Notes under the pieces: generated by a model
The model's input: only the letters and a program-made list of their open reading frames with translations
Databases searched by the model: none
What the model was told of the DNA's origin: nothing
Made by a program: the position numbers and the translations under genes
From: a phage
DNA: 64,000 nt
Direction: 5' to 3' (one strand)
Assembly (NCBI GenBank): GCA_011915565.1
Contig: GCA_011915565.1_3920.1
Part shown: positions 1 through 64,000 of the stretch, one piece after another
Numbering within the stretch: the stretch's first letter is position 1
How the letters are laid out: each line of letters begins with the position of its first letter

Positions 1-1159
1 AAAAGACCTTAACGAATGGTGGACAAAGTTCTATAAAGAGAAAGACACAGTTCTTGAAGGGTTTAAGCAGCGTATCTACAATGCGCCCCGTTACTGCCCT
101 GCTGGTATCAAGAACTTCGCAGATGGTTTTGAGGCAATGAAGAATCGTGGTCAGATTCCATTGATTCCTTTCCCAGAATCTTTCGGAGATTTGAACAGGC
201 TGACTTATGGCGGTTATGGTTTAGGTGAGATTACAACTCTGGCAGCACCATCTTCAGTGGGTAAATCAGCATACACTCGTGAAATGATTTATACTGCTTG
301 GAAAGATACCGATTACAATATTGGTGTAATTCCGGTCGAAGATACCTATGAAGAGTTGATGGAGATGCTCTGTGCAATCCACCTCAGCAAGCAGATTTCT
401 GAGATTCCTTATGACGAACGTGATTGGGATGAATTGAAGGAAGCACATGCAGAGCTATCTAAAGGTCGTCGTATCCACATCGTAGACCATCAAGGTGCAA
501 TTGACCAAGATAACCTGCTGGAATTTGTTGACTATCTTGTTAACAGTTTAGACTGTAAGATTATTATTCTTGACCCTATCACGTTAGCTCTGTCACGTTC
601 AGATACGGATGAAGAGGAAGTTTTGTCTGAGCTATTGCGTCGTTGCAAACGCTACCAGTATGCGCAGGTAAACGTATGTCACGTTCGTAAGAGTGCAGGT
701 GGTCAGAAAGCTAACTCTGAAGGTGGGGATATCTCTGAAGAGGATATCAAGGGTTCTGGTGCGTATTTCCAGATTTCCATGAATAATATTTTGTTAATGC
801 GTAACAAGGTTGACCCAGACCCTGTTAAGAAAAACTTGACAAAAATCAAGTTAACTAAATGTCGTCGTCACGGTAAGTCAACGGGTATTGCTGGTCATAC
901 TTGGTACAATCCAGATACAGGGCGTCTCATTAAAGCATCTGGTTGTGGAGTTGACATTGATGGTGCAGCAGAAAATATCCGTCAACAGTTTGGTATTGGT
1001 GAGGCTGAAGACCATTACGATGACTCTTTGCCACATTATGAGGATGAAGTGTTTGACCGTGAGACTGGTGGAGTCTATACTGAAGAACAACGTCAAAGCT
1101 CAACGATTCCACCTGTATTAAGTGAGGATGCAGATGACTGCCCGTTTGAAACTGAGTGA
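1..1159 (+). CDS. DnaB-family replicative helicase (possibly primase-helicase), 5' end outside window
   Basis: Frame is open from position 2 to the listed start at 137; Walker A-like LAAPSSVGKS in a RecA-like core resembling T7 gp4 / DnaB C-terminal domain. Confidence 0.75.
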   Translation, partial: KDLNEWWTKFYKEKDTVLEGFKQRIYNAPRYCPAGIKNFADGFEAMKNRGQIPLIPFPESFGDLNRLTYGGYGLGEITTLAAPSSVGKSAYTREMIYTAWKDTDYNIGVIPVEDTYEELMEMLCAIHLSKQISEIPYDERDWDELKEAHAELSKGRRIHIVDHQGAIDQDNLLEFVDYLVNSLDCKIIILDPITLALSRSDTDEEEVLSELLRRCKRYQYAQVNVCHVRKSAGGQKANSEGGDISEEDIKGSGAYFQISMNNILLMRNKVDPDPVKKNLTKIKLTKCRRHGKSTGIAGHTWYNPDTGRLIKASGCGVDIDGAAENIRQQFGIGEAEDHYDDSLPHYEDEVFDRETGGVYTEEQRQSSTIPPVLSEDADDCPFETE

Positions 1160-1411
1160 TAGTTATAAAAGAGAGGGGTTCACACCCTTCTTTGAAGAAA
1201 AAAGTTTAAATAAATTTCAGGAAGAGTGTTTGACAAAGATTGATAGGTTCTATAGAATGCTCTACATGAAATGTGATGGGGGTGTTGAGGTAGAAGAAAA
1301 GTTCCATCACAGTATTATCACAGTCACTATTACTATACCTGAACATAATATTGGTTGGCTGTTTATAATGAAAGAAAATGTGTTTGAATATCAAGTATAT
1401 CGGAGAATATC

Positions 1412-1561
1412 ATGAAACACTCTAAAGCATTTGAAAAAGTTTTTGGGGACTCTTTAAAAGCCACTGCTGGAAAACCAGCAAAATACTATGAAGAAAAACG
1501 TGTAAGAACTGGAAAAACTGCACGTAAAGCAGCTTCTAAAGATAAGCACAACTTCCAGTAA
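1412..1561 (+). CDS. small basic hypothetical protein (49 aa)
   Basis: ATG preceded by GGAG about 6 nt upstream; below the 60-aa ORF-track cutoff; Lys/Arg-rich. Confidence 0.3.
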   Translation: MKHSKAFEKVFGDSLKATAGKPAKYYEEKRVRTGKTARKAASKDKHNFQ

Positions 1562-1568
1562 TTAATGT

Positions 1569-1597
1569 TTGACAATAGAGTATCAACAAATTAGAAT
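1569..1597 (+). promoter_or_regulatory. sigma70-like promoter (TTGACA-17-TAGAAT)
   Basis: Near-consensus -35 and -10 hexamers with 17-nt spacer, 37 nt upstream of the 1634 ORF. Confidence 0.55.
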
Positions 1598-1633
1598 TGG
1601 TACTCTTCATAAATTGAGATAGAGGTTTAAATA

Positions 1634-2491
1634 ATGTCTAAAGTTGTTAAAATGAAAGCTCCGGTAGAGAAGTACAATGGTACTGAACGTCAAACTCTGC
1701 GTTACCTGCTGAAAGATGTCTGGTTTTATTACCTGAATACTTCACCACGTCCGGGAAAAGGTAAGTCTATTGATAAGAAATTCCCAGGAAAAGATTGTAA
1801 CTACAGCGTTTCAATTCTGGCAGAAGATGGTAACAAGCTGTTTAAAGAGTTTACTAAGTCTAAGAAAAACCCAGAAGGTTGGGATAAAGTTACCACTGAA
1901 GCAGTTGATGCAGATGACTTCGAAGAGAAGTTTGGTTGCAAACCACCATTTGAAGCAGACACTTACTACATCTTGAAAGTAAGTCGTGCAGCAGCTTATA
2001 AAGATGGTGCTGTATGGACAGCTAAACAGTCATTCCCTGTAATGCTGATTGAAGAAGTAAATGGTAAGCGTGTAGCTGTTAAGCAGCCGATGAAGAAAAT
2101 CAAAGCTCAAGCATCTGACAAACATGAAGATGATAAGAACTATGATGTAATTCATCCAGATATTGCAGTTGGTAACGGTTCTTTTGGTAGTGTGATTCTT
2201 TCTACTCACTTCTACACTTTTGAGAACAATGTCTTGACAAAGCCTATTCAGGAACAGTTTATCATTGATACTCTTGTACCTTACACTGGTGGTAACGGTG
2301 CTAACGGTGAACCTGAACTGGATGAAGATGAACTGGCTATGCTTGGTCTTGATGGTGTCGAAGATAACGGTGAAATCACTGAAGAAGACGCAACAGACCA
2401 TAAATCTTCGAATGATTCTGATGATGGTGACGATGAAGACTTGCCAGACCCAGATGACGAAGAAGATGAAGACTTCGATACAGAAGACTAA
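1634..2491 (+). CDS. putative ssDNA-binding protein with acidic C-terminal tail
   Basis: 285 aa; C-terminus DDGDDEDLPDPDDEEDEDFDTED resembles acidic tails of phage SSBs (T7 gp2.5 / T4 gp32 style); follows helicase; good RBS. Confidence 0.6.
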   Translation: MSKVVKMKAPVEKYNGTERQTLRYLLKDVWFYYLNTSPRPGKGKSIDKKFPGKDCNYSVSILAEDGNKLFKEFTKSKKNPEGWDKVTTEAVDADDFEEKFGCKPPFEADTYYILKVSRAAAYKDGAVWTAKQSFPVMLIEEVNGKRVAVKQPMKKIKAQASDKHEDDKNYDVIHPDIAVGNGSFGSVILSTHFYTFENNVLTKPIQEQFIIDTLVPYTGGNGANGEPELDEDELAMLGLDGVEDNGEITEEDATDHKSSNDSDDGDDEDLPDPDDEEDEDFDTED

Positions 2492-2507
2492 TCTCTAAAA
2501 GTTACTT

Positions 2508-2536
2508 TAAAGCCCTGTACTTAGTATGGGGCTTTT
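2508..2536 (+). terminator. intrinsic terminator
   Basis: AAGCCC/GGGCTT stem followed by TTTTT. Confidence 0.6.
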
Positions 2537-2553
2537 TCATATGGAGAGCCATA

Positions 2554-3594
2554 ATGGAGAAGTACACATTAACAAAGCTTCCCGATTCAGTTACACATGT
2601 CTTTATTGACTCTGACAGCATTGCCTATAAAGGTGCTTGTGTAGTTGAGAAAGCAAAGTATAAATACGTTAATAAACTCACAGCAGAAGAATCTGAACCA
2701 TTTGATAATGCGAAAGATGCTGCAAGATGGTTAGCAGACCAGAGAATCCTTGTGGAAGAGCTTGGCCTGACATTTGATGAAGATGAATGGGAAAGACAGA
2801 CTTGGAAAGAAGCTAAGAGTGAAAAAGAAGCTATCATGGCTACTCAACAGGTGCTTCAGGAATGGCTTAAGGTTGTTGGGAAAGAGAGAACTTGGGTAGG
2901 CTATTTAACAGAGAAAGGTGTGCATAAACATAAAGACGTTAAAGGTCTTGAGCACCAATATCAAGGCAACCGTAAAGATGCTGTCACACCAACACACTTA
3001 GTTGCTTGTCGTGAATACCTTCTGTCAAGACCAGAGTTTAAGCTCTTAAAGGGGGGCTTCGAAGCCGATTCAATCGTAATCGCTAAAGCTGAAAAGATGG
3101 GTAAGAAAGCTGCTCTTATGAGTATTGACAAAGACCTTCGACAAGCTGAAGGAACTTATTGTATTGATATGACTTATGAAAAGTCACCACTAATTTTTAT
3201 TGCTGACAATAATGTTGGTGATATCTGGGATTGCCCTATCAAATCAAAACCAAAAGCTGCAAAAACAGTTGGCGTAGGTTTTAAATTCTTGTGTTATCAG
3301 GCTGTTGCTGGAGATAATGCAGACAACTACTTCGGCCTAAAAGGTGCTGGTAAAGTAGCTGTGATGAATGCTTTAGAGGGTAAAGAGACCTACAAAGAGT
3401 GTCTTGACGCTATCTATGAACTTTATGCTAAAAAAGATTCTTATACCTATGTGTCATGGGATGGACAGACTGTTACCAAAACACCATTAGAGTTAATGGA
3501 ACAGCATTTCTGGATAGCATATCAAGAGAGAAATCCAAAAGACAATTTCTCTTTCAAGAAATATAATTGGGAGCCGTGTATGAATGAAGATTAA
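2554..3594 (+). CDS. hypothetical protein, possible 5'-3' exonuclease/FEN-like nuclease
   Basis: 346 aa; N-terminal VFIDSDSIAYKGA resembles the acidic metal-binding start of T7 gp6-type exonucleases; tentative. Confidence 0.55.
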   Translation: MEKYTLTKLPDSVTHVFIDSDSIAYKGACVVEKAKYKYVNKLTAEESEPFDNAKDAARWLADQRILVEELGLTFDEDEWERQTWKEAKSEKEAIMATQQVLQEWLKVVGKERTWVGYLTEKGVHKHKDVKGLEHQYQGNRKDAVTPTHLVACREYLLSRPEFKLLKGGFEADSIVIAKAEKMGKKAALMSIDKDLRQAEGTYCIDMTYEKSPLIFIADNNVGDIWDCPIKSKPKAAKTVGVGFKFLCYQAVAGDNADNYFGLKGAGKVAVMNALEGKETYKECLDAIYELYAKKDSYTYVSWDGQTVTKTPLELMEQHFWIAYQERNPKDNFSFKKYNWEPCMNED

Positions 3595-4081
3595 AGGATT
3601 TGGCAATTGCCCCACCTACGGTCATTGGGTATCTTTATGTGGGGAAGTTGACCCCACTAAACATTTTGGCTTTGTCTATTTAGTGCACTGTAAGAAGACT
3701 GGACAATATTATATCGGAAAGAAACAGCTTAACAGCGTGACAAAAAGAAAAGTTGCTGGGAAGACTCGGAAGAAGGTAGTCACTAAGGAGAGTGATTGGA
3801 TGACTTACGAGACTTCTTCTGAGTATATTAAAAAAGATATTGAGAGCTTTGGAAAAGAATTTTTTGACTTTTACATCATTCAGACCTACTACACAAAAGG
3901 TGGCCTAGTCTATGGTGAAGCAAACCTTCAACATAAATTCGATGTAATGACAAAAAGGATTGACTCGAAGCTCAGACTCTTCTACAATGCCAATATTGCA
4001 GCAATTAAGTTTATTACTAAAGAAACTTATGAAGATGCTGAAAAAAGAATCCATAAGGTAATGAAAGCAAATTGTGCTTGA
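3584..4081 (+). CDS. GIY-YIG-like nuclease domain protein
   Basis: 165 aa; FGFVYLVHCKKTGQYYIGKK matches the GIY...YIG motif spacing; could be endonuclease II-like or a small homing endonuclease. Confidence 0.5.
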   Translation: MKIKGFGNCPTYGHWVSLCGEVDPTKHFGFVYLVHCKKTGQYYIGKKQLNSVTKRKVAGKTRKKVVTKESDWMTYETSSEYIKKDIESFGKEFFDFYIIQTYYTKGGLVYGEANLQHKFDVMTKRIDSKLRLFYNANIAAIKFITKETYEDAEKRIHKVMKANCA

Positions 4082-4102
4082 TAACTATTGAGAGAGAATA
4101 AA

Positions 4103-4351
4103 ATGTTTAACAAAAGCAAAGCTGTGAATTATGTAGCAAAAGTTGACAGTAAGATTGAAGAACTTGAGCGCATTCTTGCAAATGCTAGAGAATCAATAAT
4201 TAAAGAAGTTGAAGCTGTTGAATCACAAATGCAGCACCTAATGCTTAAACGCCAAGAGCTACGTGAGCATCTAGAATATATTGAAACACGAGAGCTAAAA
4301 GTTAACAGATATTTTAAGGAGTCCGAATGTTTAACTCAAGAGAATCAGTAA
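4103..4351 (+). CDS. hypothetical protein (coiled-coil)
   Basis: Track start at 4088 is TTG; first ATG at 4103 chosen. Confidence 0.5.
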   Translation: MFNKSKAVNYVAKVDSKIEELERILANARESIIKEVEAVESQMQHLMLKRQELREHLEYIETRELKVNRYFKESECLTQENQ

Positions 4352-5082
4352 AAAACTGGAACCTTCGTTGTGGAAACACTCAAAAGCAACCTTACAGTAA
4401 TGAGTATTGGGAATCTTTAAAATCTCAATCTCTGTGTATGCTTGAAGAAGCAAAAGAGCTTGTAAAAGCAATTGAAGAGAAAGACCCCATTGAGACATTG
4501 GATGCTCAGGTAGATTTGCAATATGTTCTTAACGGTTTGATTTACCTGTCACAACATGACCACAACGGTGCTATGGAAGCTGTTTGCCATAATAATGACC
4601 TGAAGTACACAGATGACTATGAAGAAGCTTTAAAACGTCTTGCAGACATTGAAAAGCGTACTGGTCAAGAGTGTATTATTCGAATGTCAGTGGTTGATGG
4701 TAAAGAGTGGTATGCGATTGTCCGTGCAGCCGATGGGAAGATTATGAAGCAATCAAATCTCCCTAAAGTACAGCTTGGTGAATACATTGTAGAGCTTGAA
4801 AGCCAAGAACTTTTTGTGGTAGTATCTGAGACATGCGTTATCTGCAAAGGTATTGTAGGTAGCTTAAAGGATTTGGGTGTAGATGGTTTTGTAGAAGTTA
4901 ATCCAATTACCTCTAAAGCAGATAAAGACTTCTGTAAAGAGAATGGACTATGGATTGCAGATATTGTCTACTATGATGGTGAGCAGTTCCATGTAACCTC
5001 ATACCCGAAACTGAATTATGATGCTAATAACCTGAAGTGCTGGTTAAAAGGGGTTGGTTATAATGGATTCACAGAACATTAA
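4327..5082 (+). CDS. hypothetical protein
   Basis: 251 aa ORF; AAGGAG RBS 7 nt upstream of ATG. Confidence 0.65.
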   Translation: MFNSRESVKNWNLRCGNTQKQPYSNEYWESLKSQSLCMLEEAKELVKAIEEKDPIETLDAQVDLQYVLNGLIYLSQHDHNGAMEAVCHNNDLKYTDDYEEALKRLADIEKRTGQECIIRMSVVDGKEWYAIVRAADGKIMKQSNLPKVQLGEYIVELESQELFVVVSETCVICKGIVGSLKDLGVDGFVEVNPITSKADKDFCKENGLWIADIVYYDGEQFHVTSYPKLNYDANNLKCWLKGVGYNGFTEH

Positions 5083-5386
5083 TAAAGAGGGTGTGGCTCA
5101 GAAGAGCCACTTCTCAAACTACAATATTTCTATGACGGTGTTTATGAATGACCCGTTACTTGAAAAGTATGGTGAGACTCCAGATACACTTCTGGATAAT
5201 GAACAAGTTTTAAAAGCAGTCCTGTACAAATACGGGATTGACATTGAGAAAGAGTATTCTTTTGAAATCTGCCAACACAGGAATACTTTTGGTAAAGTTG
5301 TGATGGCTCCACTTTTTATGGGTGTAGAAAGGACTGACTACGGTTGGTTATATCTAAAAAGAAACTTGGAGAAATACCGTGTTTAA
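5063..5386 (+). CDS. hypothetical protein
   Basis: Track start 5054 is TTG; ATG at 5063 chosen. Confidence 0.5.
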   Translation: MDSQNINKEGVAQKSHFSNYNISMTVFMNDPLLEKYGETPDTLLDNEQVLKAVLYKYGIDIEKEYSFEICQHRNTFGKVVMAPLFMGVERTDYGWLYLKRNLEKYRV

Positions 5387-5714
5387 AGCAAAGAAGTTAG
5401 ATTACGATGACATTATCTCAGGTGCTAAATTAGGTGTTGATAGTATCGGACAAGATGTTAAGCACGGGGACACAGTTATGTACTGTGATGACCGAAGAGG
5501 AAGAAGTGCAATCTTGTTTGGAAAAGTTGTATGTAAAATACGCGGTAATTATGTTGTTTCAGATATGGATGGCAACGTCGCACAAAAGCTCAAAATAATC
5601 ATGGATAGCAAGACTCCATCATGGCTCTTAAATTGTATGCACGCTTCGTCTATCACAAAAGTAAGTGATAAGTTTTACGATATGTGGCAGAATGAGCAAA
5701 TTTTCAAGATTTAA
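5379..5714 (+). CDS. hypothetical protein
   Basis: GTG start with GGAG upstream; followed by a strong terminator. Confidence 0.5.
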   Translation: MFKAKKLDYDDIISGAKLGVDSIGQDVKHGDTVMYCDDRRGRSAILFGKVVCKIRGNYVVSDMDGNVAQKLKIIMDSKTPSWLLNCMHASSITKVSDKFYDMWQNEQIFKI

Positions 5715-5719
5715 ACTAG

Positions 5720-5743
5720 GGAGCCTCTTCGGAGGCTCTTTTC
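5720..5743 (+). terminator. intrinsic terminator
   Basis: GAGCCTC-TTCG-GAGGCTC hairpin plus TTTT. Confidence 0.75.
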
Positions 5744-5760
5744 ATCTGTAGGATTAGAAA

Positions 5761-7995
5761 ATGATTAAGACAATTAAAAAATCAAATGGTACAGTAGTAA
5801 GCTTTGACCCAGAAAGACTGAATAAGTGGGCATCATGGGCAGATAAACGTGGAATTATCTGGTCAGAAGTCACTATGGAAGCTATGAAACGTGTCTATGA
5901 GGGTTGCACTACAAAAGAGATGCACCAAGCCATGATTGATGTTTGTGTTGATAAACAAACTCAAGAGTACTCAGATATGGCTGGACGACTGCTTTTGGGT
6001 ATTATCTACAAAGAAGCCTTTGGAGGCTTTACTAAGGTTCCTACGCTGATTACCTTCGTTAAAAATATGGAGAGAGCAGGACTTTGGGAGAAGATGGATT
6101 ATTCACAGGAAGAGCTTGAATACCTGCAAGGTTACATCGTGCACTCAAAAGATATCTCTTACGGTTATGCAGTCTTGAAACAGTTCAGAGACAAGTACGG
6201 TATCCGTGATATTAAAACGGGAAGACTGTTTGAGTCACCACAATTTATGTTCATGGGTATGGCTATGAAAGCCTTTGAGAAGCAACCAAAGCACCGTAGA
6301 CTGCAAGATGTTATCAAGCTGTACACTTACCTATCTGACCTGAAGATTAACGCTCCTACGCCCTATTTAAACGGGTTAAGAGCAACTAAATCAGGTTATG
6401 CGTCATGCTGTTTGATTAAGGCAAATGACACTGCTGAATCACTTGGTATTGCTGCAAAGGTTGCTTATGATATGACTACAAAGCAAGCTGGTATTGGTAT
6501 GCTTATGGAGACTCGCACTATTGGTGATGGTATCCGTCAAAATACTATTGAGCACATGGGTAAGCTACCTTATTACAAGCTTGTACGTTCATCTGTAGAG
6601 GCAAATAAACAGAAGAGCCGTGGTGGTTCAGCTAATAACTTCTACACTGCTCTAGACCCGCAGATTGAAGATTTACTGCGTTTGAAGCACCCTACAACGG
6701 TTCCTTCTAAACGTATTAATGAGATGGACTATTCATTCGGCACAAACGATTATTTCTGGCAGTGTGTTCAGTATGATACAGATTGGTTGCTATTCTCTTA
6801 CAAAGATGCACCAAAACTCTATGACATGTTCTACACAGCATCTGCTGATGAGTTTGCTATGGCAGTTGGTCATGCAGTACATTCAGGTGTTAAGCACAGA
6901 CGGGTAAAGGCTCGTGAAATTGCTAAGCTGTTTATTCAACAGCGTTATGCTACAGGTCGTGTGTATCCATTCTTCACTAACAATGTAAACACACATACAC
7001 CATTTAAAGAACCATTGAAGATGTCAAATCTTTGTATGGAAATTGTATTGCCAGTGTATGGTTTTGAGAAAGAGACAGACCTTTACAGAGATGATGCTGT
7101 GAAAGAGGATGGTGAGGTGGCTCTTTGCTTCCTAGCTAGTTTGGTTGCAGGGAGAATTTCAGAAGATGAATACGCTGACGTTGCTTATTATGCTCTTGCA
7201 ATGGTTGACTCCGTTATTGACCTTATGGATTATCCGTATCCGTCGATGCGTAACCATGTTCAGAAGCGTCGTTCTGTTGGGATTGGCCTTACAAATGTGG
7301 CTCATTACCTTGCGAAGAACTACGTGAACTACTCTTCACGAGCAGGTAAGACAAAGCTTCATGAACTTGCAGAGATGCACTCTTACTACTTACACGAAGC
7401 CTCTCTGAGACTTGCTAAAGAACGTGGTGTACCTGAGTATATGCAGTTCACTAAGTATCCTGAAGGTTGGGTTCCTCCGAAGACAGCTAACAGGAAGATT
7501 GATGAGAAGCATGATGCAAAGCTTCGTTATGATTGGGATGACTTAGCACAACGTATTAAAGAAAATGGTGGAATCCGAAACTCTGTATTAGAAGCTTACA
7601 TGCCTAATGAGAGTTCTTCACTGGCAACTAATACGACAAATGGCTTGTATCCAATTCGTGACTTTATTTTAACTAAAAAGTCTGCAACTGGTAACGTACT
7701 GTTTATTGTTCCAGATTATGAAGAGTTGAAGTATGTCTATGAAATTGCTTGGGATATTGACACCTTTGATATGATTGATTGTTATGCAATTGTTCAAAAG
7801 TTCACTGGTCAAGCTATCTCTTCAGACTTCTATGTTGACTATGCAAAGTCTAAGAAGGTATCATTGGCTCAAGCTCTGAAGTACATGATTTATGCCAACT
7901 CGGTAGGTATGAAAACCATGTACTATCTTAACAGTCGCATTGGTGTAGGTAAATCTGCACTGCAAGATGCTTATTGCGAGGGTTGTGGTGTTTAG
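5761..7995 (+). CDS. nrdA: ribonucleotide reductase class I large subunit
   Basis: 744 aa; N-terminal ATP-cone-like region (VSFDPERLNKW), active-site-like CCLIKAND, C-terminal CEGCG tail. Confidence 0.85.
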   Translation: MIKTIKKSNGTVVSFDPERLNKWASWADKRGIIWSEVTMEAMKRVYEGCTTKEMHQAMIDVCVDKQTQEYSDMAGRLLLGIIYKEAFGGFTKVPTLITFVKNMERAGLWEKMDYSQEELEYLQGYIVHSKDISYGYAVLKQFRDKYGIRDIKTGRLFESPQFMFMGMAMKAFEKQPKHRRLQDVIKLYTYLSDLKINAPTPYLNGLRATKSGYASCCLIKANDTAESLGIAAKVAYDMTTKQAGIGMLMETRTIGDGIRQNTIEHMGKLPYYKLVRSSVEANKQKSRGGSANNFYTALDPQIEDLLRLKHPTTVPSKRINEMDYSFGTNDYFWQCVQYDTDWLLFSYKDAPKLYDMFYTASADEFAMAVGHAVHSGVKHRRVKAREIAKLFIQQRYATGRVYPFFTNNVNTHTPFKEPLKMSNLCMEIVLPVYGFEKETDLYRDDAVKEDGEVALCFLASLVAGRISEDEYADVAYYALAMVDSVIDLMDYPYPSMRNHVQKRRSVGIGLTNVAHYLAKNYVNYSSRAGKTKLHELAEMHSYYLHEASLRLAKERGVPEYMQFTKYPEGWVPPKTANRKIDEKHDAKLRYDWDDLAQRIKENGGIRNSVLEAYMPNESSSLATNTTNGLYPIRDFILTKKSATGNVLFIVPDYEELKYVYEIAWDIDTFDMIDCYAIVQKFTGQAISSDFYVDYAKSKKVSLAQALKYMIYANSVGMKTMYYLNSRIGVGKSALQDAYCEGCGV

Positions 7996-8050
7996 TTTTA
8001 ACAACTATGAGGGTCGTAAAAGACCCTCTAAAAATAACTTTGGAGAGAGT

Positions 8051-8308
8051 ATGAAGGACTTAATAGCAAATCATGAGTGGCCAATTTATCTGTTCTACAA
8101 ACCTCGGAAAACGTTGTACTATGTAAGTAGCACAGATATGATGATAAAACAAAATGATGACTCATGGGTCGATGGTGTGTCATACATCTCTACAGCAGAT
8201 GGTAAAATCTATGCAAGACCATATGAAATGTTCAATGAAGAAAATTGGGAAGTTCTAGACCGAAAACAAGCCTTAGAAATGATAAAGAAAGGAGAAATCA
8301 CACTATGA
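8051..8308 (+). CDS. hypothetical protein
   Basis: ORF listed from 7967 overlaps nrdA; in-frame ATG at 8051 with GGAGAGAG RBS is the likelier start. Confidence 0.5.
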   Translation: MKDLIANHEWPIYLFYKPRKTLYYVSSTDMMIKQNDDSWVDGVSYISTADGKIYARPYEMFNEENWEVLDRKQALEMIKKGEITL

Positions 8309-9378
8309 TTAACCAACACCCAATCTTTTTAGGTGGTGAGAGAAAGACATTTGACTCACTTAATAAACACTACCCAAAAATCTTTGAGCTATATAAACAA
8401 CAAAAAGCGCAAGACTGGTCAGAAGATGAGTTTCCTTTTGAACAATCACGTCTTGATTTTGAGAGTGTGCCAGCATCAATGTCAGGTGTAATGCTTGAGA
8501 TTCTTAAGTGGCAGTGGGAAGCAGATACCCAAGTTGCTAAGAGCTTGGCATTCGCCTTTGCACCATTCATCTCTGATGACATCTATGCAACTGCAATTAT
8601 GAAGCAGTCTGAGATTGAAAACCTACATGCTCTTACTTACTCAGAGATTGTAAGGCAATGTATTAAAAACCCTGAAACAATCTTAGATGAGATTAACCAG
8701 AATGTTGCTGTGCAAGACCGATTAAAAACCGTGAATCGTGTTCTTGAAGAATTACTGGATGAAGGTATAAACTATCGCCTGAGTTATGTCCGTGATTCAC
8801 TTCTGGACAAAGACCCTTTACACTTCCATAAAGCGATTCTGAAAGGGCTGTTTGCAGTGACTGCACTTGAAGGTATATCTTTTATGGCATCCTTTGCATG
8901 TACTTTTGCACTTGATGCTCAAGATAAATTTCAGGGTATTGCTCAAGCTGTCCAGAAAATTATGCTTGACGAAATCCTTCACACTAAAATTGATATTGAA
9001 GTTTTAAAAGAAACTTTAAGAGATGATGAGTGGCAGAAAGCTTTTCAACAAATTCTTCCAGAGATTAAAGTAATCTTAGATGAAGTAGTTGAAAGTGAAG
9101 AGAAATGGTCGTATTATATCTTCTCCGAAGGACGTGCTGTAGTTGGCTTAAATACAAAGCTTCTTCATGAGTGGGTTTACTATAATGCTGCCCCACTGTA
9201 TGATATGTTTGGCATTCCCAGAGATTTTGTAGCTCCTAAAGAACCACCTTTGAAGTATATGATTAAGAAGATGGAAATTGATAAAGAGCAGAATGCTAAT
9301 CAGGAGCAACAGAACGGTGCGTACCTGTTGAATACTGTTGTAGATGATTTGAATAGTGGATTTTTAGAGGTTCCTTAA
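8305..9378 (+). CDS. nrdB: ribonucleotide reductase class I small subunit
   Basis: Listed ORF starts 8245; in-frame ATG at 8305 with AAAGGAGAAA RBS; size and position after nrdA fit R2 subunit. Confidence 0.75.
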   Translation: MINQHPIFLGGERKTFDSLNKHYPKIFELYKQQKAQDWSEDEFPFEQSRLDFESVPASMSGVMLEILKWQWEADTQVAKSLAFAFAPFISDDIYATAIMKQSEIENLHALTYSEIVRQCIKNPETILDEINQNVAVQDRLKTVNRVLEELLDEGINYRLSYVRDSLLDKDPLHFHKAILKGLFAVTALEGISFMASFACTFALDAQDKFQGIAQAVQKIMLDEILHTKIDIEVLKETLRDDEWQKAFQQILPEIKVILDEVVESEEKWSYYIFSEGRAVVGLNTKLLHEWVYYNAAPLYDMFGIPRDFVAPKEPPLKYMIKKMEIDKEQNANQEQQNGAYLLNTVVDDLNSGFLEVP

Positions 9379-9620
9379 TGACTTATGTGATTTACTCCAA
9401 AACTGGATGCCATCAGTGTGAGACTGCAAAGAATTTTGCAAAAGCTCGTGGTATTGACCATGTTGTGAGAATGTTAGGGCAGGATTATGAACTGTCAGAC
9501 CTGATGGATATTGCACAGATGCCAGTTCGTCAGATGCCGTTCATCATGAAAACTGATGGACAAAACCTAAAACCTGTTGGAACGCTACAGAATTTTATGG
9601 CAGAGGTGAATAATGCTTAA
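9378..9620 (+). CDS. nrdH: glutaredoxin/NrdH-like redoxin
   Basis: 80 aa; CHQC (CxxC) near N-terminus; sits between nrdB and nrdD. Confidence 0.65.
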   Translation: MTYVIYSKTGCHQCETAKNFAKARGIDHVVRMLGQDYELSDLMDIAQMPVRQMPFIMKTDGQNLKPVGTLQNFMAEVNNA

Positions 9621-9819
9621 ACGCCTTTGGGAAGGTTTGGTTGTTGATGCACCAGCTATTGTGATTGGTATGCTTGTTGTTAACCTATTTACTGATTTTG
9701 AACAAGGTTCATTGTTTGGGGCCATGTTACTATGGGTTATCTTTGAAATATTAGAGATACAGCTAGGCATCACTGAAAAACTGAGAAAACTCGTTTCTAA
9801 GTTTTCTAAAAAGATTTAA
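9613..9819 (+). CDS. small membrane protein
   Basis: 68 aa with two hydrophobic helices; followed by terminator. Confidence 0.45.
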   Translation: MLKRLWEGLVVDAPAIVIGMLVVNLFTDFEQGSLFGAMLLWVIFEILEIQLGITEKLRKLVSKFSKKI

Positions 9820-9826
9820 AATGAAA

Positions 9827-9848
9827 GGGTCTCTTCGGAGACCTTTTT
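9827..9848 (+). terminator. intrinsic terminator
   Basis: GGGTCTC-TTCG-GAGACC hairpin plus TTTTT. Confidence 0.75.
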
Positions 9849-9867
9849 AGCATGTAAAGGGGCAATA

Positions 9868-12012
9868 ATGAACAAAGTACAGATTATTAAAAAGAATGGC
9901 TCACTTGAAGAACCCGATATCAAAAAAGTTTTAGCGGCAGTAACAAAGTCAGCTAACAGGGTTGGATATAAAGAACTGCCACCAGATGTTACCCAAGCTC
10001 TTGAGTCAGCATTCATGAGGATTTTGGTAAAGTCCACTAAGCAGAATAATTTGCTTATCTCGGTAAATGATATTCACAGTATTGTTGAAGGTGCTTTGGC
10101 AGAGGTCAATCACGAGATTTATGAGTCTTACTCAACATACAGAAATTACCGTAAAGAGGTTGCTCAAAATTGGGACGAACTCTACCAGAAGACTAAAGAT
10201 ACACTCTTCTTAGGTGACCGTGAAAATGCTAACTTTGACAGCAGTTTAATTTCTACGAAAGGTTCAATTATCCGTGGTTACCTGACTAAAGAAATCTTTA
10301 AACAGTATCATCTAACACCAGAGGAACTTGAAGCCATTGAGAAAGGCTTTATCTATATCCACGATTTGAGAGACCTGATTTTTGGTGGTATTAACTGTTG
10401 CCTGTTTGACATTGGTAAAGTACTAAAAGGTGGCTTTGAAATGTCCGGCATTGAGTACTGTGAACCTAAATCTGTACTGTCAGCGTTGCAGGTTATTGGT
10501 GACGTAGTACTTTCAGCAACTGCACAGCAATTTGGTGGTTTTACTTTAGCAGAGATTGATAAGGTACTTGTACCGTATGCTAAGAAGTCTCTACGCTATC
10601 ATGCTGAGAAAGCATCATCTTATGGTATTCCTAAAGAGCATTACCACAATTATGTAATGGAGCAGTTACAAATTGAACTGACTCAAGGTTTTCAGTCACT
10701 TGAGATGAAACTAAATACCGTACCTTGTAGCCGTGGTGATTTTGCATTCACAACTTTAACATTTGGTTTACTTGACTCAGATATGTCTAATGAGGATAAT
10801 CGACTACAATACATGATTGCAAGTACTCTCCTAGATGTTCGTATGAATGGACAAGGCAAGAGTAAAAAACCTGTTGTATTCCCTAAACTGGTTTATATTT
10901 ATGACCAGAAGAGACATGATGAGAATATCTGTCAAGGTCACCTGTACAGTAAAGCTATTGAGTGTTGCTCTAAAGCAATGTACCCAGATTTCTTAAGTGT
11001 GTCTGGTCATGGTGCTGTAGCAGAGGCTTTTGAGCGTTCTGGTAAGGTAATTTCACCGATGGGTTGCAGAGCCTTCTTATCTCCATATTTTAATGAGGAT
11101 GGGGAAGAGTTTTACGTTGGTCGTGCTAACATTGGTGCTGTATCTTTGAACTTGCCAATGATTTACCAGTACTCTAAAGAGAATGGTTTAGATTTCTGGA
11201 AAGAGCTTGATAAGTACCTAGAGATGATTCGCAACTTCCACAAGAAACGCTACGAAATGATTGCTAATATGCCAGCAAGTTCTAACCCTCTTGCGTTCAC
11301 ACAAGGTGGTCTGTACAAAGGAACTAAGAAACCTACTGACAAGGTTGGTTGGGATATTGTGAAGTCCTTCACAGCTTCTTTTGGTGTTACTGCGCTTGAT
11401 GAGTTGTCTGTTCTTGCTGAAGGTAAACGACTTCATGAAGTTGGAAGCTATAGTTTTGCATATGATGTTCTGGCATACATTAACATGAAAACCGAAGAGT
11501 TTAAAAATGAAGATGGCTTCTTATATGCCGTCTATGGTACTCCAGCAGAATCACTATGTGGGACTCAGCTAAAACAGTTCAGAGATATGTTTGGGGTTAT
11601 CAAAGGTGTTTCCGATAAGGAATACTTTACAAATAGTTTCCATATGAATGTTGCAGCAGACATCTCACCATTTGAGAAGCAGGACTTAGAAGAGCCATTC
11701 TTCCATATCTGTAGAGGCGGTAGAATCCAGTATGTAAGAGTAGCTAACCCAGAAAACTTAACAGCACTTAAAAGTTGTATTACAAGAGGTATGTTGAAAG
11801 GTTTCTATCAGGGACTTAACTTTGACTTAGCAATCTGTGAACATTGTGGTAACAGGCCAAAGGCTGATGTTGAAGAATGTGAAGTTTGTCACTCACATGA
11901 TATCTCTGTGATTAACAGGGTGTGTGGGTATCTTGGATGGACTAAGATTAAAGGTGAATCCCGAATGAACGATGCAAAAATCGCTGAGATTCGTGACAGA
12001 GTTTCTATGTAA
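9868..12012 (+). CDS. nrdD: anaerobic ribonucleoside-triphosphate reductase (class III)
   Basis: 714 aa; C-terminal Cys cluster (CEHCG...CEVC) and glycyl-radical-like RVCGYLG motif. Confidence 0.85.
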   Translation: MNKVQIIKKNGSLEEPDIKKVLAAVTKSANRVGYKELPPDVTQALESAFMRILVKSTKQNNLLISVNDIHSIVEGALAEVNHEIYESYSTYRNYRKEVAQNWDELYQKTKDTLFLGDRENANFDSSLISTKGSIIRGYLTKEIFKQYHLTPEELEAIEKGFIYIHDLRDLIFGGINCCLFDIGKVLKGGFEMSGIEYCEPKSVLSALQVIGDVVLSATAQQFGGFTLAEIDKVLVPYAKKSLRYHAEKASSYGIPKEHYHNYVMEQLQIELTQGFQSLEMKLNTVPCSRGDFAFTTLTFGLLDSDMSNEDNRLQYMIASTLLDVRMNGQGKSKKPVVFPKLVYIYDQKRHDENICQGHLYSKAIECCSKAMYPDFLSVSGHGAVAEAFERSGKVISPMGCRAFLSPYFNEDGEEFYVGRANIGAVSLNLPMIYQYSKENGLDFWKELDKYLEMIRNFHKKRYEMIANMPASSNPLAFTQGGLYKGTKKPTDKVGWDIVKSFTASFGVTALDELSVLAEGKRLHEVGSYSFAYDVLAYINMKTEEFKNEDGFLYAVYGTPAESLCGTQLKQFRDMFGVIKGVSDKEYFTNSFHMNVAADISPFEKQDLEEPFFHICRGGRIQYVRVANPENLTALKSCITRGMLKGFYQGLNFDLAICEHCGNRPKADVEECEVCHSHDISVINRVCGYLGWTKIKGESRMNDAKIAEIRDRVSM

Positions 12013-12023
12013 AACTTGACATG

Positions 12024-12060
12024 GTGGTGTGAGTCTTGATAGGCTTACATCACCTTTTTT
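12024..12060 (+). terminator. candidate intrinsic terminator
   Basis: Imperfect hairpin followed by a T6 run directly after nrdD. Confidence 0.4.
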
Positions 12061-12166
12061 ATTGGATGTTAGATATGGCAGAGAGTATTATTGGGTTGTT
12101 CATAGGTTCTGTCTTACTAGGGTTCTTTTTAGTACTCTCTTATTGTGAATTAAGAGGCAAGTTAAA

Positions 12167-12367
12167 ATGTTTAAAATATCAAAAGCGTTGATATACATTC
12201 TCCACATTCTAATCTTCTTCTTTGGGGTTAGTGTTATGGTATGGGGTTTTTCAGACCCACAATGGAGTTTCGCATATCAGGGTCAGATGGATTTATGGTC
12301 ATGCTTCAAACCATTTTTAGGGTTAGTCATAGCATTCAGTGCATTGCCAACTAAGGTGAAATTATGA
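12167..12367 (+). CDS. small membrane protein
   Basis: 66 aa, hydrophobic N-terminal helix; a further unlisted 38-aa hydrophobic ORF lies at about 12075-12191. Confidence 0.4.
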   Translation: MFKISKALIYILHILIFFFGVSVMVWGFSDPQWSFAYQGQMDLWSCFKPFLGLVIAFSALPTKVKL

Positions 12368-12759
12368 TTAAGTTGAACAAAAAACAGTTAGAGTGGATTA
12401 AAGATTATGCCTCAGAGTGTGGCTCTTGCGAAAAGAATCACGTAAGATATTCAACATTCCATACGACCTTCACATTGTACATCAGCGACAACGTTCTAAG
12501 TGATTCCGTAGAAGATGGCGTAGCGTTACCTAATGAATTGCTTGACAAATTAGCTGTAGTCTCTGGAACTTGGTCTGAAGAAGACGGTCATGAATTATCT
12601 AATGATGTTGTCTTCTACACTCTTGAAAACATTATGAATCCAGAGTACATTATACTAATGACTTGTGCACAAGATTGTGTGCCATTACAAAACTTCATTA
12701 AAGAACACTGCGAAGAATTTATTACTAAACAGGTTCCTTGTCAGGTGGTGTTTGAATGA
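12364..12759 (+). CDS. hypothetical protein
   Basis: 131 aa ORF with start overlapping the upstream stop. Confidence 0.55.
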   Translation: MIKLNKKQLEWIKDYASECGSCEKNHVRYSTFHTTFTLYISDNVLSDSVEDGVALPNELLDKLAVVSGTWSEEDGHELSNDVVFYTLENIMNPEYIILMTCAQDCVPLQNFIKEHCEEFITKQVPCQVVFE

Positions 12760-13055
12760 GTAAAACAATTCGAAGAAAAGGTTTAAAGAACGTTCATGGA
12801 CTCTATGAGTGGAGAAATGAGGTACGTAACAGAGAAAATGCTTCAGATGTCTACTCCCATTCTGATATGATGTCCAGAAAAGGTGGCTCTTACGACTTCA
12901 CAAGCCAGCCTTGTAGAGAGATTAAGAAGGCCACTAAACGTCTTACAAGAACACAAATAAGGCAGCTTTCTAAGACATCCTTCTTAGATGAAGATTTTGA
13001 TATTGATAGCAAGTCTCCAAAGAAAGCCGCTAAGAACACTTATATGTATTGGTGA
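12756..13055 (+). CDS. hypothetical protein
   Basis: 99 aa ORF with overlapping start. Confidence 0.5.
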   Translation: MSKTIRRKGLKNVHGLYEWRNEVRNRENASDVYSHSDMMSRKGGSYDFTSQPCREIKKATKRLTRTQIRQLSKTSFLDEDFDIDSKSPKKAAKNTYMYW

Positions 13056-13064
13056 GGTAACTAG

Positions 13065-13550
13065 ATGAATTACATGGAGATTCGACCATTTGACACAGCT
13101 AATGGTGAAGGGGTTCGTGTAAGCCTCTTCGTAGCTGGTTGTAAGCATCACTGTGAAGGTTGCTTTAATAAGGAATCTTGGAAGTTTAATGCTGGTAAAG
13201 AGTTTACTTATGCAAACCTCTACGGTATCATTAAGTTAATGGATGATGAGGCCATCAGTGGGTTGTCAATACTCGGTGGAGAGCCTCTGGATGATAGAAA
13301 TATTCAAGAGGTTACCAACATATGCAAGCGTATTAAAACTGTTTATCCAGAAAAGTCTATATGGCTTTGGACAGGTTTTCAACTGCACGAAAAAATCCAC
13401 TTAGATGTGATGAAATATGTTGACGTGGTGATTGATGGTAAGTATGATTCATCTAAACCAACAGTTAAACCATATCGTGGTTCAGACAACCAAAACCTCT
13501 GGAGAAAAGAGTACGGATGGCAAGGTGATTGTCAGTGGAGAGCAGAGTGA
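13065..13550 (+). CDS. nrdG: anaerobic RNR activating protein (radical SAM)
   Basis: 161 aa; Cys cluster CKHHCEGCFNKESW typical of NrdG-type activases. Confidence 0.8.
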   Translation: MNYMEIRPFDTANGEGVRVSLFVAGCKHHCEGCFNKESWKFNAGKEFTYANLYGIIKLMDDEAISGLSILGGEPLDDRNIQEVTNICKRIKTVYPEKSIWLWTGFQLHEKIHLDVMKYVDVVIDGKYDSSKPTVKPYRGSDNQNLWRKEYGWQGDCQWRAE

Positions 13551-13645
13551 TTATTCTGGCAAATGGACTAAGGTATAACTCCAATTGGTATCACTGAAGA
13601 AGAACTCCATAAGTTCTGTATTAAACTTTAATGAGAGAGACTAAA

Positions 13646-13912
13646 ATGGGAATTTTAGGTAATATGAAGGCTGGCTTCTTGAAGGCACTGGCAAAAGCAG
13701 CAGCAATCATTTCTATGACTGGAAAGCAGGTTGGTGTAGATGCTTCAGCAGTTGCACAAGTTCTTACAAGCCAAATTGAACAGCAACCTTACATCTACGT
13801 AGGCCGTGGCAAAGGTGGTAAAAAACAAGCACATCGACCAACTGGTGCAGCAGCAATTAAACGTGCAGCTAAAAAAGCTCGTAACCGTAAACGTAATAAG
13901 AAGGCTAAATAA
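13646..13912 (+). CDS. hypothetical protein with polybasic C-terminal tail
   Basis: Amphipathic N-terminal segment then KRAAKKARNRKRNKKAK tail; ATG at 13646 has the better RBS than the track start at 13631. Confidence 0.5.
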   Translation: MGILGNMKAGFLKALAKAAAIISMTGKQVGVDASAVAQVLTSQIEQQPYIYVGRGKGGKKQAHRPTGAAAIKRAAKKARNRKRNKKAK

Positions 13913-13914
13913 TC

Positions 13915-14235
13915 ATGAGCAAAGTTTATAACACTCGCAAATTACAGATTTTCGTACTGTGCCAGTTTATGGCTAAAGAATACAACTTCTACTATTGCGG
14001 CACAGGTTTTATTAGTGATGATGATGGCTCATACCTTCCATTCAAAGAAGCTGTGAAGCTCTTTAATGAAGAGGAAAGCTCTAAGAAAGATATTGAAAAG
14101 GTGAAACTGACCTACAGCAAGAAAGATAAGAAGATTATCTGCCTAGATAACTTTGTAAAAGTTACTGGAAAAGCAAAAGAGCTTATGGATGAGAGTGAGA
14201 TTCCATTCACAAGCCTCTTGAAAGTAGCTCAGTAA
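13915..14235 (+). CDS. hypothetical protein
   Basis: 106 aa ORF. Confidence 0.5.
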   Translation: MSKVYNTRKLQIFVLCQFMAKEYNFYYCGTGFISDDDGSYLPFKEAVKLFNEEESSKKDIEKVKLTYSKKDKKIICLDNFVKVTGKAKELMDESEIPFTSLLKVAQ

Positions 14236-14246
14236 ACAGATACTAT

Positions 14247-14273
14247 AAGGGGACTGTAAAGGTTCCCTTTTTA
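14247..14273 (+). terminator. intrinsic terminator
   Basis: GGGGAC/GTTCCC stem plus TTTTT. Confidence 0.55.
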
Positions 14274-14286
14274 TTTTGGAGGTAAA

Positions 14287-14802
14287 ATGTATCTGTCAAA
14301 CCTGAAACGTTCGGTTGCAATGTCAGTTCTAAGACTCAGCTTTGATGAGCGTCAAGAGTTTATAGACTCCCACAAATATGACCCTTCAAATTCTAATCAC
14401 ATGGTTCTTTGGAATCGTGATAACTTCCGTGAAAGAGCACTTGTCCGTTATTACCCACACTACACAATAGATAACCTGTATGAATGGTGTGTTGTGAAGA
14501 ACACCATTGCAACACTGAACAATCTTTGCAGGTATACGGGTAAGCAAACATTTACATTAGGTCATCACAAACCTGTTACAAAAGGTGGTGAACATCACTG
14601 TGCAAACTGGTTTATCCAAACTAAAGCTGATAACCAGAAGCAAGGAGATAGCCTCCTAAGTATTCCTAAGATGACCTATGAAGAGCAAGAGAGGTATATC
14701 AAAAATAATATGCCAGATGTGCTTGACAACAACTATACAGATTTGGCAATATCTCTCCTGTTGAAGTTCGAGACAGTTTATAGGGCAACTTATAATGGCT
14801 AA
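14287..14802 (+). CDS. HNH endonuclease (possible homing endonuclease)
   Basis: 171 aa; LGHHKPVTKGGEHHCANWFIQTKADNQKQ fits the HNH motif; GGAGGT RBS. Confidence 0.65.
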   Translation: MYLSNLKRSVAMSVLRLSFDERQEFIDSHKYDPSNSNHMVLWNRDNFRERALVRYYPHYTIDNLYEWCVVKNTIATLNNLCRYTGKQTFTLGHHKPVTKGGEHHCANWFIQTKADNQKQGDSLLSIPKMTYEEQERYIKNNMPDVLDNNYTDLAISLLLKFETVYRATYNG

Positions 14803-15073
14803 AGAAAAGTGGGAGATTTTACCATTAGTCAGTGAAGGAGGTAATGGTTGTGAAATGTACATGATACGTGGTCATGTTCCAGAGCCAATTGCACTTGAGA
14901 TGGTAAACAACTTTACAGATGGTTCTTACAAAGACTTAGGCGAACCAACTGTCAAGCAACAATGGGTTAAACCTGTACCAGACAGCACAGGTAACTGTAG
15001 TGTACTTTATCACGTTGTAGACCCTGCAAAATGCAAATCTGCAATGGCAGTAACAAACGTAACTTTTGATTGA
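14795..15073 (+). CDS. hypothetical protein
   Basis: 92 aa ORF. Confidence 0.45.
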   Translation: MAKEKWEILPLVSEGGNGCEMYMIRGHVPEPIALEMVNNFTDGSYKDLGEPTVKQQWVKPVPDSTGNCSVLYHVVDPAKCKSAMAVTNVTFD

Positions 15074-15084
15074 GAGAGAAAACT

Positions 15085-15966
15085 ATGAAAACATCTATCC
15101 GTGTTACAGTTCATTCACCAACTAAAGGGACTCATGAAGAAGAGTTTAACATCGTCCAATTCCCTTCTGGTGAGATTGGTGGACACTTTTCGCCAGAGTT
15201 TGTTGATTTTACTGCTTATGCAGCATCATCCATCAACAATGTGATTATGATTGTAAAAGGTTATGACAAGGACACATTGTTTGCTGTGGCACTTGCTAAA
15301 GAAGCAATTGATGATTTAATTCCTCATGATTATGCTTTAAAGACTGTCATCTTTTACTACTTACCAAATGCACGATATGACCGTCACATGTTTAAAGGTG
15401 ACGCAGCAGCTTTAAAGGTTTTTGCTAAACAGATTAATGCAATGGGATTTGGCGCAGTCTGTGCAGTTGACCCTCACAGCTATGTACCAGATAACCTGTT
15501 TAACTGCTTCCAGAGTATTCCTCAAAAGGAAATTGCAGTCCACTATGCAAATGACCCACTGATTGATTACTTAGTAGCCCCAGATGCAGGTGCTGCTAAG
15601 AAGATTGCAGAGACTGCTAAAGAGGTGGATAAACCATACATCACAATGTCTAAAGTACGCAACCTTAAGACTGGTGAAATTACTGGTATGCGAATCCTTG
15701 ATGATGTTGATTTGACAGATAAAACCGTCATGATTCTGGATGATATCTGTGATGGTGGTCGAACCTTCATAGAAGCAGCTAAACATCTTCGTGAAGCAGG
15801 TGCAAAACGTGTGGAACTCTATGTAACACACGGTATCTTCTCTAAAGATGTTGAAAACCTTCTTGACAATGGCATTGACCACATCTACACTACAAACTCT
15901 TTAGGGGAAGCTAAAGACCGTGGCTTAACACATTATGGTCAAGTTACTGTAGCAAACCTTGATTGA
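15085..15966 (+). CDS. ribose-phosphate pyrophosphokinase-like (PRPP synthetase family; candidate ADP-ribose pyrophosphokinase)
   Basis: PRTase-type nucleotide-binding loop VMILDDICDGGRTF; track start 15070 is TTG, ATG at 15085 chosen; immediately upstream of the NAMPT-like gene. Confidence 0.7.
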   Translation: MKTSIRVTVHSPTKGTHEEEFNIVQFPSGEIGGHFSPEFVDFTAYAASSINNVIMIVKGYDKDTLFAVALAKEAIDDLIPHDYALKTVIFYYLPNARYDRHMFKGDAAALKVFAKQINAMGFGAVCAVDPHSYVPDNLFNCFQSIPQKEIAVHYANDPLIDYLVAPDAGAAKKIAETAKEVDKPYITMSKVRNLKTGEITGMRILDDVDLTDKTVMILDDICDGGRTFIEAAKHLREAGAKRVELYVTHGIFSKDVENLLDNGIDHIYTTNSLGEAKDRGLTHYGQVTVANLD

Positions 15967-15975
15967 AACTTTATA

Positions 15976-15997
15976 GGGGCTTAAAAGCCCCATTTTG
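15976..15997 (+). terminator. intrinsic terminator-like hairpin
   Basis: GGGGC-TTAAAA-GCCCC followed by ATTTTG. Confidence 0.5.
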
Positions 15998-16011
15998 AGA
16001 GAGATTAAAAG

Positions 16012-17793
16012 ATGACTAAATCACTTTATGCAGTACCAGCAGGTTTAAACGCAGATGCTTACAAATCTGGTCATGTTTACCAGTACCCTAGTGCAACAGA
16101 GTACTTGATGTTCAACCTGACACCACGTAGTGACAAATGGTTTAACAGCCCCTTAGCAATTGATGGTGTAGTAGCTTTTGGTATTCAACGTTTCGTTAAA
16201 GATTACTTGATAGACCACTGGAACGCCACTTTCTTTGAACGTGATAAAAAAGAAGCCATTGATGAAATCTTAGAAGTTATGAATGGTGTTCTGGGTAAAG
16301 ATGCTATCGGTCGAGAGCATTGGGAAGCACTTCACGACTTAGGTTATCTACCAGTTGAAGTATACGCTGTAGAAGAAGGTACAGTTGTTCCTATGCGTGT
16401 ACCAATGATTGTCTTCCAGAACACTGTTTCAGGTTTCCATTGGGTAGCGGGATATCTGGAAGATGCTTTCTCTGCTGAGATTTGGAAGGCTTGTACCATT
16501 GCAACTATTGCATTGCATTATAAACGCATCTGTAAGAAGTGGGCTGACCTTACTTGCGACAATGACTTACATTTACCTTATCAGTGCCATGACTTTGCTA
16601 TGCGTGGTATGTCCGGCTTTACTGATGACGCATTTAACGCTGTAGGCCACTTAACCAGCTTTAAAGGGACTGATAGCTTCCCTGCTGTATATACAGCTAA
16701 ACGCATCTACGGACAGTCTTACCCAGTCTCTGATATTGGTGGTTCTGTACCAGCCACTGAACACTCTGTAATGTGTGCAAACATTGCTTGGGAAGGTGGT
16801 AATGAGTTGGTTGAAGAAGAAAGACGCTTTAAAGGTGAGTTGCAAACCTTCCGTCGCTTCTTAACAGAAACTTATCCAACTGGTATTGCAAGTGTTGTTT
16901 CAGACACTTATAACTTCTGGAGAACTGTGTCAGAAATCTTACCAGCACTCCGTAAAGAAATTATGGAACGTGATGGCAAACTGGTAATTCGTCCTGACTC
17001 TGGAGACCCTGTACACATTGTCACAGGTTATAAAGCAATCCACTTAGAGTGTGCTAAAAAGGCTTATTATGAGCACCTAAGCAATCTGGAAGCCAGTGAC
17101 ACAATGCTGAATGCTGTTCTGAACATGAAGCTTGAAAACATCAGCTATGGTATTGCTGGATGGCTACTGTCAGAAGGCTACGAAATGGTTGTTGACAGAG
17201 AAGACTTTGAAGTTGCTGATACAGTGATGTTGAAGAACGCTTATATGGTTGGTTCTGCAAACGTTGTAACACGCCCTGTAGCAGAGATTGATGGAGCTAT
17301 TAAGACCTTGTATAACATCTTTGGAGGAACTATTAACTCTAAAGGTTTTAAGGTACTGGATGAGCACATTGGCCTTATCTATGGCGACTCTATCACGTTG
17401 GAACGTGCAAACGAAATCCTGAAGCGTCTGTATGAAATGGGGTTTGCAAGCTCTAACGTGGTGTTTGGTGTAGGCTCTTACACTTACCAGTACATGACTC
17501 GTGACACCTTTGCATTTGCTGTCAAAGCAACTCTTGCAAGCATTGGTGGCAAAGAGATTATGCTTGCAAAAGACCCTAAAACAGATAGTGGTGTTAAGAA
17601 ATCTGCCTTTGGTGGTGTAGCACCTATGTGGGATGGTGAGAATTTGAAAGCTGTAGATGGCTATGGATTCCAGAGCTTTGCAGATGCACTTGAACATCCA
17701 GCTTGTGCTTTACGTTTAGTCTTTAGCGACTCTGAGCAGTACGGTTACACAACTCTTGGTGATATTCGAAATAATATTGACAATCAGCTTTAA
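16012..17793 (+). CDS. nicotinamide phosphoribosyltransferase-like enzyme (NAMPT/NadV family; candidate NAD+-forming transferase)
   Basis: 593 aa; N-terminal NADAYKSGHVYQYP resembles the conserved NAMPT start (DSYK..H..QYP). Confidence 0.75.
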   Translation: MTKSLYAVPAGLNADAYKSGHVYQYPSATEYLMFNLTPRSDKWFNSPLAIDGVVAFGIQRFVKDYLIDHWNATFFERDKKEAIDEILEVMNGVLGKDAIGREHWEALHDLGYLPVEVYAVEEGTVVPMRVPMIVFQNTVSGFHWVAGYLEDAFSAEIWKACTIATIALHYKRICKKWADLTCDNDLHLPYQCHDFAMRGMSGFTDDAFNAVGHLTSFKGTDSFPAVYTAKRIYGQSYPVSDIGGSVPATEHSVMCANIAWEGGNELVEEERRFKGELQTFRRFLTETYPTGIASVVSDTYNFWRTVSEILPALRKEIMERDGKLVIRPDSGDPVHIVTGYKAIHLECAKKAYYEHLSNLEASDTMLNAVLNMKLENISYGIAGWLLSEGYEMVVDREDFEVADTVMLKNAYMVGSANVVTRPVAEIDGAIKTLYNIFGGTINSKGFKVLDEHIGLIYGDSITLERANEILKRLYEMGFASSNVVFGVGSYTYQYMTRDTFAFAVKATLASIGGKEIMLAKDPKTDSGVKKSAFGGVAPMWDGENLKAVDGYGFQSFADALEHPACALRLVFSDSEQYGYTTLGDIRNNIDNQL

Positions 17794-17808
17794 AAGTATA
17801 TGATAAGA

Positions 17809-17829
17809 GGCTCCTACGGGAGCCTTTTT
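17809..17829 (+). terminator. intrinsic terminator
   Basis: GGCTCC-TACG-GGAGCC plus TTTTT. Confidence 0.75.
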
Positions 17830-17846
17830 AATTTCTGGAGAAGATT

Positions 17847-18182
17847 ATGAAAATCAAAGAGATGAACATCAACATTGTCTTAGAAGAACGTTGGGAGAAT
17901 ATTAAGAAACCTGAAGATGGTAAAAAGTTCCTTAACAAAATTTTAGTAGCAGCTAAAGAAGAACTGACTGGCAAGATTGCAGCAGCAGTCACAATAAAAG
18001 TTTGTGTAAAAGGTCTTCCAGACAACCACCAATTTGCGCTTGACGAGTTTAAAAAAAGCTTCTACAATCCAAACAAACAGATGCTTGAAAGTAACTTTGC
18101 AGTATCTACAAGTATCGTCCATGACAGAAGCTTTATCCTTTACAAAAATATGAGAGGTGAGTCATGCAAGCATATTGGATAG
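17847..18182 (+). CDS. hypothetical protein
   Basis: 111 aa; GGAGAAG RBS. Confidence 0.55.
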   Translation: MKIKEMNINIVLEERWENIKKPEDGKKFLNKILVAAKEELTGKIAAAVTIKVCVKGLPDNHQFALDEFKKSFYNPNKQMLESNFAVSTSIVHDRSFILYKNMRGESCKHIG

Positions 18183-18340
18183 AAATTTTACTGTCACTTG
18201 GCAGCGTAGCAGTATTTGTTTACCTTCTTTGCAAGTACTATGCAGAGTACAAGAAGTGTGATTACTGCAATGGGGAAGGGTATACAAGAGCAGGTTGTTG
18301 CCCTATGTGTGGTGGTTCTGGTAAAATGTTTAATAAGTAA
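18164..18340 (+). CDS. small membrane-anchored protein with DnaJ-type zinc-finger repeats (58 aa)
   Basis: Not in ORF track (under 60 aa); strong GAGGTGA RBS; N-terminal hydrophobic helix then CDYCNGEGYTRAGCCPMCGGSGK (two CxxCxGxG units). Confidence 0.5.
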   Translation: MQAYWIEILLSLGSVAVFVYLLCKYYAEYKKCDYCNGEGYTRAGCCPMCGGSGKMFNK

Positions 18341-18368
18341 TTTAACAGTAAACTAAGAGGAAAGTATT

Positions 18369-20735
18369 ATGCGCATGGTAAATGACCACGCAGAAGTGAT
18401 TAAGAGTTCAACTTCTTTAGAGACGTCTCAAGCACAGATTACAATGACACCTGAGATGTTCAGCCTTTTGAGTTCTGGTGTGTATACCTTTAAAGAAAGG
18501 GCAGTGATTCGTGAACTGTCATGTAACGCAGTAGATGCTCAGAAAGAAGCTGGAAAAGAGAACATTCCATTCCATGTGCATTTACCTACTCGTTTTGAGC
18601 CTTACTTCGAAGTTCGTGATTTTGGAACTGGATTGACTCATGATAAAGTTATGAGTTTGTACCTAAACTATGGAGCTTCTACGAAGAATGACTCTAATGA
18701 CTACATTGGTGCAATGGGTATCGGCTCAAAGTCACCATTTGCAATTGCTCAGTCATTCACAGTATCTAGCTATGTTGACGGTGTTGTTAATAAGTACTCT
18801 GTTTATCTTGAGAATGGTATCCCTCAAGTAACTAAGCTGACAACTAACCCAACAAAAGAACCTAATGGTTTAGCTGTACGTGTGGCAGTTGCTGACCACC
18901 GTATCTCAAAGTTCTTTGAAGAAGCTGGGAATGTGTACTCATACTTCACTGTAAAACCAGAAAGTAATATTGAGTACGACGATATATTAGCAGATATGAA
19001 CGTCATTGCCCGTGAAGAAGGTGTTTATGATGCCATGATTCATAAGCAAAGCTGGCGTTCTGGCGCTAACAGAACAGAGTTTAATGTGGTGATGGGTAAC
19101 ATTGCCTACCCTGTTAACATGGAAGCATTACTTGGAGATGATTTCTTCAAAGTATTGCCAGAATTTTTCCGTAGGAGCGTAGACCTTGTAAACATCTACA
19201 TGCCTATTGGTTCAGTTGCTATTGCAGCTTCTCGTGAAGCATTGCAGATGAATGACACGACAAAAAATGTTATCATTGAGGCTACTAAAAAGATAACTGA
19301 AGCCATTACAAAGGATGTTATCAAGAAAGTTAATAGCCAACCTACACTCATGGATGCTGCACAGGCTTATGCTGAGTTACGTTTGAACTCACGAGAGATG
19401 TTTAATGCTGTGTGTCCAAAGCTAGAATGGGGAGGCGTTAAGCTTGATTCTCTGGAAGAAGAATTACTAAACATTCGTCGTGGGATTATCTACGCAGAAG
19501 ACGGCTCAGTCATTTATGAACGTGACGGCAAAGGTAATATTAAGGTTGATAGGAACGGGAACAATATCCCTAAAGTAGACTATCTTTATGACCCAGTTGC
19601 TTATGTCAAGTTCAACTCTTTAGAGAGTAAGATTCGTGCAACAGCACTTTCCTACACTCAAGAGGCAAGCATGTTCAATATCTTTGGTGCAATGCGTAAA
19701 AGCCAAATTGAACAGTTTTTGTTCGTGATTAATGACCGTCGCAATAAAAACGGTACTGAGAAGACTGTAGGACGCAATCAAATTTTGCGTGGTGCATGTC
19801 GAGACTATGCCAGTGAATCAAATCTGTTTCACAGATACAATGGCATTGTGTTTGTATTCTCGACTGAAAAAGAGTTAGATGATTTAATCAATCTACACAA
19901 ACTTGATAAAAGCTTGTTAAAGATTGTGAAGATGTCTGATAAGGAACACCACTATCAGCGCAAAGAAGCTGTAAGGGGTGTTGTAAAACTATGGAAAGCT
20001 GTTCCAGCAGAATCTGTAGCTTCATACAAAGAGGTGTCAGAAGACTTAGACACAATTGAAGAACCTCAGCTTTACATTAAGGCAGTTGGTGACACAGTTG
20101 ATGGTAGATGTTTTTGCTCATCTCCAGAAGATGTAGCTAAGTCAGTTGCTAATGTTACAGGTAAGACAGTCTATGTTTTCCGAAAAGCAAATTGGAAAAA
20201 GATACCAGAAGACTGGATTGAAGTAGATGAGCAACTCTTGAACGATAGCTTAACTGATGTTCACTGGATTAACCATAACAGATATATGACACGTATCTAT
20301 ATGAATGGTGTCCTTGACCTTACAAGCAGTTGGATTATTGCCAGAAACTTTACGTTTAATAACAGGAAGATTTCTCGCGGGTATTGTTATTCAAGGGATA
20401 CTATTAAGACAATCTTCTTAGAAGGGAATGAAGATGCTGTTGAGGCAATGTTCGGTAAGATTCAGTATGTGGCTGCACCGTTTGCATACACTTACACTAT
20501 CAGTGTTCTTCAGGATTTGAAGACATGCCTTGATAATGACACAAAACTGTACAAAAAGATTAAGAAAGCAGGTGACCGCATGGTTATCAAGCTGACAAAC
20601 TATCTTTCAAAAAGAAAACAAGAAAACTTCTTGCTTTCACACTTAGATTGGAATAAAGTATCACCTATCGAAGTGAGTAAGTTTTTAGGCTTTGATGTGA
20701 AATGTGTTCCAGAAGGTACAACAATTTACGATTAA
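18369..20735 (+). CDS. rIIA: rIIA protein (GHKL-type ATPase fold)
   Basis: Blocks align by eye with T4 rIIA: VYTFKERAVIRELSCNAVDA, FEVRDFGTGL, DYIGAMGIGSKSPF, MPIGSVAIAASREALQ. Confidence 0.85.
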   Translation: MRMVNDHAEVIKSSTSLETSQAQITMTPEMFSLLSSGVYTFKERAVIRELSCNAVDAQKEAGKENIPFHVHLPTRFEPYFEVRDFGTGLTHDKVMSLYLNYGASTKNDSNDYIGAMGIGSKSPFAIAQSFTVSSYVDGVVNKYSVYLENGIPQVTKLTTNPTKEPNGLAVRVAVADHRISKFFEEAGNVYSYFTVKPESNIEYDDILADMNVIAREEGVYDAMIHKQSWRSGANRTEFNVVMGNIAYPVNMEALLGDDFFKVLPEFFRRSVDLVNIYMPIGSVAIAASREALQMNDTTKNVIIEATKKITEAITKDVIKKVNSQPTLMDAAQAYAELRLNSREMFNAVCPKLEWGGVKLDSLEEELLNIRRGIIYAEDGSVIYERDGKGNIKVDRNGNNIPKVDYLYDPVAYVKFNSLESKIRATALSYTQEASMFNIFGAMRKSQIEQFLFVINDRRNKNGTEKTVGRNQILRGACRDYASESNLFHRYNGIVFVFSTEKELDDLINLHKLDKSLLKIVKMSDKEHHYQRKEAVRGVVKLWKAVPAESVASYKEVSEDLDTIEEPQLYIKAVGDTVDGRCFCSSPEDVAKSVANVTGKTVYVFRKANWKKIPEDWIEVDEQLLNDSLTDVHWINHNRYMTRIYMNGVLDLTSSWIIARNFTFNNRKISRGYCYSRDTIKTIFLEGNEDAVEAMFGKIQYVAAPFAYTYTISVLQDLKTCLDNDTKLYKKIKKAGDRMVIKLTNYLSKRKQENFLLSHLDWNKVSPIEVSKFLGFDVKCVPEGTTIYD

Positions 20736-20740
20736 AGTGT

Positions 20741-20770
20741 TTGACAAGGGGCTTTGAAGCCCCTTAGAAT
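20741..20770 (+). promoter_or_regulatory. sigma70-like promoter with hairpin across the spacer (TTGACA-18-TAGAAT)
   Basis: Spacer contains the AGGGGCTT-TG-AAGCCCCT inverted repeat; 45 nt upstream of rIIB. Confidence 0.45.
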
Positions 20771-20814
20771 AGCCTCACAAATTGATTGATTAACTAACAA
20801 GAGAGAGTAATAAG

Positions 20815-21924
20815 ATGACTACTAAAACTAAAGCACAGATTGACGCAGAAATTTACAAACTGGTTAAAGAAGGTAAGCTGACCAAAACAGCTATTGCACA
20901 GAAATTTAACACTTCAACCCGTTCAGTTGGTCGTGCTGTAGAGCGTCATGAAGCAACCCTAAAAGGGAATAAAAAGGCAACTTCTACACCAGCTACGAAG
21001 ACTTTGAAACAAGTTGCTAAGACTTTTAAAAAGAAAGCTGGCAAACCAGTTGAAAAGGTCGTTAAAGAGACTGTACAGAAAGCTCCAGTAAATAAACTGC
21101 ACGAAGCTATGCAGAAAGATGACAAAATTGAGTACATGATTACTGGTGACTCTGTAATTATGACTTATGGTTCAGAATCTGAAATTGTTGAGTCTACTCA
21201 TCCAAACTATCAAGAGATTGTAGTTCATGTTGTGAAAGGTGAGTTCAAGAAAGCATTTGAACTGATGAACATCCGTAAGTCTATCGAAAACTTCACTCAG
21301 GGTGCTATTACAATCAAAGGTGACAAGCTATTCTACGGTGCTGTTGAGATGCGTTCTACTCTGGTTGACCGTATTCTCCACATGATGAAGACTGGTGATA
21401 AAGGTTTTGAACGACTTGTAATGTTCTTCGAAAAACTGATGGAAAACCCATCTAAAGATTCTGTAGAACAACTTTGGGGATTTGTATCTCACCTTGATGT
21501 TGAAATTGATGAAGAAGGCTACATCATTGGTTGGAAGAAAGTCTCTACTCGTGAAGGCAAGCTGGTTGACTCTCACACCTACAAAGTGCCTAATGATTTG
21601 GGTAACATTGTAGAAATGCCACGTTGGATGGTTGATAATAACCGTAACGTAACTTGCTCTCAAGGTCTTCATGTTGGTGCTTGGGATTATGTTCGTTGCT
21701 TCTCAGGTGATACAATCCTGAAGGTTCGCGTACATCCACGAGATGTTGTATCTGTTCCAACTGATTACAACGATATGAAGATGCGTTCCTCTCGTTATGA
21801 AGTTGCAGCAATCGTTGATAATCAACGTAAAGTGCTGGAAGCATGGGACGGTAAGACTGAAGCTTTGCATGTCATCGTTGGCACTGCTGGTGAACTCATC
21901 TCTCAACGTAAACGTGAAATCTAA
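20815..21924 (+). CDS. rIIB: rIIB protein
   Basis: C-terminal half aligns by eye with T4 rIIB (FEKLMENPSKDSVEQLW, CSQGLHVG, VRVHPRDVVSVPTDYNDMKMRSSRYEV). Confidence 0.85.
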   Translation: MTTKTKAQIDAEIYKLVKEGKLTKTAIAQKFNTSTRSVGRAVERHEATLKGNKKATSTPATKTLKQVAKTFKKKAGKPVEKVVKETVQKAPVNKLHEAMQKDDKIEYMITGDSVIMTYGSESEIVESTHPNYQEIVVHVVKGEFKKAFELMNIRKSIENFTQGAITIKGDKLFYGAVEMRSTLVDRILHMMKTGDKGFERLVMFFEKLMENPSKDSVEQLWGFVSHLDVEIDEEGYIIGWKKVSTREGKLVDSHTYKVPNDLGNIVEMPRWMVDNNRNVTCSQGLHVGAWDYVRCFSGDTILKVRVHPRDVVSVPTDYNDMKMRSSRYEVAAIVDNQRKVLEAWDGKTEALHVIVGTAGELISQRKREI

Positions 21925-21941
21925 TAAGTAATTTCTTAAAA

Positions 21942-21964
21942 GGCTGCTTCGGCGGCCTTTTTTA
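21942..21964 (+). terminator. intrinsic terminator
   Basis: GGCTGC-TTCG-GCGGCC hairpin plus T6. Confidence 0.7.
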
Positions 21965-21993
21965 TTTGTATTTTGTGCAGAGTGCTGTATAAT
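21965..21993 (+). promoter_or_regulatory. candidate promoter (TTTGTA-17-TATAAT)
   Basis: Consensus -10 TATAAT with weak -35, upstream of the 22025 ORF. Confidence 0.35.
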
Positions 21994-22024
21994 TGTTGTC
22001 ACGATAAACTAAACAGGAGAACCA

Positions 22025-22573
22025 ATGAAGAAATTGATTCTAGGTTTGTGCTTAATGTTTACAGCACACTTATCTTATGCAGTTGACTGCCCAGAGCTAT
22101 CAATTAGCCAAAAAGTGAACATGTTAAAAGCTTACCAGTATGGTGAGAATAACATGGGTAAAGGTTGGGGTATCACTCTAGCAGCTATAGCCTTACAAGA
22201 GTCAGAGTTAGGTCTGAAGGTAGAAAATAAAAAGACCCATGACTATGGTATCTTCCAGAATCACTTGAAGACTGTTGTAAAGCGTAACAAAATTAGTCCT
22301 AATGTTGCTAAAAAGAAACTCTTAAAAGATTTTGACTATGCTGCGAAGGAAACGCACAAAGAACTTGAGTTTTGGACAAAGGTGCATGGTCAGCCAAAGT
22401 CAAAGAAGACTTTACAAAAAGTTTTAGCATCATATAATGCTGGGTATTCGTACAGAATCCCTAAAGCTAAGAAGTATTCTCAAGATGTCTATAACAACAT
22501 GAAAGTTATTGCTCAATGTGAATTTGCAACAAACATTTCTAAGGTAAACCATGAAAAAATTAAAAAAGTCTGA
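22025..22573 (+). CDS. secreted protein with signal peptide (possible lytic-transglycosylase-like)
   Basis: MKKLILGLCLMFTAHLSYA signal peptide; ALQESELG...GIFQ loosely SLT-like; AGGAGA RBS. Confidence 0.55.
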   Translation: MKKLILGLCLMFTAHLSYAVDCPELSISQKVNMLKAYQYGENNMGKGWGITLAAIALQESELGLKVENKKTHDYGIFQNHLKTVVKRNKISPNVAKKKLLKDFDYAAKETHKELEFWTKVHGQPKSKKTLQKVLASYNAGYSYRIPKAKKYSQDVYNNMKVIAQCEFATNISKVNHEKIKKV

Positions 22574-23246
22574 TGAAGTCCTGTGCCACGCTTATGACTT
22601 ACATCCTCATGAGTTAGGTCTTGATTCCTGTGTATGGACTCCAGAACAGTGCAGAGATTTTGAAGACACTGCAAGAGAGGTTGTATGTTCACTTGAAGAG
22701 TTCCACACATCAGAACCCATTGTGAACGTTGTGGACAAAGAGACTGGACAAACTATAGGTGTAAGGCGTGATAGTTTAGTGATAGTCAATAAAGACCTTG
22801 TAGAAAAAGGTAACCTCATCTTAGCAGATATTGATGGTGTTCTTACAAATTTTAATCACGAAGATTGCTCAACGGAATTGACTGATGGGTCATTCTCACA
22901 GTACACTAATCTTCTTGATTCTGTAAGAGCAAAACCAACATATGTTTTCAACATTATTGATGCAATTGCAAATCATGCAGCAGTTGGACTCTTGACAGCA
23001 AGAGGTGAATCTCAGAGAATACCTACTGAGATGTTTTTAAGGCACAATATAGAGCATGATTACTTGCTTTTTATGCGTGGTTTTGGAACTAACTCTATAA
23101 GTGCAGAAAGTTTGAAAGTGAGGATGATTCAGTCTTGCATTCTTCCTTACTTTAATATAGTATGCTTTATAGAAGATACAGAGAAGAATGTTCAGAAGGT
23201 AAACAGAATCCTTCCACACATTAAAACCATGTTAGTTAAACATTGA
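22551..23246 (+). CDS. HAD-superfamily hydrolase-like protein
   Basis: LILADIDGVLT matches HAD motif I (DxDG); tentative. Confidence 0.5.
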   Translation: MKKLKKSDEVLCHAYDLHPHELGLDSCVWTPEQCRDFEDTAREVVCSLEEFHTSEPIVNVVDKETGQTIGVRRDSLVIVNKDLVEKGNLILADIDGVLTNFNHEDCSTELTDGSFSQYTNLLDSVRAKPTYVFNIIDAIANHAAVGLLTARGESQRIPTEMFLRHNIEHDYLLFMRGFGTNSISAESLKVRMIQSCILPYFNIVCFIEDTEKNVQKVNRILPHIKTMLVKH

Positions 23247-23257
23247 GAGAAGAACTT

Positions 23258-23722
23258 ATGAACAATATCATTACGGTAGCACTGGACGATACGGCAAACA
23301 AATCTGAAGTAGTTCGTAAAATGATTCAAGGTAACTTTGAAGGTAAAATTTTCCGTGCTGTTAATGTAAAAGCTGATGGCAGCATTCGTGAATATCGTGC
23401 ATTGTTGAACGTTAAGAAGCACGTAAAAGGTGTTGGTTCAACGACTGCACACAAAGAAAACCTGATGACTATCTATGATATGGGTAAGGCTTCAGAGTTA
23501 GGTGCTGAAGGTATCGTTAAAGAAGGTGCTCCGTATCGCTCTTTCAATCTGGAAACTACCCTTATGCTTTCCTTTACAAGTGGTTCCAAAACAATCACTT
23601 ATCTCTTTACTGATGCTGCAACGGTATCTGCTATTAAGGATAGCACTGTCAAAGCTGGCGTAGTTGCTGCTGCAAAAGCTTCTTCGATGGCTGCAAATAT
23701 CCTTGCTAAAGTCCTCGGTTAA
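23258..23722 (+). CDS. hypothetical protein
   Basis: Track start 23243 is TTG; ATG at 23258 chosen; followed by terminator. Confidence 0.5.
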   Translation: MNNIITVALDDTANKSEVVRKMIQGNFEGKIFRAVNVKADGSIREYRALLNVKKHVKGVGSTTAHKENLMTIYDMGKASELGAEGIVKEGAPYRSFNLETTLMLSFTSGSKTITYLFTDAATVSAIKDSTVKAGVVAAAKASSMAANILAKVLG

Positions 23723-23733
23723 GGTTAAGATAC

Positions 23734-23756
23734 AGGCTCCTTCGGGAGCCTTTTTC
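23734..23756 (+). terminator. intrinsic terminator
   Basis: GGCTCC-TTCG-GGAGCC plus TTTTT. Confidence 0.75.
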
Positions 23757-23774
23757 ATTTCAGGAGATTGTTAA

Positions 23775-24122
23775 ATGACATTTAAAGAGTTCTGTCAAGC
23801 TACTTTCATAGTTGTTTTCTTAGTTGGGGCAGGTGTCTGGGGAGGATACTCTTACAGAGACTACCAAGTTGCTGAAACTGAGCTAAACAATGAGAAGCTG
23901 ATAAGTGTTGCTAAAGATGCTTATCAGGAAGGATTAGCTACACTGAGCACCAATTACAAAAATGATTTGAAAGATGTGCTTGCTAAGAATAAGCACACAA
24001 AAGAGGTACTAACGTATGAAAAAACTAAGCCAGAGTTTTATAATGTTTGTGTTACTGATAATTATGTCAGGGTGTTCAACGAACAAAGTGAACAGTACAT
24101 TCAAAAACTCCCAAGTAAGTGA
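23775..24122 (+). CDS. membrane protein with N-terminal TM helix (candidate i-spanin-like)
   Basis: 115 aa; FIVVFLVGAGVWGGYSY helix then polar domain; AGGAGA RBS; 3' end overlaps a lipoprotein ORF. Confidence 0.5.
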   Translation: MTFKEFCQATFIVVFLVGAGVWGGYSYRDYQVAETELNNEKLISVAKDAYQEGLATLSTNYKNDLKDVLAKNKHTKEVLTYEKTKPEFYNVCVTDNYVRVFNEQSEQYIQKLPSK

Positions 24123-24285
24123 GGGTGACAAGTACACTCAAGAAGAATCACGGTATATCATCAAAGGTAACACAGGCAGTGATGTAGCAGCAGCACTTGA
24201 GTTCTACCGTGACGGCTTTTACCAGTGTACAATTAAAGCTAATAACCTTATTGACATGATTTTATTAGGAAATAAACAGCAATGA
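24016..24285 (+). CDS. lipoprotein (candidate o-spanin-like)
   Basis: 89 aa; signal peptide with lipobox-like IMSGC; starts inside the 3' end of the preceding TM-protein gene in another frame. Confidence 0.4.
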   Translation: MKKLSQSFIMFVLLIIMSGCSTNKVNSTFKNSQVSEGDKYTQEESRYIIKGNTGSDVAAALEFYRDGFYQCTIKANNLIDMILLGNKQQ

Positions 24286-24551
24286 CAGAGAATGAAGATA
24301 CTTTTTACGTAGAAGGGTACTTACTGTTACCGCGACCAAAAGAAACTTATATGCGAATTGACTTCATACCAACCATTATGGATAATGTGATGTGTCATAT
24401 CTTTATGCAGGGTGTCACAGCACAGCTTAAGTATGTTGGTAAAGAGTGCAAAATAAAGGTTGACACTCATCCAGAAATCAAAGAGAATCACTACACATGG
24501 TTCTTACCAGACTCTAAAGAAATCTTAGCAGTTCTTAAAACGAGGAAATGA
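24282..24551 (+). CDS. hypothetical protein
   Basis: 89 aa ORF. Confidence 0.45.
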   Translation: MTENEDTFYVEGYLLLPRPKETYMRIDFIPTIMDNVMCHIFMQGVTAQLKYVGKECKIKVDTHPEIKENHYTWFLPDSKEILAVLKTRK

Positions 24552-24862
24552 TTATGCAATTCCAGCCAACAAATCGTGGATTTTCTTATGCAGAATTTAA
24601 AGATGCTAAAGGGGAAATTTGTACTTTACAAGAAAGTTCATCATACGAACCATGTATCTGGTTAGGTGCTAAAGAGGTCTCTGTTCAGTACCTAGATAAT
24701 GGCTGGAAAACACTTGACATCCCAGCATTAGTTGGTAAAGATTTTGTAGGTAATCAAAGAATGAAGCTCAATCAAGAACAGGTAAAAGAGTTGTTGCCGT
24801 ACCTCCAATACTTTGCTGAAAATGGTGAATTGCCAACAGAGGAACTTACAAATGCAGATTAA
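24548..24862 (+). CDS. hypothetical protein
   Basis: 104 aa; second ATG at 24554 has better RBS spacing. Confidence 0.45.
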   Translation: MIMQFQPTNRGFSYAEFKDAKGEICTLQESSSYEPCIWLGAKEVSVQYLDNGWKTLDIPALVGKDFVGNQRMKLNQEQVKELLPYLQYFAENGELPTEELTNAD

Positions 24863-25178
24863 TGGAAGAGACTTTGTAGCCGTTTACTACGAGAAAGACA
24901 AAGAAGTTGGCGTAGCACAAGTATCTTATGGCAATGGTAAGTGGCTATATGGAACAATCGCAGTAGTAGGAACAAGAAGTGATACAAAAACTTTTAAAGA
25001 TTGTGTTGACCTTCTTGAAGAATCCATTCAGAATCACTGGTGTCTGATATGGATGACTGACAACGAAGTGATAGAACGCTTCAAAAAGATTGGTATCAAC
25101 ATCGACAGTATTGAGCATGTTGATTTATATGAGCTAACTGAGAAGGTAAACTATGAAAGTAATACTAGCCAGAGATAA
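24852..25178 (+). CDS. hypothetical protein
   Basis: Listed from 24813; in-frame ATG at 24852 with GAGGAA RBS. Confidence 0.45.
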   Translation: MQINGRDFVAVYYEKDKEVGVAQVSYGNGKWLYGTIAVVGTRSDTKTFKDCVDLLEESIQNHWCLIWMTDNEVIERFKKIGINIDSIEHVDLYELTEKVNYESNTSQR

Positions 25179-25380
25179 AAAGACACGGAAACTCATCCGG
25201 TCAGCGGTGTTCATTGGACGAAATGAGGTCATCCCATTTACAGCAAATGATGTGATAACTTACCGGAAGAACTTAGTATTTACTGACTGTTTACGTGGCT
25301 TCATCTCCCAACCGTTGGAAGACTTTAAAAGCCGTTGTGGTAAAGGTATCATCATTCAAGAGGCAATTATCAATGGCTGA
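25153..25380 (+). CDS. hypothetical small protein
   Basis: 75 aa; overlaps neighbours. Confidence 0.3.
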   Translation: MKVILARDKKTRKLIRSAVFIGRNEVIPFTANDVITYRKNLVFTDCLRGFISQPLEDFKSRCGKGIIIQEAIING

Positions 25381-25573
25381 CTTCTGCAAAGACTGTTCTA
25401 TCGAAATGTTCGGACGTGATACAGGTGACTTAAAAGGTCTTATCACTGAAGATGACTTTAAAGCTGGTTATGCAATGCCAGTAATCTGTGAAGGCTGTGG
25501 GTGTATCTGGGTAGACCACGAAGGACAACGTGTAAAACCTTCAGAAGACAAAGAATCTTGGGAGAGATGTTAA
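25373..25573 (+). CDS. hypothetical Cys-rich small protein
   Basis: Internal ATG of ORF 25295..25573 with AGAGG RBS; CKDC...CEGCGC motifs. Confidence 0.4.
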   Translation: MADFCKDCSIEMFGRDTGDLKGLITEDDFKAGYAMPVICEGCGCIWVDHEGQRVKPSEDKESWERC

Positions 25574-26359
25574 ATGGGTATTGTAAAAATAATTAATGGT
25601 GATATCTTTGCCGCATTTGATAAAGGTAAGTTTGACATCATCGGTCACGGTTGCAACTGTATGAACTTAATGGGTGCAGGTATCGCTGACAAGATTTCTA
25701 AACTTTACCCAAAAGCGTATGAGACCGATACAGAAGTTTATCTGTATGCAGGTGGTATAGGTCACAAACCCTGTGAAAATTTACTAGGTAATTTCTCTGT
25801 AGCACGTTTAAAACAAGGTCGTATAGCTAATCTTTACACTCAGCTTAAGACTGGTAAAGATGCCCGATACAGTGCTTTAGAGTCATCTTTGAAACAGCTT
25901 AACAGATACTGTGAAGTTAATCAGTTGAAGAAAGTTGGGTTACCTATGATTGGTGCAGGTATCGGTGGACTTGACCCTCAAGCCGTTACCGTTATCATTA
26001 ATCAGGTGATGAAGAGTGTAGATGTGTATCTGTATGTCTACGAAGGAGAGATGTACCACAAGTTACGCTCAGGTTGGAATAACTACTGCGAACCAGAATA
26101 CTTTGCAGGTGTAGTAACGTTCACAGACAATGCAGTTACCCTCTTCAGACGAAGAAAAGGTAAGATACATCAAAGTAACCCTCCGGTTGAAAAGATGTCT
26201 CTAAGTAACGCTCTAGTTACCCACCTGTCGAAGAGCAATCACAGAATTGCAGTAACATTTGGCAGTGATGCAGACACATATATCTATGCAAGGACTGATG
26301 AAGATATCGAGGAGATTTTCTCATCACAAGAAGTTACCTTCTTAGACGCAAAGAACTAA
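25574..26359 (+). CDS. hypothetical protein, tentatively macro-domain-like (ADP-ribose binding/processing)
   Basis: 261 aa; N-terminal FDIIGHGCNCMNLMGAGIADKI loosely resembles the macro-domain Gly-rich loop region; low certainty. Confidence 0.55.
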   Translation: MGIVKIINGDIFAAFDKGKFDIIGHGCNCMNLMGAGIADKISKLYPKAYETDTEVYLYAGGIGHKPCENLLGNFSVARLKQGRIANLYTQLKTGKDARYSALESSLKQLNRYCEVNQLKKVGLPMIGAGIGGLDPQAVTVIINQVMKSVDVYLYVYEGEMYHKLRSGWNNYCEPEYFAGVVTFTDNAVTLFRRRKGKIHQSNPPVEKMSLSNALVTHLSKSNHRIAVTFGSDADTYIYARTDEDIEEIFSSQEVTFLDAKN

Positions 26360-26390
26360 TAAACTCTGTAGAATATTCACAATAGATTAA

Positions 26391-26434
26391 GCCTTCCTTA
26401 TCTGGTAAATTTTTCAGGTAAGGAAGGCTTTTTT
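26391..26434 (+). terminator. intrinsic terminator
   Basis: 10-bp stem GCCTTCCTTA/TAAGGAAGGC followed by TTTTTT. Confidence 0.8.
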
Positions 26435-26627
26435 ATTTCAAGATTGTGCAGGTAGAGTTCTGTAGAGAAATCTGTAGAGAAAATTTTGAACTCCAAAGAG
26501 AAAATTCATTTTCAAACTGTGCAGGTAATCTCCAAAGAGCTTTTTCATTTTCAAAACGTGCAGACCCCGCTCAGGTCGGGCAAGAAAAATCATTTTAGAA
26601 TTGTGCAGGTAGGTGGATGCAGGTGGG
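26435..26627 (+). repeat. four direct repeats, consensus CATTTTCAAAnTGTGCAGGTA
   Basis: Copies near 26435, 26505, 26544, 26590; two also share CTCCAAAGAG upstream; lies between a terminator and the first early promoter. Confidence 0.6.
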
Positions 26628-26787
26628 GATGTCGCCATTTCTCACAAGGCTAACACATCTGGAAATAAAAGTCAACAGAAAAATTTGTAGCGGATTGAAA
26701 AATAATTCTTGATTGTAGTTCTGTTTTGTGGTAGTCGCGTGCGCCCGTTTCATTACAATTTTTGCAAAAATATTTTTAAAATTCCTA

Positions 26788-26816
26788 TTGACTCTTTGAG
26801 TATGGTTATCTAATAT
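26788..26816 (+). promoter_or_regulatory. sigma70-like promoter (TTGACT-17-TAATAT)
   Basis: Directly upstream of the first class-A hairpin leader. Confidence 0.55.
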
Positions 26817-26820
26817 TTGC

Positions 26821-26879
26821 ATCAACGGGGAGGGAATGACCTTCCCCACTAAGTAAAGTCCTAAACTGGAGATTCTAAA
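26821..26879 (+). promoter_or_regulatory. class-A leader element, copy 1
   Basis: ATCAACGGGGAGGGAATGACCTTCCCCACTAAgTAAAGTCCTAAACTGGAGATTCtAAA then ATG; GGGGAGG/CCTTCCCC hairpin plus RBS. Confidence 0.6.
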
Positions 26880-27260
26880 ATGGCATACCGTGCACCTAAA
26901 TTCATCAACAAAGACAACTTCCGCAACGCACTGGAGAAGTCACTTGATGAAAAATTTAACGGCAAATTGATTGTTGTTCACGCATTCAATTTTAAGTATG
27001 ATATTAACGGGAATAAAATCAACCATTACACGGCAACCATGTTAGATGGTACGCTATCAAGTGAAAAAGCCGTACTGAATGCACTTGCAGGACGTGGTAA
27101 AAACCTGATAAGCTGCAATAAGAGACGTTATCAAGGTGGCGCATATGGTTATGATGATGCTGTTTACCATCTTGAAAATATGGGCTATTCAGTGGAGAAA
27201 GCTGGAGCGTCTCAAATAATTGGTAGTGATGGTTATGTGACAATCTTCAAAATTAAATAA
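26880..27260 (+). CDS. early-array small protein 1
   Basis: 126 aa ORF after class-A leader. Confidence 0.6.
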   Translation: MAYRAPKFINKDNFRNALEKSLDEKFNGKLIVVHAFNFKYDINGNKINHYTATMLDGTLSSEKAVLNALAGRGKNLISCNKRRYQGGAYGYDDAVYHLENMGYSVEKAGASQIIGSDGYVTIFKIK

Positions 27261-27346
27261 AAGTACTTTACAAGGGGCTTATAGTTCGATAAAGTAAGCC
27301 CCAGATAAAGAGCTTTATCACTCAATCCTAAATTGGAGATTCAAAA
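27258..27346 (+). promoter_or_regulatory. class-B leader element, copy 1
   Basis: AAGTACTTTACA, GGGGCTTA-loop-TAAGCCCC hairpin, AGATAAAGAGCTTTATCACTCAATCCTAAATTGGAGATTCAAAA then ATG; embedded TTTACA-17-TAAAGT promoter-like spacing. Confidence 0.6.
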
Positions 27347-27604
27347 ATGGCTATTATCAAAAACGTTGTAGTTCCTGCAAAAACTCGTGATGACGCTCGC
27401 ATCATGGCGAAAAAGTTAGGCGGGAAAGTGGTTGACAACGGAAAACAATCTGCTGTAAGATGGAGCGTGAAGGCTGATAAGCAACTAACCTTAAAACGCA
27501 GTTCAAACAATCTTTTTAAAGGTGTAAAATCACTCGGTAAAGTGAACGTGTTTACCAAAAAAGGCTATAAAATGCACTTATCATTAACTGGCAATTTAAT
27601 CTGA
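27347..27604 (+). CDS. early-array small basic protein 2
   Basis: 85 aa, Lys-rich. Confidence 0.55.
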   Translation: MAIIKNVVVPAKTRDDARIMAKKLGGKVVDNGKQSAVRWSVKADKQLTLKRSSNNLFKGVKSLGKVNVFTKKGYKMHLSLTGNLI

Positions 27605-27605
27605 T

Positions 27606-27694
27606 AAAGTACTTTACAGGGGGCTTAAAAGCTGATATCTTAAGCCCCAGATAAAGAGCTTTACCACTCAATCCTTAAACTAGGAGATTCAAAA
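27606..27694 (+). promoter_or_regulatory. class-B leader element, copy 2
   Basis: Same architecture as copy 1 (TTTACA, GGGGCTTAA hairpin, AGATAAAGAGCTTTACCACTCAATCC, GGAGATTCAAAA-ATG). Confidence 0.6.
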
Positions 27695-28207
27695 ATGAAA
27701 ACTGTAGAAGCTACCTTTGAAGTTGTAAAAGAAAAATTTTCCATCATTTACGAAGCTGTTAATTGCTTTGAAGCAAGCCATAACCTTGATAATTGGGAGT
27801 TTACAGATGACCATCAAGGCGGCGTGACTATTAAAAACCCCAACTGTCAGCGTAATGATTTTAAATATGCAATCCCTTTACATTACAGCCTTAAACAGCT
27901 TTCAAGTGACTATGCAAAACAAGGCCGGGAAAATCCATCAAAAGAGGCTTACATAAGCTTACAGAAAGAACTAGAAAGAGATTTAGAGGCTTCAGAATAC
28001 AACCTTGCCGCGAAAGTTGTCGATGCAAATGGTCAAACAATTTTAGATAGTTTTTATATTGGTTACGCTTTCGATTGGTGCTATAGTGACGGCGATGATT
28101 TAGAGGATAGACTAAAAGAAGAGGTGAGCAATTCAGACGCAGAATCTGAAGTATTAGAACGCTTGGAAGCATTAAAAGATTCAGTGATGAATATCTTTAA
28201 GAACTAA
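27695..28207 (+). CDS. early-array acidic protein 3
   Basis: 170 aa, Asp/Glu-rich C-terminal half. Confidence 0.6.
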   Translation: MKTVEATFEVVKEKFSIIYEAVNCFEASHNLDNWEFTDDHQGGVTIKNPNCQRNDFKYAIPLHYSLKQLSSDYAKQGRENPSKEAYISLQKELERDLEASEYNLAAKVVDANGQTILDSFYIGYAFDWCYSDGDDLEDRLKEEVSNSDAESEVLERLEALKDSVMNIFKN

Positions 28208-28295
28208 ATAGATTTCTTTACACGGGGCTATCAAGCTGATAAGATAGCCCCAGATAAAGAGATTTATCAACTATCCTAAACTGGAGATTCAAAAA
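28208..28295 (+). promoter_or_regulatory. class-B leader element, copy 3 (diverged)
   Basis: TTTACAC-GGGGCTATC hairpin-GATAGCCCC-AGATAAAGAGATTTATCAACTATCC...GGAGATTCAAAAA-ATG. Confidence 0.55.
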
Positions 28296-28592
28296 ATGAA
28301 ATTATCAAATAAAGTCCGTGAAAATCTAAGCAAGTTACTCAACAAAATTGATTTTATCGAGACATCAAGGAATAGTCATGATGTTATGGAATGGTTACAC
28401 GGAAAAATCAAAGGCCGTCGTGTAGTGATTTGCTTATGGAATAGTTGCAGGGAATATAAAAAACCTGTATTACAAGTCAATATCTATGATGATACTTTTA
28501 AAAGCCCTGTAAAGTCTAAAAGTGATTTATTAGAATCCTATGAGATAACTGTAAATGGCAAAGTATCAAGTAAAGAGGAAACACCATGTTAA
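28296..28592 (+). CDS. early-array small protein 4
   Basis: 98 aa. Confidence 0.55.
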   Translation: MKLSNKVRENLSKLLNKIDFIETSRNSHDVMEWLHGKIKGRRVVICLWNSCREYKKPVLQVNIYDDTFKSPVKSKSDLLESYEITVNGKVSSKEETPC

Positions 28593-28918
28593 TGACTGGT
28601 ATCACTGCAATCATTGCCATTTTCGCGCTATATAAGGCATATAAAGCCTATAATCTAGCAAATAAGGCAATCACACAGCAGGTTAGCAATAGCCTTGTAG
28701 AAAGCTTTCTAGGGCGTCTCAGTGATGAGCAAATAAAGCGGTTAGAAATGAGCTTCAGATTCAAAGCGAAAACCTATCAGATAAGTGACATCTTCAAGGA
28801 TGATTTCCAGTTAGTCGATGATTATAATTCTCTGATAAATGCTTTAAATATCAGTGACTTAAAAGACTACTACGCTGTAATTGTTCAAGAGTTGAGCAAA
28901 CGAAAACAAAACTGTTGA
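28586..28918 (+). CDS. early-array small membrane protein 5
   Basis: 110 aa; N-terminal TM helix; AAGAGGAAA RBS; no leader element of its own. Confidence 0.55.
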   Translation: MLMTGITAIIAIFALYKAYKAYNLANKAITQQVSNSLVESFLGRLSDEQIKRLEMSFRFKAKTYQISDIFKDDFQLVDDYNSLINALNISDLKDYYAVIVQELSKRKQNC

Positions 28919-29007
28919 CACTGATTTTTAGATAGATTAAATTACACATCAACGGGGAGGGAACAACCTTCCCACTAAATAAAGTCCTTAAACTAGGAGA
29001 TTCTAAA
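28914..29007 (+). promoter_or_regulatory. class-A element copy 2: promoter TTGACA-17-TAAATT plus hairpin leader
   Basis: TTGACACTGATTTTTAGATAGATTAAATTACACATCAACGGGGAGGGAACAACCTTCCCACTAAATAAAGTCCTTAAACTAGGAGATTCTAAA then ATG; near-identical to 29779-29870. Confidence 0.65.
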
Positions 29008-29280
29008 ATGTATACTACTAACAATGGCCTCACTTTGAACGTCACACTACGTCACTATGTAGATGGTGTCATGCACTTTGAAGATTTACAAGCTGAACAA
29101 CATATCTTAGATTGGCAAGTCGCAGGACTCCAAAAAACTGCTACGGGATACGGTAAAAAGATTCCAACTAGTTGGAAAGTTCACTATGAAGGACGTTTGC
29201 GCAGAATTTATCAAGATGTGCAAAGCAATAGCGCATCGAGTTACATTATAGTAAAAGGTGAAAAACTGCATTTAGTATAA
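29008..29280 (+). CDS. early-array small protein 6
   Basis: 90 aa. Confidence 0.55.
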   Translation: MYTTNNGLTLNVTLRHYVDGVMHFEDLQAEQHILDWQVAGLQKTATGYGKKIPTSWKVHYEGRLRRIYQDVQSNSASSYIIVKGEKLHLV

Positions 29281-29365
29281 AGTACTTTACATGGGGTTTA
29301 AAAGTTGGTATCTTAAGCCCCAGATAAAGAGCTTTACCCCTAAATCCTAAATTGGAGATTCAAAA
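29279..29365 (+). promoter_or_regulatory. class-B leader element, copy 4
   Basis: AGTACTTTACATGGGGTTTAAAAGTTGGTATCTTAAGCCCCAGATAAAGAGCTTTACCCCTAAATCC...GGAGATTCAAAA-ATG. Confidence 0.6.
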
Positions 29366-29770
29366 ATGGCTATTAATAATCGTGAGTTATCAATCTTAAA
29401 AGCACGTTTAACCGTTAATCGAATCAATGTTATCACGTCATCAGCACCAGACGAGACATTACACAACATTATCGGGAAGATTCAAGGTGTTATCTTAGAC
29501 GTTGAGAATGTAAAAAACTCATTAGCAGACGTTGCAGCAGGTGTTACACTAGACGGCGCACAATATGAAATGATTGACATGTTAGGCAAATCAAAGGTTA
29601 TGAATAAAGAGTTAGACTTAAAAATGTTTCGATTTGCCGTGAAAGTATGGCTATCTGTCGAGTATGATGCTAATTTTGCAATTGCTGATTTCTTTGCCAC
29701 TTGGTTGCAACGTAACTTAACAAATCATGATTTTCGTGATATCTGTGATGCAATTTACGCAGAACTTTAA
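29366..29770 (+). CDS. early-array small protein 7
   Basis: 134 aa. Confidence 0.6.
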   Translation: MAINNRELSILKARLTVNRINVITSSAPDETLHNIIGKIQGVILDVENVKNSLADVAAGVTLDGAQYEMIDMLGKSKVMNKELDLKMFRFAVKVWLSVEYDANFAIADFFATWLQRNLTNHDFRDICDAIYAEL

Positions 29771-29778
29771 AAATTTTA

Positions 29779-29870
29779 TTGACACTGATTTTTAGATAGA
29801 CTAAATTACACATCAACGGGGAGGGAACAACCTTCCCACTAAATAAAGTCCTTAAACTAGGAGATTCAAA
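29779..29870 (+). promoter_or_regulatory. class-A element copy 3: promoter TTGACA-17-TAAATT plus hairpin leader
   Basis: About 90-nt near-exact duplicate of 28914-29007. Confidence 0.65.
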
Positions 29871-30413
29871 ATGAAATGCTTTCACGGTACTACTCAAGAA
29901 AACTTTATCAACCTGATTAATAACGGTGATAAACCATCAGGTGTATGGAATTGTTCGGATATGGACGGCAATTTTTACGTGTACCCAGAAAATAAACTCT
30001 ATGGTGATGATGAGGAAGAGATAGCATCGGAAGGTATCCAGCAAGCTCTAGGAAATGCCACTATCACGGCAGCTTTTCAGATGAAAACTCAAAATATTGT
30101 TATCTTAGAACTTGACATTCCAGAGGATGAGCTAAATGATGATTATTCTTGTGATAACATGTCAAATATAGCAAGCTTTACAGAGTACTTTGATGTAAAT
30201 TGGATTAAAAAGGTCTATACAACAGAGTTCAACGCTATGTATTCACCTTTTTGTCTCCCTTCACTGGATAATCCAAATTTGAATTATCTTGATGAAACAT
30301 TGGAGCTACTTGCTAAAAGTATCCAACAATCCGACAGTATTCAGGTTTTTTGTGACATCATGGATACACTGACAGAAAACATTGTAGAGAGTGATTTAAA
30401 GGTCTTTTTCTAA
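29871..30413 (+). CDS. early-array acidic protein 8
   Basis: 180 aa, strongly Asp/Glu-rich. Confidence 0.6.
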   Translation: MKCFHGTTQENFINLINNGDKPSGVWNCSDMDGNFYVYPENKLYGDDEEEIASEGIQQALGNATITAAFQMKTQNIVILELDIPEDELNDDYSCDNMSNIASFTEYFDVNWIKKVYTTEFNAMYSPFCLPSLDNPNLNYLDETLELLAKSIQQSDSIQVFCDIMDTLTENIVESDLKVFF

Positions 30414-30479
30414 AAACCTATACATTCACCTTATAAACACTGATTAACCCCTTACAGGGGCTTTTAGAGGGCTTAAATC

Positions 30480-30713
30480 ATGCTTACAACCATTTATCTC
30501 ATCCTTTCTATCTGTAACGGTCATTCATGTGACTTTAAAGGGCTTGAAGAGTTTACAGGAAGTAAAGAAAATGCTATTCAGGTTTGCCAGATAGCAAGAC
30601 AAGACTATCCCGCCAGTGACGACATTCAATGCTACTTTAAGACAGAAGATGAAGACGGCATCTATTTTGACAGCGTTGACGGTCAATATGAAATTATCAT
30701 TGAAAAAGACTAG
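30480..30713 (+). CDS. early-array small protein 9
   Basis: 77 aa; hydrophobic N-terminus; leader differs from classes A and B. Confidence 0.5.
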   Translation: MLTTIYLILSICNGHSCDFKGLEEFTGSKENAIQVCQIARQDYPASDDIQCYFKTEDEDGIYFDSVDGQYEIIIEKD

Positions 30714-30804
30714 ACAAGCCTGATAAAAGTCTGTAAATTACACATCAACGGGGAGGGAATGACCTTCCCCACTAAATAAAGTCCTTAAACTAGGAGATTC
30801 AAAA
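30711..30804 (+). promoter_or_regulatory. class-A element copy 4 (TAGACA-17-TAAATT plus hairpin leader)
   Basis: ...TAAATTACACATCAACGGGGAGGGAATGACCTTCCCCACTAAATAAAGTCCTTAAACTAGGAGATTCAAAA-ATG. Confidence 0.6.
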
Positions 30805-31146
30805 ATGGCTTATGTAACCGTAATTACCGATAAAGCTGGCTCATCTTGGTCAACTCAGGTTAGTGATAAGATGTCGCCTATGCAGTGCCTAAAATACTTT
30901 GAGCAGTGGAACAAAGGCGAGGATGTAAGCCCCTTTCAAGTGATGCAAATCATCCATACAGATAACGAAGGGAATAAAACGACCTTGAACAGTGAATACT
31001 ACGCAAGCCGTTTTGAAACGAGAAGTAAAACAATGAAGCTTTTACGTGAATCCGGCTATTCTCATATTGCCGCGCTAATCTGGGATGACCTGCTAAAAAG
31101 CCAGCGTATCAGCTATGTAAAACCTGAAAAAATATTCATCAGTTAA
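30805..31146 (+). CDS. early-array small protein 10
   Basis: 113 aa. Confidence 0.6.
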   Translation: MAYVTVITDKAGSSWSTQVSDKMSPMQCLKYFEQWNKGEDVSPFQVMQIIHTDNEGNKTTLNSEYYASRFETRSKTMKLLRESGYSHIAALIWDDLLKSQRISYVKPEKIFIS

Positions 31147-31275
31147 TCAATAACTTACAAAAAACTTTTAAAAAAGTGTTGACAATACCCCTTGACATTG
31201 GTAACTTTGTTCGAGGGGGTTTATCTAAAAGGGATTCACTTAAAAGATTCTTTATAGATAAACTTAAAAAATTGC

Positions 31276-31304
31276 TTGCAATCATCTTCCAAAAACTTTA
31301 TAGT
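31276..31304 (+). promoter_or_regulatory. sigma70-like promoter (TTGCAA-17-TATAGT)
   Basis: In the 200-nt leader of ORF 31347; a second TTGACA/TTGACAT pair lies at about 31178-31200. Confidence 0.45.
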
Positions 31305-31346
31305 TTATCTCAAGCAATAATGCTTTCCTAAACTGGAGATTCAAAA

Positions 31347-31877
31347 ATGAACAAGTTCAAAGCTATCAACTACATTCGCTCAAATAGTGTCATGTCTAAG
31401 CCTGTTAAGGATACCTACGAATTTCGTTGCAATGGTGAACACTTTGCTACCATCACCAAATCAAACAACGGGGCTTATTATATCCATCGTCGTAATGTTT
31501 CTACGGTTGTAGTTTCTAACTTTATGCAAGCTGTAGCGGAACTCCTCCCGCTCTTCTTAGAAAAGTATGCCGTACAGTGTGAAAGTGTTCGTGAATGCAC
31601 TAAAACAGTGTTAAACGGTTATCGTATGGCTTACGAGCGCTCTTTAAAGAATCTCAATAAATACTACAAAGCACCGGAAGGCACTTCATCCACAGCCTAC
31701 GGGGTAGGGGGCTTCAATGTCAGCCTTTACGAAGTGGAAGAAATCGAGCTTTATGACCATCGCCCAAATGGTTACGCTAAGACACTGGGAGAGGGGTTAA
31801 TGCTGAATATCAAGAACTTAGAAAAAACTTTAAGAGAAATTGAAAAAGATATTGACGAGACAATCAAAAATCTGTAA
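31347..31877 (+). CDS. early-array protein 11
   Basis: 176 aa; CTAAACTGGAGATTCAAAA-ATG translation-initiation motif shared with classes A and B. Confidence 0.6.
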   Translation: MNKFKAINYIRSNSVMSKPVKDTYEFRCNGEHFATITKSNNGAYYIHRRNVSTVVVSNFMQAVAELLPLFLEKYAVQCESVRECTKTVLNGYRMAYERSLKNLNKYYKAPEGTSSTAYGVGGFNVSLYEVEEIELYDHRPNGYAKTLGEGLMLNIKNLEKTLREIEKDIDETIKNL

Positions 31878-31939
31878 ATTGTCAATCAACGGGGGGTAAC
31901 CTGCCCCACTAAACAAAATCCTAAACTGGAGTTATCAAG
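31852..31939 (+). promoter_or_regulatory. class-A element copy 5 (diverged; TTGACG-17-TAAATT plus hairpin)
   Basis: GTCAATCAACGGGGGGTAACCTGCCCCACTAAACAAAATCCTAAACTGGAGTTATCAAG-ATG. Confidence 0.5.
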
Positions 31940-32203
31940 ATGGAAAACGTAGAATTAACCACACTATTGCAGATTGCAACTGACAAAGAAGACGTAGCGT
32001 TGTTTCACCGTATCGAAAGTGATTTGTTCAATGGTGAAATCATTAAAGAATCTTACGAAGTTGTCGGATTCAAAGATGGTAAAGCATTTGGCTTTTTTGA
32101 CCTCGACAAAAGCAAAGCGGTTACAATGTACGATGTTCTATCTTGTGAAATTCTGACAAAATACAACGAAAAAAGGCTTGCAACCTACGCCAATATGCAG
32201 TAA
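31940..32203 (+). CDS. early-array small protein 12
   Basis: 87 aa. Confidence 0.5.
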   Translation: MENVELTTLLQIATDKEDVALFHRIESDLFNGEIIKESYEVVGFKDGKAFGFFDLDKSKAVTMYDVLSCEILTKYNEKRLATYANMQ

Positions 32204-32270
32204 ATTACTAATCAACGGGGAGGGAATGACCTTCCCACTAAACAAAGTCCTAAACTGGAGAATCTAAATT
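32178..32270 (+). promoter_or_regulatory. class-A element copy 6 (TTGCAA-17-TAAATT plus hairpin leader)
   Basis: TAAATTACTAATCAACGGGGAGGGAATGACCTTCCCACTAAACAAAGTCCTAAACTGGAGAATCTAAATT-ATG. Confidence 0.55.
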
Positions 32271-32519
32271 ATGTCAACTATCCGCGTAACTGTTAATGCT
32301 TATGGCTGCCACCAACTTGATGCAAAATTCGATATCGGTGGAACAGATAACACCTTTGACCTTATCAAAATGCTGATTCAGCAGGTGATACCAGATTATA
32401 ACCCTACTGATGACTTCTGGAAAGATGCCGTAAAAGAAGCCATAAACGAGGAATCTCACTACCATTATTGGGGTGACTTGATTATCTCTCTGTACTACAG
32501 CAAACAAGGTTACAACTAA
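32271..32519 (+). CDS. early-array small protein 13
   Basis: 82 aa. Confidence 0.5.
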   Translation: MSTIRVTVNAYGCHQLDAKFDIGGTDNTFDLIKMLIQQVIPDYNPTDDFWKDAVKEAINEESHYHYWGDLIISLYYSKQGYN

Positions 32520-32521
32520 TC

Positions 32522-32580
32522 GACGCAGCGGGGCTATTTAGCCCCAGATACCTGAAAAGCTCCTTCTCATAGGGGCTTTT
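32522..32580 (+). terminator. candidate terminator / truncated class-B hairpin
   Basis: GGGGCTATTTAGCCCCAGATA (class-B-like hairpin start) then AGGGGCTTTTTT. Confidence 0.4.
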
Positions 32581-34235
32581 TTACGTCTATAAAGAGACTC
32601 TATACAGTCCCTTTCCTTTCCTTCCTAGAATCTATCCCACTAATTCGATAGAGACTATCTCATACCTTAAAAAGCAATAACTCTATAGTCTACTCTATAA
32701 CCTCTTATCAAATCAACTTAAATATAAGCCCATAACCCGAAAGGGAAGGGCAACCACTAAAACGCTCTATAAAGCTCTATAACAGCCTTATCAACCTAAC
32801 TTAAGCAATCATATTAACCCACTCTAAAAAGCCCTTTATAGAGCTTCCCAGAGCCTTAAAAGAATCTTATAAGGGTGTAAGCTTTATCATCTCGTTAGTA
32901 TTCTTGTGAATAACTAAAAAGGGATTGGTAGTTCCTTTAAAGTATGTTATAGGGGCTATAAAGTTACTCAAAAGTTACGTAAAAGAGGCTATAAAGTTAC
33001 GTGATAGATAGCTTAAAAGTTACGTAAATGCTAGCCCCCTTAACATTTTCTTAACAATTTCTTAACAATCCCTACATAGTTATGCTTTTAAGGCACTTGT
33101 TAGAGACTTGTTAGCCCTTGTTAAATCTCTGTTAAGACCACGTAAAAGCCTTGTAAGAGTCTTTGACATAGCCTTAAAAGCCTCTGTAAAGCCCTATAAA
33201 GAGCTATCCATACAGTTGAGGGGTAGATACTAGGAAGAGATTTAAAAGAGCTTATAAAGAGTTATAGAGAGCTTTTAAGAGGTATGTTTAAGAGTTCACT
33301 AAGAAAGGAAAGGGAATGATAAGAAAAGAGATAGTGACCATGCTAATAGCTTGTTAAAAAGATTAAACACTTGTTAGAAACTTGTTAATTATCTTAACAA
33401 AATAACTCTTTAAAATTAACTTGTTAACTCTTGTTAGTCATCTGTTAAGCCTCTGTAAAGTCTATGTATCAACTGTTAAGAAACTGTTACATCCCTGTTA
33501 GTTCTGTTAAGAATCTGTTAAGACCTCTGAAGAGATGTTAAGAGAATGTAGTAGCTGTTAAGAGATTGTTAAGGATATTTTAAAATTTTGCAAAGTACTT
33601 GTAAGGGAGCTGTTAAGGGCTACCAAGCAGATATACATCCTAATCAGATATTTTTGAGTTCCTTCAAAGACCCTAAAAAATGACTTGATAGTCCTATTTT
33701 ATAAAAATTTTAAAAATCTGAATAATTACCTAGACAGTCTTTTAAAAATACAGGTAGAAACAGGCTTATAAGATACCTTGTTAGTACCGTGTTAGACCTT
33801 GTGAGATAAGGTCTGTAAAGATATTCCTGTTAAGTTTGTTAAAACAGTCTATATAGAGGCTTAGTAGTGCCTAGTGAACACCTATAGAGGGTAACATAGC
33901 TGACATAGAGATTAAGGGGTGTATAGAGGCTTCTAAGAGCGTATAGAGAGATGGTTAAGGTGATTGTATAGGTTGTTAAGAAGGCTTGTTAGAAGAGTGT
34001 TTAGAGGGCTTATTAAAGGGCTAGTTAGAAGGGTTATACAGAGGGCTATTAAGACCACTAGATAGTTACTAAGATACTATATAGTACTATATAACTATAT
34101 AGAGAGTAAGATTAAGGAGGTTGTTAAGAAGGATAGATATTTTGTTCACATATGATGGTGACCCAGAGGTTGGGACAACCGATAAAATTTTATAAAAATT
34201 AAAAAGCCCCCGATTAAGGAGGCTCTTAAGATATT
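32581..34235. repeat. 1.65 kb ORF-free repeat-dense region between convergent gene blocks
   Basis: No 60-aa ORF in any frame; dozens of short motifs (CTGTTAAG, CTTGTTAG, YTATAAAG, TATAGAG); in 33420-33620 the TGTTA cores recur at about 10-bp multiples. Confidence 0.7.
34196..34226 (-). terminator. candidate intrinsic terminator (minus strand)
   Basis: Reverse complement gives AGCCTCC-TTAATC-GGGGGCT followed by TTTTT, just downstream of the 34236 gene end. Confidence 0.45.
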
Positions 34236-34829
34236 TTAAATCAGTGTTTCCAGAACTGTTTTAAGGGATGACTTAGTTGTCTGATAAAAATGAATGAATC
34301 CGTTGTTGTTATCGAATATCTGCATCATGATATCATCTCCCTTGATTGGGTATACTCGGATATCATAGTGAAAACCATTAAAGACACAAGACCCATTACA
34401 GAATGCGCTAAAGTCATCCACTGAGATATACTCTTCATGTCCTGTGATTTTTATACAAACACCTTTACTCGGTCTCTTAGGGTTGATATCTTCCATCACA
34501 GACATACTCTGTCCACCAAGAGATACCATAGTGACCACTTTACGGTTCTTCTGTCTAAAGTACATCTTAACTTTCTGCAAAGTGTCTTCATAGAACGGAT
34601 AAGACCTAGCTACAAAGATTCCTTCAAGTGGCTCTTTACCATTTTCAACTTCTCTGGTATGTCGTACTGCAAAGATAATTTGTTGGAACCAGTCAAGATT
34701 TTCTTCGGAGAGTGCTTCTCGAACATCACTCCAGTCAAGGACTAAGTAGTTACCTTCAACTTCTTTTAAGTTATCTTTTTCCATATCTATCACACCATTA
34801 TCGTAAAACTTGGTAAGCTGGTACTGCAA
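34236..34829 (-). CDS. hypothetical protein
   Basis: 197 aa; start may be the internal Met at about 34784 given overlap with the upstream gene. Confidence 0.6.
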   Translation of the reverse strand: MQYQLTKFYDNGVIDMEKDNLKEVEGNYLVLDWSDVREALSEENLDWFQQIIFAVRHTREVENGKEPLEGIFVARSYPFYEDTLQKVKMYFRQKNRKVVTMVSLGGQSMSVMEDINPKRPSKGVCIKITGHEEYISVDDFSAFCNGSCVFNGFHYDIRVYPIKGDDIMMQIFDNNNGFIHFYQTTKSSLKTVLETLI

Positions 34830-35262
34830 ACTTGTTGCTATTGTTCCTAATAATGTCTTCTTCTGTTACTAAGAATGTAATCCCACATAAGTGCGTATAG
34901 TGGCTGTCATACTCGAATATTTTAAGTAAGTATTTACCATCATGATAAACAAATTCTACTACACCTTTTGCAACAATCTTTCCAGTCTTGAAGTCTTTAA
35001 GAGGGTATGTATTACCAACTTTAGGGGCTGTTTTCACTTCAGGTTCTTTTAGCTTCTCACTAGCTTCTACATCACCTAGTAAGTTAGAACTTTCAAAAGC
35101 TCTGAATCTCATATAAGCTTCTGAACATTCCCAGATAAAACAATGTACAAGAACCTTAGCAGCATGTCTTGAGCAATTCAACTCATCACAGATTTCTTTG
35201 TACATTTCATCTTTAGTTGAATTGGTAAGCATTGCTTTTCGAACTGTTTCTTTAATTTTCAT
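34798..35262 (-). CDS. hypothetical protein
   Basis: 154 aa ORF. Confidence 0.55.
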   Translation of the reverse strand: MKIKETVRKAMLTNSTKDEMYKEICDELNCSRHAAKVLVHCFIWECSEAYMRFRAFESSNLLGDVEASEKLKEPEVKTAPKVGNTYPLKDFKTGKIVAKGVVEFVYHDGKYLLKIFEYDSHYTHLCGITFLVTEEDIIRNNSNKFAVPAYQVLR

Positions 35263-35674
35263 AAGCTCTCCGAATAACCCTATTAAGCATCTCTAAAGTC
35301 AGCTTTCCAGATTCTAAATGCGGCATAACAAGCTTTAAAGCTTTTTCAACATCATGCACAATATCTATTATACCTTCTGCATAGGCTTCTACAAGGATAT
35401 CTTTTACACCGATATAGCCTTCATTGATAATGATTTGCATATCAAAATCTTCTGATTGCTTGTTTAACTTACCTCTCCAATACCCATCAGCATTAAAAGA
35501 TATCACTTCACACTCTTTAAAATCCATATCATCTGCATGGAATGGAGTAATTATTGTGCATTGGATTGGGTACTCTACACCAGTGGTGTCAACATCAAAG
35601 ACCTTCACAGAAGTAAGTGGTTTCTTTGTTTTAGAGCAGTAAACTGCCAATCTTTTACCAATAAGCTCTTTCAT
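35252..35674 (-). CDS. hypothetical protein
   Basis: 140 aa ORF. Confidence 0.55.
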   Translation of the reverse strand: MKELIGKRLAVYCSKTKKPLTSVKVFDVDTTGVEYPIQCTIITPFHADDMDFKECEVISFNADGYWRGKLNKQSEDFDMQIIINEGYIGVKDILVEAYAEGIIDIVHDVEKALKLVMPHLESGKLTLEMLNRVIRRAYEN

Positions 35675-35726
35675 TTCGCTACCTTCTAAGTTTCTACAAA
35701 GGGGCTATCAAGTAACCCCTAAGTTA

Positions 35727-35951
35727 TTACTCAGACTTTTCAGTCTTCTTATCGGATTTCTTGCTAGTCTTCTTCTCAGCTTTCTGTTCAGGTTCCTTCT
35801 CAGAAGTTGCCTTGATAACCATATCAAGAAGCTCTGATAAGTCACTCTTCAGCAAAGTAACAGGCTGCTCATTGTAGAAGTTTTTGTCAAGATAAACTTT
35901 GAACTCTTCTATAGAAGGAAATCCAAAAATTGGTACAGGTGTCTTAATCAT
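35727..35951 (-). CDS. hypothetical protein with Lys/Glu-rich tail
   Basis: 74 aa. Confidence 0.4.
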   Translation of the reverse strand: MIKTPVPIFGFPSIEEFKVYLDKNFYNEQPVTLLKSDLSELLDMVIKATSEKEPEQKAEKKTSKKSDKKTEKSE

Positions 35952-36027
35952 TACTTAGTTTCTCCATAGGCATCTTTCAAGATTGCCTTGTTAATCATTT
36001 CAGCGATTGCAAAACGAACACATACAG

Positions 36028-36531
36028 CTATAATTGTAGGTTGCATTCTTTACTTACCTCTTCAAGTTTAACCTCAGAGTCCTTAAGTCGTTTCTTATGA
36101 ACTCTGAATCTTATTAGTGAGATGATGATACCAGCTAAAGGAACAGCATACAAGTACCAGATATCATGTAGCTTTGCAGTAATCTGTGTAATTGTCAAAT
36201 CTTGAGCTATGTAGCTGATTGCTGATACTGCTAGTAATGTTGCTAAGAAAAACACTAGTATCATTGCAATATTCATACAACCTCTTGCATGGTACTCATG
36301 CTTAATACACTTATTCTTTTCGTCAACAACCCTGTTGTAGTCGTTTGTAAAGTCTCTGTAGAAAGCTTTCAAGTATTCTTTATTGTAGCCTTCAAAGCAA
36401 CCTGTACCGTACCAATAATCACCACCAAAATGTGCTATGATACCAGTATCTCCGTTTGGTTTGGTTACTCTTAGAGAGACATGATGACCAGTCTTCTGGT
36501 AATCTATCTTATATCTTTCTTCGTAAATCAT
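36028..36531 (-). CDS. membrane protein (two predicted TM helices)
   Basis: 167 aa; hydrophobic segments IAMILVFFLATLLAVSAISYIA and YLYAVPLAGIIISLI. Confidence 0.55.
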   Translation of the reverse strand: MIYEERYKIDYQKTGHHVSLRVTKPNGDTGIIAHFGGDYWYGTGCFEGYNKEYLKAFYRDFTNDYNRVVDEKNKCIKHEYHARGCMNIAMILVFFLATLLAVSAISYIAQDLTITQITAKLHDIWYLYAVPLAGIIISLIRFRVHKKRLKDSEVKLEEVSKECNLQL

Positions 36532-36746
36532 TTTTCAACCCCTCTCAATCTCTTGTTCCATTCAAGGTCAACAAATCTTTGCAGAACTTTTCCTCTAGGT
36601 GTTACACCTTTTAAATCTGCATCGTAACAATGGTAAAAGTCACCTTCAGCGTGTTTACCATAGCATTTTCTGATATTCTGGCTTCTGCGATACTGTTCTA
36701 ACAAGGACAGTTTGTAGTAATCTTCAACTGTAGTTAGTTTTTTCAT
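36528..36746 (-). CDS. hypothetical protein
   Basis: 72 aa. Confidence 0.4.
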   Translation of the reverse strand: MKKLTTVEDYYKLSLLEQYRRSQNIRKCYGKHAEGDFYHCYDADLKGVTPRGKVLQRFVDLEWNKRLRGVEK

Positions 36747-36830
36747 TCTTTCACCACGTATCTTCTCAAGAAACTAAAAAAGGGAACTACCTCTCGATAG
36801 CCCCCATCATAGTTAATGTTGTATATTCGG

Positions 36831-37412
36831 TCAAGAGTATTTTTTAGGCAGTAATGCACTGCGCTTATTGCTCTCTTCACTCAATAGTGCGATAAATTCA
36901 TCACCTTTACCCTTCCACGGGCTGAATGTCGGAATGTGCTCTCTGATAGCATCAATCACTGTTTTAAGGGCGTTGTTCTTTAACCACCAATCAGATACCG
37001 CTGAAGCTACAATGTAGTAAGCACCGTCATCTGTGAAGATTGGCTCAGAGATACATGGCGAAATCATAGTGGTAATGATAGAACCATTATTCATGTAGTA
37101 TGTTCTTTTTTCAACCTTATCAAGAAGCTTATGAAGGTCTGCAAAGAGACTCACCACCTCTTTATGGTCAATATCTTTTTCAAGATTTGCTCTATATTTC
37201 AATAGTGCAGCATCGACCTCTTTGTCATTGAATTTGAAGTATTGAACTTCTTCATTCACACATACACTGATGTTGTTGGTGTTTATCGTCAATTTGCACA
37301 GTTTGACTGGAGAGTTAATGTTGGTCTGAAAAAGTGCTACACAGCCTTCTACATTCCCGAAATGTTTGACTAATGTAACTTCTGGTTGGATGTGCTCATG
37401 TTCTTCTGACAT
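36831..37412 (-). CDS. hypothetical protein
   Basis: 193 aa. Confidence 0.55.
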   Translation of the reverse strand: MSEEHEHIQPEVTLVKHFGNVEGCVALFQTNINSPVKLCKLTINTNNISVCVNEEVQYFKFNDKEVDAALLKYRANLEKDIDHKEVVSLFADLHKLLDKVEKRTYYMNNGSIITTMISPCISEPIFTDDGAYYIVASAVSDWWLKNNALKTVIDAIREHIPTFSPWKGKGDEFIALLSEESNKRSALLPKKYS

Positions 37413-37756
37413 TATAGTTTCCTCATTAAATACTTTTTAAGTTGTGTGTTAGGTTTCTCAAAAACTTCTATAGAAGATATCTTGACAGACTCACCACGCA
37501 TACCTGTATGTTTAAATATGTAATACTCTAACATCCCTATGTACTTTGCTGGTAAGTCATGTTTGACATACACTGTTACAGAATCTTCAAATTCAACAAC
37601 CTTTGTACCATCCTTGTAGTTAAACTCTCTAGGGTGGTTGTAGTTATCAATGTCATACATTAAAAAGAGTCTTTTCCGTTGCATGTCAAGCTTATTGGTT
37701 AAAGACTCTTTAATATCTGAGAAGTTTTTGTACACTGTGACATGGAGCTTACTCAT
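37412..37756 (-). CDS. hypothetical protein
   Basis: 114 aa. Confidence 0.5.
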   Translation of the reverse strand: MSKLHVTVYKNFSDIKESLTNKLDMQRKRLFLMYDIDNYNHPREFNYKDGTKVVEFEDSVTVYVKHDLPAKYIGMLEYYIFKHTGMRGESVKISSIEVFEKPNTQLKKYLMRKL

Positions 37757-38042
37757 CGTTAAACTCTCTGACGAAGAAATAGTTGACTTTGTTATTACCT
37801 ACCATAAGGTCAAAGCAGGTATTTTCAAAAGGTTTGTTGTAGGCATCGTATGAAATATATGGGTCAGCTACTTGCTTAGTGCTTAACTTCTTACTTGATG
37901 GATTTAAGAGGCCACCATACAGCTTCTTGATAGCCTCTTCTACAACAGACCAGATAATTTCGTCAGTAATTTCTTCGTACAGGTCAAGTTCACGCTCCAG
38001 TGAGAAGTCACAAATAGGGAAAACAACCTGTACTTTACTCAT
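37749..38042 (-). CDS. hypothetical protein
   Basis: 97 aa. Confidence 0.5.
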   Translation of the reverse strand: MSKVQVVFPICDFSLERELDLYEEITDEIIWSVVEEAIKKLYGGLLNPSSKKLSTKQVADPYISYDAYNKPFENTCFDLMVGNNKVNYFFVREFNDE

Positions 38043-38449
38043 TAACGAATAACCTGTGAGACTTGAATTGCTTCAGTTACTGACAAGTCACCTACTTTCT
38101 CTTCTTTGATAAAAGTGAAGGTGAGTTCAACAGGTTCTTGCTCTTCTTGCTCTTCTTGCTCAACTGGAACACCATTAAGCTCATCAAAGATTGATTGGGT
38201 TGTCCAGTCTTCTCCACCATCTGGATAGTGGATTACGTAGAGAGGGAACTCTGTGTTAAACCAACCAAATACAGGGCAGCCATCTTCATCATCTCGCACC
38301 CGATGAAGGGTGCTTCCAGACCCTGTAAAACGAAGGAATAAATCTCCGTTGCACTTGAATATTACTGCGTCGGCAAAACCGATGTCTTCTCGACCATCAT
38401 GACCAAATGTGTCAACCTTTACTTGAATATCTCTAACATCTTTATTCAT
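38042..38449 (-). CDS. hypothetical protein
   Basis: 135 aa. Confidence 0.5.
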   Translation of the reverse strand: MNKDVRDIQVKVDTFGHDGREDIGFADAVIFKCNGDLFLRFTGSGSTLHRVRDDEDGCPVFGWFNTEFPLYVIHYPDGGEDWTTQSIFDELNGVPVEQEEQEEQEPVELTFTFIKEEKVGDLSVTEAIQVSQVIR

Positions 38450-38840
38450 AAAAACCTCTCTCTGCTTGTTCGATTTTTGCTCTTAAAGTTTCGCAATGCT
38501 GTAGATGGTAGTTAGCTTCTTGTTCATGTGTTGCTAACTGCCTTTCCAGAACAGATTTATAGTAACCTGCAAGTTGCTCTTTTGTCAATGGGTGCTCTGA
38601 AATAATATCAAGTCCACTTTCACCAAGAGGATTGAATTGTCCATGCTCATTGACATTGTAAGTCTCAAACTTGAACATACCATTGTTCACAGACTTAATA
38701 GGTGACAGTTCAACAAGCTCTACAGTAAACCGTGTATACACCTTGTCGCCTCTTGAAACTACATTGTTTCCAATGATGCGTACAAGCGAACCATTACGAG
38801 TGTATTTAAAAGTCCCAAAATCACTAGCCCAAAGCTTCAT
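38442..38840 (-). CDS. hypothetical protein
   Basis: 132 aa; AAGGAGAAAACT RBS on minus strand. Confidence 0.55.
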   Translation of the reverse strand: MKLWASDFGTFKYTRNGSLVRIIGNNVVSRGDKVYTRFTVELVELSPIKSVNNGMFKFETYNVNEHGQFNPLGESGLDIISEHPLTKEQLAGYYKSVLERQLATHEQEANYHLQHCETLRAKIEQAERGFYE

Positions 38841-38851
38841 AGTTTTCTCCT

Positions 38852-38882
38852 TAGAAAATAAAAAAGGCTCCCGAAGGAGCCT
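38852..38882 (-). terminator. intrinsic terminator (minus strand)
   Basis: Reverse complement AGGCTCC-TTCG-GGAGCC then TTTTTT, downstream of the endolysin gene. Confidence 0.7.
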
Positions 38883-38891
38883 ATGAAGATA

Positions 38892-39356
38892 TTACTTTGG
38901 ATATACACTGTCAAGATAAATGTCAGCTTCCATTCTACGTCTGTTTTTCAGACCGTTTGAAGTGACCTTCTTACCTTTGACTGTAACCTTGTTCCACCAC
39001 TGCATAGCTTCTGCACAACCTACCTTATTACCAGCATTGTGGCGCTTGATAAATGTGGAATCCTGCATAGCTGTGATACCGATGTTGTATGTTTCACTTA
39101 CAAGTGCATCGAACTCATTCTGAGTAGTTGGAACCTTGATAGCTTTGTTCACTGCTGCAACAAACTTCTCAACATCCGCGAGAAGATACTGTTCAGCTTG
39201 TTCAGCGGTGATTTTCATTCCCATCTTAACAGGTTTTCCGTCAATACGGATTGTACCATACCCGATTGTTGGGATTCCGGCAGAGTCTTCGTAAGCCTCT
39301 AACTCCAGACCTTCGAAGAACTTAATAGCTTCTAAACCTTTTCTTGAGAGTTGCAT
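38892..39356 (-). CDS. endolysin, phage lysozyme (GH24, T4-lysozyme-like)
   Basis: 154 aa; GLEAIKFFEGLELEAYEDSAGIPTIGYGT matches the T4/lambda lysozyme catalytic N-terminal region. Confidence 0.8.
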   Translation of the reverse strand: MQLSRKGLEAIKFFEGLELEAYEDSAGIPTIGYGTIRIDGKPVKMGMKITAEQAEQYLLADVEKFVAAVNKAIKVPTTQNEFDALVSETYNIGITAMQDSTFIKRHNAGNKVGCAEAMQWWNKVTVKGKKVTSNGLKNRRRMEADIYLDSVYPK

Positions 39357-40489
39357 TATGCCTCCCCTGCTGGGTTAACAGTAACTGTTGCAGCATTAGA
39401 CGTTACAGAACCACCTGCACCAGTAACTACACAGGTGTAGCTTCCTGCATCAGCAGCGGTTGCACCTTCTTTGGTGTAAGTTGCAGTAGTTGCATCGAGG
39501 ATGTCTTCCTCACCTTTCTTCCATTGGTAACCTGTCGCACCTGTTGCCACAACATTCAGCGTTAAGGTCTCACCTTCAGTGATTTCTTGATTGGTTGGCT
39601 GTTGAGTGATAACTGGTAAAGCTTTCACAGTAACGGTTGCAGGGTTAGAAGTGACAGAACCACCTGCACCTGTTACAACGCAAGTGTATGAACCTGCATC
39701 TGCTGGCAGAGCACCAGACTTACTATAGGTTGCATCTGTAGCCGAAGGAATGTCAGAGCCATCTTTCTTCCACTGATAACCTGTTGCACCTGTTGCAGTC
39801 ACTTCCAAGTTGATGTTTCCACCCTCATTGACGGTCTGGCTAGAAGGTTGTTGTGTAATCACAGGCAGTGCGTTGACAGTAACTGTTGCCGCATCTGAGG
39901 TAACGCTTGTCCCAGCCTCTCCAGATACAACACAAGTGTATGAACCAGCATCAGAAGGTTCTACAGACTGTTTTGTGTAGGTTGCAGATGTGGCGCTAGT
40001 GATATCCTCACCATCCTTTTTCCATTGATATCCAGTGGCATTAGTTGCAATAACACTTAGGGTAAGTGTACCACCTTCATTTACTGTTTGATTGGTTGGT
40101 TGCTGAGTGATTGATGGTGGCTTGATAGCGTCCTTCAACTTAGCATTCAACATTGAGAATGGTTTAACTCTTGCCAGCCATTCACAATAAACTGTATCAA
40201 CGTCTTTACCATTGATAATTGCATATTGTAAGTCCATGAAGAAGTCAGAAGTTCTCATTTGAGCACCAACACTGTAAAGCAACTCATCACTAAATGGAAC
40301 TTTGTAGTCTGGTTTATAGTCAAACTTCTCAACTTCTGCAATATCAGCTTCAGGCCAATACGAGCTATAGGTAAGTGGTAAAATAGCCTCTTGATATGTT
40401 CTAAAATCATATCTCTTACCAGCCTTTACGTTTGCAATGAAGCCCTTCACAAACTCTTTGAAGTCTGGGTAAGTCTTTGCTTTAATCAT
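39356..40489 (-). CDS. protein with three tandem Ig-like (I-set-type) domains
   Basis: 377 aa; three repeats of about 80 aa each containing GYQWKKDG...DAGSYTCVV; N-terminal 110 aa paralogous to the adjacent 123-aa protein. Confidence 0.7.
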   Translation of the reverse strand: MIKAKTYPDFKEFVKGFIANVKAGKRYDFRTYQEAILPLTYSSYWPEADIAEVEKFDYKPDYKVPFSDELLYSVGAQMRTSDFFMDLQYAIINGKDVDTVYCEWLARVKPFSMLNAKLKDAIKPPSITQQPTNQTVNEGGTLTLSVIATNATGYQWKKDGEDITSATSATYTKQSVEPSDAGSYTCVVSGEAGTSVTSDAATVTVNALPVITQQPSSQTVNEGGNINLEVTATGATGYQWKKDGSDIPSATDATYSKSGALPADAGSYTCVVTGAGGSVTSNPATVTVKALPVITQQPTNQEITEGETLTLNVVATGATGYQWKKGEEDILDATTATYTKEGATAADAGSYTCVVTGAGGSVTSNAATVTVNPAGEA

Positions 40490-40857
40490 TTCTTTTCAGC
40501 CTCTAAATGTGCGTTTAGTCTAAAATAACCTTTGTGATTCGGAGATACATCACCAACGACAATACCTTTAACCTTATATCCTTTACCAATTACATACTGG
40601 ATATCCATAAGGAATCTTCCAAGACCAACAATATGGAACATTGGGTATAATAGACTCTCAGAGTCTGGAATATTGATTTCAGGTTTGTAGGTACGCTGTT
40701 CGCTTGTTGGTGTAATATCTTCTTCAGGCCATTTACTGAGTCTCCATGTCAAAGGTGTTGGGATAACATCATTAAGGTTGTACCTTTCACCATTTTGCAC
40801 GGAATTGATATAGGATTGTAGGAAGCAATAAAAGTCTTTTGCACTCTTAGCTTTCAT
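40486..40857 (-). CDS. hypothetical protein, paralog of the Ig-like protein N-terminal domain
   Basis: 123 aa; shared blocks (ERYNL/KRYDF, YKP, FLMDIQYVI/FFMDLQYAI, LNAHL/LNAKL). Confidence 0.6.
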   Translation of the reverse strand: MKAKSAKDFYCFLQSYINSVQNGERYNLNDVIPTPLTWRLSKWPEEDITPTSEQRTYKPEINIPDSESLLYPMFHIVGLGRFLMDIQYVIGKGYKVKGIVVGDVSPNHKGYFRLNAHLEAEKK

Positions 40858-40904
40858 TAAATATCCTTATAAATAGTTAAAGGGGCATAAGCCCCTATTC
40901 ACAC

Positions 40905-41495
40905 TTAAGCTTTGGTCTTAAGTAGGTTCTTAAGTTTTTTAAGATTCATACTCTCATCAAACTTAAAACCAAATCCATTGACATAATCAATGAACTCGGA
41001 TTTCTTACTGAGTGACAATGCGTAACTCATATCAAAGTTCTTACTTGTTTCTGCATCTGGACTAGAGTTCACATCAAATGAAATTTCCGTAGGCTCTTGC
41101 TTACTTTTTCTCATATTATCAACCAACAAACATGTATAGTTTGCTGGATAGAAATTTACACTACCATCAACGTAGCTGTACTTATTATTATGGACAAGGT
41201 TGGAAAATACCTTAAGGAATGTTTCTGAGTCGTGGCAAACAAGTTTGAATTGGCTGCTCTCTCCAAGCGCAACTAATGAATACGGACTTTCACTATCGAA
41301 GTGATAATTTGGATTCGATGCCGTTACTGTTACACGCATCAAGTTATTAGCAATAGTCTTCTGTTTAAAAGAATTTTGAACATAGTGAAGACCTCTATCA
41401 CACTGATTGACTAGCTCTTTAAGTAGGTCATTTGCATAAGGTGAATTAATTGATACAGAGCCATCACTATTGTAATTAAAACTTACTGTTAACAT
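40905..41495 (-). CDS. hypothetical protein
   Basis: 196 aa. Confidence 0.55.
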   Translation of the reverse strand: MLTVSFNYNSDGSVSINSPYANDLLKELVNQCDRGLHYVQNSFKQKTIANNLMRVTVTASNPNYHFDSESPYSLVALGESSQFKLVCHDSETFLKVFSNLVHNNKYSYVDGSVNFYPANYTCLLVDNMRKSKQEPTEISFDVNSSPDAETSKNFDMSYALSLSKKSEFIDYVNGFGFKFDESMNLKKLKNLLKTKA

Positions 41496-41722
41496 TTTTC
41501 AGTTCTCCTGCGATTTATAATTTTGCTGCAATAGAGAAACGAAGTAAACTCACTGGAAGAAACCATTAAGTGTTGTTCACTAGATTGAGCCATTGCCCTG
41601 AAATACATTCCAGTCAAAGCATCATAGTGACTATTCTTTCCAATTGAGGTTATATAGCCATGACTCTTTGCAGTTTGATATAAATCTATAATATCTGCGA
41701 TTTCTAATTGGGAACTACACAT
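41489..41722 (-). CDS. hypothetical protein
   Basis: 77 aa; first gene of the minus-strand block. Confidence 0.4.
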   Translation of the reverse strand: MCSSQLEIADIIDLYQTAKSHGYITSIGKNSHYDALTGMYFRAMAQSSEQHLMVSSSEFTSFLYCSKIINRRRTEKC

Positions 41723-42114
41723 AGATAATCCTCTTGTCTTCTGTAATTTTGAAAGAACAGGTACAGACCAATTTCAGAGGATGAATAGTAGATTAACTCT
41801 ACCCTTTTTGATTCCTTACAGTGATTGGTATTCTTACCTTTCTTCGGTTTATTTGATTTTCTCATTAAGTCTCCTTTGTAGAACAAGGCAGACCTACAGC
41901 TTTAACTAAGATGGTACAGTAATCCATACAACAAGTCAAGAACTATTGCAAGTTAAAAAAGTTGTTGACAAAGTACTTGACAAGGTGTAGGCTTATAAAT
42001 ACTTAGAAGATAACTTAAAAGGTTCCTCTAAAAAGGCTATTTAAACAGATATCTTTCTGGATATCTATCTTTTATCTTAAAAGCCTTTTAAGAGGTCTTA
42101 TAAGAGGCATACCA

Positions 42115-42486
42115 ATGAAAAACAGAACAAACAAAGGCCAGTTTAAAAAAGGCCAGTCTGGAAACCCATCTGGAAGACCAAAAGGCTCTCGTAACAAAAG
42201 CTCACTTGTAAAAGCTCAACTGACCATTGATAATTCTGCTGAGTTTGCTGCAAAGTTGTTTGAAGCGATTGTTACAAGGGATGCTGCTAAGCTTGCAGAG
42301 TTCGGTTTGACGACTGACGATGTAAACCTGAAGTCGATGATGGAAGCTGGTAAAACTATCATGACTCACTCAGCAGGTGAGATGAAAGCAATTGCAGCAG
42401 ACACTAAGAAGACCCCTGATAATGGTGGTCAGCCTCAGACAGATAACAAACCAACGTTCTCTGCTGTTGCAACCCTCAAAAAATAA
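42115..42486 (+). CDS. hypothetical protein with GNPSGRPKG motif
   Basis: 123 aa; basic N-terminus KKGQSGNPSGRPKGSRNK. Confidence 0.55.
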   Translation: MKNRTNKGQFKKGQSGNPSGRPKGSRNKSSLVKAQLTIDNSAEFAAKLFEAIVTRDAAKLAEFGLTTDDVNLKSMMEAGKTIMTHSAGEMKAIAADTKKTPDNGGQPQTDNKPTFSAVATLKK

Positions 42487-42498
42487 TTTTAAAAGATG

Positions 42499-42528
42499 TT
42501 GACAGACTCTATAAAGTTGCTCTAAAGT
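42499..42528 (+). promoter_or_regulatory. sigma70-like promoter (TTGACA-18-TAAAGT)
   Basis: Upstream of the vWA-domain gene. Confidence 0.45.
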
Positions 42529-42567
42529 CTGTCACATCAAACAACAAATGAGAGAAGAGAGGAAAAT

Positions 42568-43983
42568 ATGAGCGAATTATTTAAACATGCGCACCTTCAT
42601 GCAGGTCGAACTGAAAATGGTGCTGTAAACCATACTTCATCAATGTCTGCTCTTGTAGACTTTTACAAAGCTGCTGGTTCAAGCCGTAGCAATGTAGAAA
42701 TCTTACCAGACCTGTTCTACAAAGCTTTGCGTGAGGATGTTGATGTTGCAGTTCGTATTTTACTGCATATGCGAGATGTACGAGAAGGTATGGGTGAGCG
42801 TAAGGCCTTCAGAACTGTTTTACTTCAAGCGATTGAAGACAAAGTTTTAGAGCCTACGCAGGTTCTTCGCATTATGGATAAGGTTGCAGAACTTGGTCGT
42901 TTTGATGACTTCAAAATCTTCGTAGGTACTCGTTTCGAGACAGATGCCTTCAAGCATTTAGAAGCAGCATTACTAGACCCTGCAACAGCAGGTTTGGCGG
43001 CTAAGTGGTTACCACGAGTCAAACCACGTCATAAGCAGTTTGTAAAACGTTTCTGCAAGTTTGCCAACTTGAGTGAGAAAGAGTACCGCACACTGTTGTC
43101 TGCACTATCTGATACAGTTGAGCAAAAAATCTCTGCTAATGAGTTTGGTAAGATTGATTACAGCAAGATTCCTTCACTTGCTGCTGCACGTTACCAAAAA
43201 CTCTTTAACCGTAAAGATGGGGAACGTTACAAAGCTTACATTGAGTCTTTATCAAAGGGCGAGGCTAAGATTAATGCTGGTGCTGTTTACCCATACGATG
43301 TGATTAAATCTGTTAAGTATGGTAATGCAGATGTTGCTAATGAGCAGTGGAAAGCACTACCAAACTGGATGGCAGAAGGTGAAAACATCCTATGTATGAC
43401 TGATGTTTCAAGCTCAATGTATTGGGTGAATTTTGGTTCAATCACTGCACTTGATATTGGTGTATCACTTGCCTTGTATGTAGCAGAACGCAATACAGGT
43501 TGCTTTAAGGATGAGTTGATGGTTTATTCAACAAACCCTCACTTCATCGAACTGAGTGGTGATTTACGAAACCGTCATCGTCAGGTGATGCGACACGTTG
43601 AATATGGCTCAACCAACTTACAAGCAGCTTTTGACCGCATTCTTGAAACAGGTAAAAGAAACAACTTGACTCAGAAAGATATGCCAAGTAAGCTTATCAT
43701 CTTCTCCGATATGGAGTTTAATCAGGTTGATGGTGCTAATGGTCGTACAAACTTCGAAGCAATTCGAGATAAGTACGAAAAAGCTGGATATGAGATGCCA
43801 CAACTGGTATTCTGGTACTTAGCAAACCGTAATGGTACTTGCGAAGTATCTATTAAGGATAACGGTGTAGCAATGGTATCTGGTTTCTCTCCAGCCACTT
43901 TAAAAGCTTTGCTTGGTGGTGAGAAGTTTGACCCAATCAGCGTAATGCTCAAAGCAGTAATGATTGACCGTTACATCTGGTAA
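42568..43983 (+). CDS. von Willebrand factor A (vWA) domain protein with N-terminal helical domain
   Basis: 471 aa; MIDAS-like DVSSSM at about residue 280; domain order resembles Ro60/TROVE or DUF2828-type proteins (inference). Confidence 0.7.
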   Translation: MSELFKHAHLHAGRTENGAVNHTSSMSALVDFYKAAGSSRSNVEILPDLFYKALREDVDVAVRILLHMRDVREGMGERKAFRTVLLQAIEDKVLEPTQVLRIMDKVAELGRFDDFKIFVGTRFETDAFKHLEAALLDPATAGLAAKWLPRVKPRHKQFVKRFCKFANLSEKEYRTLLSALSDTVEQKISANEFGKIDYSKIPSLAAARYQKLFNRKDGERYKAYIESLSKGEAKINAGAVYPYDVIKSVKYGNADVANEQWKALPNWMAEGENILCMTDVSSSMYWVNFGSITALDIGVSLALYVAERNTGCFKDELMVYSTNPHFIELSGDLRNRHRQVMRHVEYGSTNLQAAFDRILETGKRNNLTQKDMPSKLIIFSDMEFNQVDGANGRTNFEAIRDKYEKAGYEMPQLVFWYLANRNGTCEVSIKDNGVAMVSGFSPATLKALLGGEKFDPISVMLKAVMIDRYIW

Positions 43984-44002
43984 AAAGTTTTAAAAAGGGT
44001 AT

Positions 44003-44031
44003 TGACAATGTGTTTAATACCCTTTAATATG
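44003..44031 (+). promoter_or_regulatory. sigma70-like promoter (TTGACA-17-TAATAT) with overlapping inverted repeat
   Basis: GGGTATT...AATACCC palindrome spans the -35 and spacer; heads the tRNA array. Confidence 0.55.
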
Positions 44032-44148
44032 TTCTACATAGAAACGAGATGAGGGCTTTTCTAAGATACTGAAAAATATTTTAAAAAAGTTCTTGACAAC
44101 CACTAAAAAATAATGTTAAAGTGGTTACATAGAGTTTGAAAAGTTTAT

Positions 44149-44225
44149 CTCTGTTTAGCTCAGCTTGGTAGAGCGTTCCGTTTGGGGCGGTAAGGCCGGA
44201 GGTTCAAGTCCTCCAACAGAGACCA
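44149..44225 (+). tRNA. tRNA-Pro (anticodon TGG)
   Basis: Manual cloverleaf: acceptor CTCTGTT/AACAGAG, GGTTCAAGTCC T-arm, CCA encoded. Confidence 0.7.
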
Positions 44226-44232
44226 AATTAAT

Positions 44233-44310
44233 GTTCCAGTAGACAAAATGGTAAAGTCACCACTCTTTCAAAGTGGATATCTGAGGGTTCAAATCCCTTC
44301 TGGAACGCCA
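44233..44310 (+). tRNA. tRNA-Glu (anticodon TTC)
   Basis: Acceptor GTTCCAG/CTGGAAC; anticodon stem CCACT/AGTGG, loop CTTTCAA; CCA encoded. Confidence 0.7.
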
Positions 44311-44315
44311 GTTTT

Positions 44316-44392
44316 GACAGAAGACCAATTACAGCAAACTTAATCTTATTCATCTGAAGGTAAATCGGACAAAGAAGAGATTTGGTCTGGTC
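44316..44392 (+). other. tRNA-spacer structured element, copy 1 (CAGAAGACC...GGTCTGG)
   Basis: Conserved CAGAAGACCAATTACAGCAA head and TTGGTCTGG tail forming a 7-bp closing stem. Confidence 0.5.
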
Positions 44393-44401
44393 ATTAAGAA
44401 T

Positions 44402-44478
44402 TGCGGGTATAGAGAAAGGGTGTCTCACATGTCTCATTAGCATGGTATCGGCAGGTTCGACTCCTGCACCCGCCTCCA
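44402..44478 (+). tRNA. tRNA-Met (anticodon CAT)
   Basis: D-stem GAGA/TCTC, anticodon loop CTCATTA, T-arm GCAGG-TTCGACT-CCTGC, CCA encoded. Confidence 0.65.
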
Positions 44479-44480
44479 AA

Positions 44481-44550
44481 TTTACAGAAGACCGTTTACA
44501 GCAATACTTATTAAATTTTTAGCGGAAAAATTGAAAGATACGGTCTGGTA
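44481..44550 (+). other. tRNA-spacer structured element, copy 2
   Basis: TTTACAGAAGACCGTTTACAGCAA...ACGGTCTGG. Confidence 0.5.
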
Positions 44551-44561
44551 ATACTAAACAT

Positions 44562-44638
44562 GGTTAGGAAGCACATAAGGTATGTGCGGTCGCCTGTTAA
44601 GCGAATGGCACAGGGTTCGAATCCCTGACTAACCGCCA
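44562..44638 (+). tRNA. tRNA-Asn (anticodon GTT)
   Basis: Acceptor GGTTAGG/ACTAACC; anticodon loop CTGTTAA; T-arm CAGGG-TTCGAAT-CCCTG. Confidence 0.65.
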
Positions 44639-44646
44639 AATTAAAT

Positions 44647-44734
44647 GTGTCGTTATCCCGTAGATGGTAGCGGTGGGGACTGTAAATCCCTTGTCATTGA
44701 GACTCGGTAGGTTCGACTCCTACACGGCACACCA
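44647..44734 (+). tRNA. tRNA-Tyr (anticodon GTA), long variable arm
   Basis: 88 nt; anticodon stem-loop GGGGA-CTGTAAA-TCCCT; type II structure. Confidence 0.65.
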
Positions 44735-44739
44735 ATAAA

Positions 44740-44816
44740 GGCTATGTAGTTTAACTGGAGAAAATACTCCCCTGTCACGGGAGATGATGTGAGTTCAAGT
44801 CTCATCGTAGCCGCCA
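44740..44816 (+). tRNA. tRNA-Asp (anticodon GTC)
   Basis: Acceptor GGCTATG/CGTAGCC; anticodon stem CTCCC/GGGAG, loop CTGTCAC. Confidence 0.7.
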
Positions 44817-44875
44817 ATTTTGAGAGGGCTATTTAGTTCCTCCCTTAAAGAGTTCTTACGAGTATTCTTTAAAGG

Positions 44876-44952
44876 AGCAGAAGACCAAATACAGCAAGAA
44901 TGTATGAAATTTCAAGCCAATTTAATTTTGAAAATTTAAAACTTGGTCTGGC
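44876..44952 (+). other. tRNA-spacer structured element, copy 3
   Basis: GCAGAAGACCAAATACAGCAA...CTTGGTCTGG. Confidence 0.5.
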
Positions 44953-44963
44953 TCAACAAATTT

Positions 44964-45098
44964 ACAGAAGACCGTTTACAGCAAAACTTAAACAATCTAT
45001 TTCTCCGGTAAAGAAAAGGCGAAGGTTCGATTCCTTCACTCGGCAGATGTCGAGTTGGTGTAATGGTAGCACTTAAGATGATAAACAACGGTCTGGTA
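44964..45098 (+). other. tRNA-spacer structured element, copy 4, containing a degenerate tRNA-like segment
   Basis: TTTACAGAAGACCGTTTACAGCAA head; T-arm-like GAAGG-TTCGATT-CCTTC, hairpin ACTCGGCA/TGTCGAGT, D-arm-like TGGTGTAATGGTAGCAC, then ACGGTCTGG. Confidence 0.45.
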
Positions 45099-45239
45099 AT
45101 TATCTTTGTAGATAAGTTATTAAGCTTACCTGTGAGTATGCGACCACAAAGGGTGAAGGGTAAATTCTAGATTTAAACCCAAAAGGCACATCGCTACAGA
45201 CCTTAAGCAAGTCTGGGTAGCTTATCTACAAAGATAATT
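45098..45239 (+). other. perfect 19-bp inverted repeat enclosing 104 nt
   Basis: AATTATCTTTGTAGATAAG at 45098-45116 and its exact reverse complement at 45221-45239; lies between spacer element 4 and tRNA-Lys. Confidence 0.6.
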
Positions 45240-45243
45240 TAAT

Positions 45244-45319
45244 GGAAGTGTAGCAGAATGGTGATGCGGCAGACTTTTAATCTGACAGGCGATGGGTTCG
45301 AATCCCTCCACTTCTACCA
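45244..45319 (+). tRNA. tRNA-Lys (anticodon TTT)
   Basis: Anticodon loop CTTTTAA; T-arm ATGGG-TTCGAAT-CCCTC; paralog of the 46541 tRNA. Confidence 0.6.
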
Positions 45320-45397
45320 AATTCACCCTTAACTGAGAAACACCTGCGCGGCTGGAAACACCCACTCAACAGTTTCTCTAACTAGGGTACTTATTCT

Positions 45398-45474
45398 GGT
45401 TCAGTCGCAGATAAGGTAATGCAAGGGTCTCATAAGCCCTATGAATGTGGGTTCGATTCCCATCTGAACCTCCA
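45398..45474 (+). tRNA. tRNA with CAT anticodon (Met or lysidine-Ile)
   Basis: Acceptor GGTTCAG/CTGAACC; anticodon stem AGGGT/GCCCT, loop CTCATAA. Confidence 0.6.
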
Positions 45475-45475
45475 A

Positions 45476-45551
45476 GCTGGTATAGTTAAGAAGGTTATAA
45501 CACTCCCCTGATAAGGGAACATCGGTGGTTCGATTCCACCTACCAGTACCA
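45476..45551 (+). tRNA. tRNA-Ile (anticodon GAT)
   Basis: Acceptor GCTGGTA/TACCAGT; anticodon loop CTGATAA. Confidence 0.65.
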
Positions 45552-45566
45552 ATTTCAATAAAGTTG

Positions 45567-45595
45567 TTGACATTGAGATGTGACTCCTTTATACT
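45567..45595 (+). promoter_or_regulatory. sigma70-like promoter (TTGACA-17-TATACT)
   Basis: Inside the tRNA array, upstream of a 200-nt hairpin-rich spacer and tRNA-Arg. Confidence 0.55.
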
Positions 45596-45797
45596 AACCT
45601 TAGTTTTCGTTGCGTAGCGTCTATTTTGCAAATTTAAAATAAATGCAAACGACAATGTTTTTCTGGCAGTAGCTTGATAGGCTAAACACCAGTGAGGTCT
45701 TCCAATCCCTCATCAAAGAATTTGGCGTACTCGCCCACGGTATGATTAATAAGGTGGGCATCTTTAAGGGCTTTCTAAGAGAGTCTTTAAAGATAAT

Positions 45798-45874
45798 GCA
45801 CCCTTAGTTCAATTGGATAGAGCAACGGTCTTCTAAATCGTTAGTTACAGGTTCGAATCCTGTAGGGTGTACCA
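45798..45874 (+). tRNA. tRNA-Arg (anticodon TCT)
   Basis: Acceptor GCACCCT/AGGGTGT; D-arm GTTC...GAGC; anticodon loop CTTCTAA. Confidence 0.7.
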
Positions 45875-46016
45875 AATAGTTAGCAGATTACTTAGACGGC
45901 CTTAGCGGGTCTTCCTGTAGGGAGGTGGTCTGTATCTCATGTTTTCCAGAACATGTAAATAATCTGAGAAGAAGCTTGACAGTGTTGAGATAACAGGGTA
46001 AGCTTCGAATTATAAT

Positions 46017-46099
46017 ATGGGACGATGTTAAGACTCTAAGGCATGAGCAACGGCCTCCAAAACCGTTTCAAAGGGGTTCAACTCCTCCGTCCCATGCCA
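46017..46099 (+). tRNA. tRNA-Trp (anticodon CCA)
   Basis: Acceptor ATGGGAC/GTCCCAT; anticodon loop CTCCAAA; 83 nt with enlarged D region; preceded by TATAAT. Confidence 0.55.
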
Positions 46100-46112
46100 A
46101 AGTCTTATTAGG

Positions 46113-46200
46113 GGTAGGTAGCGGCTAATGGCAGCCAAACAGTCTTGAAAACTGTTGCCACTGTAGAGATACGGTGAGGGTTCGACTCCTTTACTTACCG
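46113..46200 (+). tRNA. tRNA-Ser (anticodon TGA), long variable arm
   Basis: Anticodon stem ACAGT/ACTGT, loop CTTGAAA; type II; no CCA encoded. Confidence 0.6.
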
Positions 46201-46376
46201 CCTAATAAGATTTACTCCGTCCATGCTTGTTCGCATTGTCGGTTTATCCCTCGTGTATTGTCGTACACTGTCAAAGCACCTAGTAGGTGTCACGGAGAAG
46301 AGATAATATCAAGCTCTCCAAAGGTTCTAGTCACCGGATTAAACAAGACTATGCAAAGACCTATTTAGGTCTTTTT
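46201..46376 (+). ncRNA. candidate structured non-coding RNA ending in an intrinsic terminator
   Basis: No ORF; long-range complementarity (ACTCCGTCC ... GTCACGGAGAAG); ends with AGACC-TATTT-AGGTCT plus TTTTT at 46355-46376. Confidence 0.4.
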
Positions 46377-46456
46377 AGAGGGCTTCTAAGGTTATTAGTC
46401 GCTTGTTGTGGAACCTTGTTGCTCAGGTTCTTAGAAGTTCTCTAAAAAGATTTAAT

Positions 46457-46533
46457 GCACCTATAGCCCAACTGGTAGAGGCAGCAGACTTAGAATCTGC
46501 TCAGTGTGAGTTCGAATCTCTCTAGGTGTACCA
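46457..46533 (+). tRNA. tRNA with TAG anticodon (Leu by anticodon; short variable arm)
   Basis: Acceptor GCACCTA/TAGGTGT; anticodon stem GCAGA/TCTGC, loop CTTAGAA; 77 nt, type I. Confidence 0.55.
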
Positions 46534-46540
46534 AATTAAT

Positions 46541-46616
46541 GCAGGTGTAGCAAAATGGTTATGCGGCTGACTCTTAATCAGTAAGACGATGGGTTCAATT
46601 CCCTCCACCTGTACCA
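46541..46616 (+). tRNA. tRNA-Lys (anticodon CTT)
   Basis: Paralog of the 45244 tRNA; anticodon loop CTCTTAA. Confidence 0.55.
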
Positions 46617-46622
46617 AACAAT

Positions 46623-46698
46623 GGGGTCATAGTTTATATGGTTAAAATTCGAGTTTTGCAAACTTGGGAACCGAGTTCAATTCTCGGTGACTCCACCA
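46623..46698 (+). tRNA. tRNA-Ala (anticodon TGC)
   Basis: Clean 76-nt cloverleaf: GGGGTCA acceptor, GTTT/AAAT D-stem, loop TTTGCAA, T-arm CCGAG-TTCAATT-CTCGG. Confidence 0.7.
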
Positions 46699-46704
46699 AT
46701 TAGT

Positions 46705-46779
46705 GCATCCATAGTTTAAACGGGAAAATTACAGTCTTCCAAACTGAGGTTGAGGGTTCGATTCCCTCTGGATGCTCCA
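46705..46779 (+). tRNA. tRNA-Gly (anticodon TCC)
   Basis: Acceptor GCATCCA/TGGATGC; anticodon loop CTTCCAA. Confidence 0.65.
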
Positions 46780-46786
46780 AATTAAT

Positions 46787-46862
46787 GCTCCTATCGTATA
46801 ATTGGTTATTACGGTTGCCTTGTAAGCAACTTATCAGGGTTCGAGTCCTTGTGGGAGCACCA
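46787..46862 (+). tRNA. tRNA-Thr (anticodon TGT)
   Basis: Anticodon stem GTTGC/GCAAC perfect, loop CTTGTAA; T-arm CAGGG-TTCGAGT-CCTTG. Confidence 0.7.
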
Positions 46863-46892
46863 ATTCAGAGGTCAAGTGAAAGACCGCTTTGA

Positions 46893-46950
46893 GTCAACTG
46901 AAGACCGTAACAAATTCCACGGAGTTGAGTTAGCGGCACAACTCCAGACC
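46893..46950 (+). other. tRNA-spacer structured element, diverged copy 5
   Basis: CTGAAGACCGTAACAAATTCC related to the CAGAAGACC head; enclosed by AGAGGTC/GACCTCT inverted repeat. Confidence 0.4.
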
Positions 46951-46958
46951 TCTTTCAT

Positions 46959-47033
46959 ACTCGCTTAGTTTATATGGTAAAACATCACCCTTACAAGATG
47001 AAGAAAAAGGTTCAAGTCCTTTAGTGAGTACCA
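46959..47033 (+). tRNA. tRNA-Val (anticodon TAC)
   Basis: D-stem GTTT/AAAC; anticodon loop CTTACAA; T-arm AAAGG-TTCAAGT-CCTTT. Confidence 0.65.
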
Positions 47034-47034
47034 T

Positions 47035-47112
47035 GTTCCAGTATCCCAATTGGCAGAGGATGCAAGCTCAAACCTTGTATTAGTGACGGTTCGAATCCGT
47101 CTTGGAACACCA
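47035..47112 (+). tRNA. tRNA with CAA anticodon (Leu by anticodon; short variable arm)
   Basis: Acceptor GTTCCAG/TTGGAAC; anticodon stem GCAAG/CTTGT, loop CTCAAAC; T-arm GACGG-TTCGAAT-CCGTC. Confidence 0.55.
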
Positions 47113-47117
47113 ATTTT

Positions 47118-47193
47118 GCAGGATTAGTTCAAATGGAAAGAGCAACAGTCTACGAAGCTGTTAATAGGGGTTCGAATCCCTTATCCTGCGCCA
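47118..47193 (+). tRNA. tRNA-Arg (anticodon ACG)
   Basis: Clean 76-nt cloverleaf; anticodon stem ACAGT/GCTGT, loop CTACGAA. Confidence 0.7.
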
Positions 47194-47210
47194 GATAAAA
47201 AGGTGATACT

Positions 47211-47453
47211 ATGCAAACATTAACAGTAGTTGAACATGAAAACTGTGAGAGTATTGAGTTTGTCAGGGTCATTGGTGTTGAACACCACATTTTCTTAAAA
47301 GTTGGATACTTATGTGACCCCGCTAGAGTAGAAAGATTTATACGTGATTGTTTTGGTGGTAGACATCTGAAGAGTGTTATTTTTGAGACAGTTTTACCAG
47401 AAGGTTTAGAAACGAATAATAACATTTACCTCCTTACGAGGATTAGACAATGA
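47211..47453 (+). CDS. hypothetical protein embedded in tRNA array
   Basis: 80 aa; AAGGTGA RBS 6 nt upstream; directly follows tRNA-Arg. Confidence 0.5.
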   Translation: MQTLTVVEHENCESIEFVRVIGVEHHIFLKVGYLCDPARVERFIRDCFGGRHLKSVIFETVLPEGLETNNNIYLLTRIRQ

Positions 47454-48007
47454 GATACTTAAAGTATGCTTCATGGATTTTCTTAGCTTTGTTAGAGCCA
47501 TTTGCAGCAATCTTAGCAGTTATCTTAGCACCTTTTGTAGTTCCATTCTACAGTGAGAAGAAAGGACACTTACCTTTCGGGTTCAGATGGATGGAGACTT
47601 ATGACAACCCAATTGATGGTGATGCAGGTCATATCAAACGATGGGCTAAGATTAGAAAGATTGGTAAGCTTGGTGTCTACATGCAGAGAGTTGGATGGCT
47701 CTGGAGAAACAAAGCTTATAACTTCTCTTACCATGTGTTAGGAAGAGATGTAAAAGACGTTACTAAGTGGAAAGGTAATATCAACGTAAGTTCTAACCCT
47801 GAAGATAATCAGACAGGTTATCTCCTAATGTGGAACAGTAATGCTTGGGGATTATTCGCTTTTATCCCATCAATTAAAATCTTTGGTAAACAATTCTACT
47901 GGAGAATTTATGTTGGATGGAAACTTAAAAGTGTTGTCCCAGAAGAAAGAGCATTCTCAAGGGAAAGAGTTATGTTGGCATTCTTTATTCATCCACTAAG
48001 AAAGTAA
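47450..48007 (+). CDS. membrane protein embedded in tRNA array
   Basis: 185 aa; N-terminal TM segment WIFLALLEPFAAILAVILAPFVVPF; start overlaps upstream stop (ATGA). Confidence 0.6.
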   Translation: MRYLKYASWIFLALLEPFAAILAVILAPFVVPFYSEKKGHLPFGFRWMETYDNPIDGDAGHIKRWAKIRKIGKLGVYMQRVGWLWRNKAYNFSYHVLGRDVKDVTKWKGNINVSSNPEDNQTGYLLMWNSNAWGLFAFIPSIKIFGKQFYWRIYVGWKLKSVVPEERAFSRERVMLAFFIHPLRK

Positions 48008-48015
48008 AGATTTAA

Positions 48016-48091
48016 AGGGGATTAGTTTACAAGGTTAAAACCTCGGTCTTTGAAATCGAAGAAGTTGGTTCAATTCCAACATCCCCCGCCA
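48016..48091 (+). tRNA. tRNA-Gln (anticodon TTG)
   Basis: Anticodon loop CTTTGAA; T-arm GTTGG-TTCAATT-CCAAC; unpaired 1:72 and G73. Confidence 0.65.
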
Positions 48092-48093
48092 AT

Positions 48094-48172
48094 GCTCCAT
48101 TACTCCAATTGGCAGAGAGGCCAGACTTAAAATCTGTGTTATGTATCGGTTCGAATCCGATATGGAGTACCA
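48094..48172 (+). tRNA. tRNA with TAA anticodon (Leu by anticodon; short variable arm)
   Basis: Acceptor GCTCCAT/ATGGAGT; anticodon loop CTTAAAA; D-loop AATTGGCAGA shared with the 47035 tRNA. Confidence 0.5.
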
Positions 48173-48177
48173 AATTT

Positions 48178-48253
48178 AGCGGTATAGCATAACTGGCAAT
48201 GCAGCAGCCTCTGAAGCTGTCCTATTAAGGTTCAAATCCTTATGCCGCTGCCA
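48178..48253 (+). tRNA. tRNA-Gln (anticodon CTG)
   Basis: Acceptor AGCGGTA/TGCCGCT; anticodon stem GCAGC/GCTGT, loop CTCTGAA; G73. Confidence 0.6.
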
Positions 48254-48284
48254 CTTCTAAGGATTCTTACGAGAGTCCTTAAAT

Positions 48285-48360
48285 GTGGCCTTATCATAAA
48301 TGGTAATGACCCATGCTGTGAACATGGTCTATACGGGTTCAAATCCCGTAGGTCACCCCA
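48285..48360 (+). tRNA. tRNA-His (anticodon GTG)
   Basis: Anticodon stem CCATG/CATGG perfect, loop CTGTGAA; discriminator C. Confidence 0.7.
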
Positions 48361-48366
48361 ATTTAT

Positions 48367-48442
48367 AGTCCAAGTAGCTTATATGGTTAAAGCGCGTGTC
48401 TGAAAAACATGAGAAGAGGGTTCAAATCCCACTGGACTACCA
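48367..48442 (+). tRNA. tRNA-Phe (anticodon GAA)
   Basis: Anticodon stem CGTGT/ACATG, loop CTGAAAA; T-loop TTCAAAT; CCA encoded. Confidence 0.6.
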
Positions 48443-48458
48443 ATTTCAAAGGTGCTTA

Positions 48459-49193
48459 ATGAAAGAGATGACAGAACAAGGTAAGGAGATTTTCAATCTC
48501 TTAAAAACCGGTAAAGGGTTTTCTAACCCCCTTATTACTGGTGCAGCAGTTCTCGGTGGAACCGTAGCTGCCTCTACATCACTTGTAAGCTCTATTAGCT
48601 CTGTATCAGACCCTACAGTAAAGGATAAGCTTGTTGCTGCTGGACTTACAACAGTTCTGCTTAACAGCTTTACCACGAGTCTGACAAGCACTACATCAAC
48701 TACCAAAACACTAACAGATTACGGTCAAAAGTCCATTGATGAGTTTTCATCACGTATGCAGGTAGCAAAAGGTTACTCTAATGTTATGGGTGCAGCAGGT
48801 GAACAAGTTGGCTGTACACCATTTAGTGGTATTATGGGTGTTGCTACAGAGTATGGTCAAAAAGCTATTGATACGATTAACAGTGCACTAGATAGTGTTA
48901 ATGGTGTGTTAAGTGACTTACAAGATGCTATTGACAAAGGTCTTGATACTATTTCTGATTTAGCTGAGCAAGCTGTTAGTAAGATTAATGAAGGTATTTC
49001 AAAAATTACAGCTTATGCAGATGAAGTTGTGCAGATGATTGAAGAAGAAGCTGCTCTTATTGCAGAGTACCTTAAAACGAATATCAATGGGTTCTTAGCA
49101 GGTATCTTACCAGACTGGTTTGATGATGCTTGTAAAACTGGTGTAATTGACACTATTGCAACACCAGAAATGAAGAACGCATTACAGAAATAA
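48459..49193 (+). CDS. hypothetical protein (Ser/Thr-rich N-terminus, helical C-terminus)
   Basis: Track ORF starts at 48396 inside tRNA-Phe; first ATG after the tRNA (48459) with AAAGGTG RBS chosen. Confidence 0.55.
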   Translation: MKEMTEQGKEIFNLLKTGKGFSNPLITGAAVLGGTVAASTSLVSSISSVSDPTVKDKLVAAGLTTVLLNSFTTSLTSTTSTTKTLTDYGQKSIDEFSSRMQVAKGYSNVMGAAGEQVGCTPFSGIMGVATEYGQKAIDTINSALDSVNGVLSDLQDAIDKGLDTISDLAEQAVSKINEGISKITAYADEVVQMIEEEAALIAEYLKTNINGFLAGILPDWFDDACKTGVIDTIATPEMKNALQK

Positions 49194-49195
49194 AT

Positions 49196-49288
49196 GGAAG
49201 ATTAACCCTAAAAGGTAAGGGAGCAGTTTGCTAAACTGCCAGTAGCTGAGAAATCGGTGTACCAGTTCAAGTCTGGTATCTTCCTCCA
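49196..49288 (+). tRNA. tRNA-Ser (anticodon GCT), long variable arm
   Basis: Acceptor GGAAGAT/ATCTTCC; anticodon stem GCAGT/ACTGC, loop TTGCTAA; T-arm TACCAG-TTCAAGT-CTGGTA. Confidence 0.65.
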
Positions 49289-49292
49289 ATTT

Positions 49293-49368
49293 GAATCCGT
49301 GACAGAAACGGCTATGTGCCTGTCTGCAAAACAGGTTTATAAGGGTTCGAGTCCCTTCGGATTCTCCA
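49293..49368 (+). tRNA. tRNA-Cys (anticodon GCA)
   Basis: Acceptor GAATCCG/CGGATTC; anticodon stem CCTGT/ACAGG, loop CTGCAAA. Confidence 0.7.
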
Positions 49369-49405
49369 AGTTATTTTACTCTCTCTCAATTAAAATAATA
49401 ATAAT

Positions 49406-49465
49406 GCCCTGCTATAAGTATTCTTCCTTTCGCTACCGAAGAGTATTTTTAGACAGGGCTTTTTT
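49406..49465 (+). terminator. intrinsic terminator (long hairpin)
   Basis: GCCCTG ... CAGGGC stem with structured loop, then TTTTTT. Confidence 0.6.
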
Positions 49466-49530
49466 ACAGAGTTATACTTTATAGGAAGACTTATACAGTA
49501 TGTCTCTGACGTACATTGTGGTTTCTCCTT

Positions 49531-49554
49531 GACGGTCTCTGTGCCGTCTTTTTT
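49531..49554 (+). terminator. intrinsic terminator
   Basis: GACGG-TCTCTGTG-CCGTC then TTTTTT. Confidence 0.7.
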
Positions 49555-49590
49555 AAGGGGAAACATGATTAACTATTTGGAGAAAACATA

Positions 49591-49791
49591 ATGAGCGAGA
49601 CCGTTTATAAAGAACTTTATGAAGCTAATAAAAAGCTAGAATTTATGCAGAATACTATCATGGCAATTGCAGACAGATTGTCTGTAGCAACAGGTATTGA
49701 TATTAAAGAAGCATCTATGGATGCACTTCTTGATGCTGTTGATGCAAAGTTCGAAGTTAAGAAAGAAGAGACTGCTACAGACTCTGAATAA
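49591..49791 (+). CDS. small hypothetical protein upstream of terminase
   Basis: 66 aa; GGAGAAAACATA RBS; too small to call a small terminase subunit. Confidence 0.5.
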   Translation: MSETVYKELYEANKKLEFMQNTIMAIADRLSVATGIDIKEASMDALLDAVDAKFEVKKEETATDSE

Positions 49792-49812
49792 TTCTATTTG
49801 CGGAGGTGCTTA

Positions 49813-51414
49813 ATGGACTTAAATGCTGTTAAGCAGAAGCGAGTGGAAGATGTTAGGAAAGTCCTAGCTGGAGAGTTGGGGCTTTCTGATGAAGTAAAAG
49901 AAATTATCAAATCATTCGGTAAAGACCCCTCTAAATTCCTTCCAACTCAAATTCTGACTTTATTAAGATACACACCAGACCAAGTTCGCCTTATCTTTAA
50001 ATTGATGACTGATAAGAACTATGTAGCCCCTCAGCCGGGTTCTCAAGAGGTCTTTTTAAATACTAATGCTGACTTGGTTCTCTATGGTGGTGCTGCTGGT
50101 GCTGGTAAGACTGCCGCATTGTTAATGGACTCTTTAAGATTTATTGAAGACCCTAACTATAATGCTGTATATTTCCGTCGAAATACAACACAGTTACAAG
50201 GTGGTTTATGGCCTGCCGCAAAGAAACTATTTGGTAAGTTTGGTGGGATTCCTCACGAGCAGAAAATGACTATCACATTCCCTTCTGGGGCAACTATCAA
50301 GTTTACCTACCTAGAACTTGAAAAGCACGCTGAAGGTCATCAGGGTATTGAATACTCAGCTATTTACTTTGACGAAGGTACGCACTTCTCTGCTTCACAG
50401 ATTTCATACCTACAAACCCGTCTACGTTCTGGTGCTGAAGGTGATTCATACATGAAGATTTCCATGAACCCAGACAGAGACCACTTTATTTACGATTGGG
50501 TAGAACCATTCTTAGATGAAGAAGGTTATCCAGACCCTGAAAAGTGTGGTCGTATTCGTTGGTATGTAATGAACGATGGTGTGATGGTTTCTGATTGGGA
50601 GAGAGACAAGATTCTTGAAATGTTCCCTCTTGAGATTCCTCAAACATACACCTTTATCTCTGGTACGATTGATGATAACCCAATCCTTGACTTCTTAGAG
50701 CCTAAGTACCGTGGTAAGTTGGAAAACAACACCCCTGTAAACGTTGCAAGACTTCGTTTCGGTAACTGGAAGGCTCGTGCAGAAGGTTCAAACTATTGGC
50801 AAAGACAATGGTGTGAAATTGTTGATTCACTACCAGAAGATGTATTTGATGTTAGAGCATGGGACTTAGCAGCAACTTTACCATCGGAGATTAACCCTAA
50901 TCCAGACTGGACAGCAGGTGTTAAGATGGGTAAATCTAAAAAAGACGGTTGCTATTATATCATTGATGTAGTAAGATTTAGAGATAGACCCTCTGGAGTC
51001 GAAACACAAATTAATTTGACTGCTGAAAGTGACGGTAAGCGAACTGGTATTTTTATCCCTCAAGACCCAGGCGCTGCTGGTAAATCCTACGCAACATCCC
51101 TCATCAGGAAACTTGCCGAGAAAGGTTATCGAGCAAGAGCCAAACCAACAAATAAAGATAAAGTTACCCGCTTTGCGGGATTTTCTGCTGCTTCTGAAGC
51201 TGGACTTGTAAAAGTCTTGAGAGGTAGTTGGAATGAAGCTTACTTTCAAGAGCTTGAAGGCTTTTGTGGCGATGGTAAAACTAAAGATGACCAAGTGGAT
51301 GCTACCAGTGATGCTTTCAACAGTCTTAACGAAGTTAAATTATTCAAGCCACCATCAATGGGTGCTCACACAGATTTAGTGAGAGGAAACCCATATGAGG
51401 GGCTTAGACGTTGA
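49813..51414 (+). CDS. terminase large subunit
   Basis: Walker A LYGGAAGAGKT; track start 49798 is TTG, ATG at 49813 with GGAGGTG RBS chosen. Confidence 0.85.
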   Translation: MDLNAVKQKRVEDVRKVLAGELGLSDEVKEIIKSFGKDPSKFLPTQILTLLRYTPDQVRLIFKLMTDKNYVAPQPGSQEVFLNTNADLVLYGGAAGAGKTAALLMDSLRFIEDPNYNAVYFRRNTTQLQGGLWPAAKKLFGKFGGIPHEQKMTITFPSGATIKFTYLELEKHAEGHQGIEYSAIYFDEGTHFSASQISYLQTRLRSGAEGDSYMKISMNPDRDHFIYDWVEPFLDEEGYPDPEKCGRIRWYVMNDGVMVSDWERDKILEMFPLEIPQTYTFISGTIDDNPILDFLEPKYRGKLENNTPVNVARLRFGNWKARAEGSNYWQRQWCEIVDSLPEDVFDVRAWDLAATLPSEINPNPDWTAGVKMGKSKKDGCYYIIDVVRFRDRPSGVETQINLTAESDGKRTGIFIPQDPGAAGKSYATSLIRKLAEKGYRARAKPTNKDKVTRFAGFSAASEAGLVKVLRGSWNEAYFQELEGFCGDGKTKDDQVDATSDAFNSLNEVKLFKPPSMGAHTDLVRGNPYEGLRR

Positions 51415-51430
51415 TAGCTAGGTGAGAAGA

Positions 51431-52897
51431 ATGGCAGATATTACAGAAACACAAGAAAGCTTACCACCATTTAGAATGGGTGAAGTAGGTTCTTTGGGTC
51501 TGAAGGTTAAGAATGGAAGAATCTATGAAGAACCTCGTCAGGCACTAAGGTTCCCTGAAAGTATTAAAACTTTCCAATTAATGATGCGTGACCCTGCTGT
51601 AGCAGCATCTGTAAATATTATTAAGATGTTTGTCAGAAAAGTCAACTGGAGATTCGTACCTCCAAAGGGAAAAGAGCAAGACCCTAAAATGCTTGAAAGA
51701 GCAGACTTCTTTAATTCTTTAATGGATGACATGGAGCATGATTGGGCAGATTTTATTAACTCTGTAATGTCATTCTGCACTTATGGGTTCTGTGTTAACG
51801 AAAAGGTTTATAAGAAACGTCAGGGTAAAAAAGGAAAGTACCAGTCAAAATTTGATGATGGTCTAATTGGGTGGGCTAAATTACCAATCAGAAACCAGTC
51901 AACGCTTGATAAGTGGTATTTTGACGAAGACTTTAGAAAAGTTACTGGTGTTAGACAGAATCTGAGAAATGTTTCACACATTGCTGGAGCAATCAATCTT
52001 GGAGAAAGACCTCTAACAAGAAAACTTCCACGAGCTAAATTCATGCTGTTTAAGTATGACGATGAATATGGAAATCCAGAAGGTCGTTCACCATTACTTA
52101 ATGCTTATGTACCGTGGAAATATAAAGTACAGATTGAAGAGTATGAGGCTGTTGGCGTTTCAAGAGACTTAGTAGGTATGCCAAAGATTGGTTTACCACC
52201 AGATTATCTGGATGAAAATGCAGAACCTGAAAAGAAAGCTTTCGTACAATACTGCAAAACTGTTGTTAATGACATGATTGCTAATGACAGAGCAGGTTTA
52301 ATCTGGCCTAGATATATCGACCCAGATACTAAAGAGGACATTTTTGAGTTCTCATTAGTTTCTAGACAGGGTGCTAAAGCATACGATACAGGTTCTATTA
52401 TTGATAGATATTCCAAGCAGATTATGATGGCATTCATGTCAGATGTTCTTGCTATGGGTCAGTCAAAATATGGTTCATTCTCTCTTGCAGATTCTAAGAC
52501 AAGCCTATTAGCAATGTCAGTAGATATTCTGCTGAAGCAAATTAAGAACGTAATTAACCGTGATTTAGTTGCACAGACTTATGCTCTTAATATGTGGGAT
52601 GATGAAGAACATGTACAAATCACGTATGATGATATCGAAACTCCAGACCTTGAAGCAATTGGTTCTTATATTCAGAAGACTGTTGCAGTAGGTGCTTTGG
52701 AAGTTGACAAAGAGCTATCTAACAAACTTAGAGAGCATATTGGTCTTCCTCCTGCTGATGAGTCTCATCCAGTATCTGAAAAGCTTTCTCCAAATAGCCA
52801 AAGCCGTTCAGGAGATGGTTATAAGACCGCTGGAGAAGGTACTGCAAAGACACCTTCAGCGAAAGACCCAAGCACAGCAAATAAGGCAAATAAATAA
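51431..52897 (+). CDS. portal protein
   Basis: About 490 aa directly after the terminase; track start 51422 is GTG, ATG at 51431 chosen. Confidence 0.7.
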   Translation: MADITETQESLPPFRMGEVGSLGLKVKNGRIYEEPRQALRFPESIKTFQLMMRDPAVAASVNIIKMFVRKVNWRFVPPKGKEQDPKMLERADFFNSLMDDMEHDWADFINSVMSFCTYGFCVNEKVYKKRQGKKGKYQSKFDDGLIGWAKLPIRNQSTLDKWYFDEDFRKVTGVRQNLRNVSHIAGAINLGERPLTRKLPRAKFMLFKYDDEYGNPEGRSPLLNAYVPWKYKVQIEEYEAVGVSRDLVGMPKIGLPPDYLDENAEPEKKAFVQYCKTVVNDMIANDRAGLIWPRYIDPDTKEDIFEFSLVSRQGAKAYDTGSIIDRYSKQIMMAFMSDVLAMGQSKYGSFSLADSKTSLLAMSVDILLKQIKNVINRDLVAQTYALNMWDDEEHVQITYDDIETPDLEAIGSYIQKTVAVGALEVDKELSNKLREHIGLPPADESHPVSEKLSPNSQSRSGDGYKTAGEGTAKTPSAKDPSTANKANK

Positions 52898-53397
52898 TGG
52901 CTGAAGTTATCTCTATTTCAAATGCTACACGAGTGCATTCGTATAGGGGTGTTCTTATCATTACTGATGAGTTATCTGTAGAGGCTGGCTCAAGGGTCAG
53001 CCTTTCAGGTTATGTAAGTGATGGTGGAACCTCTGACGTTTTCACTATTTGCAGGTTACTTGATGCACCAATGAGTGGAAAACCGTTTATTTCAGGAAAT
53101 TGTAGTGAAATTGTTAAAATTCCATTTGACAGTTCATGCCTTTTGGGTGTAAAGTTATATAACTGCGAGAATAAACGTATCAATGTTAATAGCATTGAAG
53201 CCGCTTTCATTACCCTCGATACTGCATTTCAATCTCCAATGACAGTTAATAAAGAAACAAACAGACTTGAATACATTTTTTCACAAAATGATTACAAAGT
53301 ACTTGTCAAAGGTAAAGTATATGATATGATTGTAAATGTGGTAGATGAATCTGGTAACCATTCAACAGTCCTTAAACAAAAAGTAAGGTTTAATTAA
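52897..53397 (+). CDS. hypothetical structural-module protein
   Basis: 166 aa ORF, start overlaps portal stop. Confidence 0.55.
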   Translation: MAEVISISNATRVHSYRGVLIITDELSVEAGSRVSLSGYVSDGGTSDVFTICRLLDAPMSGKPFISGNCSEIVKIPFDSSCLLGVKLYNCENKRINVNSIEAAFITLDTAFQSPMTVNKETNRLEYIFSQNDYKVLVKGKVYDMIVNVVDESGNHSTVLKQKVRFN

Positions 53398-53729
53398 TGG
53401 GAACATTAACTATTGATGGTAAGAATAAAATCCTCGCCACGCTAACCCCAACGACTATTATTTTACACAATGTAGACCCAACGGCAGACCCTACAGCAAA
53501 TAAGGTTACTCAGCCAGTGGCTATTTATTTTTCTGAACCGGATAATGGCTTAATTGCCTCAGAAGACACAGTTAATATTACTGTTCCAGCTTCTGCAACG
53601 GTCTCACACTATAGCTTGTGGGATGCTAACGATAAATGCGTGGCAACTGGTGCTCTTAGCAAACCTCAATTCTTTGCTGAAGAAGGTATCTATGTTATCT
53701 CTTCAGTCTCTGTAGATTTAAACAAATAG
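53397..53729 (+). CDS. hypothetical structural-module protein
   Basis: 110 aa ORF. Confidence 0.5.
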   Translation: MGTLTIDGKNKILATLTPTTIILHNVDPTADPTANKVTQPVAIYFSEPDNGLIASEDTVNITVPASATVSHYSLWDANDKCVATGALSKPQFFAEEGIYVISSVSVDLNK

Positions 53730-53740
53730 GGTGAGTAAAA

Positions 53741-55087
53741 ATGAGTTCGAATATCTTCAGACTTGCTGATAGATTATTCAACCAACCTTTACTAGCCACT
53801 GAATCATTAGCTCACTCAGCAGCAACTTATGTGAATAACAGATTGCTGGGTGATGTCCAAGCAGCAGTAAACTTTGATAAACCTAAAGGTGAAGCAAGAA
53901 GTCTTTTAAAAGTAAAAGATGACATTGCTATTATTCCTATTATGGGTGGTTTAACTCATCGTATGACATTCATTGATGCAATGTGTACAGGTGGTTTAAG
54001 CTCTTATGAAGGTTTACGTAGAGGCTTTGACGAAGCTTTAGCAGATGAGTCAATCAAGACTATTGTTCTGCACATTGATTCTGGTGGTGGTGAAGCTTCA
54101 GGTTGCTTTGAATTAGCACGTCACATCATGGCTTCAAGAGGCCAAAAGAAAATTATTGCTTATGTAGATGAGTTCGCTTGTTCCGCTGCATATGCTCTTG
54201 CATCTTCTGCTGAAGAAATTATTGCATCACCAGATGCAGATGTTGGTTCTATCGGTGTAATCATGGTTCATCAGGAATTAACTAAGGCATTTGAAAAGAA
54301 TGGCGTAACAATTAACGTCATCAAAGCTGGTGAGTTTAAAGGTATGGGTTCACCATTCCAAGCACTTTCAGAAGAAAGCAAAGAAAGACTTCAAAAGAGA
54401 ATTAATGATACCTACGCAACCTTTACAGGTTTTGTAGCTGAAGCTCGTAATATCTCTGAAGAAGCTGTAAAGAATACTGAGGCGAATGTTTATTCTGCTC
54501 AGGAAGCTCTTGAACTTGGTTTAATTAACTCAATCATGTCTCAAGATGATTTCTTAAATTACTTACAAGGTTCTGAAGAGGCTCCTGTAAGTTTAAACGT
54601 TAACAATTCAGGTGAAGAAATGACTGAACAAGAAAAGCAAGAACTAGAAGCTTTGCGTCTTCAGGTTGCTCAAATGAAAGCTAAAGAACAGGAAGCTGCT
54701 TTGTCAGATTTGACTAATAAGATTTCTGCTTCTGCTGAAGCTTTTGGATTTGATGCAAAAGAAGCTGCAACGACTATTTTAGGTGCTGGTCTTGATAACC
54801 CTCTAAGTGTTCTGTTTATGAATGCTATGGAAGGTGCTAACCAGAAACTTAATGAAACTATCGCGTCCCATGCTTCTGCAATGGAAGAAAAAGAATCAGA
54901 AATTACCAAGCTGAAAGAAACTGCTGGTGCTGTTCTTGAACATTCTAACGCTATGGAAGAAGTGGGTAATGACGGCGAAGCTGATTTGGTTGAAGAAGAA
55001 AAAGAACCAGCTAAGAATGCTTCCGAAGACACCGCTGAACAACGCAAACTGGCTCTCCAGAATGCTCTAAAATCTCTTATCAAATAA
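53741..55087 (+). CDS. prohead protease (S49/SppA-ClpP-like) with C-terminal scaffold-like region
   Basis: IIAYVDEFACSAAYALASSAEEIIASPDADVGSIGV resembles S49 peptidase core; C-terminal 150 aa Ala/Glu/Lys-rich helical. Confidence 0.75.
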   Translation: MSSNIFRLADRLFNQPLLATESLAHSAATYVNNRLLGDVQAAVNFDKPKGEARSLLKVKDDIAIIPIMGGLTHRMTFIDAMCTGGLSSYEGLRRGFDEALADESIKTIVLHIDSGGGEASGCFELARHIMASRGQKKIIAYVDEFACSAAYALASSAEEIIASPDADVGSIGVIMVHQELTKAFEKNGVTINVIKAGEFKGMGSPFQALSEESKERLQKRINDTYATFTGFVAEARNISEEAVKNTEANVYSAQEALELGLINSIMSQDDFLNYLQGSEEAPVSLNVNNSGEEMTEQEKQELEALRLQVAQMKAKEQEAALSDLTNKISASAEAFGFDAKEAATTILGAGLDNPLSVLFMNAMEGANQKLNETIASHASAMEEKESEITKLKETAGAVLEHSNAMEEVGNDGEADLVEEEKEPAKNASEDTAEQRKLALQNALKSLIK

Positions 55088-55098
55088 GGAACACAATA

Positions 55099-55476
55099 AT
55101 GGCATATCAAGGTTTTACTAAGTTAGGTAACAGAGAACCTCTGAATGATATCATTCTTTGGGAACAGGTTACACCAACAGGCCACTCTCGTAAAGAGTAT
55201 ACCCCACAGGCATCTACAGAGTATCGTGTAGGTGAAGTTCTGAAAGCAGACGGTACTAAGGTACAAGCTGGAGAAGAATCTCAAGCAGACTCTGTATGTA
55301 TCGTTAATTTCTACGCAGACCTGCAACTGTCTTACCACGGTCAGTTGAAAGTTGTTGGTATTTACCGCGACGCAGAGCTAAAAGACATGCTTACTCTTGA
55401 ATCAAGCGTTGACGCTGAAGCAGTCAAGACAGCTCTGGCTGCTAAAGGTATTGATTTCGTACCAACTGGCCTGTAA
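55099..55476 (+). CDS. hypothetical head protein
   Basis: 125 aa between protease and capsid genes. Confidence 0.55.
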   Translation: MAYQGFTKLGNREPLNDIILWEQVTPTGHSRKEYTPQASTEYRVGEVLKADGTKVQAGEESQADSVCIVNFYADLQLSYHGQLKVVGIYRDAELKDMLTLESSVDAEAVKTALAAKGIDFVPTGL

Positions 55477-55509
55477 TAACAATAATAAGACATTCTGGAG
55501 AATTTTACA

Positions 55510-56616
55510 ATGTTGACTAATTCTGAAAAAAGCAGATTTTTCCTTGCTGACCTGACTGGTGAAGTCCAGTCTATCCCAAACACTTATGGGTATATTTCCA
55601 ACTTAGGTCTGTTCCGTTCAGCACCAATCACCCAAACTACTTTCCTTATGGACTTGACTGATTGGGATGTTAGCTTGCTTGATGCGGTAGACCGTGATAG
55701 CCGTAAAGCAGAGACTAGCGCACCTGAGCGTGTTCGTCAAATCAGCTTCCCAATGATGTACTTCAAAGAAGTTGAAAGCATTACTCCTGATGAAATTCAG
55801 GGTGTACGTCAGCCAGGCACTGCAAATGAACTGACTACTGAAGCTGTAGTACGTGCTAAGAAGCTGATGAAGATTCGTACCAAGTTCGATATTACTCGTG
55901 AGTTCCTGTTTATGCAAGCTCTGAAGGGTAAAGTTGTTGATGCTCGTGGTACTCTGTATGCTGACCTGTACAAGCAGTTCGACGTTGAGAAGAAGACTGT
56001 TTACTTCGACCTTGACAACCCTAATGCTGACATCGACGCTTCTATTGAAGAACTGCGTATGCACATGGAAGATGAAGCTAAGACTGGCACTGTAATCAAC
56101 GGTGAAGAAATTCACGTAGTTGTTGACCGCTTATTCTTCAGCAAACTGGTTAAGCATCCTAAGATTCGTGACGCTTATCTTGCACAGCAGACTCCACTGG
56201 CTTGGCAACAGATTACTGGTTCTCTGAGAACTGGTGGTACTGACGGCGTTCAGGCTCACATGAACACTTTCTACTACGGTGGTGTTAAGTTTGTCCAGTA
56301 CAACGGTAAGTTCAAAGACAAGCGTGGTAAGGTTCACACTCTGGTGAGCATTGATAGCGTAGCGGCAACTGTTGGTGTAGGTCATGCTTTCCCTAACGTT
56401 TCTATGCTGGGCGAAGCAAACAACATCTTCGAAGTGGCATATGGTCCATGTCCTAAGATGGGTTATGCCAATACACTTGGTCAGGAACTGTACGTATTCG
56501 AATACGAAAAAGACCGTGACGAAGGTATTGACTTTGAAGCTCACTCTTACATGCTGCCATACTGCACACGTCCTCAGTTGCTGGTAGACGTTCGTTCTGA
56601 CGCTAAACCAGACTAA
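55510..56616 (+). CDS. major capsid protein (probable)
   Basis: 368 aa downstream of protease/scaffold; position and size only. Confidence 0.65.
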   Translation: MLTNSEKSRFFLADLTGEVQSIPNTYGYISNLGLFRSAPITQTTFLMDLTDWDVSLLDAVDRDSRKAETSAPERVRQISFPMMYFKEVESITPDEIQGVRQPGTANELTTEAVVRAKKLMKIRTKFDITREFLFMQALKGKVVDARGTLYADLYKQFDVEKKTVYFDLDNPNADIDASIEELRMHMEDEAKTGTVINGEEIHVVVDRLFFSKLVKHPKIRDAYLAQQTPLAWQQITGSLRTGGTDGVQAHMNTFYYGGVKFVQYNGKFKDKRGKVHTLVSIDSVAATVGVGHAFPNVSMLGEANNIFEVAYGPCPKMGYANTLGQELYVFEYEKDRDEGIDFEAHSYMLPYCTRPQLLVDVRSDAKPD

Positions 56617-56637
56617 TATTCTTAAGGAGGGTTATGA

Positions 56638-57087
56638 ATGTGTTATACAGGCGACCCAGCCAATAACCCTCTTGATAGAGTAAGAATCCTCTGCACAGAC
56701 ACCAATAATGATGAAATTCTCATTGAACAGTCTGTGCTAGAGTGGTTCTATCTAGAATCTGGAAAGGATGAAAAGAAAGCAGCCATCAAAGCTCTTAAAT
56801 ATTTACTCTTTCAAGTAGCCAAGATGGGAGATGAGAAGGTTGGTGGTGTTTATTTACGTAACTCTTCCAGATTCAAATCTCTGAAAGCTGTTTATGACGA
56901 CCTTGTTAAAAGCTCTGTTTCAGGACTACCCTATGCAGGTGGTATTAATCAGTGTGATATTGATATGCGTCGTCAGAATCCTTGCTCTGTCAAGAAATAC
57001 ACAGAATATGGTGATGCTGCCAGATACGAAGGCAGAGATTACTGCAACCGTGTTAATGGCGTATTTATTATCGAGCGAGATGAATAA
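56638..57087 (+). CDS. head-tail connector/completion protein (probable)
   Basis: 149 aa; AAGGAGGG RBS. Confidence 0.55.
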   Translation: MCYTGDPANNPLDRVRILCTDTNNDEILIEQSVLEWFYLESGKDEKKAAIKALKYLLFQVAKMGDEKVGGVYLRNSSRFKSLKAVYDDLVKSSVSGLPYAGGINQCDIDMRRQNPCSVKKYTEYGDAARYEGRDYCNRVNGVFIIERDE

Positions 57088-57569
57088 TGGTTAAAAGGGT
57101 TATTCACCCCGCTAGAGCAAAATTAGTCGGGGCTATGAAGAACTTGCAAACGGCTAATGCTCAAGTTGGGTATTTTCAAGAACAAGGTCAACATAGCTCT
57201 GGTTTTTCTTATCCTGCTTTAATGTATTTACAAGAAGTTATTGGGGTTCCTTCAGCTTCTGGTAAAGTATATCGTAGGTTGTTTGAAATCACTATGATGC
57301 TAAACAAACAGACCTTGTTAGAGCAGACTAAGAAGAATCTATATAAGCAACTTAGCAGTCTCAACACAGACCCTTCAAATACCTTAGAAGCATTTGCAAA
57401 GAATGCTCAAAAGGCAATTAAAAGGGGTTTTGGTAATTCTGCTATCCTCCCTCCTAACGCACCTTCCACAGTCAAGAAAAAAGGCTTTAATGCACCTCTT
57501 GTTGAGACAGGTGACTTAAGAGATAACCTTGCTTATAAAATTTCTACTAAGAAGGGTATTAAGAAATGA
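57087..57569 (+). CDS. head-tail joining protein (probable)
   Basis: 160 aa. Confidence 0.5.
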   Translation: MVKRVIHPARAKLVGAMKNLQTANAQVGYFQEQGQHSSGFSYPALMYLQEVIGVPSASGKVYRRLFEITMMLNKQTLLEQTKKNLYKQLSSLNTDPSNTLEAFAKNAQKAIKRGFGNSAILPPNAPSTVKKKGFNAPLVETGDLRDNLAYKISTKKGIKK

Positions 57570-57967
57570 GACTCTTAAACAGACACAGCTTTGTAGTAAA
57601 GCGTAAAGTCTCTGAAGACGGTTATTACAATGATGATGGTGATTGGGTAGCTTCACAAGATATTGTAGAGGTTAACTGCAAAGGTAATATCCAGCCATAT
57701 ATCAAAGGTTCTGTAAAGAATGGTACACAGATTGCTTTACCGGAAGGTATCAGGCTTACCGATACAAGAATCCTGTATACTACATATAAACTTAGAACTT
57801 CAGATGATGTAGAGTGGAATGAGTCTGACATTGTTATGATTGATGGTCATGAGGATGAAGTATTTATGACTATGGATTGGTCACAGCAATTAGCCCATAC
57901 GTCCCATTATGAATATATCATTATTAGAAGGGATAAAATGAATGCAGTTAGAAACAGCAGAACTTGA
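57566..57967 (+). CDS. head-tail joining protein (probable)
   Basis: 133 aa. Confidence 0.5.
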   Translation: MRLLNRHSFVVKRKVSEDGYYNDDGDWVASQDIVEVNCKGNIQPYIKGSVKNGTQIALPEGIRLTDTRILYTTYKLRTSDDVEWNESDIVMIDGHEDEVFMTMDWSQQLAHTSHYEYIIIRRDKMNAVRNSRT

Positions 57968-58541
57968 AAAAGGTCTAGTTAGAACCTTAGTGGATGTTAT
58001 TGGTCACAGACTAGCTCGTGATAAAAATAATAGACCAAATGTAATTAGAGCTTACCCTTCTGATAACTCAAATGACAAAGGTTTAAAACCTGACCAGCCA
58101 TTTATTACCGTATATTGTCAAGATGCTGCAACACCTTATGGTTGGGTTCTTGATAAGTTTGTTGAGGATGATGTAGTTTGCTACAGAATTGCTTTTCAGA
58201 TTCCAGTATTAATTACGGTAAATGGTAAAGGTGCTCACAGTATTATGCTTGAGCTTAAACAACGATTAGAGATGAGTTCAGTCAGAGATTTAATTCTTGA
58301 AGAGACAGGAGCTACAGTTTTAGACACTGGAGCTATCCCGAATGACTATACCTATCTCAATACAGATTTCGAAAATTCTGCGCCTCTTGTTGTAACTCTT
58401 GTAAAAAATTCAGTCCTGAAAGATGAACGTGGGGGAATTATTGAACGTGTCATTGTTGATGGTGAATTAGTTTACGAAGAAGGACAAGAGCCACCAGAAT
58501 ATACTATCCATCTAGATGTAGACTCCAAAGGGGTAAAATAA
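57942..58541 (+). CDS. tail completion/terminator protein (probable)
   Basis: 199 aa. Confidence 0.5.
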   Translation: MQLETAELEKGLVRTLVDVIGHRLARDKNNRPNVIRAYPSDNSNDKGLKPDQPFITVYCQDAATPYGWVLDKFVEDDVVCYRIAFQIPVLITVNGKGAHSIMLELKQRLEMSSVRDLILEETGATVLDTGAIPNDYTYLNTDFENSAPLVVTLVKNSVLKDERGGIIERVIVDGELVYEEGQEPPEYTIHLDVDSKGVK

Positions 58542-59894
58542 ATGTGGAATCCAATTGTTAATGTAGATATTACATTGAACACCGCAGGAACTACAAGAGA
58601 AGGTTTTGGGCTACCACTATTTTTAGCTTCAACAGATAACTTTGAAGAAAGAGTCCGTGGTTACACTTCCTTAACTGAAGTTGCTGAAGATTTCGATGAA
58701 AACTCTGCTGCATATAAGGCTGCTAAACAACTTTGGAGTCAGACTCCTAAAGTAACTCAGCTTTATATTGGTAGACGTGCTATGCAGTACACTGTATCAA
58801 TTCCTGATGAGGTTACTGAGAGCACCGACTATTCTTTAACTGTAGCTGTGAGCGGTGGAGTTTCTCAGCCATTCCAGTACACTTCACAGTCAGAAGATAC
58901 TGCTGAGAAGGTGCTACAGCAGCTTAAAACTCAGATTGAAGCAGAGCCTTCTGTAAAAGACCTTGTTACCGTCAATGTAACTGGTGCTGGTGGTTCAGCA
59001 ACAATGGTAATCACCAAAGCGGGTGACAATGACTTCGTGAAGGTTACCACTACAGCACAAACAGTGTCAATTGCAAGTACAACTGCTGACACAGCATCGA
59101 CTGCTCTGGCAGCTATTGAGGCTTATTCAACTGACTGGTATTTCATTGCAGCAGAAGACAGAACTCAACAGTTTGTCTTAGCAATGGCTTCTGAGATTCA
59201 AGCTCGTAAGAAGATTTTCTTTACAGCTAACTCTGATGTAACAGCCTTACAAGGTACAGAATTAGCTAGTGCAAATGATGTTCCAGCACAGCTTGCTAAG
59301 AGTCAGTACACTCGTACCGTTTGCTTGTGGCATCACACAGCGGCAGAAGACTATCCAGAAATGGCATACATTGCTTATGGTGCTCCGTATGATGCAGGTT
59401 CAATTGCTTGGGGTAACGCACAGTTAACTGGTGTAGCTGCTTCTCTACAGCCATCTAATCAGAGACCTCTGACAAGTATTCAGAAGTCAGCTTTAGATGC
59501 ACGTCACTGTAACTTTATTGACCTTGATGGTGGTGTTCCAGTGGTTCGCAGAGGTATTACTTCTGGTGGGGAATGGATTGATATCATCCGTGGTGTTGAC
59601 TGGTTAGAATCAGACCTGAAAACTTCTCTGAGAGACTTGCTAATTAATCAGAAGGGTGGTAAGATTACTTATGATGATACTGGTATTACCCGTATTCGTC
59701 AAGTCATTGAAACCTCTCTGCAAAGAGCAGTCAACAGAAACTTCCTGTCATCTTACACAGTTAATGTTCCTAAAGCCTCTCAAGTTGCTTTAGCAGACAA
59801 GAAAGCTCGTATCCTGAAAGACGTTACCTTCTCAGGTATCTTAGCAGGGGCTATCTTGGATGTTGACTTGAAAGGTACAGTGGCTTACGAATAA
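58542..59894 (+). CDS. tail sheath protein (probable)
   Basis: 450 aa immediately upstream of a 148-aa tube-sized gene, chaperone pair and tape measure. Confidence 0.6.
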   Translation: MWNPIVNVDITLNTAGTTREGFGLPLFLASTDNFEERVRGYTSLTEVAEDFDENSAAYKAAKQLWSQTPKVTQLYIGRRAMQYTVSIPDEVTESTDYSLTVAVSGGVSQPFQYTSQSEDTAEKVLQQLKTQIEAEPSVKDLVTVNVTGAGGSATMVITKAGDNDFVKVTTTAQTVSIASTTADTASTALAAIEAYSTDWYFIAAEDRTQQFVLAMASEIQARKKIFFTANSDVTALQGTELASANDVPAQLAKSQYTRTVCLWHHTAAEDYPEMAYIAYGAPYDAGSIAWGNAQLTGVAASLQPSNQRPLTSIQKSALDARHCNFIDLDGGVPVVRRGITSGGEWIDIIRGVDWLESDLKTSLRDLLINQKGGKITYDDTGITRIRQVIETSLQRAVNRNFLSSYTVNVPKASQVALADKKARILKDVTFSGILAGAILDVDLKGTVAYE

Positions 59895-59909
59895 TAGAGG
59901 TAAATTGGA

Positions 59910-60356
59910 ATGGCTATGTATCAGCAATATTCCCCTAAAGACGTTGTGTGTAGCTGGAATGGTATTGCCATTGAAGGCTTTGCCCCAGACTCATTCTTAC
60001 GTCTACAGAGAACATCACCACTTGTGACACCAGTTGTAGGTGCGGGTGGTCAAGTTGCTCTGACAAGAAATGCAGACAAGACAGGTACTATTGAGATTGA
60101 GCTAATGCAGACTTCTCTCTCTAACCAGATGCTTTCTGCAATTCAAGCTAAACAAGACAATATGGAACTTGAAGAAGATATCTCTTCTAACTTCGTAATC
60201 TACGACCCATCAGGCTCTGTTCTGGCAACTGGTATTAATGCTTGGTTGCAGGAATTACCACAGATTGAACTTGGTCGTGACCAGAACTCTAAAACTTGGA
60301 TTTTTGGTTGTGAGAAGCTAGACTACACTTCTACAATTCCAGCGTCAAGTGTTTAA
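59910..60356 (+). CDS. tail tube protein (probable)
   Basis: 148 aa; followed by strong terminator. Confidence 0.6.
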   Translation: MAMYQQYSPKDVVCSWNGIAIEGFAPDSFLRLQRTSPLVTPVVGAGGQVALTRNADKTGTIEIELMQTSLSNQMLSAIQAKQDNMELEEDISSNFVIYDPSGSVLATGINAWLQELPQIELGRDQNSKTWIFGCEKLDYTSTIPASSV

Positions 60357-60368
60357 TAAATCCTATAA

Positions 60369-60400
60369 GGGGGAGACTTTAAAAGGTCTTCCCCTTTTTT
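60369..60400 (+). terminator. intrinsic terminator
   Basis: GGGGGAGAC-TTTAAAAG-GTCTTCCCC then TTTTTT. Confidence 0.75.
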
Positions 60401-60429
60401 GTTTCTTTTAAAAGTATTAAGGAATCACA

Positions 60430-60828
60430 ATGAAAACAGAATCTAGAGTAATTAATGGTAAGAAAGTAAATATCGTTCTGCTTGGGGCAAGAGATGGTAT
60501 TAAGATGTCTATGAAGTTGGGTAAAATTGTTGTTCCAACCTTTGCACAGATGCTGTCAAGTCTGACTGATAAAGACAAGAAAGAATCTCCAATGGTTCCA
60601 TTTAAAGAACTTGTTGAAGCTTGTTTTGACAGAATTGAAGAAATTAACCTTGAAGAAATGGCTACATTACTATTTCAAGGGGCAACTGTTGATGACTTCC
60701 CACTCAATATTGATACATACTTCCAAGCAAACTACGGCGAGTTTATTGATTACTTAGCATTTGCGCTGGAGGCAAACTTCGGAAGTTTTTTCGAAGCAAG
60801 CATTTTCAAAAGCCTAACTTCTCAGTAA
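60430..60828 (+). CDS. tail assembly chaperone (probable)
   Basis: 132 aa directly upstream of tape measure gene. Confidence 0.5.
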   Translation: MKTESRVINGKKVNIVLLGARDGIKMSMKLGKIVVPTFAQMLSSLTDKDKKESPMVPFKELVEACFDRIEEINLEEMATLLFQGATVDDFPLNIDTYFQANYGEFIDYLAFALEANFGSFFEASIFKSLTSQ

Positions 60829-60830
60829 AC

Positions 60831-61069
60831 ATGGGTAACACTCTACAGACACCACTAACTGATGCTGCTGTAGAGGCAACCTATGAAGAAGCAGACGAGA
60901 TGAAATTTGTGCTTGCTATTTATGGTATGGAAGGGTGTAAAGAAACACTTGACCAACTCTTTGCTATGACATTCTCTGATTTATTATCATTGAGACAATT
61001 TCTTGAGATTCAGAGGTCGTATAAAGAGGAAATTGCTTACAACGAACTTAGAAGAGCAGGAAAAATGTA

Positions 61070-61070
<1 letters not shown>
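60831..61070 (+). CDS. tail assembly chaperone, second ORF (probable)
   Basis: 79 aa between chaperone and tape measure. Confidence 0.45.

Positions 61071-64000
<2,930 letters not shown>

Follow-up and report, generated by a model that had tools for sequence, protein, structure and literature searches.

Compact tRNA-Leu genes with short variable loops in the tRNA array of a Felixounavirus phage

Textbook bacterial tRNA-Leu has a long extra arm. Three tRNA genes in a 64,000-nucleotide stretch of phage DNA (NCBI GenBank assembly GCA_011915565.1, contig GCA_011915565.1_3920.1; here called the window) carry leucine anticodons on bodies with short variable regions. This raises the question whether they are Leu tRNAs of an unusual compact form, tRNAs whose identity differs from what the anticodon implies, or genes with a misplaced anticodon loop, and a preliminary description of the locus had left these readings side by side. 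The source phage is a Felixounavirus (Felix O1-like) with 99.5% identity to Escherichia phage vB_EcoM-Pr103Blw, and GenBank already annotates the three genes as tRNA-Leu. The tRNA genes under discussion are as follows.

44149-49368, + strand: tRNA array of 26 genes with small ORFs between them, containing the three Leu genes (ARAGORN, Rfam)
44647-44734, + strand: tRNA-Tyr(GUA), 88 nt, long variable arm (ARAGORN, sequence)
46113-46202, + strand: tRNA-Ser(UGA), 90 nt, long variable arm (ARAGORN; Rfam, 31.1 bits)
46457-46533, + strand: tRNA-Leu(UAG), ARAGORN Leu(tag), 77 nt including the encoded CCA (ARAGORN, Rfam RF00005)
47035-47112, + strand: tRNA-Leu(CAA), ARAGORN Leu(caa), 78 nt including CCA (ARAGORN, Rfam RF00005)
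48094-48172, + strand: tRNA-Leu(UAA), ARAGORN Leu(taa), 79 nt including CCA (ARAGORN, Rfam RF00005)
49196-49288, + strand: tRNA-Ser(GCU), 93 nt, long variable arm (ARAGORN; Rfam, 46.2 bits)

Around the array, promoter-like sites were seen at 44002-44030 and 44093-44122 and a terminator-like site at 49531-49548, all of them pattern matches only. Promoter-like sites within the array did not exceed their frequency in shuffled sequence, so transcription units were not deduced from them. The ORF directly upstream of the array (42568-43983) carries DUF2828 and DUF7788; it gave no PDB sequence match, and no link between it and the tRNAs was found.

Rfam RF00005 scored Leu(UAG), Leu(CAA) and Leu(UAA) at 57.3, 44.0 and 47.5 bits (gathering score 29). 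Segment boundaries in the window tRNAs, and in the viral tRNAs discussed below, were set by a pairing-scored segmentation, which divided the three Leu tRNAs as follows.

Leu(UAG): GCACCUA UA GCC CAACUGGUAGA GGC A GCAGA CUUAGAA UCUGC UCAGU GUGAG UUCGAAU CUCUC UAGGUGU A CCA
Leu(CAA): GUUCCAG UA UCC CAAUUGGCAGA GGA U GCAAG CUCAAAC CUUGU AUUAGU GACGG UUCGAAU CCGUC UUGGAAC A CCA
Leu(UAA): GCUCCAU UA CUC CAAUUGGCAGA GAG G CCAGA CUUAAAA UCUGU GUUAUGU AUCGG UUCGAAU CCGAU AUGGAGU A CCA

ARAGORN, Rfam and the segmentation bear out the coordinates, the lengths of 77-79 nt and the variable regions of 5-7 nt reported earlier. The variable regions of Leu(UAG), Leu(CAA) and Leu(UAA) measure 5 nt (UCAGU), 6 nt (AUUAGU) and 7 nt (GUUAUGU), respectively, which is too small for an arm; they are unpaired and have no stem. 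By segmentation and covariance alignments the long variable arm (class II architecture) is absent from all three. The Tyr and Ser tRNAs of the window, in turn, do have the long arms that had been attributed to them. Otherwise the cloverleaves are complete. Between 19 and 20 of 20 stem pairs are formed in each Leu tRNA (7/3/5/4 in Leu(UAG), 7/3/5/5 in Leu(CAA), 7/3/4/5 in Leu(UAA), with a single C-U mismatch at the top of the anticodon stem of the last), and the canonical U8, A14, G18G19, U33, T-loop and CCA are kept. The anticodon loops, CUUAGAA (UAG), CUCAAAC (CAA) and CUUAAAA (UAA), are all of 7 nt with U33 and a purine at position 37; Leu(UAG) has A37 and Leu(CAA) has C38. The Rfam alignment placed these loops in the same register as ARAGORN and, the two methods being independent, the suspicion of an anticodon register off by one was dropped.

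What lineage do these bodies belong to? According to the segmentation all three Leu tRNAs have U8, A14, A15, U48 and the discriminator A73, the last as previously described; G1-U72 is present in two of the three, Leu(UAG) and Leu(UAA), and G1-C72 in Leu(CAA). The nucleotides for U8-A14 and A15-U48 tertiary pairing are thus in place, and both pairs probably form. The D-arm consists of a 3-bp stem and an 11-nt loop, C-AAYUGGYAGA, in which G18G19 and A20a are placed as in all five E. coli isoacceptors; pair 13-22 is non-standard in all three tRNAs in the Rfam alignment. The five E. coli K-12 Leu isoacceptor types (leuQPV, leuZ, leuX, leuW, leuU), which are long-arm tRNAs, likewise all have U8, a 3-bp D-stem, an 11-nt D-loop ([G/A]AAUYGGUAGA), U48 and A73, and two of the five have G1-U72. 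The D-loop motif is characteristic of Leu: in the viral loci sampled, it was found in 155 of 220 Leu tRNAs vs. 22 of 1119 other tRNAs.

Covariance-model scoring, which the preliminary description had proposed, was performed with a home-made model (R1) rather than the tRNAscan-SE isotype models; the 55 sequences behind R1 were all long-arm Leu tRNAs (E. coli, T5 and bystander viral tRNAs). Leu(UAG), Leu(UAA) and Leu(CAA) scored 61.2, 55.9 and 54.2 bits and took ranks 1, 2 and 3 among the 26 tRNAs of the array. The next was tRNA-Glu at 47.6 bits, while tRNA-Tyr reached 34.5 bits and the two tRNA-Ser 28.1 and 27.4 bits. The Rfam model, for its part, left the anticodon placement unchanged. By sequence, the three are true Leu-lineage tRNAs in a compact form.

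The compact form is shared by related phages. Synteny of the tRNA array extends to Felix O1, FG1m and Kolesnikvirus phages, and every Leu tRNA checked was short, in three Felixounavirus members as in two Kolesnikvirus records. In Felix O1, FG1m and the two Kolesnikvirus phages no Leu tRNA other than the short kind occurs; each of these tRNAs keeps A73 and U48, and their stems show compensatory changes. The preliminary description had suggested looking for long-arm Leu tRNAs at the orthologous positions of related phages; none was found in the phages checked. Identity of 99% or more was seen for Leu(UAA) in 216 of 264 matching phage records and for Leu(CAA) in 160 of 292 (100% in Felix O1); the surrounding 2.5 kb showed 90-95% identity in most records. 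The Leu-UAG slot in Felixounavirus is occupied by two unrelated alleles, both short. Judging by the members checked, compact tRNA-Leu is the rule in a whole enterobacterial phage subfamily. Broken stems, lost invariant nucleotides and weak conservation were looked for in the three Leu tRNAs as marks of pseudo-tRNAs or decoys, and none was seen.

More generally, compact tRNA-Leu is a common component of phage tRNA arrays, and in Actinomycetota it is a widespread chromosomal gene. Short-arm Leu tRNA genes were found in at least 120 viral contigs, a pattern-selected sample from which the statistics on the wider family are taken; in a type-agnostic scan of viral contigs the short form made up about a quarter of the loci (29/120 among the matches listed). 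It occurs in Ounavirinae, in an Aeromonas T5-like phage, in a Lactobacillus herellevirus, and in phages of Mycobacterium, Streptomyces, Pseudomonas and Enterococcus. In the same pattern-selected viral loci a long arm was present in 92 of 94 Ser and 36 of 40 Tyr tRNAs, but in only 51 of 220 Leu tRNAs, and 32 viral loci contained both Leu forms, long and short. Among 108 well-formed distinct viral short-arm Leu sequences A73 and U48 were each invariant (108/108 for both), compared with 44% and 31%, respectively, of bystander tRNAs. The variable loop was of 5 nt in 81 of the 108 and of 4 nt in only 1.

In the alignment of the viral short-arm Leu tRNAs (A1) 99.1% of cells were paired, a percentage inflated by pre-filtering for well-formed cloverleaves; the compensatory changes are not inflated by it, and all 20 pairs had changed on both sides. 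The covariation score was 1.07, vs. 0.25 for shuffled and at most 0.20 for slid alignments. The core of these tRNAs varies (U8G9 or U8A9, with G, A or C at position 13), and the several core subtypes suggest more than one origin. The subtype with U8A9, C13 and a AAUUGGCAGA D-loop accounts for 107 of 145 short-arm Leu tRNAs on bacterial contigs, 23 of the 108 viral ones and all three window tRNAs. The identity of the window Leu(UAG) to other short-arm Leu tRNAs reached up to 79%, in an analysis too weak to distinguish descent from convergence. Full-text searching of the literature turned up no report of phage Leu tRNAs with a short arm.

We next consider the meaning of the cognate codons. UUA, UUG and CUN are decoded by minor tRNAs in the host. 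In this phage (39% GC), Leu codon use is 27.5% CTT, 24.5% TTA, 18.5% CTG, 16% TTG, 9.5% CTA and 4% CTC. NrdA, NrdB and NrdD were aligned with their E. coli counterparts, to which overall identity is 25-35%. Against this baseline, Leu stood opposite TTA, TTG and CTA at 41, 37 and 46% of positions, respectively, and one of LIVMF at 74-84%, similar to CTG and CTT. Recoding of UUA, UUG or CUA gave no signal at the codon level in these three proteins.

Can the host synthetase charge such tRNAs? E. coli LeuRS requires A73, A15-U48, G18G19 and A20a, and dispenses with the long arm and the anticodon; the arm is a structural hallmark of tRNA-Leu and not an identity element for this enzyme (PMC9976931). 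Arm-less variants of E. coli tRNA-Leu are described as still leucylated by E. coli LeuRS (Larkin 2002, as cited in PMC9976931). The shortest variable loop for good leucylation was 5 nt (PMC6614811), and this functional minimum matches the observed one. The same work offers a counterexample: the tRNA-Leu(CAA) of Streptomyces coelicolor, the sole bacterial short-arm tRNA-Leu studied, is accepted by ScoLeuRS and was not leucylated by E. coli LeuRS in vitro, and the authors state that EcLeuRS charges long-arm tRNA-Leu only (PMC6614811). The Streptomyces tRNA has C48 in place of U48, so this failure may not transfer to the phage tRNAs. On the other hand, the C-terminal domain of EcLeuRS contacts arm nucleotides 47f-47i in the crystal structure, so that affinity for a short-arm tRNA could be lower.

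We therefore favor, with a probability of about 85%, the reading that the three genes are genuine functional Leu isoacceptors (UAG, CAA, UAA), charged by host LeuRS, with a bacterial tRNA-Leu body in which a loop of 5-7 nt takes the place of the arm. The "unusual compact Leu tRNAs" of the preliminary description find support in the Leu-type D-arm and core, the top R1 scores, the subfamily-wide short form and the covariation in unrelated viral contigs; both charging and ribosomal use are predicted from sequence, with the Leu meaning of the cognate codons as indirect evidence for charging. The three tRNAs would be transcribed within the 26-gene array and then processed, and the LeuRS of the host (E. 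coli or Salmonella) would attach leucine to them. It would read A73, U8-A14, A15-U48 and the placement of G18G19 and A20a in the D-loop, and ignore the anticodon and the variable arm. The charged tRNAs could then decode UUA, UUG and CUN, most of the Leu codons of the phage; A37 and C38 differ from the host loops, so modification and decoding may differ as well. We propose that the arm could be lost in Leu, and not in Ser or Tyr, because LeuRS alone dispenses with it.

Alternatively, the tRNAs might be charged poorly or not at all by host LeuRS and act outside decoding, for instance as regulatory RNAs, in a primer-like role, or as decoys for host factors that target tRNAs. The in vitro result with the Streptomyces tRNA would fit such a role, as would the lack of any short-arm Leu tRNA among the E. 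coli K-12 isoacceptors. We nevertheless consider it improbable. The features needed for translation are kept and conserved (encoded CCA, 7-nt loop, U33, purine 37, canonical T-loop, full stems), the three anticodons jointly cover the preferred Leu codons of the phage, and the E. coli Leu identity set is complete, including the U48 that the Streptomyces tRNA is missing. The invariance of A73 and U48 in all 108 viral relatives also points to selection by LeuRS. Still less probable is that tRNAs with Leu anticodons carry another amino acid (UUR/CUN recoding), or arose by mutation of the anticodon in a short-arm tRNA of non-Leu type. Their atypical length is all that recommends this within the window, together with the "Undet" label that tRNAscan-SE annotation gave to one phiEa104 orthologue. 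UUA, UUG and CUA act as Leu codons, with Leu at aligned positions of conserved proteins; the tRNAs themselves have a Leu-specific D-arm and core and take the first three ranks under a Leu-only covariance model. By the identity rules in PMC9976931 no determinant for another synthetase is visible either: G3-U70 and a long arm are both absent, and the anticodons are unsuited to anticodon-reading synthetases. The recoding or decoy identity raised in the preliminary description thus finds no support. An artefact, with mis-registered anticodon loops or pseudo-tRNAs, is scarcely credible given the agreement of two independent predictors, the pairing of all four stems and the near-invariance of the sequences across hundreds of phage genomes.

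A further question is whether loss of the arm was adaptive and not just tolerated, in tRNAs that are still charged with leucine and used in translation. The short arm might prevent confusion with tRNA-Ser or tRNA-Tyr by the SerRS or TyrRS of any host, leaving an identity of A73 plus core that is portable between hosts; or it might allow escape from a host nuclease or modification enzyme that recognizes long-arm tRNAs. The short form recurs often among phages whose hosts differ widely, about a quarter of the loci listed in the type-agnostic scan hold it, its several core subtypes suggest multiple origins, and both of the unrelated Leu-UAG alleles in Felixounavirus are short. The differences at A37 and C38 are in line with the idea of evasion by anticodon-loop changes in phage tRNAs (PMC10264068, in eLife), a paper in which variable arms are not mentioned. 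T5, however, retains a long-arm Leu(UAG), and the 32 viral loci mix both forms. The short form is an ordinary chromosomal gene in many Actinomycetota, so a phage-specific pressure is unnecessary, and neutral loss under deletion bias accounts equally well for the Leu-only pattern. Nor do we know of a nuclease specific for long-arm tRNAs in these hosts. Adaptive loss is therefore unlikely, in our judgment, though it deserves more weight than a decoy role. If true, it would mean that a coliphage short-arm tRNA-Leu is efficiently charged by an E. coli LeuRS reported as long-arm-only.

The compact Leu tRNAs give no pointer to recoding or to a new mechanism. They do raise the issue of how an E. coli-type LeuRS handles a natural short-arm tRNA-Leu, and of the role of U48, A15, A9 and C13 in it; the Streptomyces short-arm tRNA-Leu, the only bacterial exception studied, has been presented as special (PMC6614811). 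For annotation, isotype models may mark compact Leu genes as odd. The genes are also relevant to compact or orthogonal tRNA design and to the question of why phages encode tRNAs.

Among known systems, the E. coli tRNA-Leu genes share with the window tRNAs, besides the core described above, a canonical T-loop and the anticodons UAG, CAA and UAA. They differ in having a variable arm of 13-15 nt with a stem, as against 5-7 unpaired nt, G9 as against A9, and G or A as against C at position 13. The anticodon loops differ at G37 (A37 in the phage) in Leu(UAG) and at A38 (C38 in the phage) in Leu(CAA). Outside the variable region and the anticodon, the window tRNAs are 38-62% identical to E. coli Leu tRNAs, below the maximum of 79% seen with other short-arm Leu tRNAs; because of this low body identity, a recent origin by deletion from host Leu genes is unlikely. 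Phage T5 tRNA-Leu(UAG) likewise belongs to a large array of tRNA genes in a phage that infects E. coli and has A37 (loop CUUAGAU), but at 85 nt it has a 13-nt variable arm. The T5-family Aeromonas phage AhP_Mru1, in turn, has three short-arm Leu tRNAs of 77 nt.

Cellular counterparts with a short arm are found in Actinomycetota, many chromosomes of which have a solitary short-arm tRNA-Leu gene, whereas the phage has three isoacceptors in an array. Genes of Nocardia, Rhodococcus, Mycobacterium and Corynebacterium share the window core (U8A9, C13 and the AAUUGGCAGA D-loop) together with an NCAGU-type loop, and their identity to the window Leu(UAG) reaches up to 79%. The S. coelicolor tRNA-Leu(CAA) resembles the window tRNAs in its 5-nt loop type and in sharing a bacterial cytoplasm with long-arm Leu tRNAs (PMC6614811). 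It differs in having C48 instead of U48 and its own LeuRS, which does not use A73 (PMC6614811); that enzyme has co-evolved with its short-arm tRNA, whereas in E. coli, judging by the K-12 isoacceptors, no native Leu tRNA has a short arm. Animal mitochondrial tRNA-Leu also combines a short variable region with identity through A73 and A14 (PMC9976931), but the D- and T-loops of mitochondrial tRNAs are degenerate and their LeuRS is a dedicated one, while the loops of the phage tRNAs are fully canonical. An engineered parallel is the set of arm-deleted "minimalist" E. coli tRNA-Leu constructs which, as outlined in PMC9976931, have a Leu core, A73 and intact D/T-loop contacts and no long arm. Those constructs were made in the laboratory and, from the same outline, some lack the anticodon arm too; the phage tRNAs are natural, complete and conserved.

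ARAGORN called 26 tRNA genes on the + strand of the window (44149-49368), including three with leucine anticodons:

46457-46533, + strand, tRNA-Leu(UAG), 77 nt including encoded CCA; ARAGORN; Rfam 57.3 bits
47035-47112, + strand, tRNA-Leu(CAA), 78 nt including encoded CCA; ARAGORN; Rfam 44.0 bits
48094-48172, + strand, tRNA-Leu(UAA), 79 nt including encoded CCA; ARAGORN; Rfam 47.5 bits

All three exceeded the gathering score of the Rfam tRNA model. The Rfam alignments placed the anticodon loops of the UAG, CAA and UAA genes at CUUAGAA, CUCAAAC and CUUAAAA, in a register identical to that of ARAGORN, which rules out the off-by-one reading of the loop considered in the preliminary description. 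Pairing-scored segmentation gave stems of 7 bp (acceptor), 3 bp (D), 5 bp (anticodon) and 5 bp (T), with U8 A9, an 11-nt D-loop C-AAYUGGYAGA, A73 and the T-loop UUCGAAU. Their variable regions measure 5 nt in the UAG gene (UCAGU), 6 nt in the CAA gene (AUUAGU) and 7 nt in the UAA gene (GUUAUGU). In the same array, tRNA-Tyr (88 nt) and both tRNA-Ser (90 and 93 nt) have long arms. The initial account of short (type I) variable regions in three Leu-anticodon tRNAs, with its coordinates, A73 and long (type II) Tyr and Ser arms, was thus correct in all details by ARAGORN, Rfam and segmentation.

Elsewhere in the array, the first tRNA-Met called by ARAGORN (44402-44478) and the tRNA-Tyr (44647-44734) fall below the Rfam gathering score. 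Ser-UGA (46113-46202; Rfam 31.1 bits) lacks the encoded CCA that almost every other tRNA of the array has. The Tyr and His genes are marked as pseudogenes in the Felix O1 record. Immediately 5' of the array lies a 471-aa ORF (42568-43983, +) with Pfam DUF2828 and DUF7788, whose product is named 'RNA-binding protein' in the record of Salmonella phage FG1m; no PDB sequence match was found for it.

We compared the three tRNAs with the five Leu isoacceptor types of E. coli K-12. The host types are all 85-87 nt long, with U8, a 3-bp D-stem, an 11-nt D-loop [G/A]AAUYGGUAGA, A73 and a variable arm of 13-15 nt ending in U48. The phage tRNAs share the D-arm and its register, as well as U8, A14, A15, U48 and A73; G1-U72 occurs in two of the three and in E. 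coli leuZ and leuU. All three phage tRNAs carry the identity elements of E. coli LeuRS, namely A73, A15-U48, G18G19 and A20a (PMC9976931), together with A14 (PMC6614811). The enzyme can dispense with the anticodon and the long arm alike, and arm-less variants are still active (PMC9976931). In the viral loci sampled, the Leu D-loop motif was found in 155 of 220 Leu tRNAs vs. 22 of 1119 tRNAs of other isotypes. Covariance-model scoring, proposed as a check in the preliminary description, was performed with a model trained on long-arm Leu only (49 bystander Leu tRNAs from viral contigs, T5 Leu and the five E. coli types) and run over the whole array with filters off. Despite the cost of the deleted arm, the short Leu tRNAs ranked 1, 2 and 3 of 26 (61.2, 55.9 and 54.2 bits), followed by Glu (47.6 bits), with Tyr at 34.5 and Ser at 28.1 and 27.4 bits. 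This ranking rules out an origin from a non-Leu tRNA by anticodon change.

A different aminoacylation identity, through recoding or decoys, had also been raised. Phage NrdA, NrdB and NrdD, identified by Pfam, were aligned to their E. coli counterparts, with overall identity of 25-35%. E. coli Leu stood opposite 41% of TTA, 37% of TTG and 46% of CTA codons, and L/I/V/M/F opposite 74-84% of them; CTG and CTT behaved in the same way. These alignments gave no sign of recoding of TTA, TTG or CTA, and nothing was found in favor of decoys. The phage (39% GC) uses TTA for 24.5% of its Leu codons, TTG for 16%, CTT for 27.5%, CTA for 9.5%, CTG for 18.5% and CTC for 4%. Leu codons of E. coli are dominated by CUG, which reached 80% in the small sample of nrdAB. 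With such a host, the three anticodons cover the phage demand; the one Leu tRNA absent from the phage is CAG, the major Leu tRNA of the host. The anticodon loops differ from those of the host in places. Leu-UAG has A37 (CUUAGAA, 46489-46495) vs. G37 in host leuW (UUUAGGU), so that m1G37 is impossible; A37 is also found in T5 Leu-UAG and most viral short-arm Leu-UAG. C38 of Leu-CAA (CUCAAAC, 47067-47073) disrupts the A36A37A38 motif, which is recognized by MiaA. A role of the same motif in recognition by TrmL is described in PMC9976931.

The region shares 99.5% identity with Escherichia phage vB_EcoM-Pr103Blw and ∼99% with phage wV8. Of the 315 phage records with a match to it, virtually all belong to Felix O1-like phages of Escherichia, Salmonella, Shigella and Citrobacter. 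Three tRNA-Leu genes are already annotated in matching records, so the genes themselves are not new; their architecture is absent from the annotations. Among phage records with a match to Leu-UAA, 216 of 264 have it at ≥99% identity; for Leu-CAA the figure is 160 of 292. The flanking 2.5 kb is at 90-95% identity in most records. Compared with Felix O1, both genes are 100% identical, vs. 95.6% for the non-tRNA sequence of the array. The Leu-UAG allele of the window occurs in only ∼93 records; in Felix O1 and FG1m this slot holds another allele, unrelated (57-62% identity) and likewise short (78 nt, variable loop UGUUU). The slot lies 5' of Lys-CUU (46457-46533 in the window, 3070-3147 in Felix O1, 4421-4498 in FG1m). 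Replacement (79-81% identity) also affects the Thr, Ile and Arg-UCU slots, in contrast to neighboring tRNAs, which are 100% identical, and from these alignments the four slots look like cassette-like swapping of single tRNA genes. FG1m 4999-5076, corresponding to 47035-48172 of the window, is a chimeric Leu tRNA that begins as Leu-CAA, through the 5' strand of the T-stem, and continues as Leu-UAA on the 3' side, with the junction inside the common GGTTCGAATCCG T-loop. Arg-ACG, two ORFs and Gln-UUG are deleted, and the hybrid still pairs at 6 of 7 acceptor and 4 of 5 T-stem positions.

Erwinia phage phiEa104 and Cronobacter phage phi63_307, of the sister genus Kolesnikvirus, have three Leu tRNAs (CAA, AAG and UAA) of 77-78 nt with the same D-arm, A73 and U48; where their acceptor, anticodon and T-stems differ, the changes are fully compensated. 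Long-arm Leu tRNAs at orthologous positions in relatives, which would have spoken against the preliminary description, were not found: every Leu tRNA examined in the Ounavirinae is short, which suggests that the short form is old in this subfamily. The short-arm Leu-UAA orthologue of phiEa104 (5778-5854) was deposited as 'tRNA-Undet' (tRNAscan-SE), and the same gene in phi63_307 was called Leu(taa) by another pipeline; annotation may miss or mislabel short-arm Leu genes.

Single-tRNA BLAST searches matched annotated tRNA-Leu at 74-85% identity in Aeromonas phage AhP_Mru1, Lactobacillus phage LpeD, and Mycobacterium, Streptomyces, Gordonia, Pseudomonas and Enterococcus phages. AhP_Mru1, of the T5 family, and LpeD have three short Leu tRNAs each, whereas T5 itself has a long-arm Leu(UAG) of 85 nt. 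AhP_Mru1 also has a UCA-anticodon tRNA (796-875), a suppressor tRNA in its record and SeC by ARAGORN. Scanning IMG/VR for the Leu D-loop and a Leu-type anticodon loop closely followed by the T-loop gave at least 120 loci. Among the matches listed, ARAGORN found 169 of 220 Leu tRNAs shorter than 82 nt, with the long arm kept in 92 of 94 Ser and 36 of 40 Tyr tRNAs. With an arm-length-agnostic pattern, the short form was present in 29 of the loci listed and absent from 91; since the latter include host tRNA genes lying at the ends of proviruses, the short form accounts for at least about a quarter within the Leu D-loop type. A73 and U48 are invariant in 108 well-formed distinct viral short Leu tRNAs (44 and 31% in bystanders), of which 81 have a 5-nt variable loop and 43 have G1-U72. 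When 96 sequences were aligned to the cloverleaf (3-bp D-stem, short variable loop), 99.1% of cells were paired, a value inflated by pre-filtering for good stems. The compensatory changes are unaffected by the filter: 20 of 20 pairs vary on both sides, and the covariation score was 1.07 vs. 0.25 for shuffled alignments and ≤0.20 with partners slid.

The long arm is bound by SerRS and, in bacteria, by TyrRS, and recognition by bacterial LeuRS relies on A73 and the corner of the D- and T-loops. Loss of the arm in Leu and its retention in Ser and Tyr match this synthetase behavior, which makes the ordinary account most likely: host LeuRS would charge the compact tRNAs with leucine, a step that we infer, and the charged tRNAs would read UUA, UUG and CUN. 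A reason for caution is that E. coli LeuRS failed to leucylate a Streptomyces short-arm tRNA in vitro, from which the authors concluded that it charges long-arm tRNA-Leu only (PMC6614811). The Streptomyces tRNA has C48 and thus lacks the A15-U48 element needed by E. coli LeuRS, whereas the phage tRNAs have U48; judged from the sequences, this difference would be a reasonable explanation of the discrepancy. That arm loss was positively selected rather than merely tolerated, by making identity portable between hosts or by escape from a factor recognizing the long arm, seems to us unlikely.

The compact Leu tRNAs do not amount to a new mechanism. Short-arm tRNA-Leu is known in animal mitochondria. 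It was also known in Streptomyces, with tRNA-Leu(CAA) of Streptomyces coelicolor as the one studied precedent (PMC6614811). We scanned 185,579 species genomes with the short-arm Leu pattern and obtained at least 120 loci; among the matches listed, 117 are tRNAs, nearly all called Leu and 73-78 nt long, and 83 loci contain a single tRNA, which indicates ordinary chromosomal genes and not phage arrays. Actinomycetota account for at least 57 of 80 listed, among them Nocardia, Rhodococcus, Gordonia, Mycobacterium, Corynebacterium, Arthrobacter and Bifidobacterium. Their solitary genes are mostly UAA or CAA and 74-77 nt long (e.g., the cellular contig loci L222 Gordonia, L227 Nocardia, L229 Mycobacterium, L234 Corynebacterium and L242 Bifidobacterium); some Planctomycetota, Bacteroidota, Cyanobacteriota and Acidobacteriota assemblies also carry short-arm tRNA-Leu. 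The Actinomycetota tRNAs are of the same subtype as those of the window (U8A9, C13, AAUUGGCAGA, NCAGU loop) at ≤79% identity, and they broaden the lone S. coelicolor precedent. In the literature searched we found no report of compact tRNA-Leu as the norm in an enterobacterial phage subfamily, as common in phage tRNA arrays at large or as widespread in Actinomycetota, and all three seem previously unreported. All three also contradict the statement in a review that tRNA-Leu is always long-armed outside animal mitochondria (PMC9976931), to which the compact Leu tRNAs are a real and tidy exception.

What the first reader, a model, noticed from the sequence alone, without database searches (positions are those of the whole stretch)
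47211..48007. Two protein-coding genes, one a membrane protein, embedded inside the tRNA array
An 80-aa ORF with a good RBS and an overlapping 185-aa ORF with an N-terminal TM segment sit between tRNA-Arg(ACG) and tRNA-Gln(TTG), so they are likely co-transcribed with tRNAs. Protein genes nested in tRNA arrays are often mobile or accessory cargo such as homing endonucleases or anti-defence factors; neither product has a recognisable motif.
Basis: seen in the sequence. Interest (0 to 1): 0.45.

Follow-up and report, generated by a model that had tools for sequence, protein, structure and literature searches.

The report
Two accessory genes inside phage tRNA array
Two real but already catalogued phage genes of unknown function sit inside the tRNA gene cluster of a Felix O1-like phage. 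One encodes a membrane-anchored protein (family DUF7338) that recurs in the tRNA clusters of unrelated large phages and beside tail-fibre and lysis genes in small ones.

Summary
ORFs 47211-47453 (80 aa) and 47450-48007 (185 aa) lie between tRNA-Arg(ACG) and tRNA-Gln(TTG). Both have ribosome-binding sites, they share a 4-nt ATGA overlap, and both are under purifying selection (dN/dS 0.26 and 0.07).

The window is a Felixounavirus, 99.6% identical to phage Pr103Blw. Both proteins are already in GenBank as hypothetical proteins. The 185-aa protein does belong to a recognisable family, Pfam DUF7338. It has one N-terminal membrane helix and a basic, strongly conserved C-terminal domain. The predicted fold (pLDDT 94) matches no solved structure.

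The two genes are independent accessory cassettes. Related phages carry both, only DUF7338 (Felix O1), or only the small ORF (Sf17, whose whole genome lacks DUF7338).

DUF7338 also lies in or beside tRNA clusters in T4-like phages, Av-05 and a Pseudomonas phage. In small myoviruses it lies between tail-fibre and endolysin genes. In RB49-type phages an exact T4 late promoter precedes it.

The best reading is a dispensable, envelope-acting accessory membrane protein, probably lysis-associated, carried in the plastic tRNA region. It is not a homing endonuclease and not the holin. Its function remains inferred. The finding is ordinary for the window and modestly interesting for the family.

The parts
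44149..49368 (+). array of 26 same-strand tRNA genes that hosts the two ORFs and a third protein gene
   Evidence: ARAGORN; Rfam RF00005 hits
47118..47193 (+). tRNA-Arg(ACG), upstream neighbour; its 3' CCA ends 17 nt before the ORF80 ATG
47200..47206 (+). Shine-Dalgarno-like AAGGTGA for ORF80
   Evidence: read from the sequence
47211..47453 (+). ORF80 (80 aa, phrog_14202). It is a small, non-hydrophobic, probably cytoplasmic accessory protein that is present or absent among Felixounaviruses.
   Evidence: AF2 model only pLDDT 62.7
47438..47442 (+). GAGGA Shine-Dalgarno for the DUF7338 gene, inside the 3' end of ORF80, 7 nt before the ATG
   Evidence: read from the sequence
47450..48007 (+). DUF7338 gene (185 aa, Pfam PF24027, phrog_2143); the start overlaps the ORF80 stop (ATGA)
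47468..47548 (+). codons 7-33 of DUF7338, the single N-terminal hydrophobic (transmembrane) helix with a conserved acidic residue (E15) and an invariant P28
   Evidence: KD 2.38; AF2 helix 2-33; alignment; family statistics
48016..48091 (+). tRNA-Gln(TTG), downstream neighbour, 8 nt after the DUF7338 stop
49531..49548 (+). intrinsic-terminator-like hairpin plus T-run after the last tRNA; likely end of the array transcript

Best explanation
SHOWN. The window is a wV8/Pr103Blw-type Felixounavirus. ORF80 and the 185-aa DUF7338 gene are genuine, purifying-selected protein genes packed between two tRNA genes, with no room for their own promoter or terminator. They are two independent, dispensable cassettes. 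Related Ounavirinae carry both, only DUF7338, or only the ORF80 homologue, and phage Sf17 has no DUF7338 anywhere in its genome. DUF7338 is a stand-alone family of about 857 clusters at 50% identity, almost all 160-210 aa. Members have one N-terminal hydrophobic helix and a basic C-terminal domain with invariant polar and aromatic residues (T50, D52, G57, W83, W85, R86, N87, Y90, R152, G156, W157, K158). The confidently predicted fold has no match among solved structures.

INFERRED (expression). In this phage the pair is transcribed as part of the tRNA precursor. The mRNA would be freed by tRNA processing: RNase P at the 5' end of tRNA-Gln and 3' maturation of tRNA-Arg. ORF80 would be translated from its own SD, and DUF7338 by coupling (ATGA) plus its own SD.

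INFERRED (function). DUF7338 is a bitopic inner-membrane protein. Charge bias favours the N-terminus in and the C-domain in the periplasm. Its membrane-proximal conserved pocket would act on a conserved envelope component. I favour a non-essential auxiliary role late in infection at the lysis step, as a lysis helper or regulator rather than the holin. The main alternative is superinfection exclusion. ORF80 is a small cytoplasmic accessory protein of unknown role that is not an obligate partner of DUF7338.

INFERRED (location). The tRNA-array position reflects genome architecture, not tRNA biochemistry. tRNA clusters are the plastic, endonuclease-visited region of large virulent phages, and cassettes lodged there hitch-hike.
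For: Identity and annotation.
Coding: dN/dS 0.066 and 0.255; HMM hits.
Geometry and absence of transcription signals.
Cassette independence: 10 of 21 Felixounavirus loci have ORF80 (gap 256-257 nt) and 11 of 21 lack it (gap 18-19 nt, own SD AAAGAGG). Felix O1 has ORF48 (DUF7338) only. HP1 has both. Sf17 and ESh21 have only the 75-aa homologue, with its stop fused to tRNA-Gln. tblastn and an HMM search find no DUF7338 in the whole Sf17 genome.
Topology. The N-flank is more positive than the C-flank in 66% of members against 16% the other way. The C-domain is net positive in 92%.
Lysis and tail-fibre synteny: DUF7338 lies directly before or within 3 genes of endolysins of three Pfam families (GH108, Phage_lysozyme, Amidase_2) in at least five small-phage lineages. 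In S16/STML-198 it lies ~900 nt upstream of a lysozyme that tblastn links to other phage endolysins (not Pfam-scanned). It also follows tail-fibre and chaperone genes.
Late timing in T4-likes: a hairpin terminator followed by an exact TATAAATA at -34 in RB49-type loci and L045, against a background of 0.097 per kb.
Plastic region: three HNH genes in the Felix O1 tRNA array. SegB targets a tRNA motif and drags flanking genes (PMC2330249). PeSL cassettes occur in T4-like phages (PMC4122927).
Recurrent tRNA embedding.
Against: No experiment bears on either protein, and there is no literature on DUF7338. The lysis link is guilt by association only. In the same small phages the gene also follows tail-fibre genes, so a moron at a module boundary explains the synteny equally well. 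In one lineage it sits inside the baseplate cluster and in others in unrelated contexts. In this window the endolysin (38892-39356, minus strand) is 7.9 kb away, and the lysis genes of Ounavirinae are scattered. Timing in Felixounavirus is unknown. The late-promoter inference comes from T4-likes only. Topology is predicted, not measured, and a strongly basic 150-aa domain could also be cytoplasmic. mRNA release by tRNA processing is inferred from spacing alone.
Confidence: 0.5

Rival explanations
1. DUF7338 is the phage holin, or a second one. It would be a class-III-like holin (one TMD, large periplasmic domain, like T4 gpT) that permeabilises the inner membrane to release endolysin. A few GenBank records label it this way.
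For: It has one N-terminal TMD and a large C-terminal domain. It lies immediately upstream of endolysins of three families in several small phages. A late promoter precedes it in RB49-type phages. The label 'holin' appears in PV390658, MW006482, MZ327262 and OK539913.
Confidence: 0.08
2. DUF7338 is a superinfection-exclusion or envelope-modifying protein. It would be a membrane-anchored periplasmic factor that blocks entry or DNA injection of competing phages, or masks or alters a conserved envelope structure, by analogy with T4 Sp/Imm or the Cor/Llp genes encoded next to tail-fibre genes.
For: It is membrane anchored with a predicted periplasmic domain. In small myoviruses and prophages it sits directly after the tail-fibre and chaperone genes, and in a Chitinivorax prophage it is the last gene before host DNA, a typical moron position. 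It is dispensable and patchily distributed. In Ounavirinae it rides on the tRNA transcript, which may be early, as the Felix O1 authors expected.
Against: An exact late promoter preceded by a terminator in RB49-type phages argues against early expression. Very strong purifying selection and high identity across phages with different receptors are unlike arms-race exclusion proteins. It has no similarity to any known exclusion protein family. It is rare in bacterial genomes and prophages, with 6 loci in 185,579 species genomes.
Confidence: 0.2
3. DUF7338 has a tRNA- or RNA-related function, for example protecting, processing or localising phage tRNAs or countering tRNA-targeting defences. That would explain why it is embedded in tRNA arrays.
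For: It is embedded in or within about 1 kb of tRNA genes in Ounavirinae, Av-05, several Straboviridae genera, an uncultured lineage at 34% identity (L055/58/60) and Pseudomonas phage Roomu-2 at 23% identity. The domain is strongly basic, with pI 10.1 and net charge +14.
Against: Among the loci fetched, most of the distinct lineages have no tRNA within 6 kb and place the gene by tail, lysis or baseplate genes. In T4-likes a terminator separates it from the tRNAs. The conserved membrane anchor, the lack of any RNA-binding or nuclease domain and the lack of structural similarity to RNA enzymes all argue against it. Sf17 keeps the full tRNA array without the gene.
Confidence: 0.05
4. ORF80 and DUF7338 form an obligate two-component module, such as regulator/effector or antitoxin/toxin, because they are translationally coupled.
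For: The ATGA overlap is conserved in Felixounavirus, Mooglevirus HP1 and Av-05, where a profile HMM shows the 76-aa ORF is homologous (E 4e-16).
Against: Each gene occurs alone at the same slot. DUF7338 occurs without ORF80 in Felix O1 and in 11 of 21 loci, and ORF80 occurs without DUF7338 in Sf17 and ESh21. DUF7338 occurs in 573 phage records and ORF80 in only 70. Their evolutionary rates differ: ORF80 allele classes show dS 0.66-0.77 against 0.17-0.28 for the adjacent DUF7338.
Confidence: 0.07

Closest known systems
Pfam DUF7338 (PF24027) / PHROG 2143, e.g. Felix O1 ORF48 'phage conserved protein', RB16p078, S16 gp73, phiR1-37 g263
   Same: It is a full-length HMM match (208 bits against a cut-off of 27). 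The exact sequence is already in GenBank as QSL98986.1. It has the same length, N-terminal helix and invariant motifs as the other members.
   Different: Nothing differs. It is an ordinary member, and the family itself has no known function or solved structure.
T4 holin gpT (class III holin) and its antiholin RI
   Same: The topology is bitopic, with one TMD and a large C-terminal domain. It is encoded next to tail-fibre or endolysin genes in some phages and has a late promoter in some T4-likes.
   Different: There is no sequence or fold similarity. It is dispensable. It coexists with other holin candidates. It is far more conserved than holins usually are.
Protein ORFs and homing endonucleases inside phage tRNA clusters (T4 segB and tRNA.1-4; Felix O1 HNH ORF44/45/47)
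   Same: These are protein genes interspersed among same-strand tRNA genes in a plastic region, with presence/absence variation between close relatives (PMC2330249).
   Different: Neither ORF80 nor DUF7338 has a nuclease domain. They would be passengers rather than the mobile agent. This window's array contains no endonuclease ORF.
Superinfection-exclusion or moron proteins encoded beside tail-fibre genes (T4 Sp/Imm, Cor, T5 Llp); comparison from general knowledge
   Same: They are envelope-located, non-essential, patchily distributed and adjacent to tail fibres in small phages and prophages.
   Different: There is no homology. DUF7338 is larger, enzyme-like in its conservation and predicted to be late in T4-likes. 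No exclusion phenotype is known.

Membership tests
Pfam DUF7338 (PF24027) | Whole-protein HMM score above the curated gathering threshold, over the full model length | tested here: met
   E 1.1e-61, 208.1 bits against a cut-off of 27, residues 1-184 on model positions 1-176 of 180. Also phrog_2143, E 5e-81.
Pfam DUF7338 (PF24027) | Single-domain architecture of about 180 aa with an N-terminal hydrophobic helix and the WLWRN / GWKLK motifs | tested here: met
   Alignment of 30 homologues shows invariant W83, W85, R86, N87, Y90, G156, W157 and K158. Of 173 representatives, 97% have one N-terminal hydrophobic segment.
PHROG 14202 (ORF80 family) | HMM match over the full length | tested here: met
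   E 1.2e-37, residues 1-80 on model positions 1-76 of 76. A profile built here also recovers Av-05 ORF76 at E 4e-16.
Holin (any class) | Membership of a described holin sequence family | tested here: not met
   No Pfam, NCBIfam or PHROG holin family is hit at E<=1.
Holin (any class) | At least one transmembrane domain | tested here: met
   One strong hydrophobic helix at residues 7-33.
Holin (any class) | Required for lysis, so conserved in every member of the phage group | tested here: not met
   The gene is absent from the complete genome of Ounavirinae phage Sf17, which keeps a separate putative holin, lysin and spanins.
Holin (any class) | Forms lethal inner-membrane lesions that release endolysin at a programmed time | not testable with these tools
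   This needs induction or complementation assays. The published 'holin' labels rest on BLAST only (PMC9120918).
Homing endonuclease (HNH, GIY-YIG, LAGLIDADG) | Presence of a nuclease catalytic domain | tested here: not met
   Neither ORF has a nuclease domain. HNH ORFs are found at other slots of the array in Felix O1.
Anti-defence protein | Similarity to a known anti-defence family, or conditional essentiality on a defence-carrying host | not testable with these tools
   No anti-defence library is available. PADLOC, a library of defence proteins, gives no hit. The Bas63 knockout data (PMC11482910) have no held supplement.
Superinfection exclusion (T4 Imm/Sp type) | Sequence membership of a known exclusion family | tested here: not met
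   No hit in Pfam, PHROGs or NCBIfam.
Superinfection exclusion (T4 Imm/Sp type) | Blocks entry or injection of a superinfecting phage | not testable with these tools
   This needs plating or injection assays.

The most novel reading that the evidence does not exclude
DUF7338 defines a previously unrecognised, orphan-fold class of bitopic phage envelope proteins. Members would be late-expressed, with a membrane-proximal catalytic or ligand pocket, and would assist or tune lysis or act on a conserved envelope lipid or peptidoglycan intermediate. The cassette has been captured repeatedly in the tRNA arrays of unrelated large virulent phages (Ounavirinae, Straboviridae, Av-05, Pseudomonas phage Roomu-2), probably by endonuclease-driven or terminator/promoter-bounded cassette exchange. 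In Ounavirinae it would be expressed by tRNA-punctuated processing of the array transcript.
Probability: 0.25. Interest if true: 0.55.

Novelty: already known. Interest (0 to 1): 0.3.

Why it matters
For this window it matters little. Both genes are already annotated as hypothetical proteins in hundreds of Felix O1-like genomes, and the larger one belongs to a named Pfam family.

The wider pattern is more useful. DUF7338 has about 857 clusters at 50% identity, a confident orphan fold and enzyme-like invariant residues. It is one of the few protein genes that recurs inside the tRNA arrays of unrelated phages, and in small phages it sits at the tail-fibre/endolysin junction. That gives a testable lead to an uncharacterised envelope or lysis function in phages used for therapy and biocontrol.

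It also corrects a 'holin' label that is propagating through GenBank without evidence. Finally, the three-state slot (both genes, either one alone) is a clean natural example of cassette turnover inside a tRNA array.

Tried and rejected

2. Sequence search of the PDB found nothing below E 0.66.

4. NCBIfam and PADLOC gave nothing for either ORF.

5. Literature. There are no papers on DUF7338. The Bas63 genome-wide knockout preprint has no held supplement, so the orthologue's fitness could not be read. The phiR1-37 RNA-seq paper does not mention g263. The Felixounavirus transcriptome search was uninformative.

6. PHROG scan of the small ORFs next to DUF7338 in other phages gave no functional names beyond one weak Rz-like hit.

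7. Homing-endonuclease reading: rejected, no nuclease domains.

8. Horizontal acquisition visible in base composition: rejected. GC is 37-39%, like the rest of the phage.

9. Direct repeats at the ORF80 indel junction: none seen.

10. The gp49 'structural protein' in the Felix O1 paper is a 51-kDa protein. This is a numbering mismatch with the array ORFs and is not evidence that they are virion proteins.

Full report
WHAT IS THERE. The two ORFs are exactly as described: 47211-47453 (80 aa) and 47450-48007 (185 aa), both on the + strand. They lie between tRNA-Arg(acg) at 47118-47193 and tRNA-Gln(ttg) at 48016-48091, inside an array of 26 same-strand tRNA genes at 44149-49368 (Rfam confirmation).

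The sequence shows the following layout.
- The gap from the tRNA-Arg 3' end to the ORF80 ATG is 17 nt and contains AAGGTGA.
- The ORF80 stop overlaps the DUF7338 start as ATGA, with GAGGA 7 nt upstream.
- Only 8 nt separate the 185-aa stop from tRNA-Gln.

The consensus scan finds no promoter-like or terminator-like site above chance inside this interval. A good terminator occurs only after the last tRNA, at 49531-49548. Co-transcription with the tRNAs is therefore close to unavoidable here. The further step, that the mRNA is released by tRNA processing, is inference.

WHOSE GENOME. The region is 99.6% identical to Escherichia phage vB_EcoM-Pr103Blw and 93-99% identical to about 250 Felixounavirus records such as wV8 and the O157 typing phages. 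Both ORFs are annotated there as hypothetical proteins. The exact protein sequences are already in NCBI and UniRef.

ARE THEY GENES. Yes. Across 22 Felixounavirus orthologues, Nei-Gojobori dN/dS is 0.066 for the 185-aa gene (230 pairs). For ORF80 it is 0.255 (10 sequences, 42 pairs). The 185-aa protein is a full-length member of Pfam DUF7338 (E 1e-61) and phrog_2143. ORF80 is phrog_14202.

ACCESSORY, INDEPENDENT CASSETTES. The slot between tRNA-Arg(acg) and tRNA-Gln(ttg) exists in three states in Ounavirinae.
- Both genes: the window, wV8 and Mooglevirus HP1.
- DUF7338 only: 11 of 21 IMG/VR Felixounavirus loci and Felix O1 itself (ORF48). The tRNA sits 18-19 nt upstream, and the spacer carries its own SD, AAAGAGG.
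- The 75-aa ORF80 homologue only: Sf17 and ESh21, where its TAG stop is fused directly to the first base of tRNA-Gln.

tblastn and a family HMM find no DUF7338 anywhere in the complete Sf17 genome. Sf17 nevertheless keeps a putative holin, lysin and spanins.

ORF80 occurs in only 70 phage records, all Felix O1-type (Ounavirinae) records. A profile adds the 76-aa ORF of Av-05, which likewise overlaps its DUF7338 gene (E 4e-16). ORF80 allele classes are older than their flanks: dS is 0.66-0.77 against 0.17-0.28 for the neighbouring DUF7338. So the two genes are often coupled but are not obligate partners.

THE DUF7338 PROTEIN. It has one strong hydrophobic segment (KD 2.38 at residues 9-27) and nothing else above 0.94. 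The C-terminal 152 residues have pI 10.1, net charge +14, 9 Trp and no Cys.

The alignment of 30 homologues shows a conserved acidic residue and an invariant Pro in the helix. The invariant residues are T50, D52, G57, W65, W83, W85, R86, N87, Y90, G109, G123, R152, G156, W157 and K158. N53 is nearly invariant. This pattern looks like a ligand or catalytic pocket beginning only about 15 residues after the membrane helix.

A profile search of 1.84 billion representatives finds 857 clusters, almost all single-domain proteins of 160-210 aa. Across 173 representatives:
- 97% have the single N-terminal hydrophobic segment;
- the N-flank is more positive than the C-flank in 66% and less positive in 16%, which favours N-in/C-out;
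- the C-domain is net positive in 92%.

The family is rare in bacterial genomes. The single degenerate-pattern scan of 185,579 species genomes returned 6 loci, one of which is a contaminating T4-like phage contig.

WHERE ELSE THE GENE SITS. tblastn finds it in 573 phage records. These comprise Felixounaviruses (95-100% identity), Av-05 (79%), many T4-like genera (56-62%), the jumbo phage phiR1-37 (38%) and others down to 23%.

The gene is embedded in or within about 1 kb of tRNA genes in many lineages.
- A second Ounavirinae-like contig, between tRNA-Asp and tRNA-Ser.
- Av-05.
- T4-like phages of the RB16/RB43, Karam, RB49, S16 and S13 types.
- An uncultured lineage at 34% identity (L055/58/60).
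- Pseudomonas phage Roomu-2 at 23% identity, a bona fide DUF7338 at E 2e-42.

Many other lineages have no tRNA within 6 kb. There the commonest context is tail fibre, then tail-fibre chaperone (Phage_tail_APC, DUF4376 or Gp53-like_C), then DUF7338, then a small TM plus coiled-coil ORF, then endolysin. The endolysin is GH108, Phage_lysozyme or Amidase_2 depending on the lineage. S16 and STML-198 show DUF7338, then gp72.1, then a T4 e-type lysozyme ~900 nt downstream.

Other contexts also occur.
- One lineage has the gene inside the baseplate cluster.
- In a Chitinivorax prophage it is the last gene before host DNA.
- Further contexts are uninformative.

TIMING CLUE. In T4-like phages the gene is preceded by a hairpin terminator. 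In RB49-type loci and L045 an exact T4 late-promoter box, TATAAATA, follows at -34. Its background frequency is 0.097 per kb on that strand. Karam-type loci have CATAAATA at the same place. In those phages the gene is therefore insulated from the tRNA transcript and is predicted to be late. That TATAAATA is the T4 late promoter is general knowledge of T4 transcription.

INTERPRETATION. The tRNA adjacency is real and recurrent, but a tRNA-specific biochemical role is unlikely for four reasons.
- The gene works in phages without neighbouring tRNAs.
- It is transcriptionally separated from the tRNAs in T4-likes.
- It has a conserved membrane anchor.
- Sf17 can lose it while keeping the whole array.

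The simplest explanation is architectural. tRNA clusters are the plastic region of large virulent phages. Felix O1 carries three HNH endonuclease genes in the same array. T4 SegB recognises a tRNA TpsiC motif and drags flanking tRNA-region genes into related phages (PMC2330249). Terminator/promoter-bounded cassettes (PeSLs) shuffle genes in T4-like hyperplastic regions (PMC4122927).

For function, several features point to a non-essential envelope-acting protein: the membrane anchor, the membrane-proximal conserved pocket, the basic domain, the late promoter, and the repeated position between tail-fibre and endolysin genes. I favour a lysis-auxiliary role, with superinfection exclusion or envelope modification as the main rival.

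THE 'HOLIN' LABEL. A few GenBank records call the protein a holin. The label is not supported.
- It traces to BLAST similarity only, and the HP1 authors say it is unverified (PMC9120918).
- The protein hits no holin family.
- The gene is dispensable in Sf17.
- Ounavirinae have a separate holin candidate, and the Felix O1 authors did not list ORF48 among theirs.
- Its sequence conservation is unlike that of holins.

ORF80 remains a small, non-hydrophobic, faster-evolving accessory protein. Its AF2 model is poor and no functional inference is justified.

VERDICT. Co-transcription and accessory status hold. The homing-endonuclease reading does not, and the anti-defence reading is untested. The feature is already known as annotated hypothetical genes and a Pfam DUF. 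The modest added value is the cross-family synteny pattern, the orphan fold and the correction of the holin label.

Noticed in passing
window 48396-49193 (+); likely start ATG 48459, 17 nt after tRNA-Phe, by analogy with Felix O1 ORF49: A third protein gene lies inside the tRNA array, between tRNA-Phe and tRNA-Ser(gct). It is a ~244-265 aa helical protein of Pfam DUF7217 / phrog_2114, with weak tape-measure-like and ZorA-like coiled-coil hits. It is conserved in Felix O1 (ORF49), HP1 and Sf17, where it is annotated as a putative membrane protein.
   Followed up: partly
window 42568-43983 (+): A 471-aa gene lies directly upstream of the tRNA array (DUF2828 + DUF7788; Felix O1 ORF42, 'RNA-binding protein'). 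In position it corresponds to Bas63 gp130, described as Ro60-like and shown to counter the ppl defence system (PMC11482910). That paper speculates that some array 'tRNAs' could be Y-RNA-like partners.
   Followed up: partly
window 45493-45797 (+): The 247-nt gap between tRNA-Ile and tRNA-Arg(tct) gives sub-threshold tmRNA and permuted-tmRNA hits (28 and 16 bits). It also holds the best promoter-like site of the region (45567-45595, 11 of 12 matches). The Moogle genome paper reports an ARAGORN tmRNA call in a related phage. ARAGORN finds none here.
   Followed up: no
L040, L041, L043, L045 at about 5940-5975; L037-L039 at about 5945-5975; L028-L035 at about 5950-5985: In T4-like phages the DUF7338 gene is preceded by a hairpin terminator. 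RB49-type loci and L045 also have an exact TATAAATA late-promoter box at -34, so the gene forms a self-contained cassette resembling the terminator/promoter modules said to shuffle genes in T4-like hyperplastic regions.
   Followed up: partly
L054:6583-6852, L088:2877-3167, L068:5356-5676: Three unrelated small ORFs (89-106 aa), each with an N-terminal TM helix followed by a charged coiled coil, sit next to DUF7338 in different phage lineages. In L088 a separate Rz-type spanin is also present. This may be a recurrent partner.
   Followed up: partly
L071:6907-8148 and L067:1746-2984: The Phage_lysozyme endolysin downstream of DUF7338 gives two separated tblastn pieces that flank an HNH/NUMOD3 endonuclease ORF (L071:7350-8033). 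This suggests an endolysin gene interrupted by a mobile endonuclease, as an intron or a split gene.
   Followed up: no
L036:6001-6700: In one 121-kb T4-like contig the DUF7338 gene is split into two ORFs (101 + 120 aa). This is probably a frameshifted pseudogene or a sequencing error, and no tRNA lies within 6 kb.
   Followed up: no
L106 (NZ_JBHSCL010000010.1, 178 kb contig of a 'Flagellimonas marina' assembly); PV390658; MG065664: There are apparent database mislabels. A 178-kb contig in a Flavobacteriia assembly looks like a T4-like enterobacterial phage genome. PV390658 is filed under Tequatrovirus but is Felixounavirus-like. 'Campylobacter phage A132' carries a 97%-identical Felixounavirus DUF7338 gene.
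   Followed up: no
L109:7697-8350 (Pararobbsia silviterrae scaffold): A cluster of four tRNAs on the opposite strand lies 1.1-1.8 kb downstream of a 29%-identity DUF7338 homologue in a bacterial genome. I did not determine whether this is a prophage tRNA cluster or a host attachment region.
   Followed up: no
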